Positions 1 to 32,712 of a DNA stretch of 32,712 nt are shown in pieces. Location of the stretch: NCBI GenBank assembly GCA_044869275.1, contig JBIOXB010000120.1, positions 1 to 32,712 of the forward strand. The letters run 5' to 3'. Each line of letters opens with the position of its first letter. Position 1 is the first letter of the stretch. The translations under genes were made by a program, and so were the position numbers. The notes beneath the pieces were generated by a model. It saw nothing but the letters and a program-made list of their open reading frames with translations. It searched no databases and had not been told where the DNA came from. The DNA comes from a bacterium. Its GTDB lineage: Bacteria; Zhuqueibacterota; Zhuqueibacteria; Zhuqueibacterales; Zhuqueibacteraceae.

Positions 1-30
1 ACTCTGAAATCGTACTCCAGGAGGTTGAAA

Positions 31-642
31 TTGGCTGACGAAACCAAACCCGCACCGGCGAAAACGGCCGCCGCTCCGGCTGCGCCGGCAGCACCCACGG
101 TGGCGAAACCCGGTTCCAAATCGACGCTTACCAAGCCCATCGAGCCTGGCACGTTGTGGATGAGCCGGCGCAATTTTCTATCGCGCGCCGGGTGGGCGGC
201 CTTTTTCAGCTTCCTCGGCACGATGCTGCTCGGCTCTCTGCGCTTCATGTTTCCGCGCGTGCTGTTCGAGCCTTCCACGGTTTTCAAGGCCGGTTTTCCG
301 GGAGATTATCCCATCGGCGCGGTGAGCACGAAGTGGGTGAAAGATTATCGCACGTGGATCGTGCGGAATGACAAGGGTTTCTTTGCGATCTTCGCGCAAT
401 GCACGCACTTGGGCTGCACCCCGCGCTGGCTCGAGGCCGAAGGTAAATTCAAATGCCCGTGCCATGGCAGCGGCTTCACCATGGACGGCATCAACTTCGA
501 GGGCCCGGCCCCGCGGCCGCTGGAACATGCTAAAATTGCCTTGGCAGAAGATGGGCAGTTGGTGGTTGACACCAGCATCCGCTTCCGCGAAGAGATGGGG
601 CAATGGACCAATGCCGAGGCGTTTTTGGACTACGGCGCGTGA
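31..642 (+). CDS. Rieske 2Fe-2S subunit of a cytochrome bc-type complex
   Basis: CTHLGC and CPCHGS Rieske boxes. SRRNFL twin-arginine motif followed by a TM helix. GGAGG at 20-24 favours TTG at 31 over TTG at 25. Confidence 0.93.
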   Translation: MADETKPAPAKTAAAPAAPAAPTVAKPGSKSTLTKPIEPGTLWMSRRNFLSRAGWAAFFSFLGTMLLGSLRFMFPRVLFEPSTVFKAGFPGDYPIGAVSTKWVKDYRTWIVRNDKGFFAIFAQCTHLGCTPRWLEAEGKFKCPCHGSGFTMDGINFEGPAPRPLEHAKIALAEDGQLVVDTSIRFREEMGQWTNAEAFLDYGA

Positions 643-677
643 TGATTTTGTGATGTTCCATACGGTTGAAAACTGAA

Positions 678-749
678 TGGATGCTGGATACTGGATGCTT
701 GATTCTGGATACTGACAGACATATCCAGCATCAAACATCCAGTATCCAG
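678..749. repeat. Inverted heptamer tandem-repeat hairpin
   Basis: Five TGGATRC-like units (678-712) followed by four reverse-complement RYATCCA-like units (721-748). Confidence 0.85.
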
Positions 750-765
750 AAAAAACGGGGCACTT

Positions 766-957
766 CTGAATCGTGCATTCTGGTATCTGGCCAAGGCTCT
801 GCAAATGCTTGGCCTGTTGATCGTTTTGATCGGCATTTTGATCGCTTTGAGCAATCCCTTGGGCGACGCGGAGTTTCGCGCCGAAACACGAAATGCGATC
901 ATCGGGGTATTGATCTTTGGTGCCGGATGGTTGATGGAAAGAAACCTTCCCAAATAA
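766..957 (+). CDS. Small two-TM membrane protein (63 aa, probable CTG start; not in ORF track)
   Basis: Translates (M)NRAFWYLAKALQMLGLLIVLIGILIALSNPLGDAEFRAETRNAIIGVLIFGAGWLMERNLPK*. GGGG lies just upstream of the CTG. The stop is 1 nt before the next ATG (959). Alternative start ATG 805. Confidence 0.7.
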   Translation: MNRAFWYLAKALQMLGLLIVLIGILIALSNPLGDAEFRAETRNAIIGVLIFGAGWLMERNLPK

Positions 958-958
958 C

Positions 959-2251
959 ATGCGCAAAACACTGGCCATGATTCTTGCCGGGGGACGCGTG
1001 GACGAGTTGTCGGTGCTCACGCAGTACCGCCCCAAATCCGCGGTACCCTTCGGCGGCCTGTATCGCGTCATCGACTTTCCCCTCAGCAACCTCATGAACT
1101 CCGGCATTGAGAACGCCGGCATCCTGTCGCAATACCGCTCCTTTTCATTGATCAATCATCTCGGCAACGGTTCCTCGTGGGAAATGGTGGGGCGCGATCG
1201 TGGCGTGAGCATTTTGCCGCCATACACCGGGCATTCATTGTCACATTGGTATCGCGGCAGCGCCGATGCGGTATTCCAGAATCTGGAATTCATACGCATG
1301 CACGATCCCGAGCTTGTGCTCGTGCTCTCGGGCGACCACATTTACTCCATGAATTATGGCCCGATGCTCAACTTCCATCGCGAAACCGGCGCGGATTTGA
1401 CCATGGGCTTCATCAAGGTGCAAAAAGAGCAGGCGCAGCGCTTCGGCATTGGCCGCATAGCCGGCGACAATCCCCTGGGTGGAAAATTGTTGGACTATCG
1501 CGAGAAGCCTGAAACCTGGCCGCGCTGGCCGGAGCAGGAAATGTGGGCCTCACTCACCATTTATATTTTCTCCCCGGCCGTGCTGTATGAGATTCTCAAG
1601 AAACACGCCGCGCTCGCCCCTGCTTCTTTTGAATTCGGCAAGGACATCATTCCCATGATGCTCGCCGACTACAACGTATTCGCCTACAAATATGAAGGCT
1701 ACTGGGGCTATACGCGCACCATCGACGAATACTGGCAAACCAGCATGGACATGCTCGGCGAGCACCCCAAAATCGCTCCGGAAAAATGGCGCGTGCGCAC
1801 GAACCTCGAGCATAATTCCACGCGCGACCGAGCACCGGCATTGATCGGCTCCACGGCTGAAATCGAAAACTCGCTGATTTACAGCGGCTGCCGCGTGCAC
1901 GGCACAGTCAAAAACAGCATTCTCTTTCCCGGCGTGGAAATCGCCGAAGGCGCGGTGATCGAAGATTCAATCTTGATGTTCGATACGCAAGTGCAAGCCG
2001 GAACGATACTCCACAAAGTCATTACGGATACGCACGTCGTGATCGGTGAGGAATGCGTGATCGGCAGGGGCGACGCGACGATTCCCAACGAGGAATTTCC
2101 GCATCTGCTCACCAGCGGCATCATGCTGATCGGCCAGCACGCGCGTGTTCCAGGCAAACGCAAAATCGGCAGCAATTGCATCGTGCACCCGGATTTGGTC
2201 GAAAGCCAGTTCCGGCAAATGGAATATGAATCGGGGCTGTCAATTAGATGA
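959..2251 (+). CDS. Glucose-1-phosphate adenylyltransferase paralog (divergent, possibly GlgD-like)
   Basis: KSAVPFGGLYRVIDF, WYRGSADAV, LSGDHIY, EKP, FGKDIIP and a C-terminal beta-helix. GGRVDEL replaces GGxGxRL and YWGYTRT replaces YWRDVGT. Confidence 0.85.
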   Translation: MRKTLAMILAGGRVDELSVLTQYRPKSAVPFGGLYRVIDFPLSNLMNSGIENAGILSQYRSFSLINHLGNGSSWEMVGRDRGVSILPPYTGHSLSHWYRGSADAVFQNLEFIRMHDPELVLVLSGDHIYSMNYGPMLNFHRETGADLTMGFIKVQKEQAQRFGIGRIAGDNPLGGKLLDYREKPETWPRWPEQEMWASLTIYIFSPAVLYEILKKHAALAPASFEFGKDIIPMMLADYNVFAYKYEGYWGYTRTIDEYWQTSMDMLGEHPKIAPEKWRVRTNLEHNSTRDRAPALIGSTAEIENSLIYSGCRVHGTVKNSILFPGVEIAEGAVIEDSILMFDTQVQAGTILHKVITDTHVVIGEECVIGRGDATIPNEEFPHLLTSGIMLIGQHARVPGKRKIGSNCIVHPDLVESQFRQMEYESGLSIR

Positions 2252-2268
2252 CAGCAAATGACAGAAGC

Positions 2269-2358
2269 TGGGTGAATGGAGTGCTGGATTGTGGGATTGC
2301 TGGAAAAGCATTGATCCAATAATCAAATACCCCAACTATCCATTCATCCACCAATCCC
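2269..2358. repeat. Inverted octamer tandem-repeat hairpin
   Basis: TGGAKTGY-like units (2269-2308) followed by complementary ...ATCCA units. Confidence 0.75.
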
Positions 2359-2380
2359 TTGCTCCAAGAGATCTCTTTTT

Positions 2381-3643
2381 ATGCGCAAAACCATCGCCAT
2401 GCTGCTCGCCGGCGGCGTGGGCAGCCGGTTGAATATTCTGGCGCACTATCGCGCCAAACCGGCGGTGCCCTTCGGCGGCTTGTATCGCATCATTGACTTC
2501 ACGCTGAGCAACGCCAAGAACTCCGGCCTGATCAATGTCGGCATTCTCACACAATACAAGCCGCTGTCGTTGATGGATCACATCGGCGACGGCCAGGCGT
2601 GGGATCTGATGGGCCGTATGCGCGGCGCGAAGATTCTGCCGCCACGCACGGGTGAGAGCGATTCGGATTGGTACAAAGGCACGGCCGATGCCATCCGCCA
2701 AAATACCAGCTTCATCCGGAATTTCAAATCCGAGCGCGTGGCGATTCTCTCCGGCGACCACATTTACCACATGGATTACAGCCGCATGATCGAGTTCCAC
2801 AAAAATCGCGGCGCAGATTTGACCATCGCGATGATGCGCGTGCCCCTGGAGCAAACGCGGCACTTTGGCATCGGTATCATTGACGGCCAGGATCGCCTCA
2901 TTGCTTGGGAAGAAAAACCCAAGCAGACGACAAGCAATCTCGCTTCGATGGGCGTCTACGTGTTCAATACCGATTTTCTGTTCCATTGCCTCAACACCAT
3001 CGCCGCGCACGATTTTGGCAAGGACACGATTCCCTATGCCATCCAGACGCACAAAGTTTACGCCTTTCCTTTCACCGGCTATTGGCGCGACGTCGGCACG
3101 TTGTATTCCTATTGGGATGCAAACATGGACATTTTGCGTCCCGATTCCGGCCTGCTTCTCGCAGATTGGAACATCTACACCAACTTGGAAGAAGAGGGCC
3201 GCGCCGGCGACCGCCCCCCCACGCGCATTCTCAAGGGCGCGCGCGTGGAAAACAGCTTTGTGGCACAGGGCTGCACAATTGCCGGGACGGTTACCAACAG
3301 CGTGTTGTCGCCCGGCGTCGCGGTCGGAAAGAATGCCGCGGTCGATCACTGCGTGATCATGCACGACTGCGCGATCGAAGAAAATGTGCAATTGTCCTAC
3401 GTCATTGCAGACAAACAAAGCCGCTTCAAACGGAACGCTCGCGCCGGTTTCGGCGACCATACAATTGCGAACCAGAAAACGCCGGAGCATTTGCAGGAAG
3501 GATTGACCTTGATCGGCAAGAATGCCGTGATTCCGGAGAACGTGCATCTCGGCAAAAATTGCATCATTCATCCACTCGTGAGTGAAGCACATTTTCCTAG
3601 CCAAGTCGTTGCGGACGGCACGACCATCGAGCTGTTCAATTAA
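2381..3643 (+). CDS. glgC: Glucose-1-phosphate adenylyltransferase (ADP-glucose pyrophosphorylase)
   Basis: Canonical LAGGVGSRL, RAKPAVPFGG, WYKGTADAI, LSGDHIY, EEKP, SMGVY, DFGKD and YWRDVGT motifs. Confidence 0.93.
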   Translation: MRKTIAMLLAGGVGSRLNILAHYRAKPAVPFGGLYRIIDFTLSNAKNSGLINVGILTQYKPLSLMDHIGDGQAWDLMGRMRGAKILPPRTGESDSDWYKGTADAIRQNTSFIRNFKSERVAILSGDHIYHMDYSRMIEFHKNRGADLTIAMMRVPLEQTRHFGIGIIDGQDRLIAWEEKPKQTTSNLASMGVYVFNTDFLFHCLNTIAAHDFGKDTIPYAIQTHKVYAFPFTGYWRDVGTLYSYWDANMDILRPDSGLLLADWNIYTNLEEEGRAGDRPPTRILKGARVENSFVAQGCTIAGTVTNSVLSPGVAVGKNAAVDHCVIMHDCAIEENVQLSYVIADKQSRFKRNARAGFGDHTIANQKTPEHLQEGLTLIGKNAVIPENVHLGKNCIIHPLVSEAHFPSQVVADGTTIELFN

Positions 3644-3664
3644 CTCAGGATCAGCGCAGCAACT

Positions 3665-6166
3665 TTGAAAGCCATCATCCTGGCCGGGGGCCTGGGCACG
3701 CGCTTGCGCCCCCTCACCCTGACTCGCCCCAAGCCGCTACTCCCCGTGGGCAACCTCCCCATTCTCACGCGTATCATTTTCTCTTTGCGCAAACAGGAAA
3801 TTCGCGACTTTCTCTTTCTGCTGCACTATCAACCCGAGCATTTCAAGCGGACCCTGGGCAATGGCCAGGCCTTCGACGCGCATTTCGAATACGTCGACCT
3901 CGAGCGGGATTTGGGCACGGCCGGCAGCGTGAAATATATCGGCGATCAAATTCGCGAAACCAGCCTGGTCTATTCCGCCGATATTCTCGCCGAAGTGCCG
4001 GTGCAGCGCATGCTGGACTTTCACCATCTCAAAAAATCATTGGTAACGATCGCCCTCTACCCCATGCCGGCGCCGCTGGCTTTCGGCATCGTGCTGCGCC
4101 GCGGCGACGGCAGCATTGCGCGCTTTTTGGAAAAACCCTCATGGCCGCAAGTGTTCAGCGATTGGATCAATTCCGCGATTTACATGATGGAGCCGGGGCT
4201 GGTCGAACATATTCCCAATCACGCGGCCTTTGCGATGTTCGAAAAGGAGGTGTTTCCGCCACTGGCTGCCGCGCACGCGCGCATCTTCGGTTTTCCATTA
4301 TACGGCTACTGGCGCGACGTCGGCACGCCGGAAGATTTGCGGCGGGCGAACATCGATTTCATTCGCGGTAATCTGCCCTTCGCCATGCTCACGCAGGCCG
4401 AAGCGGAACATATGCGCCTCGCCTCCGGCGCCAACGCACAGCATGATTTGTGGATCGGCGAAAACACCCGCTTGGCCGCGAAAGTCGTCATGCAGGAGAC
4501 CGTGATTGGCAAAAATTGCAGCGTCGCTGCAGGCGCAAGGATTTCGAGTAGCGTCATCGGCGACGAGGTTCAAATCGCAGAAGGCGCGCACCTCGAAGGC
4601 GCGATCATTATGGACAAGGTACGCCTCGGTCGCGGCGTGCGCCTGCAAGAAGATAGTTTGATCGGCGCAGGCGCCAGCATAGGTGCAACGGCAATTTTGC
4701 ACAGGAATGCCACGGTGAAGCCCGGAGGCCATATTGCGGAAGCGCGAGTGCTCAATCCGCAAAAAATTCTACCCACCGGCTACCTCCGCCGCTTTGTCGA
4801 TGGCGGCAATCTCTTGGGCTCGCCGCATGAAAGTTTTAATTTGGAGTTTTTGCATTGGGTGGGAAGGTCATTTGCCGCACAACAAAGCGGCAAGGGCGGC
4901 GCAGCCGATCCGTTCTTGTTAGCCACTGCCAGTCGCGAAGTTTTAGGCGATAGCTTCTGGGCACTGGCGCGAGGCCTCTCGGCTGGCGGCCGTGACCTGC
5001 ATCTGCTGGACAGCGTCACCTTGCCGATTGCCAGAAAACATCTTGCCAACAACCACTATGCCGGCGCGTTGTATGTCGGCTGGGAGGACTTTCTTGGATT
5101 GTTGCGAGTGGTGCCGTTACATCCCACTGGCGAGAATTTTTCCACTTTGGAAGCCTGTGCCCTGGAGCGCGCGGAGCTGCCGGAAGACCTGCACACTGGC
5201 GAACAACTGGATCTGGACGCTGCACCAGCGCGCGCAGATTATCTCAATGCCATGGCGGGGTTGCTTCCCAGCCTCGTCGCCCCCAAGAAATTCCTGGTCG
5301 GCGTGACCGGCAGCGCTTCGGAAACCATCTTGCGGAAGCTCATTGAAAGATTTCAATTGCCGGCCTGCGTGACCGCCTTGCCGCTCGAGGCGGGTTCCGG
5401 TTTCAAACATAAGGTCAAAGCCTTGCAGCAAAGCCTGGCCAGGAAATACCAAGAAGGTTACGATTTTGTTTTTTGGATGGGCTCATTCGGCGAAAGACTG
5501 CGCGTGATTCTGCCCGCGCAGGATGCCACGACTTTCGGCGTCAGCGACGTGGTGCTGGCGCAAATCTTGGCGAAGCGCTGGATAAAATCCTGGCCCATTG
5601 TCAACGGCTGGCTTATGCCGGAGACGAAATGGCGCAGCCCGCAAGCTCTCGCCACCGACTCCGCGCCGGTACTGACCGGGATGAACTCCAGCATGGTCAA
5701 GCTGGCGCAAAGATGCGGTTTTGCGAAGTGGTATGGCTTTGACGGCAATGGCGGCATTACCGTTTCCGAATGGATGAACTATCACGACGCCTTGATGGCG
5801 TTGGCGCACGTTCTGCCGCAGGTGGCAGGAAAAAATGCCCACAAGCTCGGGCGTGCGGCAGACAACCTATCGACCCGGCATCATCTCCTGCCTTGCCCGG
5901 ACGAGGCCAAGGCGCAAGTGATGCGCCGCTTGATCGAGAGCTTCGACGATCATGAATGCGAAGTCAACGACGGCGTGAAAATCAAATCCGCCACGGGCTG
6001 GGTGGTGGCGAGATTATGCGCGGGCCGCCCCGCGCTCGAGGTGTTCAAATTCTCGTGGCGCAGCGAAGCTGAAAAGGAAGATGAAATCGAGGCCTTGGCC
6101 GCGCGGGTATTGAGGAATCTCAATGAGTGGATTGCAGAGGTCGAAATGCACACCGGCCTCCCCTAA
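3665..6166 (+). CDS. NDP-sugar (mannose-1-phosphate guanylyltransferase-like) pyrophosphorylase fused to a degenerate phosphomutase-like domain
   Basis: ILAGGLGTRLRPLT..PKPLLP, LGTAG, EKP, YWRDVGT and hexapeptide repeats. The C-terminus has PGM/PMM-type remnants (CPDEAKAQVMRRL, DGVKI). Confidence 0.85.
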   Translation: MKAIILAGGLGTRLRPLTLTRPKPLLPVGNLPILTRIIFSLRKQEIRDFLFLLHYQPEHFKRTLGNGQAFDAHFEYVDLERDLGTAGSVKYIGDQIRETSLVYSADILAEVPVQRMLDFHHLKKSLVTIALYPMPAPLAFGIVLRRGDGSIARFLEKPSWPQVFSDWINSAIYMMEPGLVEHIPNHAAFAMFEKEVFPPLAAAHARIFGFPLYGYWRDVGTPEDLRRANIDFIRGNLPFAMLTQAEAEHMRLASGANAQHDLWIGENTRLAAKVVMQETVIGKNCSVAAGARISSSVIGDEVQIAEGAHLEGAIIMDKVRLGRGVRLQEDSLIGAGASIGATAILHRNATVKPGGHIAEARVLNPQKILPTGYLRRFVDGGNLLGSPHESFNLEFLHWVGRSFAAQQSGKGGAADPFLLATASREVLGDSFWALARGLSAGGRDLHLLDSVTLPIARKHLANNHYAGALYVGWEDFLGLLRVVPLHPTGENFSTLEACALERAELPEDLHTGEQLDLDAAPARADYLNAMAGLLPSLVAPKKFLVGVTGSASETILRKLIERFQLPACVTALPLEAGSGFKHKVKALQQSLARKYQEGYDFVFWMGSFGERLRVILPAQDATTFGVSDVVLAQILAKRWIKSWPIVNGWLMPETKWRSPQALATDSAPVLTGMNSSMVKLAQRCGFAKWYGFDGNGGITVSEWMNYHDALMALAHVLPQVAGKNAHKLGRAADNLSTRHHLLPCPDEAKAQVMRRLIESFDDHECEVNDGVKIKSATGWVVARLCAGRPALEVFKFSWRSEAEKEDEIEALAARVLRNLNEWIAEVEMHTGLP

Positions 6167-6261
6167 TTTTCAGAAGAGGCCGGTGTTCACCAGCGGGGCA
6201 TCGCGAGCACGGAAATCCCGGCCTTCCGTGGAGGGCGAGGGCCATGGCCTAAAGCATGTGC

Positions 6262-6744
6262 TCAAAACTCCTCATAAAAAGCAATTTCGGCAATCGCCAC
6301 CTTCTTGGTTTTGCGCGGCAGCCGGATTTCAACTTCGTCACCGGCGCGATGCTTCATCAGCGCTTGGGCCAGCGGGGATTGATAACTGATGATGCCTCTT
6401 TCGATATCGGTTTCACCATCTCCCAAAATGATGTACTTCTCCTTTTCCCCGGTCGCGGTATCGACGATGGTCACCACTTTTCCCAAAGTCACCATGCCAT
6501 CTGGCAGATCACTTTTGCGAATGATGCGGGCGTTCTGAAAACGCTCCTGCAATAAACCGAGCTTGGCCATGTAATTGGCTTGCTTGTTCTTGGCGGATTC
6601 ATATTCGGCGTTCTCACGCAAATCGCCGTGCTCACGCGCAGTGGCAATTTCTTTGGCAATATCGTTCTTGAGATATCTTTCCAGATCTTCGATTTCTTTA
6701 CGAAGTTTCTCATAACCGGCTTCAGTGAAATAGTACTGCTTCAT
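6262..6744 (-). CDS. greA: Transcription elongation factor GreA
   Basis: HGDLRENAEY motif and ISYQSPLAQAL. AGGAG lies 7 nt before ATG 6744. Confidence 0.95.
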   Translation of the reverse strand: MKQYYFTEAGYEKLRKEIEDLERYLKNDIAKEIATAREHGDLRENAEYESAKNKQANYMAKLGLLQERFQNARIIRKSDLPDGMVTLGKVVTIVDTATGEKEKYIILGDGETDIERGIISYQSPLAQALMKHRAGDEVEIRLPRKTKKVAIAEIAFYEEF

Positions 6745-6908
6745 GTACACGCTCCTGAAATAAAATGAGATCTTTCGCCTCAGATGGCCACGTGCGGAGC
6801 ATTCCTCGAATCAGACCGTAACAGAACGAGAGGGCCGGCGTCCTGCCTCAGGCGGGACGCACCAGCACCAAAATCAAAATTACCGCCTGTCTACACGCAC
6901 TAAAGTTA

Positions 6909-6951
6909 GAACTCCCACAGAATCTTGTCGGTTTCATTTCTGTGGGAGTTC
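6909..6951 (-). terminator. Hairpin in the greA leader (attenuator/terminator-like)
   Basis: Perfect 14-bp stem GAACTCCCACAGAA/TTCTGTGGGAGTTC, followed on the minus strand by a weak U-rich TAACTTT. Confidence 0.45.
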
Positions 6952-7022
6952 AATTTCCGCGGGCAAAATTTCCCGCCCTCCGCGAATATCCGTCAAACGG
7001 ATAACGATTGTTACCGTGATGC

Positions 7023-7051
7023 AATATACGAAATTCGATGCAGGCTTTCAA
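7023..7051 (-). promoter_or_regulatory. sigma70-type promoter for greA
   Basis: Minus strand TTGAAA-N17-TATATT. Confidence 0.6.
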
Positions 7052-7176
7052 TGGATTTTCCTGCGAATTTGTGGTTGCGAATGTGGCTGAGGGCTCATAA
7101 ATTCAATTCGAGTTGAGCCCTGCTCATTCGCGGCGTTTGCCGGAAAGGCGACCTTTCGTCGAATTGAAAAACTTCA

Positions 7177-8340
7177 GTGGCAAATTACTTGACTTCGTTC
7201 AAAAAAAGAATTCCCGTTGAAAAAGCGGTAAAAGCAGCAGAGCTCTCGCCGCAGCGCAAGAAAAACCTGCGCGCCAGGTTGCTGCGCTGGTATCTATCCG
7301 CTCACCGCCGCCTGCCCTGGCGCAGAACCCGCAACCCCTACGCCATCTGGGTTGCGGAAGTGATGCTCCAGCAGACACAAACGGTGAAGGTGCTGGAGTA
7401 TTATGAAGGATTTTTGCGACAGTTCCCCACGCTCCAGGCTTTGGCCACGGCCTCGCTGGATGACGTGCTCAAAGCGTGGGAGGGCATGGGCTATTACGCC
7501 CGGGCGCGCAATTTGCACAAAGCGTCGAAACACGTGGTCCAACATCTGCAGGGAAAATTTCCGGCGGATTACGCCCAGCTCCTGCAAATTCCCGGCATCG
7601 GGCCATACACCGCGGCGGCAGTGGCAAGCATCGCTTTCAATCTTAATCATGCCGTGGTCGATGGCAACGTGGAGCGTGTACTCAGCCGAATTTTTCGAAT
7701 CGAACTTCCGCCCAAGAGTCCCGCTGCCAGGCCCGTCTTTCAAAAATCAGCCGGCGATTTATTATTGCGTGGCCAGGCGCGCCATTGGAATCAAGCGCTC
7801 ATGGAACTGGGTGCTTTAATATGTACCCCAAAAAATCCACGCTGCGAAGAATGTCCCGCGCAAAATTATTGCCGCGCGCATCTCGAATTGGAAGATCCGG
7901 CACAACTGCCGCGCCGGCTCGACAAGGCCCCCCGGCCGCATCGGCATGTTGCCGTGGGTTTGATTTGGAAAAAACAACGGCTCTTGATCGATCAACGGCC
8001 GGAAAACGGCCTGCTCGGAGGGTTATGGGAGTTTCCCGGCGGGAAAATCGAGCCCGGCGAATCGCCGCCTGCAGCCCTGCGCCGCGAACTTCGCGAAGAG
8101 CTGGCGATCGACATTGCCGTTACCCAAAAATTCATGAAAATTGAGCATGGCTACACGCATTATAGCGTCACTTTGCACGTATATAATTGCCGGCATGTGC
8201 GCGGCACGCCCCGCGCACGGGGGTGCCAGGCGTGGAAATGGGTGCAGCCGGACGAGCTGAGACAATTCGCCTTTCCCACTGCCAATCGCAAGATCATCGA
8301 CGCCATTTTGCAGGAAATAAGACATAATGAAACGCGTTGA
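7177..8340 (+). CDS. mutY: A/G-specific adenine DNA glycosylase with C-terminal Nudix domain
   Basis: RRLPWR, EVMLQQT, GYYARARNLH, HhH motif IPGIGPYTA, VDGNV and Fe-S motif CX6CX2CX5C. The start codon is uncertain. Confidence 0.95.
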   Translation: MANYLTSFKKRIPVEKAVKAAELSPQRKKNLRARLLRWYLSAHRRLPWRRTRNPYAIWVAEVMLQQTQTVKVLEYYEGFLRQFPTLQALATASLDDVLKAWEGMGYYARARNLHKASKHVVQHLQGKFPADYAQLLQIPGIGPYTAAAVASIAFNLNHAVVDGNVERVLSRIFRIELPPKSPAARPVFQKSAGDLLLRGQARHWNQALMELGALICTPKNPRCEECPAQNYCRAHLELEDPAQLPRRLDKAPRPHRHVAVGLIWKKQRLLIDQRPENGLLGGLWEFPGGKIEPGESPPAALRRELREELAIDIAVTQKFMKIEHGYTHYSVTLHVYNCRHVRGTPRARGCQAWKWVQPDELRQFAFPTANRKIIDAILQEIRHNETR

Positions 8341-8377
8341 CTCGATTTCATTACCTTTAGGCGAGAATCAAAAATCT

Positions 8378-8458
8378 CTCGCAAAGAGGCGAAGATGCCG
8401 AAAATATGCACACTCTTCTCCCCGGCGAGAACTTGGCCTCTCTGCGCCTTTGTATGAG
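8378..8458. repeat. Degenerate inverted repeat (approx. 9-mer units) between mutY and clpS
   Basis: CGCAAAGAGGCGAAGATGCCGAA is imperfectly complementary to CTTGGCCTCTCTGCGCCTTTG. Confidence 0.4.
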
Positions 8459-8476
8459 CCTTTGGCCAGCTTCTTT

Positions 8477-8770
8477 ATGGGTATCGCCACGCCTTACGAA
8501 GACGAGGACCTGTTAGTCGATGATGACATCGACTCCCGCATCGGCGAACCCTGGAAGGTCATTCTCTACAATGACGACATCCACACCTTTGACGAAGTCA
8601 TTTTGCAGCTGCAGAAAGCTCTGGGTTGCAGTTCCTTGCGTGCGGAGGAGATCGCCTTCGAAGCGCACGCCCGCGGAAAAGCCATCGCTTATAATGGTGA
8701 ATTTGAGGAGTGTTTTCGCATCATGGGAGTATTGCGGGAGATTCAATTGATTGTCGAGATCGAAGGATAG
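8477..8770 (+). CDS. clpS: ATP-dependent Clp protease adaptor ClpS
   Basis: WKVILYNDDIHTFDEVI...AH.RGKA pattern. ATG 8477 gives a typical 97 aa. The longer ORF from 8327 runs through the repeat. Confidence 0.88.
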   Translation: MGIATPYEDEDLLVDDDIDSRIGEPWKVILYNDDIHTFDEVILQLQKALGCSSLRAEEIAFEAHARGKAIAYNGEFEECFRIMGVLREIQLIVEIEG

Positions 8771-8846
8771 CAGCAAGCACTATGCATCTGTATCTATTTC
8801 CACCAAGCCTAAAAATTGTACGGAAATGCCGGCACAAAAACCGCCC

Positions 8847-8924
8847 CTTCCCCATCTCCCACTCTCCCCGTCTCCCACTCTCCCCGTCTCCCACTCTCCC
8901 CGTCTCCCCATCTCCCCGTCTCAC
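8847..8924. repeat. Octamer tandem repeat (TCTCCCAC/TCTCCCCG)
   Basis: Nine consecutive 8-nt units, mostly alternating TCTCCCAC and TCTCCCCG, abutting the stop of the giant gene. Confidence 0.92.
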
Positions 8925-11900
8925 TTAACCACCGCCACCTTCGTCCTCACTGCGCCGCTGTTGGTCTTGAGCACGGCGACATAAACGCCGTTCAATACTT
9001 TGCGGCCACTGCCATTCAAGCCGTCCCAAGTGATGCCGGGCAAAGTGAGTGAGCCGCCACGTGCGCCGTGACTGCCCTGCCGGCCCTCCGGATCCGTGGG
9101 CAGGTATCTCGTTTTCCAGACCAGCTCGCCCAGCATGGTGTAAACCTCCAGAGCAACCTCCGAGTCTTTGGGCAGGAAATAAACGAACTGGGTTCCGGCG
9201 TCCGGCAACGGCCCGGCGCTCATGGGGTTGGGATAATTGAAAAAATTGTTGAATGAAGCGTCGACCAGCACCGCAAGGCTTGAAACGACTTTAAAATTCG
9301 AACCGGTGCGCCCGGCGGCATCGACCACGGTGACGAGCGAATCCGAATCCTGGTCACGCGCCACGACGTCGTTGCTGTGCTGAAAGCCAAGGCTGAACGC
9401 GCTCACCGAGTCGGTATCGGCCAAATCCGCCATCAAAGTCACGACATGAGAGGCGGTAAAACCTGGGCCCGAGAGGGGCAAGACCACGGGATTACCGGTT
9501 TGAAAAGACGTCAAATCCACGCTGCCGTATATCTGTGTGGGATCATCCGCCTTCACCAACCGCAACGCGCGCAACAGTGCACGCGGTGAAATATTGTTGC
9601 CGCTTTGATCCTTGACGTACACGTACATTTTTTCCAGCAGAATCATGTTGGCATTATCGCTTGCCCCCGTATTTTGCAGCTCCAGGTCGAGCACCGGCAG
9701 GCTGTTTTGCCCGCGCGCCACCGGTGACTGGCGATTGGTGTTTACCGCGTTGACAATCAAGCGTGTCTCTTGCACGATGACGTTGAATTGTGTACGCAGG
9801 GTATTGAAGCCCGCCGCTTGGTTGGTATTTTCGTCATTGGCCCGATCTTGCAGTTGCAAGACAAACTCTGCGCCGGTGGGATTGGGTGATTTGCGGTTCG
9901 GCGCCACCACCCACCACGAGGCACGGCGCTGCTTGCCCGCCGCGGCGCTGCTCTTGATCAAAGTCGTATCGACACGGCGATCCAGAGTATAGCCTTCCGG
10001 CAGAATCAGCAGAATGCTGTCCGGTCCTACGGCTTGGGCGTCTCCAAGATTGTTCAAAACCGCCGAGACTTCGAAGCTCTGTCCGGTGCTCACCACGCGA
10101 TCGCGCGCGGCAGCGGGCGCCGTCACTTCTCCGCTGAAGACAAAATCGGCGCGGCGCACGAATTTCAGCGCGACGGAATCGACCGCGGCAGGCAAGGCAT
10201 AATCCGGATTGCTGGCATCTGTGGCCATCACCTCCACGCGAAAGACCGCGCGCTCAAAAGCTTGCGAGGCCGCTCTGACCTTCCAGTAGGCAATTCTGCC
10301 GGTTTCGGCGTTGGGATCGGTGAAGATCACTTCCAAATCATCGTCCAAGGGTTCCGGCAGGAAACCCAGACCGGGAGGCAAAATCAGTTTTGCTTTCACC
10401 GGCGCGGCGCGCAGCCACGCCACGTTGGCGCTGAGCGTGAAGATTTGCTCCGTGCTCAAAGTGCTGTCCTTTGCACCCTCAGGCTCGAACACTTGTACGT
10501 CGCTCACCGCGAGGGAGCCATGATCTTCGGTGCTGACGTCGAAATTCACCACGCGCAGCAAGATGCTGGGCTCGGCATCCGTGTTTTCGTCCTTTGGAAG
10601 CCGGGTGACGGTGAAACGCAGTTGCTGGCCAAGGGATACCGTATCCGGCGCGCGCGCGCTCCAAATCACTTCGCCGGTATAAGCATCTGGCGGAATCACC
10701 AGCGTTTGCTCCAGTGGCTCGATCACGGTGATGCCGGTGTTGCCCAGGTCCAGGCTCACGCTCGCCGTGTCATAGGTTTGGGCTGCGCCACCGTTGCTCA
10801 ATTTCGCGCTGATTTTGAAATTCTGCCCGAGGGCCAGTCTGCCGCCCGCCGCGCCCGGCGGATCGATGAAGGCCGGTATCAAAGTCAGGCTCGCGCGCGA
10901 TTCTGCTTGCACCAGTGTGGACAGACTCGACGGCGGCAAAGGCTGGCCGCCGGAATCCCGGCCGGAAACCAAAACCTTCAGCTCCACCTGCCCATCGGCG
11001 CTGCTCGGCGCGCGCACCTGCCATGCCACGGAGTCTCCGGCCACGGTTTTCTCCGCCGAGTCGCCCGGCGTGAGACGGTAGCCGCCCGCCAGCTCGAGTT
11101 TTGCCGTCGCGGTCGCCACGTTCGCGCTGCGGTTCAATTTGGCAACGACTAGAAAAGTTTGTTCCGTGGATACCACGTTGTCGCGCGCGCCTTCGGGCCC
11201 GCCAATGAACACGCTGCGCACGGAGAGCGCCGAAGAGCTCACGCCCACCACCAAATTGGCAGGATTGCTGTTGACCACTTGCGCCGGCGCGCCGCTGTTG
11301 CGATCGCGCGGGATGGGAGACATCGTGATTTGAAATACGTCACCCTCCGAGGTCTGATCCGGCGCAGTCGCCTGCCAGACTACGGTTGTGCCTTGTGAAA
11401 ACGATTTGGGAACATTATTGCTGACAGTGTATCCCGTAGCCGGAACCGCGGAAATGCGCAACTGGCCATTGTCGGCATAGGGTGCGCCGCCGCGATTCAG
11501 CACGCGTGCGCGAATCTCGAAATCCTGGCCCAAGGTCAATTGATTGTCCGGCGCGCTGGTTTCGACTTGAATTTCGAGCTGCGCCGGCCTTTGTACCTGC
11601 ACTTTCACCGAGTCATTGTTGATCGGCCGGCCGATATTTCCCGCCGTAGTCAGGGTGCGCACCGAGTCGATGCGCACTTTGAAAACCTCAAAATCGCCGT
11701 TCAAGCTTGGAGTATTGGCGGCACGAATTGTAAAAGCTCCCTCCCGCACGCTTTGCGTGGGGATGTTTCGAATCGTATCCTGCGCCGTAACGATTTCTGT
11801 GCCGCCGTTCACGGAAGTTTTTTCGATGGAAACCGCGGCCCATTCCACATCTTCAAAACCGAGATTTTGCACGCCGACTTTGATGAGGAATTCCTGATTC

Positions 11901-14900
11901 GTATTCACGAAGCCGATAATGCCGTTCGTGTTGGCGCCTTCGGCAAAGCCCGCACTCACAATGGAGGCGACGGTCTGGGTGAGAACTAGAACGATTTTCT
12001 GGCCCTCGGCGGGGAGCAGGCGCAAATCGTTCACATCCCGGCCGTCCACATTCACACTCACCGACAATTCTCCGCCCTGGCTGCCGGTCCTATCCACAAC
12101 GTAAATCAAAGTATCGATGCTGCCGCTACGCAGGCGCAGGCTGCCACTTTGCGAAAATCCGGCAGGCTTGTTGATGAAATAGTCCGTCGCAGGCGCGCCG
12201 CTGATGGAGAGATTCAAATCTGGAATCGAGTCCAGCACCACGTCCGCGGCATTGTCAGCCGCGCGCAACGCCACAAAAACTCTCCAGTCCGCGGTTTGCA
12301 GCGCCGCCACCGCATCCTGGGACAAGTCCGTAGTGACCTCGAGCTGTTCCAAAGAGGCCGGATTGTTGACGTAAAGCTGGGCCGTGTTGTCCACGTCCCC
12401 GAGCAGCATGGCTTCAGCCTTAGTATTACTCGCGACTGAGGAATCGATGAACGCCGTAAACGTTTCGCCGGCCAGGTTTCTCACCGCAGCCGCGGTGAGA
12501 TCGAACACGGCAGAATCGCCCACGGCTGCCACGACGTTATTCGCAATATCGGAACTGCCATCACCAGCCAGTCGTACCCATACCCTGTCAAGCCCCTCTT
12601 CGCCGCGATTCTGGTATTTGACTCGAACTTGAAAAGGCTGGCCCGTATTGACGCTGTCGCCATTGAAAACTTGCGCCAATTTCGTTTCGATGATCCCGAT
12701 CTGCGCAGGTGTTTGCACCGTCACGCTCGTGTCTCTGGCATTCGTGCTGAATAAGCGGTCGCTATTGACCTCCATGACGTCAAGAATGCCTGAGACAATT
12801 TTCTCGCCGGTGCTCTGGCCGGACTGGTCCACGGTGAACATCAGAGAACGAGTGCTGCCGCCTTGAATGATGTCGCGTGGCAGCCCGTCGACCAGTGCCG
12901 TGTCCGGGATCACGCCGTCCTCCGGGAAATCCCCGATGGCAACCAGAGGCGGCGAATCACGGAACAACACCTGCACCTCGCTGCCGCCGGTATTGGTGAT
13001 ATTCATCATCACTCGCCAATCTTGCGTTTGATTTTGGGTGACGAATGGCTGCGAGGGCGCCAGAGTGAGGTTCAATGCGGCCGGCGTCTGCACGACAAAA
13101 CGGCCTTGTGTTCCCGGCGAATTGGCCACATGGAATTCGCTTTCATTTTCTGCGTTCGTGGTGCGTACAACAGCGACAATGGCAGCCGTGCCGATGAGAT
13201 TTCCGGTTCTTATGACCTTGAATTTCAGCGAATCGGTACTATTGGCAGCCATGGTCACAAATCCGCCGCCGGTCGAAAACGCAGTAGGCTCTTGAATGTC
13301 ATAATCGTCCGGTTGCCCGTTGACAACGATCTGCTCAATATTGGCGGAATGGAACCTCAATGCGAAACTGTTATTGTTGCGCACCGCCACATCAATGAAC
13401 CACTCCTTAACCATGTTCTGCGTAACGGTAGCCTGGCTGGGAGTAATACTCAAGATTTCGAAGGGCGCTCCTTCTCCCACTTGCACAGGTTCGACGAGGA
13501 ACGAATTCTCGAGAAATGGCGCGCCATTGTGTGTGCCGGCAATGACGATATTCGGTTGATATGAAGTCTGCGGAAATTCGTTTGGTATATTCGTGGATTG
13601 AAAAGTGATCGTGGTGTCGCCCGACATGATCGTACGCACACTGTTTGCGTCCAGCTTGGCGATATACGAGTTGGTGCCCGCATCCAGACGGAGAGAAGTA
13701 GCGTCCGGGTTCAAGAGTAGCGGGGCATTGCCGGCGTTATGCACGCGCAGGCTGAAGCGATAGGAACTACCCACACTGACGTTCTGCGGGCTCAAAGTGC
13801 CGGCAATATAACTGAGCGCCGGCGCCTGTTGCACAAAAATGGAATCGATTTGGTCGGCGCCAGTATCGCCGATATCGTTCGGGATGAGAACCTCTGCCAG
13901 CGCCGTGCCGTCAATGATAAATCCTCCTCCGTTCTTATCGGCGGCATACGCAATGTTGAACAGAACATTGAGCGTTTGGAAATTGCCTGGAACGAGGGTG
14001 CCCGCGGCAGGAGAAATTCGCGTCACAACAAAATCCGGCGAGGCCCCGAAGGGCGAGATGACGTCAAAAGACAAATTCGCTTCGGAGAATTTGATCGGAT
14101 CCCGGCCGACGTTCTGCAGCACCATGGTGACGGGAATATTCGCCTGCCCCGTGGACATGGTATCGCGGCCGGCTTGAATGCTCAGAATGCGCAATTGATT
14201 GATGCTGAGGGAAATGCTGCCGCTGGCCGCGCCGCTGCTGCCGCCGGTCACGGAAATCGTCGCCGTGCCGCCGTTGCGGCCGGCTTGGAAGATGAAGGAA
14301 ATATTGCTTGTGAGATTGGTCTTCACTTGCAAGCCCGGCAGGGTAATATCCTGATCTGCGGAAATGATTTTGCCCAGGCTGGTGTCGTTTACGGCCACTG
14401 TCAACAGCTTGTTCGCGCCGACTGGGTTGCCCTGCTTGTCTTTAATCGATTGCGAAGTGGAAACTCTCGTGGTGTCATTGTTATTAGCTGGCAGCTTAGA
14501 TTTTGTAGCGTGCAAAAAAATATCGCCGTAAGGCTCGCCGCTGGACTCTATCGTGAAAGGAGGGGATAAGCCCGGGCCATCCTTGGTATTGTTAAGACTG
14601 CTTTGCGTTTCCACGCTCAATTGAAAGTTGCTTCCGGGTGTGGTGGTATTGGTTACCAGCGAAAAAAAGACTCCGACTTGGCCGCCAGGCGGCACCGTCG
14701 TGCCGGAGTCGTCCCGCTTTAATTTCAAATCGCGGCCGGAATTGCTTTCAACTTGCAGTCCACCCGTCGCTCCTAACTCGAACGAAGCAACGCTGACCCC
14801 CGAGAGATCAAAATCAAAGCCGGTGGGGAATTTGATCAAAATTTTATCCGTCAGTGCAAGACCGGAAGACGCGGTAAAGCGCACACGATAGGTCGCCGGC

Positions 14901-15097
14901 TTGCCGGCGGTTTTCGGAGCCGGGAGGACAGAGTTGACGATAACGGCTTGCGCGCCGGCGATTTGCGGCAAAAACCAGGCAGAAAATATTCCGGCCAGCA
15001 TGGGCTGGCGCCACTTCTTATGAAAAAAAATCGCTCGCCTTTTTTTCTCGTCACAGCCCTTCTGCCAAAACCAATGCCCAATGGAAGACTTCATCAT
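8921..15097 (-). CDS. Giant secreted Ig-like repeat protein with FlgD-Ig/T9SS-type C-terminal sorting domain
   Basis: ~2060-aa ORF with a signal-like segment ending ...AGAQ. About 13 repeats of 'VSTGQ.F.V...(L/V).N.G'. C-terminus FFNYPNP...WDGLNGSG..VLNGVY...KVAVVK. Start uncertain (15103/15097/15094/15001). Confidence 0.88.
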   Translation of the reverse strand: MMKSSIGHWFWQKGCDEKKRRAIFFHKKWRQPMLAGIFSAWFLPQIAGAQAVIVNSVLPAPKTAGKPATYRVRFTASSGLALTDKILIKFPTGFDFDLSGVSVASFELGATGGLQVESNSGRDLKLKRDDSGTTVPPGGQVGVFFSLVTNTTTPGSNFQLSVETQSSLNNTKDGPGLSPPFTIESSGEPYGDIFLHATKSKLPANNNDTTRVSTSQSIKDKQGNPVGANKLLTVAVNDTSLGKIISADQDITLPGLQVKTNLTSNISFIFQAGRNGGTATISVTGGSSGAASGSISLSINQLRILSIQAGRDTMSTGQANIPVTMVLQNVGRDPIKFSEANLSFDVISPFGASPDFVVTRISPAAGTLVPGNFQTLNVLFNIAYAADKNGGGFIIDGTALAEVLIPNDIGDTGADQIDSIFVQQAPALSYIAGTLSPQNVSVGSSYRFSLRVHNAGNAPLLLNPDATSLRLDAGTNSYIAKLDANSVRTIMSGDTTITFQSTNIPNEFPQTSYQPNIVIAGTHNGAPFLENSFLVEPVQVGEGAPFEILSITPSQATVTQNMVKEWFIDVAVRNNNSFALRFHSANIEQIVVNGQPDDYDIQEPTAFSTGGGFVTMAANSTDSLKFKVIRTGNLIGTAAIVAVVRTTNAENESEFHVANSPGTQGRFVVQTPAALNLTLAPSQPFVTQNQTQDWRVMMNITNTGGSEVQVLFRDSPPLVAIGDFPEDGVIPDTALVDGLPRDIIQGGSTRSLMFTVDQSGQSTGEKIVSGILDVMEVNSDRLFSTNARDTSVTVQTPAQIGIIETKLAQVFNGDSVNTGQPFQVRVKYQNRGEEGLDRVWVRLAGDGSSDIANNVVAAVGDSAVFDLTAAAVRNLAGETFTAFIDSSVASNTKAEAMLLGDVDNTAQLYVNNPASLEQLEVTTDLSQDAVAALQTADWRVFVALRAADNAADVVLDSIPDLNLSISGAPATDYFINKPAGFSQSGSLRLRSGSIDTLIYVVDRTGSQGGELSVSVNVDGRDVNDLRLLPAEGQKIVLVLTQTVASIVSAGFAEGANTNGIIGFVNTNQEFLIKVGVQNLGFEDVEWAAVSIEKTSVNGGTEIVTAQDTIRNIPTQSVREGAFTIRAANTPSLNGDFEVFKVRIDSVRTLTTAGNIGRPINNDSVKVQVQRPAQLEIQVETSAPDNQLTLGQDFEIRARVLNRGGAPYADNGQLRISAVPATGYTVSNNVPKSFSQGTTVVWQATAPDQTSEGDVFQITMSPIPRDRNSGAPAQVVNSNPANLVVGVSSSALSVRSVFIGGPEGARDNVVSTEQTFLVVAKLNRSANVATATAKLELAGGYRLTPGDSAEKTVAGDSVAWQVRAPSSADGQVELKVLVSGRDSGGQPLPPSSLSTLVQAESRASLTLIPAFIDPPGAAGGRLALGQNFKISAKLSNGGAAQTYDTASVSLDLGNTGITVIEPLEQTLVIPPDAYTGEVIWSARAPDTVSLGQQLRFTVTRLPKDENTDAEPSILLRVVNFDVSTEDHGSLAVSDVQVFEPEGAKDSTLSTEQIFTLSANVAWLRAAPVKAKLILPPGLGFLPEPLDDDLEVIFTDPNAETGRIAYWKVRAASQAFERAVFRVEVMATDASNPDYALPAAVDSVALKFVRRADFVFSGEVTAPAAARDRVVSTGQSFEVSAVLNNLGDAQAVGPDSILLILPEGYTLDRRVDTTLIKSSAAAGKQRRASWWVVAPNRKSPNPTGAEFVLQLQDRANDENTNQAAGFNTLRTQFNVIVQETRLIVNAVNTNRQSPVARGQNSLPVLDLELQNTGASDNANMILLEKMYVYVKDQSGNNISPRALLRALRLVKADDPTQIYGSVDLTSFQTGNPVVLPLSGPGFTASHVVTLMADLADTDSVSAFSLGFQHSNDVVARDQDSDSLVTVVDAAGRTGSNFKVVSSLAVLVDASFNNFFNYPNPMSAGPLPDAGTQFVYFLPKDSEVALEVYTMLGELVWKTRYLPTDPEGRQGSHGARGGSLTLPGITWDGLNGSGRKVLNGVYVAVLKTNSGAVRTKVAVVK

Positions 15098-15149
15098 TTC
15101 CAATTGCTCAATAGATGTCGTGCGAGATGAATGAAATTGTCGTCATGCA

Positions 15150-15192
15150 ATTTCAGAATTCGAATTCACGAAAGAATTACGGCCTGGGACAA
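15150..15192 (-). promoter_or_regulatory. Conserved palindromic leader box, copy A
   Basis: ATTTCAGAATTCGAATTCAC-N5-AATTAYGGCCKGGGAYAA, shared with 16396-16438. Core palindrome GAATTCGAATTC. Confidence 0.6.
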
Positions 15193-15361
15193 TCTCCGCT
15201 TCAGGCTGGAACAATCGGCCTCTTTTCGTGAGGCCATGCGCAATCTGTTGCGGGCATCATGTAAAGACAATGCGGCCAAATTAATGCACTTGGCCGTCGC
15301 GATGATGCAGCACAATGAATTCGAGTGTTTCGCCCCAAACAATCCGCGCTCGGCATAAGAA

Positions 15362-15378
15362 GTACAAAGTTCATACCA
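15362..15378 (-). promoter_or_regulatory. sigma54-like promoter, copy A
   Basis: Minus strand TGGTATGAACTTTGTAC (GG-N10-GT; the consensus has GC). Identical to 16608-16624. Confidence 0.55.
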
Positions 15379-15540
15379 GCGCAGAATGCGTTGCTGTCAT
15401 AAATTACGCCTCGCGTCATGCGTAAGGCCTAAAACGTGATGCGTAAAAAAAATTTTCGTTTTTTTGGTAGGATGCCAACACTACAGGCTGAGTCGATGCC
15501 ACCACCAGAAAATGCCATTCAGCCTGCGTTGAAACCAAGT

Positions 15541-15567
15541 GTTTTCATACAGGCTGATTCCTTCTGA
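15541..15567 (-). promoter_or_regulatory. Upstream conserved box (candidate enhancer), copy A
   Basis: GTTTTCATACAGGCTGATTCCTTCTGA, 23/27 identical to 16686-16712. Confidence 0.5.
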
Positions 15568-15659
15568 ATGACAGTTCAGGAAGTGGGTAGGAAAATTAAG
15601 GTGACAGAATAGTAGTGTTAGGCCAAGATTACGAATGCAACGGAGATTGATAGCATCCA

Positions 15660-15714
15660 CAAACAAAAAGGCCATGGCCGCCTTCGAAAAATCCCGAAAG
15701 CGCCTATGGCCTTT
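15660..15714 (-). terminator. Probable intrinsic terminator downstream of the 163-aa gene
   Basis: Minus strand AAAGGCCAT...ATGGCCTTT stem followed by TTGTTTG. Confidence 0.55.
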
Positions 15715-15823
15715 CAATGCAACCGTACGCCTAACGTTTTACGGTTGAGGTTTTATGTTTTGCCTCCGCTCCTGCACGGCCTTTTCGCTCACCACAGCTC
15801 TTCTGAATGACCTCGTTGATTCC

Positions 15824-16315
15824 TTACTTTTGCGCTGGGCCACGCTGAAACTCGATTTTGGTTTTTTGCATCACCGGCAGGGCCGCGGAAAGCGCCGGCC
15901 TCACTTGCACGTTGATTTGATAATCGCCTTCCAGATTGCCAGGGTTCATGATCGCGCCCAGGCGCAAGCGCACCGGAGTGTTGGCGGCCACGCGCACACC
16001 AGCGCCCGAGCGTTGCGCGCGCACGCGTTGCTCCTCGCGCGTGAGCATGAATCCGCCGGTCATGTCCGGCGAGCCGGCGACCATCAGCGTGGTCAGATCA
16101 AAATCTGACGGAAACTCCAGCACAAATTCGGCGTCCGCTTCCAGGACCTGCGGCGAGGTGATCGTGACTTCGTACACCGAGGGCTGATTCGCTTCCGCAC
16201 GCAAGGCTTGCAAGCGGAATGAAGGAACCGGTGCAGTCTGCGCGAAAGCCGAGGCCGAAAAAGCGAGCAACAATCCTGAGAGCAGGAGGCGCGTGCTTGA
16301 AAATTTCGAAACCAT
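15824..16315 (-). CDS. Secreted single-domain beta protein, paralogous to the N-terminal domain of the giant protein
   Basis: Sec signal peptide (..ASAFA|Q) and GGAG RBS. Motif-by-motif similarity to residues ~65-166 of the giant ORF. Confidence 0.82.
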   Translation of the reverse strand: MVSKFSSTRLLLSGLLLAFSASAFAQTAPVPSFRLQALRAEANQPSVYEVTITSPQVLEADAEFVLEFPSDFDLTTLMVAGSPDMTGGFMLTREEQRVRAQRSGAGVRVAANTPVRLRLGAIMNPGNLEGDYQINVQVRPALSAALPVMQKTKIEFQRGPAQK

Positions 16316-16395
16316 GAGGTTACTCCAATGACGTAAAAATTTTCAACGATTGCTTTGGAAGTGTATTGGTTTTGTTCTTTTGCTGTGACAGCACG

Positions 16396-16438
16396 ATTTC
16401 AGAATTCGAATTCACAATACAATTATGGCCGGGGATAA
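16396..16438 (-). promoter_or_regulatory. Conserved palindromic leader box, copy B
   Basis: First 20 bp identical to 15150-15169, with similarity continuing to 43 bp. Confidence 0.6.
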
Positions 16439-16607
16439 AACGTGCATCATCATGGCACATGCGGCCTTTTTGCACGCGCGGCATGCGTGCGGCGCGACAG
16501 CCTCATGAAAAACAACATGGCTGCGCCGCTCGCCTCGATCGTCACGTGAATGTGGCTTGGCGAATGTTAAGGCTTAGCCGTATAACCGGTCGCGCTCAAC
16601 GCGAAAT

Positions 16608-16624
16608 GTACAAAGTTCATACCA
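16608..16624 (-). promoter_or_regulatory. sigma54-like promoter, copy B
   Basis: Minus strand TGGTATGAACTTTGTAC, identical to copy A. Confidence 0.55.
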
Positions 16625-16685
16625 AAAGCTGAAACGCAGAGCGTTTCAATAGGCATCACGACGCCAAGCTTCCAAACGAGAGCTC

Positions 16686-16712
16686 GTTTTCACAGAGTCT
16701 GAATCCTTCTGA
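16686..16712 (-). promoter_or_regulatory. Upstream conserved box (candidate enhancer), copy B
   Basis: GTTTTCACAGAGTCTGAATCCTTCTGA, 23/27 identical to copy A. Confidence 0.5.
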
Positions 16713-16808
16713 CATGTAAATGACTATGCAAGAATGAACCGTGCCGAGCGTAGAGTCCGGATGAACAAATGGAAGGGGAAAGTGTGAAGAAAAACTTGCA
16801 GAAGTTGA

Positions 16809-17219
16809 TCAACGAAACATGGCTTTGATGCTGCCCCAGGTCGCGCGCGCGCCGGAGATGATGGGATTGACTTCGATGACGTTCGTGGTTGTGGCCGCGC
16901 CGTCTTTGTCCACGATTTTCAAACGATAATAGTACACCCGGCTTTCGGCTTTGAAAACGGTGTTGTCTTCGTAAACATACTCCGTTTTCGCCGTGGCGTG
17001 GCCTTTGGCATCCAGAAAATCGATTTTTTGCAGGTCGGTTTTGCTGATGCCGCGCTCGATCTCGAAGCCCTTGAGATTGATCTCGGCCTCGGCCAGCCAT
17101 TTCAAAGTGACTTTATTGCGGCTGGGCTCGGCGCGAAATTCCGACACGATCGCGCCCGCGGATAAAACCGAGGCCAGGCTGGCGCAAAACACGAGACTGT
17201 AAAACCAAAGCTTACGCAT
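16809..17219 (-). CDS. Small secreted FN3/Ig-like protein with C-terminal TWGSIK motif
   Basis: Signal peptide, then the V.LKW...E.N.KGFEIER...YVYED...YYYRLK.VDKDG pattern. Ends TWGSIKAMFR. AAGGA RBS. Confidence 0.85.
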   Translation of the reverse strand: MRKLWFYSLVFCASLASVLSAGAIVSEFRAEPSRNKVTLKWLAEAEINLKGFEIERGISKTDLQKIDFLDAKGHATAKTEYVYEDNTVFKAESRVYYYRLKIVDKDGAATTTNVIEVNPIISGARATWGSIKAMFR

Positions 17220-17252
17220 CGTATCCTTCTCGGCAACAATTCAAACCGCCTA

Positions 17253-17280
17253 AAGATACCGTTTTGCCTTTGAGAGTCAA
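17253..17280 (-). promoter_or_regulatory. sigma70-type promoter for the 136-aa gene
   Basis: Minus strand TTGACT-N16-TATCTT, ~35 nt upstream of the ATG. Confidence 0.5.
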
Positions 17281-17289
17281 GGCCTTTTT

Positions 17290-18153
17290 TCAATAGAAGA
17301 ACTTGTATCCGATCAGCTTATAGACCAGCCTCGCCGCAAAAAAATCCGAGACCACGGAATCACGCTGGGGCAGCAACTCGACCACATCGCACCCCACCAC
17401 TTCGCGCGTCGAAAAAAGGCGCCGGAGAAATCCGAGAGCGGCGTACCACCCGAAGCCGCCGGGCTCGGGCGTGCCCACGCCGGGAACTTCCCCGGGGTTG
17501 AAGAAATCGAGATCGACGGTCAAATACACATGCGGGCCGAGGATGTTGAAGACTTCATCCTGCCAGTTCGGATTCTCGAGCATTTCGTGCGCATAATAGA
17601 GTCGCGAGGGCGCTTTGAGCCTTTCGCGCTCCCCCAGAATGCCGCTGCGAATCCCCAAGCCGATCAACTTGGCGTGCTCGATCACCCGCGCCATGGCCGA
17701 AGCATGGCTGTAGGGCGTGCCGTGATAACTGTCGCGCAGATCACTATGCGCGTCGAGTTGCACGACCCATAAATCGCGATGTTTTTGCGCCGCCGCTCGC
17801 ACCAGCGGTACCGTTACCGTGTGTTCGCCGCCCAGGCCAATGACGAATTTGCCGTCGCGCAAAAGCTTTTCGCAACTTTCCTGAATTCGGGCCACCGCTT
17901 TGGGTGGAGTCATTTTGCCGAACGCCGGCGCTTTGGCCGTGACGATGCCCGCCTGGCAGGGCTCGATACTCAATTCTTCGTCGTAAAACTCCACTTGTTG
18001 CGAAGCCTTGATGATGGCCGCGGGCCCGTTTTTTGTGCCCCGGCGATAGGAAGTCGTGGCTTCATAGGGCAAGGGCAAAATCGCCGCCTGCGAGGTTTTA
18101 TAAGTGGAAAGCTCTTTGGGAAGTCCAAGAAAGTTGTTGGGGGTTGTCGCCAT
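17290..18153 (-). CDS. speB: Agmatinase (ureohydrolase family)
   Basis: GGEH, DAHSD, DLD and GVGTPEPGG motifs. ATG 18153 with AAGGA upstream avoids overlap with pyrC. Confidence 0.9.
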   Translation of the reverse strand: MATTPNNFLGLPKELSTYKTSQAAILPLPYEATTSYRRGTKNGPAAIIKASQQVEFYDEELSIEPCQAGIVTAKAPAFGKMTPPKAVARIQESCEKLLRDGKFVIGLGGEHTVTVPLVRAAAQKHRDLWVVQLDAHSDLRDSYHGTPYSHASAMARVIEHAKLIGLGIRSGILGERERLKAPSRLYYAHEMLENPNWQDEVFNILGPHVYLTVDLDFFNPGEVPGVGTPEPGGFGWYAALGFLRRLFSTREVVGCDVVELLPQRDSVVSDFFAARLVYKLIGYKFFY

Positions 18154-18167
18154 AAAGTCATTTTCCT

Positions 18168-19478
18168 TCAGAAATCCGGATTCTGCCACCATTGCCCCTT
18201 GTTGTAGACCCCGAAAATCTGGCCGGTCAATTCCGCGCCGTGAAACGGAGTATTGCGCGACTTGGAATAGAAGCGATTGCGATCGACATGCCATTTCTTG
18301 TCCAGCGAAAAAAGCGTGAGATTCGCGGGCAGGCCTTCTTTGATTTGCGCCAGCGGCAGGTTTAGTATTTTCCGTGGCGCGGCTGTCACTTTGGCAACGG
18401 CGTGCAATAGTGAAAGTTTTCGCGACTGCACCAGATGCGTCAGGATCAGTCCCAGCGCAGTTTCGAGTCCGACGATGCCGAACGGTGCGGCGGTGTATTC
18501 CAATTCCTTTTCTTCCGCAGCATGCGGCGCGTGATCGGTGGCGATCACCGCGATGGTATCATCCTGCAAACCTGCGATCACCGCGGCGACGTCGTCCGCA
18601 GAGCGCAAGGGGGGGTTCATTTTCGTATTGGTGTCATAACCGGCGACGGCGTCGTGCGTGAGACAAAAGTGATGCGGCGTCACTTCGCACGTAACCCGCA
18701 AGCCGCGGCGCTGGGCCTGGCGCACCAATTCAATCGCGCCACGGGAAGAAATGTGCGCAATGTGCACGTGCTGGCCGGTGTATTCCGCCAGCAGAATATC
18801 GCGCGCGACGATGATATCCTCCGCGACCGAAGGCAAGCCCGGCAAGCCGAGCTGCGTCGCCATCACGCCTTCGTTCATCGCGCCGCCCAGGCACATGTTA
18901 GCGTCTTCGGCGTGCTCGATGACGGGACGCCCGAACATGCCGGCATATTCCAGCGCGCGTCGCGCCAATTCCGCCGTGGCGATGGCGCAGCCATCATCCG
19001 AAAAAGCCACGGCCCCGGCTTGCGCCAGCTCCGCCATCTCCGCCAATTCTTTGCCTTCACGTCCCTTCGTGGCAGCGGCGATGGGATACACCTCGACCAT
19101 GGTCTTCTCCCCTTGGTGTATGAGTGCCTCGACGATCTCACGCTTGTCCACAACGGGCGAAGTGTTGGGCATCGTGCACACGCCGGTGAAGCCTCCCGCG
19201 GCCGCGGCCGCACAGCCGGTGAGCACGGTTTCCTCGTCTTCCCGCCCGGGCTCGCGAAAATGCACGTGCATATCGAACCAGCCCGGCGTCAAAACCAAAT
19301 CTTTCACAGGAATGCGCTCATAATCGAGCGAAGCGGTGAGGCCTGGCGCGAGGCGTTTGAAGCGCCCATTTTCGATCAACACATCGAGCACTTGATCGAT
19401 TTTCAAATCCGCATCCAGCACGCGCGCGCCTTGAATCAGAAGACGGTCAGCAGGTTTGGCAACGAAGGATCGGGGCAT
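18168..19478 (-). CDS. pyrC: Dihydroorotase (type I)
   Basis: DMHVHFREPG, MPNT.PVVD, AFSDDG, KMNPPLR, TDHAPH and SKSRNTPF motifs. Confidence 0.93.
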   Translation of the reverse strand: MPRSFVAKPADRLLIQGARVLDADLKIDQVLDVLIENGRFKRLAPGLTASLDYERIPVKDLVLTPGWFDMHVHFREPGREDEETVLTGCAAAAAGGFTGVCTMPNTSPVVDKREIVEALIHQGEKTMVEVYPIAAATKGREGKELAEMAELAQAGAVAFSDDGCAIATAELARRALEYAGMFGRPVIEHAEDANMCLGGAMNEGVMATQLGLPGLPSVAEDIIVARDILLAEYTGQHVHIAHISSRGAIELVRQAQRRGLRVTCEVTPHHFCLTHDAVAGYDTNTKMNPPLRSADDVAAVIAGLQDDTIAVIATDHAPHAAEEKELEYTAAPFGIVGLETALGLILTHLVQSRKLSLLHAVAKVTAAPRKILNLPLAQIKEGLPANLTLFSLDKKWHVDRNRFYSKSRNTPFHGAELTGQIFGVYNKGQWWQNPDF

Positions 19479-19581
19479 AACTTGGAAGCCGGATATATTC
19501 AGAAGCGCATCGTCAAGTCAAATCTCGTCTTATAACTTGACACAAATTCCCTCGAATTGCAACGACTTTTTTGCACGGCGA

Positions 19582-20940
19582 TCATTTCACCACCATGATC
19601 TTCCGCAACGCTTGAAATCCGCCGGCGGAAAAATTGATCCAATAAATTCCGGTGGAGATTCTTTTGCCGCTGGCATCCACGCCATTCCATGCCACTTCGT
19701 GCTGGCCGGCGGGCAGTGGGGCTTGCTTCAAGCTCGCGATTTTCCGGCCGAGCGCGTCGTGCACCTCGAGCGAGACGAATGCGGGCTGCGGCAGGTTGAA
19801 ACGAATGGTCGTTGCGCGTGCGCCCGCACTCAGCGAAAAAGGATTGGGATAATTTTGCGCCAGCTCGAATTGCAGCGGCCTTTCCTCGCGGTCCGCAACG
19901 CCGGTGGGCGAGAAGGTGGTGAAGCTGTCAATCGCGCTGGGCACGGCCGGCGTGAAGCCGTCGAATGTCACGACGCGCCAGTAATAACGCCGCCCCGGTT
20001 TGATGGAATCGTTTGGAATGGCAAAGGAAGTGTTCGTGGTTCGTCCGCTGTCAATTTGTGCAGTGAGCGCGCGCAGCGTGCCGTAGATCACGAGATAAGA
20101 CAGCGCATCGCCGTCGGGGTCGGCGGAAGCCCGCCACTGCAATGAAACCTCGAGTGTATCGACGCGCGCATCGCCGATGGGCGAAAGCAGCACGGCGGCG
20201 CTGGGGCGATCTTGCACCGCTAGAACTTCCACCGTGACCAAGGCGGTATCGCTCGCACCAAGCGGATCGCGTACGATGAAGGTGAATGCTTCTGCGCCGG
20301 ACCAATCCGCCGCCGGCGTGAACTGCGCGACGTTGCCTGGCAGCAGCGCGGCGGTAATATTTTGCCCTCCGGAGAGCGTCCAAGCCAGTGTGGCATCCGG
20401 GTGATTTTCATCGATCACATGGGCGTTCAAATTCAAGATAAAACTGCCATCTTCATCGAAAGAGTACTTTTCGCCCAAATCCATGCGCGGAGCGAAGTTG
20501 GCTTGCAGGCTCAGAATGACTTGCGCGTAAGGGCCGTCGCCAAACGTGCCGTTGCCTCGTACATAGCTGGTATTCATCACAAATTCGTTTTGACTGGAGA
20601 TGTCCCACACGCGGAAGGTGATGAGTTCGCCGTCGCGATAACCGTCGATGGCCGGCGTGATGGAATCATCCTGCCAGGCGGTGAGCAGAATATTACTGGT
20701 GCTTTGCACCACGCTTGCGCCCACACAGAGCCCGGCAGGGGTAAAGGCGCCGATCTCGTCGCCGTTTTCCAGCGGCACCTCGTTCAGCGCCGCGCTTTGC
20801 ACCACCAGGGCGTAGCTGTCTTCGGTGTTGGCTTTGAAAACGAAATGGCCCTGGGCAAAGCCGGCCAGCGGAATCAGCCCGGCCAAGAAACAAATCAAAC
20901 TCTTGCGAGGCGCGGCGGCAAAGTTTTGATGATATTTCAT
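19582..20940 (-). CDS. Secreted multidomain protein (GDEIG domain, cadherin-like Ig, FN3-like) with FlgD-Ig/T9SS-type C-terminal domain
   Basis: GAGGAG RBS before ATG 20940 and a signal peptide. NFAP...DEDG and ASADPDGD motifs. C-terminus QNYPNPF...WNGVDASG...GIY...KIMVVK. Confidence 0.88.
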   Translation of the reverse strand: MKYHQNFAAAPRKSLICFLAGLIPLAGFAQGHFVFKANTEDSYALVVQSAALNEVPLENGDEIGAFTPAGLCVGASVVQSTSNILLTAWQDDSITPAIDGYRDGELITFRVWDISSQNEFVMNTSYVRGNGTFGDGPYAQVILSLQANFAPRMDLGEKYSFDEDGSFILNLNAHVIDENHPDATLAWTLSGGQNITAALLPGNVAQFTPAADWSGAEAFTFIVRDPLGASDTALVTVEVLAVQDRPSAAVLLSPIGDARVDTLEVSLQWRASADPDGDALSYLVIYGTLRALTAQIDSGRTTNTSFAIPNDSIKPGRRYYWRVVTFDGFTPAVPSAIDSFTTFSPTGVADREERPLQFELAQNYPNPFSLSAGARATTIRFNLPQPAFVSLEVHDALGRKIASLKQAPLPAGQHEVAWNGVDASGKRISTGIYWINFSAGGFQALRKIMVVK

Positions 20941-21136
20941 ATTCTCCTCATTGAAGATCGCTGCTCTGATGAAGGCGGTCGGCGGAACAAACACAAAAAC
21001 CCCAAAAGTTTACGCACAAACTTAGCGCTGAATGAGGTGCTGCAATTGCCGGCTTGACGGCAAGATCGAAATGAAGCTTTGGAGATGATGCGCAGATCAT
21101 GGTTCAGCCCGGCCTGTGCCACCTGCTTGCGGCAAG

Positions 21137-23857
21137 TCATTGGGCGTGCGCCGGCCCAAAAAACACTGCATTAAAAAAGAGCAGATTCAACCCATCCATG
21201 AAGGCGCGGTAGTTCGGGTCCTCCGCAAATGCGATAACCTGGCCGCCGCCGTGTGCCTGATACATGATGCACGCCTTGTTGGCGATCTGCTTGCGTGAAG
21301 CTTCCCAAGCAAAACCGCTGACCAGCACTTTGTCTTCCGGCAAATAGACGGCGAGGTTCACACCCTTATCCAGCTTCAACGGCGTGAAAATGTTTTTACT
21401 CTCCACCATCACGTTGGCGAAACCGTGGTAGCCCGCTGTCATCCAATGGAGGTTTTCGAGCTGTACGCGCATCACTGCGCCGGGGGTGCGCTCGGGCAGT
21501 TCTTCTTCGGGTTGAATGCCTTGCAGCAAATCATAGGATCCTGCCGCGGTGCGCGCTGCCGGTGGCGCGTCTTCTTCCTTTTTATCCTTCTCGCTCTTGC
21601 GCTCGGGCTTGCCGCTGCGTAGCTCGCGCGAAGTGGCGAGCAGATTCACTTTTTCCTCGGTGAGCCAGTGCGTGGCCTCGCCGATGGTGATCAGCGTGCC
21701 GCCACTCTGCATCCACGTTTTCAAGAGCTGCGCGCCGGATTCGCCCAATACTTTCGAGTAGCCGCCCAGCGCCCCCGTGCCGTCAGGTAAGATGATCACG
21801 TTGTAATCCTTGAGAGCGGCGGATTCCAATTGCCAGGTGTGAATGATCGTTACCGGATAGCCGTACATTTGTTCCAAGAGATAACGCGTCCAACCGGCGG
21901 CCAGCGCGCTGGTGGGCATGCTGTATGCCAGCGCGATTTTCGGCGGTTTGAGATAATGCACGTAATTGCTGCCAAAATTCACGCCCGCCGCAACCCAGGA
22001 GTCATGCACCGCAAAAACCTCGACGCCGTGCGCCGCGGCGAGCTTCTGCATGCGCTCGAACAAATCCTCCGGGTTATCTCTCGTTTTGACCAGCAGCGTG
22101 CCGCGGGGGAAGGCGCCGCTGGCATGCGTGAACTCCTTGTCGAGAGTGTGCACACGAATTTTCTGTTGCAGCAAATCGGCCAGGGCCGCTGCGACGTTGT
22201 TCCGGCCCCATGCCAGCAGGTAACCCAGGTGCGCCTTGCCCCCGATCACTTTCCCGCTCACCAGCGGCGCTTGCGTGAGCACACTAAATTTTCCCTGTGC
22301 AGATTGTTCGGCGGTGTAGCATTCGACATCGTAGAGCAACGGCAAAGACCAGCCGGTGACGTCGTAAATTTCATCACCCTGGCGCTTGTCCAGGCGCAGC
22401 CGTTGTTGCTTGATGAACGCCGAATCCATGTCGGTGTGGCGGTCCATCAAAGTTCTCAACAAGCGCTTCGCCGGCTGGGCCAGCGAGATCACGAAAGTGC
22501 CGGCGGCAAAGTTTTTCGCTTGCAGTTTCTGGTCATAATAATCGCGCACGCGCGGATGTGAAAAACCTTCTTCCGCACGCTGCACTTCGATGCCCTGTTG
22601 CATCAAAAGCGAGACCAGCTTGGCCGCGCGCGAGGGGTCATGCCCCGATGCGACCAAGTATTCCTTTACGGTTTCTTTGGCGCCTTCGGTGATTGCGCTG
22701 CGGCGATACTCGTAAAAATGGCGCAGCATTTCCTCGCGATGCCTGGCCGTCATTTCGGCGGTCGCGAGCGAGGCGATGAAGTGGTGCTGCACCGCGTCGC
22801 GGTAATGCAATAAGGTTTCATCCTGCCGGCGGATCACCAGCCCGTCGGCACCGGCTTGCTCGTAGGTCATGCCGATGGCGCCTTGAAAAATCGGCCAGCC
22901 CTCGCCGTAGCCGGGATAAAAAGAATCGAAGATCTCGCGTGTGAAGTAATCGAAGCGGAAGCGGTCGAACCATTTCGCGTTGTTTTGTCCGAAGCGCGCC
23001 AGCCATTCCCGCTGCCCTTGCGTCAAATTGGGATTGAGCGGCGCGGCCGGTGGTGCGAAATAATAGGTTTGATTGTATCCCATCTCGTGCAAATCGACGA
23101 ACACTTGGGGATACCATTCCAGAAAGATGCGCGTGCGGCCGCGCGTTTCCGGCTGTGTGTTCGCAAACCAGTCGCGATTCATATCGAAGAGATAATGATT
23201 CGATCTTCCCGAAGGCCACAGCTCGTTGTGCTCCGCGGCCTGCGGATCGGGGTCGGGCCAGCGGCTTTGGGTCTGGCGCAAGTAAGTGACGTAGCGATCT
23301 CGGCCGTCGGGGTTCTCGATCGCATCGATGATCACAACGGTGTGCGTGAGAATTCTTTGCGCCAAGGAATCGTTCTGGGCCGCGACGAGATGATAGGCCA
23401 GCAGCAAAGCCGCATCGGTGCTGGAAATCTCGTTGCCGTGCACGGCATAGGTCAGCCAGGTGATCGCCGGGAGTTTGCCGATGAGATCCTGCGCTTCCGG
23501 CTCCGGGAGTTTGCGCGGATCGGCCAGGCGCTGTATGCCGCTTTTGATCTCGGCCACGCGCGCGAGATTTTCCGGAGAAGCTATGACGAGATAATACAAC
23601 GCGCGGCCCTCCCAGGTTTCGCCGTAGCGCACCAATTGCGCGCGCGGCGTGGCCTGGGACAGAGCGTGCAGATAGCGCTCGGCTTCGTGATGCATGGTGA
23701 TGCGCTCGGCCCAAGCATGCCCCACAATTTTTTGCAGCGTCGGAATCGCCGGATCATAACGGGCGCCGGGATAGAATTCGAAGGATTGCGCGTAGAGAAG
23801 AGAGACGGTGGTGAAGAGATAAGTTGTTGAGCAAATCATCCGGCGTTTAGCCGCCAT
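21137..23857 (-). CDS. Secreted M14-family zinc carboxypeptidase-like protein
   Basis: VHGNE zinc motif, NPDGRDR, DMNRDW and DLHEM. Signal peptide and GGAGG RBS. Confidence 0.9.
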   Translation of the reverse strand: MAAKRRMICSTTYLFTTVSLLYAQSFEFYPGARYDPAIPTLQKIVGHAWAERITMHHEAERYLHALSQATPRAQLVRYGETWEGRALYYLVIASPENLARVAEIKSGIQRLADPRKLPEPEAQDLIGKLPAITWLTYAVHGNEISSTDAALLLAYHLVAAQNDSLAQRILTHTVVIIDAIENPDGRDRYVTYLRQTQSRWPDPDPQAAEHNELWPSGRSNHYLFDMNRDWFANTQPETRGRTRIFLEWYPQVFVDLHEMGYNQTYYFAPPAAPLNPNLTQGQREWLARFGQNNAKWFDRFRFDYFTREIFDSFYPGYGEGWPIFQGAIGMTYEQAGADGLVIRRQDETLLHYRDAVQHHFIASLATAEMTARHREEMLRHFYEYRRSAITEGAKETVKEYLVASGHDPSRAAKLVSLLMQQGIEVQRAEEGFSHPRVRDYYDQKLQAKNFAAGTFVISLAQPAKRLLRTLMDRHTDMDSAFIKQQRLRLDKRQGDEIYDVTGWSLPLLYDVECYTAEQSAQGKFSVLTQAPLVSGKVIGGKAHLGYLLAWGRNNVAAALADLLQQKIRVHTLDKEFTHASGAFPRGTLLVKTRDNPEDLFERMQKLAAAHGVEVFAVHDSWVAAGVNFGSNYVHYLKPPKIALAYSMPTSALAAGWTRYLLEQMYGYPVTIIHTWQLESAALKDYNVIILPDGTGALGGYSKVLGESGAQLLKTWMQSGGTLITIGEATHWLTEEKVNLLATSRELRSGKPERKSEKDKKEEDAPPAARTAAGSYDLLQGIQPEEELPERTPGAVMRVQLENLHWMTAGYHGFANVMVESKNIFTPLKLDKGVNLAVYLPEDKVLVSGFAWEASRKQIANKACIMYQAHGGGQVIAFAEDPNYRAFMDGLNLLFFNAVFFGPAHAQ

Positions 23858-23892
23858 TGCTTTTCCTCCCGCACAGCTTTGATAGTTTTCAG

Positions 23893-23934
23893 ATGATCAA
23901 TTGATCATTGACAATTGCCAATGAGGAATCGGCA
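23893..23934. repeat. Degenerate heptamer tandem repeat (ATTGACA-like)
   Basis: ATGATCA ATTGATC ATTGACA ATTGCCA ATGAGGA ATCGGCA, immediately after the yjbQ stop. Confidence 0.55.
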
Positions 23935-23936
23935 AT

Positions 23937-24356
23937 TCATTCTCCGATAAGATGTAGCATCACCTGCCGGCGATGCGCATGCGTGCGATGCTCGTACAAA
24001 TAAATTCCCTGCCACGTGCCCAGCGCCGGCTTGCCGTTTTGCACGGGGAGGCTCAGCGTCGTCGCGGTGAGCGCGGCGCGCACATGCGCCGGCATGTCAT
24101 CCGGGCCTTCGCTGGTGTGGTGAAAAAGCGGATCGCCGTAGGGCACGAGGCGCTGAAAGAACCTCTCCAAATCGCGCCGCACCTCGGGATCGGCATTCTC
24201 TTGGATCAACAACGAAGCCGAGGTGTGCTGCACGAAAACCGTGAGCACGCCGGTTTTGATTTTTGCTGCCGCGACAAACGCAAAAACCTCTTCGGTGCAT
24301 TCATACAAGCCGGCTTGTGAAGTGGCAATAGTTATCGTTTTCGATGCTTGTCGCAT
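23937..24356 (-). CDS. yjbQ: YjbQ/UPF0047 family protein (secondary thiamine-phosphate synthase)
   Basis: HTSASL..QENADP, EGPDDMPAH and LGTWQGIYLYEHR motifs. Confidence 0.92.
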   Translation of the reverse strand: MRQASKTITIATSQAGLYECTEEVFAFVAAAKIKTGVLTVFVQHTSASLLIQENADPEVRRDLERFFQRLVPYGDPLFHHTSEGPDDMPAHVRAALTATTLSLPVQNGKPALGTWQGIYLYEHRTHAHRRQVMLHLIGE

Positions 24357-24373
24357 GTCGAGCCAGCTCCAAA

Positions 24374-24480
24374 CGGAGTGTTGGAGTGATGGATTATTGG
24401 ATCAATGGATCATTGAAAAATGACTTCCTCCATCAATCCAACACTCCATTAATCCAACACTCCAACACTCCATCAATCCA
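24374..24480. repeat. Inverted octamer tandem-repeat hairpin
   Basis: Five TGGAKTRW-like units (24374-24413) and seven ACACTCCA/TCAATCCA-like units (24425-24480). Same family as 2269-2358. Confidence 0.88.
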
Positions 24481-24481
24481 T

Positions 24482-27400
24482 TTACATCACAATCAGTTTT
24501 TTCACCGCCTGAAATTTTCCCGCATTCATGCGATAGAAATAGACGCCCGCCGCCACACGCCCGCCGCGCTGGTCGAAGCCGTTCCATTTCACCGCATAAA
24601 AGCCGGGCTCCTGGCGCTCGTCGCGCAAGGTTTGCACAAGCTGGCCGAGCATGTTGTAGACGCGAATCGTGACCTGGCCGGGTTCCGGCAGCGCGTAGCT
24701 GATCGTCGTTTGGGCGTTCGTGCCGGGCTGGCGCTCATGCGCGGCAAAGGGATTGGGATAATTTTGCTGCAGCGAGAAAGTCTGCGGTACGGCACCGGCG
24801 GCCAATTCCACCAAAGCAAAAGCGCCACTTTCAAAAGTGCCCTCGCCGCGGAAGAATTTGGTTTCGGCCTCGAATTCCTGCGCCACTTCATGCCGCCAGA
24901 TTTTGAAGCGCATCGGCGTGCCGGGCTCGTAGCCGGCAATCGGTGCAGAGGCACCGGAGATTTTTCCCTCCGCGCGCCACGTCGCGATGCCGAGCGCGCC
25001 CTGTGCGGGCCACAAGCCCGCGCCCACAAGTTCTCCGACGGCGGTAAAAACCCCAATCTCGTCGCCGGCTTTAAGCGAGATATTGTTTATCTTCGCCGCT
25101 TGTACGACCACGATGTAGCTGTCGCTGCTCCGCCGCAGGCCGGTAAAATGTTTGGGCGCGGCAGTGGGCGTTGCCAGCATCTGCTTGCCCAAACCGCTGG
25201 CGGTCGGGCCCAGCGGATAAACCAGCGTGTCCGGTGCATTCAAATAAAGCTTGTAGCCCGCGCCGGGTTTCAAATCGCCGATGCTGTTGAGCATGCCAAC
25301 CGCCGGGATGAAAAATTGCCCGGCGTCGTTCTTCGCGATTTCGAGTTTGTCGAGAATGGCCACCAAAGCCTGCGCGGCCGGAACGTTCGCGCCCGGCAGG
25401 TAGCTCACGAAGTTCCATCCCGCTTGCAAGGGAATCGGCGTGAACGGCGGAACTTCTTCGCCGCTGATGGTCGCGGAATCGTGAGCCGCGAGATAAACGC
25501 TGTAGCCTTCCAAGGTGTTCAACGCACCAATGGTATTCACCAAGCCGGGAATATAAGCCTCGCCCGCGCCGTTCTTGGCAATTTGCAGTTGTTGCGTACC
25601 TGCAAACACGGCCTCCATACTGGGATTCTCGGGCTGCACATTGAAGCTGATCCAGCTCCAATTCGCCGCGAGCTGTTTGCTGCGCGTGAAATTCGTTTGC
25701 GCGGCGAGGGCGGAGACGTGCGCTGAATCCGCGGTGCCAAACTTGCCATCGCCCCGAATGAAGCTCGCCATTGCCGGATAATCGCGATTGTTGCGGCTGC
25801 TATCCCACACGCGGAAATACATGGTCTCGCCCGAAGCGAAACCATCGATTTTCGGCGTGCCCGGGTCATCGCCAAACGCCAGCAAGCGCGCCGGCGTGTT
25901 GCGCTGCCACACCACGGTGCCCGCGAGTTTGCCGGCGGGTGTGAACACGCCGATCTCGTCGCCCGTGGCGAGCGGTGCATTGTTGAGGGTCGCCTGGTCG
26001 ATGCGGATCACGTATCGCACCGCGGTTTTGTCAATGGGCGGAAAATGAATCGTCGAATCGCCCACGGCCAGCACTTCCAACAAAAGCTGCACCGCAACGC
26101 TGGGCTCGTCAAAATCGTTGCTTTCAATGCGCAGCTCGGCAACATAAGTTGAATCCGGTTGCAGGCCGGCCGCATTGAAATGCACCTGGATATTCTCCAG
26201 GCTGGTGCTGTTGACCACGCCGGTTCTCGGCGCGTAGCTCAGCCAGCTCGCCGGGCGTTCAATCTCGACCGCCAGATTGTTCTGCACATAATCGGTGTTG
26301 AAGGCCACTTCAACGCCGTCCGAGCCGTCGTGATTTTGAATGCCAATGGTGGCGAAGTTGCTCGGTGCGCCGGTTTGCAGATATTGAAAACGAATATTGC
26401 CGTTCGGTGTAAGCATGATTTGAAACGTGAACGGCGTGCCTCCGCCCGCGCGCTTCACGTTGTGCCATTGCACAATCAACTTGTGGCCATCGCTGAAATA
26501 ATACACCGCGCCACTGCGCGCGTCGAGATCATCCCAAAATCCCGCGATGACATCGAAAAGTCCATCGCTGGGAAGGGGATTGTTGCTGAAGGCGCTGGAA
26601 CGGCTGGTAAATGAAATGAAGCCGTTACTGCACACGCGAAACTTGGTGAAAACGGAATCATAAAAAGGGAACGCAAAGCCGATATTGAAAGGCCCGACGT
26701 TGTCATCGTCGCCGACGTCCAGAACGCGCGTGCCCTGGGTTGAAATATCTTCCCAGTCGAACTCTGGGCCTTTGGGATCGTTGTTGTCGCGCCAAATGTA
26801 GCCGAAAAGATCCGGGCCGCCGTGTCCTTGCACCTGCGGCATGCCCTGCCGTAAATCAGCCTGGTCCTTGGCGAGCGAAGCGCCATAATAAGACTCCGGA
26901 TAAACCGCGGTATGGACGGCTGCATTTTGAAATTCCGGCGGCACGATTCGAACGCGATAAAACAAATCGCCCACGCCCAGATTGTGGATGCTGAAGCCAC
27001 GAGCGGTGGAATCACCCTCGAATAGCTTCAGCGTCATGGCCGTGGGTGTGATCGCGATATCCGGGGGTGCGAACACCTCGAGGCGAAGATCATCCACGAA
27101 CCAATCGTCGCGGTCCTCGGCGCCAATGTTACGAATGCGCAGGCGGAAATTACGATGGTATGCGGCCGGCGGCAGCGCCGTTTCACTGCGCGTGAAGAAT
27201 GGCAGGCCGCCCTCGCTGCCGGGATGGCGCGCCAATTCAATCCAATTGTTTTGCGCGTCGCGGAACTCGAACACCAGATCGTCGCCGGTGTCCGGCTCTT
27301 CGCCGCTGCCGGTTTGCTCGAAATAATAGGTCAACGCCACCGCATTTTCACCGGAGAGGTCGATCGGCACAGTTTGCACCACGCTGCCGCCGGGCAAATT

Positions 27401-28522
27401 CAACGCCGCCGGCGGGCTGATCATGTTGACTGCGCGCGCGTTGATCTCACCGCCGGAGTTTTGCGGCCATTGGTTGGGGTCGAGGGTCGCGCCGGAAAAA
27501 TCATCCGCAAATGGAAGGTGGCCCGGCTCGATGTCGAGCAAACGAATATCGTCAACATACCAATCGTCAAATGGACCGGGCGTGGCGAAATTGCCGAAGC
27601 GCACGCGAAAACTGCTATGATAGGCGTCCGGCGGCAAAATCGTGGATTCGAATGCAAACCCGGACATATTCGGCCCGGCACCGGGCAGCCGCAACAGCGG
27701 CAGCCATTCGCCATCGACATTGTAGTATTCGACGAACAAATCATCGGCCGGCTCGGGGGTGTTGCCGTTGCCGCCGCGCTGATAAGCGAATTGCAGCACG
27801 ACGTCGTTCTTGCGGCTGAGATTGACCGGCTGCGATTGCAGCAAATCCCCACCGTTGTTGGCACCGTCAAATTTCATTGCATACGGCGGCGAAGGCGCGT
27901 TCACGACATCGGTCCTAATTGCCGCCGGGCCGAAATTCTCCGGCCAGCGCAGAGTACTCAGCGTGACCGAGGGGAAAGTTTCAACGAATGGCAGTTCCGC
28001 CGCCGGGCCGAGCGAAGTGGTGGGAATCAATGCCGAGTCGCGCGTGGCGGCATTGCTCGCGGAAACCACCGCCACGAACATACTGTCGCGCACGCCGCGT
28101 GCCGCATTGCTTGGCACTTCGAGCTGGATCACGAGTGTGAGTTGCTCCCCGCCCAAAACCGGACCCGTGCCCGTTATTTTGGTGGAAGAATCGGCTGAAA
28201 GCAATGTGACTGGCCAGGCATTGCCGCGCGCGGACAATTTATACGTGTCCGTTTGCTCGCTGAGATTGGATACGGTCATCACGTAATAAATCGCGTGGCC
28301 CGCAGCCGCGTCGCGGCGTATGGGTGCCGGTGTGATGCGCACGGTTTCTTGCGTGCCGGCATGTTCATGAGAAGTGAAACCTGGTTCTCCTGTGCCAGCT
28401 TGCGTTGCCGAAACGTCCTGAGAAAAAGATTGCAAAGGGGAGATGAAAATCAGGGATGCCGAAAAGCAGAGCAATGCAAGATGCTGGTAGCAAAAAGCTT
28501 GCATGCCACGATGAGCAGGCAT
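24482..28522 (-). CDS. Large secreted multidomain protein (two jelly-roll-like repeats, GGPD.FGY domain, two GDEIG domains) with FlgD-Ig/T9SS-type C-terminal domain
   Basis: AAGGAGG RBS before ATG 28522 and a signal-like segment. DDWYVDD/DDWFVDD repeats. C-terminus QNYPNPF...WNGFDQRG..VAAGVYFYR...KKLIVM. Confidence 0.88.
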   Translation of the reverse strand: MPAHRGMQAFCYQHLALLCFSASLIFISPLQSFSQDVSATQAGTGEPGFTSHEHAGTQETVRITPAPIRRDAAAGHAIYYVMTVSNLSEQTDTYKLSARGNAWPVTLLSADSSTKITGTGPVLGGEQLTLVIQLEVPSNAARGVRDSMFVAVVSASNAATRDSALIPTTSLGPAAELPFVETFPSVTLSTLRWPENFGPAAIRTDVVNAPSPPYAMKFDGANNGGDLLQSQPVNLSRKNDVVLQFAYQRGGNGNTPEPADDLFVEYYNVDGEWLPLLRLPGAGPNMSGFAFESTILPPDAYHSSFRVRFGNFATPGPFDDWYVDDIRLLDIEPGHLPFADDFSGATLDPNQWPQNSGGEINARAVNMISPPAALNLPGGSVVQTVPIDLSGENAVALTYYFEQTGSGEEPDTGDDLVFEFRDAQNNWIELARHPGSEGGLPFFTRSETALPPAAYHRNFRLRIRNIGAEDRDDWFVDDLRLEVFAPPDIAITPTAMTLKLFEGDSTARGFSIHNLGVGDLFYRVRIVPPEFQNAAVHTAVYPESYYGASLAKDQADLRQGMPQVQGHGGPDLFGYIWRDNNDPKGPEFDWEDISTQGTRVLDVGDDDNVGPFNIGFAFPFYDSVFTKFRVCSNGFISFTSRSSAFSNNPLPSDGLFDVIAGFWDDLDARSGAVYYFSDGHKLIVQWHNVKRAGGGTPFTFQIMLTPNGNIRFQYLQTGAPSNFATIGIQNHDGSDGVEVAFNTDYVQNNLAVEIERPASWLSYAPRTGVVNSTSLENIQVHFNAAGLQPDSTYVAELRIESNDFDEPSVAVQLLLEVLAVGDSTIHFPPIDKTAVRYVIRIDQATLNNAPLATGDEIGVFTPAGKLAGTVVWQRNTPARLLAFGDDPGTPKIDGFASGETMYFRVWDSSRNNRDYPAMASFIRGDGKFGTADSAHVSALAAQTNFTRSKQLAANWSWISFNVQPENPSMEAVFAGTQQLQIAKNGAGEAYIPGLVNTIGALNTLEGYSVYLAAHDSATISGEEVPPFTPIPLQAGWNFVSYLPGANVPAAQALVAILDKLEIAKNDAGQFFIPAVGMLNSIGDLKPGAGYKLYLNAPDTLVYPLGPTASGLGKQMLATPTAAPKHFTGLRRSSDSYIVVVQAAKINNISLKAGDEIGVFTAVGELVGAGLWPAQGALGIATWRAEGKISGASAPIAGYEPGTPMRFKIWRHEVAQEFEAETKFFRGEGTFESGAFALVELAAGAVPQTFSLQQNYPNPFAAHERQPGTNAQTTISYALPEPGQVTIRVYNMLGQLVQTLRDERQEPGFYAVKWNGFDQRGGRVAAGVYFYRMNAGKFQAVKKLIVM

Positions 28523-28867
28523 GGCTGCTTCCTCCTTACAAAGCCAAGTGCAGTGGGTTGATCTTGAATTAGCGAGCTGTGCATGCATGCCGTCATTGCG
28601 GCGATTACCACGAGCTTCAGGCCAAGATGCCTGCCTCTGTTGACCTCGCAGGGGTAGACGCAACACGCGTGAGATGCAAAGCTCAAGAATTCGCGCAGGC
28701 GGTTGCCTGTGCGTCTTTTTACAATATCGCAAAAAGTGTGCTACCAGATTCTCTGAACGCTGGAGAATCCTTTCATCCATGCCACCATTTGCGGTGATCA
28801 TACGATCAAATACCCAACCCAAAGCTTGCAAAAAGGTAAAGATGCATTGAGGTTACAGCCAGTTTAT

Positions 28868-28896
28868 AAAGTAATGGGGAGGTGCAAGAAATGCAA
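28868..28896 (-). promoter_or_regulatory. Possible sigma70 promoter for the large secreted protein gene
   Basis: Minus strand TTGCAT-N17-TACTTT in an AT-rich intergenic stretch. Confidence 0.35.
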
Positions 28897-28942
28897 GACA
28901 ATTTTCGAAAGAGATCATATGATTTCCTCACGTTTCTTTGTT

Positions 28943-30415
28943 TCAGGCTTTGCTCTTCAGCGCAAAACTGAACCGTGAGCCCTTGCCTACGGTGCTGTGC
29001 ACTTGTACGGGACTGCCATGCGCTTCGACGATGTGTTTGACGATGGCGAGCCCCAAGCCCGTGCCCCCAACAGCACGCGAGCGCTCTTTATCGACGCGAT
29101 AAAAACGCTCGAAGATGCGGCTGTGATGCTCTTCCGGAATGCCGCGGCCGGTATCAGCCACAAAAACTTCCACCTCTTTATTACTATTCTTTTTGTCGCG
29201 ATACCCGACTTCTACTTTGCCGTCCGCATTATTGTACTTGACGGCATTATCGACCAAATTGCTGATCACCTGCCCCAATCTTTCGCGATCGCCGAGTACG
29301 GAAAGGGGGGAAGACGGCCGCGCTGTCACCAGGCGCAACGCGACGCCCTGCTCCGTGGCTTTCGCCTGCATGTCCGCCACTTGCTTGGCCAGCCACTCAT
29401 GCAAATCAAAATAGCGAAAGCTCATTTTCATTTCCCCGGATTCAATGCGCGAGATGTCGATCAAGTCCGTGAGCAGGTTGTTGAGCCGGCCCGCCTGGCG
29501 ATATGCTTTCTCGATGAAATCCCGGCGGAGGTGCTCGCTTTCGACTTTGCCATAGAGCAGGGTTTCGAGATAGCCTTGCACCGCGAAAATCGGCGTGCTC
29601 AATTCATGCGAGACGTTGCCGAGAAACTGGCTGCGCATGGTCTGCAGCTTGCGCATCTGCTTTAGGTCGTCGCGCAACTTGGCCAGCATCTCGTTGAGCA
29701 AATCCGCCAGATCGCCGATCTCGTCGTTGGTGGTGCGCTCGAAGTGGGCCTCCCAATCGCCCTGGCGTACGGAATCCGCGACGACAGCCAGGTGGCGCAC
29801 GGGCATGGTCATACGGTACGAAAACAGGTAGCTCATCGCACCGATCAGCAAAATCGCCAGTCCGCTGGCCGCAAAAATTTTCCAGCGCAAATCGCCCAGA
29901 ACTTTCTCGACCTCCGCCAGCGGAATCGCGAGGCGAATGAAACGCAGCTTGGGCAGCAGGCCCGCGGCCGCCAATTCGGGCGAAACTTGTTTGGCGACAT
30001 AGAACAAGCGGCGGTGCACGGTTGCGCTCAAGCGCTCATGCCCGCCAAGCCCTTCGCGCAACGCCTGCTGCAGCTCCGGGCGCATAAAATGATTTTCCAC
30101 ATAGGCGAGTGCGGCCTCGGGCACGTCGGACTCGAACAATACCACGCCGGTCGAATCGATGAGCGTCAAACGCGCGCGCGCCGCGTGTGAGAAGTCCATG
30201 AGTGCCTGATACTGCAAATCGGAGGGATTCGAGCCGAACTTGTGCGTCACCAGCAAGTATTCGATTTCTTCAAGCTGCGTTTTGAGCTGCTGGAACAGGC
30301 GCGATTTGTAATACCGCTGCAATTGGTAGGAGGCGATCAAGCTTGCTGCCAGGGTCACGACGGTGATGAGAAAAAGGTGAGTAAAGGTTAAACGATAGCG
30401 CAGTGAGATTTTCAT
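28943..30415 (-). CDS. phoR: PhoR-like sensor histidine kinase (2 TM, HAMP, HisKA, HATPase)
   Basis: NVSHELSTP H-box, NLVDNAVKYN, and FERFYRVDKERSRAVGGTGLGLAIVKHI. Periplasmic ENHFMRPE. Pho-box-like arrays nearby. Confidence 0.8.
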   Translation of the reverse strand: MKISLRYRLTFTHLFLITVVTLAASLIASYQLQRYYKSRLFQQLKTQLEEIEYLLVTHKFGSNPSDLQYQALMDFSHAARARLTLIDSTGVVLFESDVPEAALAYVENHFMRPELQQALREGLGGHERLSATVHRRLFYVAKQVSPELAAAGLLPKLRFIRLAIPLAEVEKVLGDLRWKIFAASGLAILLIGAMSYLFSYRMTMPVRHLAVVADSVRQGDWEAHFERTTNDEIGDLADLLNEMLAKLRDDLKQMRKLQTMRSQFLGNVSHELSTPIFAVQGYLETLLYGKVESEHLRRDFIEKAYRQAGRLNNLLTDLIDISRIESGEMKMSFRYFDLHEWLAKQVADMQAKATEQGVALRLVTARPSSPLSVLGDRERLGQVISNLVDNAVKYNNADGKVEVGYRDKKNSNKEVEVFVADTGRGIPEEHHSRIFERFYRVDKERSRAVGGTGLGLAIVKHIVEAHGSPVQVHSTVGKGSRFSFALKSKA

Positions 30416-30420
30416 GCCAG

Positions 30421-31110
30421 TTATTCTTCGGCTTTGAGCCGGTAGCCCACGCCTTTAATGGTTTCAATGAAGGGCATATGTTCGTCGCCCAGCTTCTCAC
30501 GGATCTTGCGAATGTGCACGTCGATGGTGCGGTCGATGACCACCACATTGTCGCCCCAGATTTCATTCAACAGCGTGTCGCGCGTCACCACGCGTCCGGG
30601 GCGCCGGGCGAGAAAGACCAGCAATTCGAATTCCTTCTTAGTGAAGGAAACGGGCGTGCCGGCCACGCTGACGGAATACTTCGAGGTATTGATTTCCACT
30701 TCGCCGAATTGCAGAACTTCCTCCTGGTTCTGCTCGAGGCTGCGCGCTTTCCGCAACACCATTTTGACGCGCGCCAGCAGTTTGCGCATGCTGATGGGTT
30801 TGGATATGTAATCATCCGCACCCAGCTCCAACCCTACCACTTCGTCGATCTCGCTGGCTTTGGCCGTGAGAAAAATCACGGGAATTCTTTGCGTCCCGGG
30901 GCTTTGCCGCAATTGCCGCATCACCTCCCAGCCGTCCTTGCCGGGCAGCATCACGTCCAGAATGATCAAATCGGGATTGTTCTTGGCGCGCTCCAGAGCC
31001 TGCATGCCATCATTGGCAAGCACGGTTTCATAACCTTCAGCCTCCAAGTTGTATTTGAGCAGGTCCAAAATATCTTGCTCGTCGTCAACGATTAAAATGC
31101 GTTTGGCCAT
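30421..31110 (-). CDS. phoB: OmpR/PhoB-family response regulator (PhoB/PhoP-like)
   Basis: Receiver domain (VDDE, LDVMLP, LGADDYISKP) plus winged helix (RTIDVHIRKIREKLG, IETIKGVGYR). GGAG RBS. Confidence 0.8.
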   Translation of the reverse strand: MAKRILIVDDEQDILDLLKYNLEAEGYETVLANDGMQALERAKNNPDLIILDVMLPGKDGWEVMRQLRQSPGTQRIPVIFLTAKASEIDEVVGLELGADDYISKPISMRKLLARVKMVLRKARSLEQNQEEVLQFGEVEINTSKYSVSVAGTPVSFTKKEFELLVFLARRPGRVVTRDTLLNEIWGDNVVVIDRTIDVHIRKIREKLGDEHMPFIETIKGVGYRLKAEE

Positions 31111-31141
31111 TTGGTCTCCATGCTGCCACGGTTACTGCACA

Positions 31142-31216
31142 TACTCTAACTTTACTCTTACTCGCTCCAGATCATCGGCAGCGAGTAAGAGCAGGAGTAT
31201 GAGTACGATTATGAGC
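31142..31216. repeat. Inverted hexamer-repeat hairpin (TACTCT/AGAGTA type)
   Basis: Perfect 12-bp stem CTCTTACTCGCT (31155-31166)/AGCGAGTAAGAG (31180-31191), flanked by further degenerate units. Confidence 0.75.
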
Positions 31217-31421
31217 TGCTATGCCTCTTGCCTTTCAGCGCCTTCGTTTCGCGTACAAATAAACACCTGGCGCCAAAATATACAATACAAATTTTCTTGA
31301 AGCACGCGCTTTTTCCGGAAAAATTTGATTTTTCTTTTTTCCGTGAATTGTTTGCCTCCGTTTCCCCGCCGATACCCGCTTTGCATGCCAAATCCTTGTC
31401 ATGCCCTCTCCCGTTTGAAGG

Positions 31422-31472
31422 CTTAACATAAATTTAACGCGAATTAAATGTTGCCGTTATCTTCTGGTAATC
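31422..31472 (+). promoter_or_regulatory. Pho-box-like direct repeats
   Basis: CTTAACA (31422) and TTTAACG (31433) lie 11 bp apart, followed by weaker units. Confidence 0.55.
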
Positions 31473-31616
31473 TCCGGCTTCTTCACACATTCTTCATTGG
31501 ACGTTCATCTTGCTTTGATACCCGATTGCTATTTTCACGCAAAGAACAAACCAATTAGACTTGTGTTCCGGCTCTTGTTGAGACGGCGTGTCACGTCAAT
31601 CAAAAGGAGATCATCC

Positions 31617-32003
31617 ATGCTGCAAATTACCATGCCACTCTCCGCCTCCGTAAATGACTTTCACGCGGAAATGGCGGAATGCCGGCCGGTGGCCGCGGTG
31701 GAAGTTGCAATACAAGGCAAACACAAACATGTGACCATTCAGCTCCAAGGAGCGATTGTCGGAGAACATACCACAGCGTTTCTCGATTTTTTGAAAGCTG
31801 TCTCGCACTTCGTTGGCACGCATTGGGCGGTCCAGATGAAGGATTTGAAGGTGATGAGCCTGCAGGGTATCTGGCATCTCGTGCAATTTGCCGAGCTCTT
31901 GCGCGCGCGGGGACAAAAACTCGAAGTACACAGTGTACACCGCAACGTCTATGTGACGCTACAAGAACTCGATGTGGTGCGTGTTTTTTCCTGGGCGGAT
32001 TAA
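31617..32003 (+). CDS. STAS-domain protein
   Basis: AAGGAG RBS before ATG 31617. STAS pattern I.LQG.I...MKDLKVMSLQGI..L.......RARGQKL.V..V..NV...LQ..DV..VF. Confidence 0.75.
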   Translation: MLQITMPLSASVNDFHAEMAECRPVAAVEVAIQGKHKHVTIQLQGAIVGEHTTAFLDFLKAVSHFVGTHWAVQMKDLKVMSLQGIWHLVQFAELLRARGQKLEVHSVHRNVYVTLQELDVVRVFSWAD

Positions 32004-32108
32004 GTCGTTATTCTCGAAGAATAATCCCTCTCTTGTGAAGCGCTTGGCGGCTGCCGGGAGACATCAGTGTGGGGAAGGCAGGATATGGAGGAAGTTTGTC
32101 CGAGAGGG

Positions 32109-32163
32109 CTTAACAATTCTTTAATACCGTCTTCATTGCTGGTTAAAACCGGCGTGCTAAACT
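32109..32163 (+). promoter_or_regulatory. Four-repeat Pho-box-like array with extended -10
   Basis: CTTAACA/TTTAATA/CTTCATT/GTTAAAA at 32109, 32120, 32131 and 32142 (period 11), then TGcTAAACT at 32155-32163. Confidence 0.7.
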
Positions 32164-32342
32164 CGTTTGGGCCAAAAAATCCTGCCTGCAGTAAGCACTG
32201 ACACAGTTTAGTTTCGTGATGTGGCAAAGACCGGAAAAGCGTTTGCATGGCACACGCCAATCTGAACTAGAAAATCGGCGCTTGCCGCGTCTTGCCAAAC
32301 TACGGCGACTTACATTTATCTCACTAAATGCGCGGAGGATAC

Positions 32343-32712
32343 ATGTATCGAAGAATCGGTACACTCTTGCTGACAGTGTTGTTCCAGAGCGTTTTGGCCA
32401 TTGCCGGAAATATCGCGGTCTCTGGCAACATCACCGTGAATACGACCTTCACGAATGACAACACCTATCTGCTGCAAGGATTCGTTTACGTGAAAAGCGG
32501 GGCGACATTAACGATTCAACCGGGCACGATTATTTACGGCGATAAAGACAGCAAGGGGGCTTTGATTATCGAGCAAGGTGGAAAGATCATGGCCGAGGGC
32601 ACGGCGGCTCAGCCCATTGTCTTCACCAGCGCATTACCCGCGGGCCAGCGCAACTACGGCGACTGGGGCGGGTTGATCCTCTGCGGCCGCGCGCCGATTA
32701 ATGTTCCGGGCG
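32343..32712 (+). CDS. Secreted beta-helix-like protein, 3'-truncated (not in ORF track)
   Basis: GGAGG RBS. Reads MYRRIGTLLLTVLFQSVLAIAGNI...GATLTIQPGTIIYG...KIMAEGTAAQPIVFTS...GDWGGLILCGRAPINVPG and is open to the window end. Confidence 0.9.
   Translation, partial: MYRRIGTLLLTVLFQSVLAIAGNIAVSGNITVNTTFTNDNTYLLQGFVYVKSGATLTIQPGTIIYGDKDSKGALIIEQGGKIMAEGTAAQPIVFTSALPAGQRNYGDWGGLILCGRAPINVPG

Follow-up and report, generated by a model that had tools for sequence, protein, structure and literature searches.

We report that the repeated non-coding elements in the window, the whole stretch of 32,712 nucleotides analyzed here (contig C120 of the 6.67-Mb assembly G000), are probably two copies of a sigma-54 promoter, each driven by an NtrC-family activator at a palindrome lying downstream of it; we put the probability of this explanation at roughly 60%. 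Under the proposed mechanism, closed complexes of sigma-54 polymerase would form at 15378-15364 and 16624-16610, and a phosphorylated NtrC-family activator would bind a 17-bp pseudo-palindrome at +140 to +156 inside the leader. The bound activator would loop back to the polymerase and drive opening; the enzyme, once transcribing, would then displace it or pass it. A small and a giant protein that are encoded in one operon in sister genera would thereby be transcribed separately under a shared signal.

The giant gene (8921..15103, minus strand, as are all features below except the box 3 repeat; ATG at 15097/15094) encodes a 2060-aa protein predicted to be secreted or surface-exposed. Its last 159 aa score 28.2 bits against TIGR04183 (cut-off 23), with the full-length protein falling below the cut-off, and its C-terminus is predicted to be a T9SS type A sorting-like domain. 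The upstream 163-aa gene (15824..16315) encodes a signal-peptide-like N-terminus followed by one predicted beta-sandwich domain. Homologues of this small protein are found in 107 of 125 class genomes, often immediately 5' of a giant open frame, while none of the Pfam or NCBIfam families matched it. Its structure model is a confident beta-sandwich (pLDDT 85) whose structure matches are generic Ig/cohesin-like folds only (TM up to 0.51). Its Atlas neighbors are unnamed; the closest named cluster, BslB at 0.90, is a lead only. The preliminary description of this DNA had called the two genes paralogous: the homology is real, but it is confined to the giant protein's first domain, which the 163-aa protein matches at 25% over 106 aa (E 2e-5), and it is far older than the promoter duplication described below. 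The true upstream neighbor is a 136-aa gene (16809..17219); an ORF at 16690-17100 that overlaps it was discarded as an off-frame artefact. G000 also carries a paralogous operon on contig C14, where a second small gene lies 5' of a 4202-aa gene.

The non-coding regions upstream of the two genes had been described as sharing three boxes and several short islands, and all of these were recovered: box 1 at 15150/16396 (20/20 identical, 37/43 across a 43-bp motif), box 2 at 15362/16608 (17/17), box 3 at 15541/16686 (23/27), and the islands CGGCCT (15216/16462), TCATG (15257/16503) and CGCGCTC (15345/16591). The sequence between boxes 1 and 2 has diverged as stated, with an ungapped identity of only 59/169. 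The exactly conserved spacing, which had been taken as a constraint, did not hold up: because four one-base gaps between box 2 and box 1 cancel in a gapped alignment, the equal 1246-bp offset is not gap-free conservation. Seven same-genus copies have promoter-to-palindrome distances of 165, 165, 164, 163, 163, 159 and 164; in two sister genera the distance is 192-238. When up to 3 mismatches are allowed, box 1 turns up in the 6.67-Mb genome at its two known places and nowhere else; box 2, allowed up to 2, turns up at its own two places and in one further 16/17 match on contig C163.

Box 2 very likely represents a sigma-54 promoter. Copy A (15362..15378, with GT at -13/-12) and copy B (16608..16624, orthologous to the single promoter of the sister genera) both fit the sigma-54 layout, with TGG at -26/-24 and TTG at -15/-13 at fixed spacing, in the sense orientation and 5' of a gene. 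From the -24/-12 geometry, transcription is predicted to start at 15352 for copy A, and the predicted start for copy B is 16598; the long leader of the preliminary description (~250-280 nt there) is supported, with a predicted length of about 255-283 nt. The canonical C at -12 is missing, with T in all 18 leaders of the clade (genera g1, g3 and g4 plus four metagenome loci, all that the metagenome scan gave), which makes this a variant rather than a canonical promoter. Among relatives, box 2 persists, with TGGTAYGRACTTTGT kept in 18/18 clade leaders against a mid-leader identity of 39-65%; the box 3 repeat is absent upstream of the A copies in two relatives, G001 and L070. More distant homologous loci, which include a paralogous operon on contig C14 of G000, carry a sense sigma-54 motif in 52 of 59 cases (51 GC, 1 GT) and an antisense one in a single case.

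We consider it highly probable that sigma-54 uses the GT variant at box 2. Scanning G000 for TGGYAYR-N4-TT in sense intergenic positions, with our own gene calls (4,826 genes), we found the motif followed by GA 27 times, GC 24, GT 19 and GG 2, with the other 12 dinucleotides at 1-5 each; the antisense counts were 3, 3 and 2. By eye, G003 has a comparable mix at -12. The genome holds one rpoN match, which is intact (489 aa, RpoN box present), and 46 matches to the activator domain PF00158, so that both gene classes the preliminary description had called for are present and its assignment of box 2 to sigma-54 is supported, GT being a normal -12 variant here. Against a background of 4.9%, the motif lies near activator genes in 5/24 cases for GC (p 0.006) and 4/27 for GA (p 0.042); for GT on its own the proximity is not significant in G000 (3/19, p 0.064). 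The IHF consensus has 5 exact matches around the 70 candidate promoters and none in the window leaders. Matches to IHF were seen by eye in three genus g2 leaders; an IHF site between enhancer and promoter is common, though not required, in bEBP-driven systems. Because the -12 base is relaxed in G000, a standard scan for GC would overlook roughly two thirds of its candidate sigma-54 promoters (46/70).

Box 3, which had been proposed as a specific third element and movable upstream enhancer, belongs to something else. Its copy A lies within the end of a dispersed inverted repeat (15511..15575; 151 blastn matches on 88 contigs), and its copy B (16686..16712) is an isolated end of the same family. 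The 20-bp core occurs at 245 places in the genome, 243 of them non-coding, and forms 95 inverted pairs, 50 of which are 87 bp apart. Such an end lies within 350 bp of only 4/70 candidate sigma-54 promoters, two of these being the window copies, and we rejected an enhancer role on these grounds. The family, which we take to be of REP/REPIN or MITE type, resembles such elements in consisting of ~130-bp non-coding units with inverted ends and many copies, and differs in that the window retains single ends only. Box 3 is thus an ordinary, unrelated repeat.

Downstream of the promoter, a conserved element exists as the preliminary description had claimed, but it is not box 1: it is a 17-bp pseudo-palindrome about 28 bp promoter-proximal of it, at 15197..15213 (copy A) and 16443..16459 (copy B), +140 to +156 in both, which that description had passed over. 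Box 1 (15150..15169 and 16396..16415) is a genus-level conserved A/T-rich segment rather than the key palindrome: of the seven same-genus copies three have it unchanged, three retain 79-95% identity and one has lost it, and genus g3 lacks it. Alignment of the clade gives a block in the order A-tract-G(A/G)CCG, TGT-N7-TGAAGCA, 15-17 nt, TAAT, with no further copy in G000 (30 and 29.5 bits, next 16). The A-tract with G(A/G)CCG (15216..15227, the CGGCCT island) lies 5' of the 17-mer and is possibly a degenerate second half-site; a GTAAT island (15176..15181) follows the 17-mer by 15-17 nt in 18/18 clade leaders. The mid-leader A/T-tract island (15250..15266, the TCATG island), which has no IHF consensus match, is a possible bend element. 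The activator-site reading leaves the flanking islands (A-tract-GACCG, GTAAT and box 1) unexplained.

De novo motif search in 42 distant loci yielded TGTWTC-N5-GAWACA 3' of the promoter (13.4 bits, compared with 8.9 in shuffled sequence), and by their sequence the window 17-mers are a diverged form of this class-wide site. Upstream, the distant loci had no regulatory motif in common: the highest-scoring motif there (15.4 bits) is coding sequence of the preceding gene. A site matrix built from 32 of the 42 distant loci, none of them from this clade, puts the 17-mer at the top of 1128 positions in 17/18 clade leaders, the exception being G001 copy A (1.5/4.0, rank 2). Clade sites score 7.5-16.6 and the window copies 9.5. 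Position 15 is G in all 18 clade sites and A in 95% of the class matrix; because of this substitution and the low scores, another activator may read the clade sites. Among loci outside the training set, 10/17 carry the site (11.6-20.7 bits), all ten together with a variant promoter motif. The class consensus fits an inverted repeat TGT-N9/11/12-ACA; the window copies, whose final bases are GCG and GCA, are still the top-scoring positions of their leaders. Most distant loci have a second half-site at 18-20 bp, which is not recognizable in the window copies.

The downstream position recurs widely. Where distant loci have the promoter, the site is downstream in 42/52 (up to 32 of these 42 being training loci) and upstream in 7, and 10/52 have no downstream site; four f2 loci carry it upstream of the promoter of the same gene and not downstream. 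A pattern built from these loci, requiring the promoter, a gap of 30-60 and the site, matched 21 times across 125 genomes; 20 of the matches precede the small gene, and the reversed control gave none. G000 itself has no match to this strict pattern, while its C14 paralogous operon retains the ancestral layout. In distant loci the sites occupy +34 to +52 and +150 to +175, in this clade +134 to +213, and their offsets modulo 10.5, computed by hand, scatter across the helical turn. Enhancers usually lie at least 100 bp upstream, so at +140 the 17-mer is not a conventional UAS, but the same motif is found upstream in other loci. We regard the palindrome as a probable bEBP site with good confidence.

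For the protein that might bind it, we compared 31/46 G000 activators with 85/105 activator loci from five distant genomes. One G000 gene, C49:3836-5230, stood out: its last 95 aa are 80-87% identical across five families, against 58-70% for the next best activator. An orthologue has a receiver-AAA+-Fis-type HTH architecture, and orthologues occur in 113/125 genomes, where the last 79 aa are 79-96% identical. We scored the best 30 of these 113 loci, which include non-independent kin, with the matrix trained on small-gene leaders. In 28/30 the site preceded the sigma-54 motif of the next gene by 60-200 bp, nearly always by 99-130 bp, with tandem sites in 18/30 and a shuffled expectation for the site of 1.6. 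At one such locus, L285, the upstream site beside the candidate activator is identical to window copy A over its first 13 bases. In G000, no site scoring at least 8 lies near the C49 gene, and the neighboring target gene was not found. These correspondences make it probable that C49:3836-5230 is the cognate activator of the ancestral site; that it also serves the diverged copies in the window seems only slightly favored. An Hpt-activator operon on contig C52, which has a site at the matching offset, 64, was rejected as the source of the cognate: close orthologues of its activator (E below 1e-23) occur in only 13/125 genomes, and 0/9 fetched orthologous regions have promoter and site. The C52 operon is more likely an occasional target.

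If the palindrome is a bEBP site, we think it would quite probably activate rather than block. The strongest competing explanation keeps the same sigma-54 promoter and has transcription repressed at the downstream 17-mer, which would act as a roadblock or operator for the same activator protein or for another dimeric regulator, while activation would come from sites elsewhere. Its placement within the transcribed region would suit such a role, as would several f6 and f15 loci in which the site overlaps the apparent ATG, the many others in which the second half-site abuts the ribosome-binding site, and the other conserved motifs upstream of the promoter in genus g2. We nonetheless judge repression unlikely, and prefer activation because the motif occupies the usual, textbook activating position elsewhere (the 28/30 activator loci), because it lies upstream of this same gene in the four f2 loci, and because some loci have only 15-31 bp of upstream non-coding room (by eye, 15 and 31 non-coding bases 5' of the promoter in L100 and L093). 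The absence of a common upstream regulatory motif from the distant loci also tells against a roadblock, and we counted for activation that the site shifts between +34 and +213, fixed to neither promoter nor start codon.

The 50-bp block could instead be a second promoter of the sigma-70 family (TGAAGC, 14-16 nt, GTAAT), with box 1 at the start of its transcript. The rigid 15-17-nt spacing from the 17-mer to TAAT in 18/18 leaders is in keeping with this, box 1 starts 6 nt after TAAT, and ECF promoter layouts resemble the arrangement. We find it very unlikely all the same: the housekeeping motif of G000 is TTGAC/TTGC-N17-TATnnT, TGAA is not enriched upstream of CGTA or GTAAT in this genome, the block is unique in it, and the class-wide palindrome to which the 17-mer is homologous has no GTAAT partner.

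In genera g3 and g4 the only promoter lies 5' of the small gene, which a short spacer separates from the giant gene; G000, G001 and L070 have a second copy 5' of the giant gene. Upstream and mid-leader, the A copies resemble one another more than they resemble the B copies, which points to one duplication, and the comparison places this event on the stem of the genus, where it would have given the giant gene its own promoter. Leader A is, by the same comparison, a chimera: the stretch 15104..15140, comprising the ribosome-binding region and its 3' end, recurs in the short spacer of single-promoter relatives, and its last 40 bases are the ancestral spacer between the small and giant genes. On a single-gene protein tree (139 columns, 49 rows, without L133, which gave no match), the C120-type clade (95/88) splits from the C14-type, and L069, which has a single promoter, is sister to G000 (100/90) and nested among duplicated genomes. 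This nesting rules out L069 as the ancestral single-promoter state, and its arrangement is best read as a later loss, so copy A appears dispensable in one lineage.

That loss, together with the degenerate site in G001 copy A, is what would favor copy A being a neutral remnant of tandem duplication, with the giant gene read through from promoter B. Against this stand three A copies whose promoter motif is 15-17 of 17 intact while mid-leader identity is 56-65%, a predicted intrinsic terminator 3' of the 163-aa gene (15664..15714; hairpin of -32.1 kcal/mol plus U-tract) with a terminator-like hairpin also 5' of copy A in G001 and L070, and the 874-aa repeat-protein gene that separates the small and giant genes in G001; we hold neutrality to be very improbable. 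The duplication itself is ordinary; it is real and selected, and what it copied is very likely a variant sigma-54 promoter with a predicted downstream activator site.

The structured cis-regulatory RNA once proposed for the leader is largely refuted and scarcely credible: despite long predicted leaders and a local hairpin z of about -2.6 to -4.0 in 3/18 blocks, all from one subclade, covariation is no better than in shuffled alignments (307/500 reach the observed level), RNAalifold gives 0 pairs across 18 blocks, the central palindrome positions vary without compensation, the palindrome also occurs upstream of promoters, and Rfam has no match in the window and only 8 weak sub-threshold matches in 15 related loci, 0 of them in leaders.

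Drawing these threads together gives a joint reading that we offer tentatively, as possible but not probable: one KSB1-class master activator would run the giant surface-protein operon from inside its transcript (+34 to +213, in some families at the first codons) through a sigma-54 without C specificity at -12, and in this clade the site would have changed one base, gained GTAAT and box 1 for a second partner, and been copied as a portable promoter-plus-enhancer cassette. For one conserved surface operon in an uncultured lineage, the analysis as a whole yields a predicted regulator, the site it would bind and its target.

Downstream control of sigma-54 promoters has precedents. FleQ sites in Pseudomonas aeruginosa lie close to the transcription start; those described here reach up to ~200 bp in, and lineage, motif and targets all differ. 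Going by the title of Jyot et al. 2002, FleQ sites reportedly lie upstream or downstream of the RpoN site. The Bacillus subtilis rocG promoter, by the title of Belitsky and Sonenshein 1999, is said to be a sigma-54 promoter driven by an enhancer beyond the gene; both systems would be sigma-54 driven from downstream, but the enhancer here lies in the leader and not beyond the gene.

Activators generally bind upstream, with the help of a bending protein, according to the available part of PMC6524683. Our literature search, which covers few subscription journals, found no paper joining KSB1 and sigma-54, and KSB1 is absent from the accessible portion of PMC12316311, a cross-phylum regulon study. 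How far the motif and the relaxed -12 base are new may depend on the motif logos and site tables in PMC4641369 and on the class logos in PMC12316311. Natural single-base variants at -12 or -11 are described, in the part of PMC3162934 available to us, for Bradyrhizobium and Rhodobacter, and its title ties sigma-54 to the cell exterior. Those variants are linked there to organisms with several rpoN copies, whereas G000 has one rpoN match and uses three bases at -12 about equally across the genome.

The closest likeness is to Desulfovibrio vulgaris. The text of PMC4641369 describes EBP motif groups of the form TGT-N9/11/12-ACA and a few sites 40-70 bp downstream, mostly those of DVU1063, which, as far as that text goes, shares with our system a sigma-54 promoter with a TGT-N11-ACA palindrome, a few downstream sites, three-half-site arrangements and surface-related targets. 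Here, by contrast, a whole class has the site of one operon downstream as a rule, the sites of this clade lie at +134 to +213 rather than 40-70 bp, some families have them overlapping the apparent start codon, and a giant T9SS-tailed protein takes the place of flagella as target; the motifs were compared by their written formulas. Taken together, these loci form a natural series of predicted downstream enhancer positions, from +34 to +213 and so beyond the 40-70 bp given in the text of PMC4641369, that is well suited to testing how an activator works within the path of the polymerase.

The layout of a predicted sigma-54 promoter plus the palindromic 17-bp site (TGTWTC-N5-GAWACA) recurs elsewhere in the source genome. 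The paralogous operon of a small gene and a 4202-aa gene (contig C14:33592-46850, locus L134) has the ancestral layout, with a GC promoter, the 17-mer at an offset of 64 and the second half-site adjoining the ribosome-binding site. An Hpt gene and an activator gene (C52:3414-5317, L136) have the same arrangement of promoter and site, at the same offset; a polysaccharide gene cluster with its own sigma-54 motif adjoins them. The 17-mer and the apparent start codon overlap in two more distant families, f6 and f15 (L053-L057, L059, L102, L104, L112-L114, L117-L119 and L121), so that the opening codons would also serve as the predicted site.

The candidate cognate activator (C49:3836-5230) belongs to the NtrC family and is near-universal and highly conserved in the class. 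Among the 30 best-scoring of its 113 loci (L273-L302), 18 have tandem 17-bp sites 5' of a sigma-54 motif predicted to drive the neighbouring gene, which is unannotated and matched no Pfam family over the cut-off. A second well-conserved activator, encoded at C95:1985-3650, lacks a receiver domain and has its own sigma-54 motif, with a 17-mer-like site ~220 bp upstream; it is an alternative candidate cognate.

Both promoter copies of the related locus L070 (L070:1727 and 2753) carry two common base changes that are absent from both copies in the source genome and in the related genome G001, a pattern that may reflect co-adaptation or gene conversion. Of this clade's 18 leaders, 17 also keep the spacer bases GAAC, which is more conservation than sigma-54 should need. 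In G001, the small and giant genes are separated by a gene (L062:6385-9009) for a repeat protein of 874 aa, RCC1-like by eye (unscored), whose tail is sorting-like, and a further repeat insertion of ~295 bp lengthens the giant gene's leader.

The window also carries, at 959-6166, three nucleotidyl-transferase genes in tandem that have hexapeptide domains, the first two 71% identical in DNA over 211 nt, and intergenic short repeats of 8-bp period, tandem and inverted (684-749, 2269-2362, 8849-8928, 23895-23917 and 24372-24484).

Across sigma-54 motifs throughout the source genome, and by eye in the related genome G003, the -12 base is relaxed: GA, GC and GT are used about equally at -13/-12, and GG is avoided. 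A candidate link is RpoN itself, whose first region departs from that of the enterobacterial protein around the QQ..LL motif.
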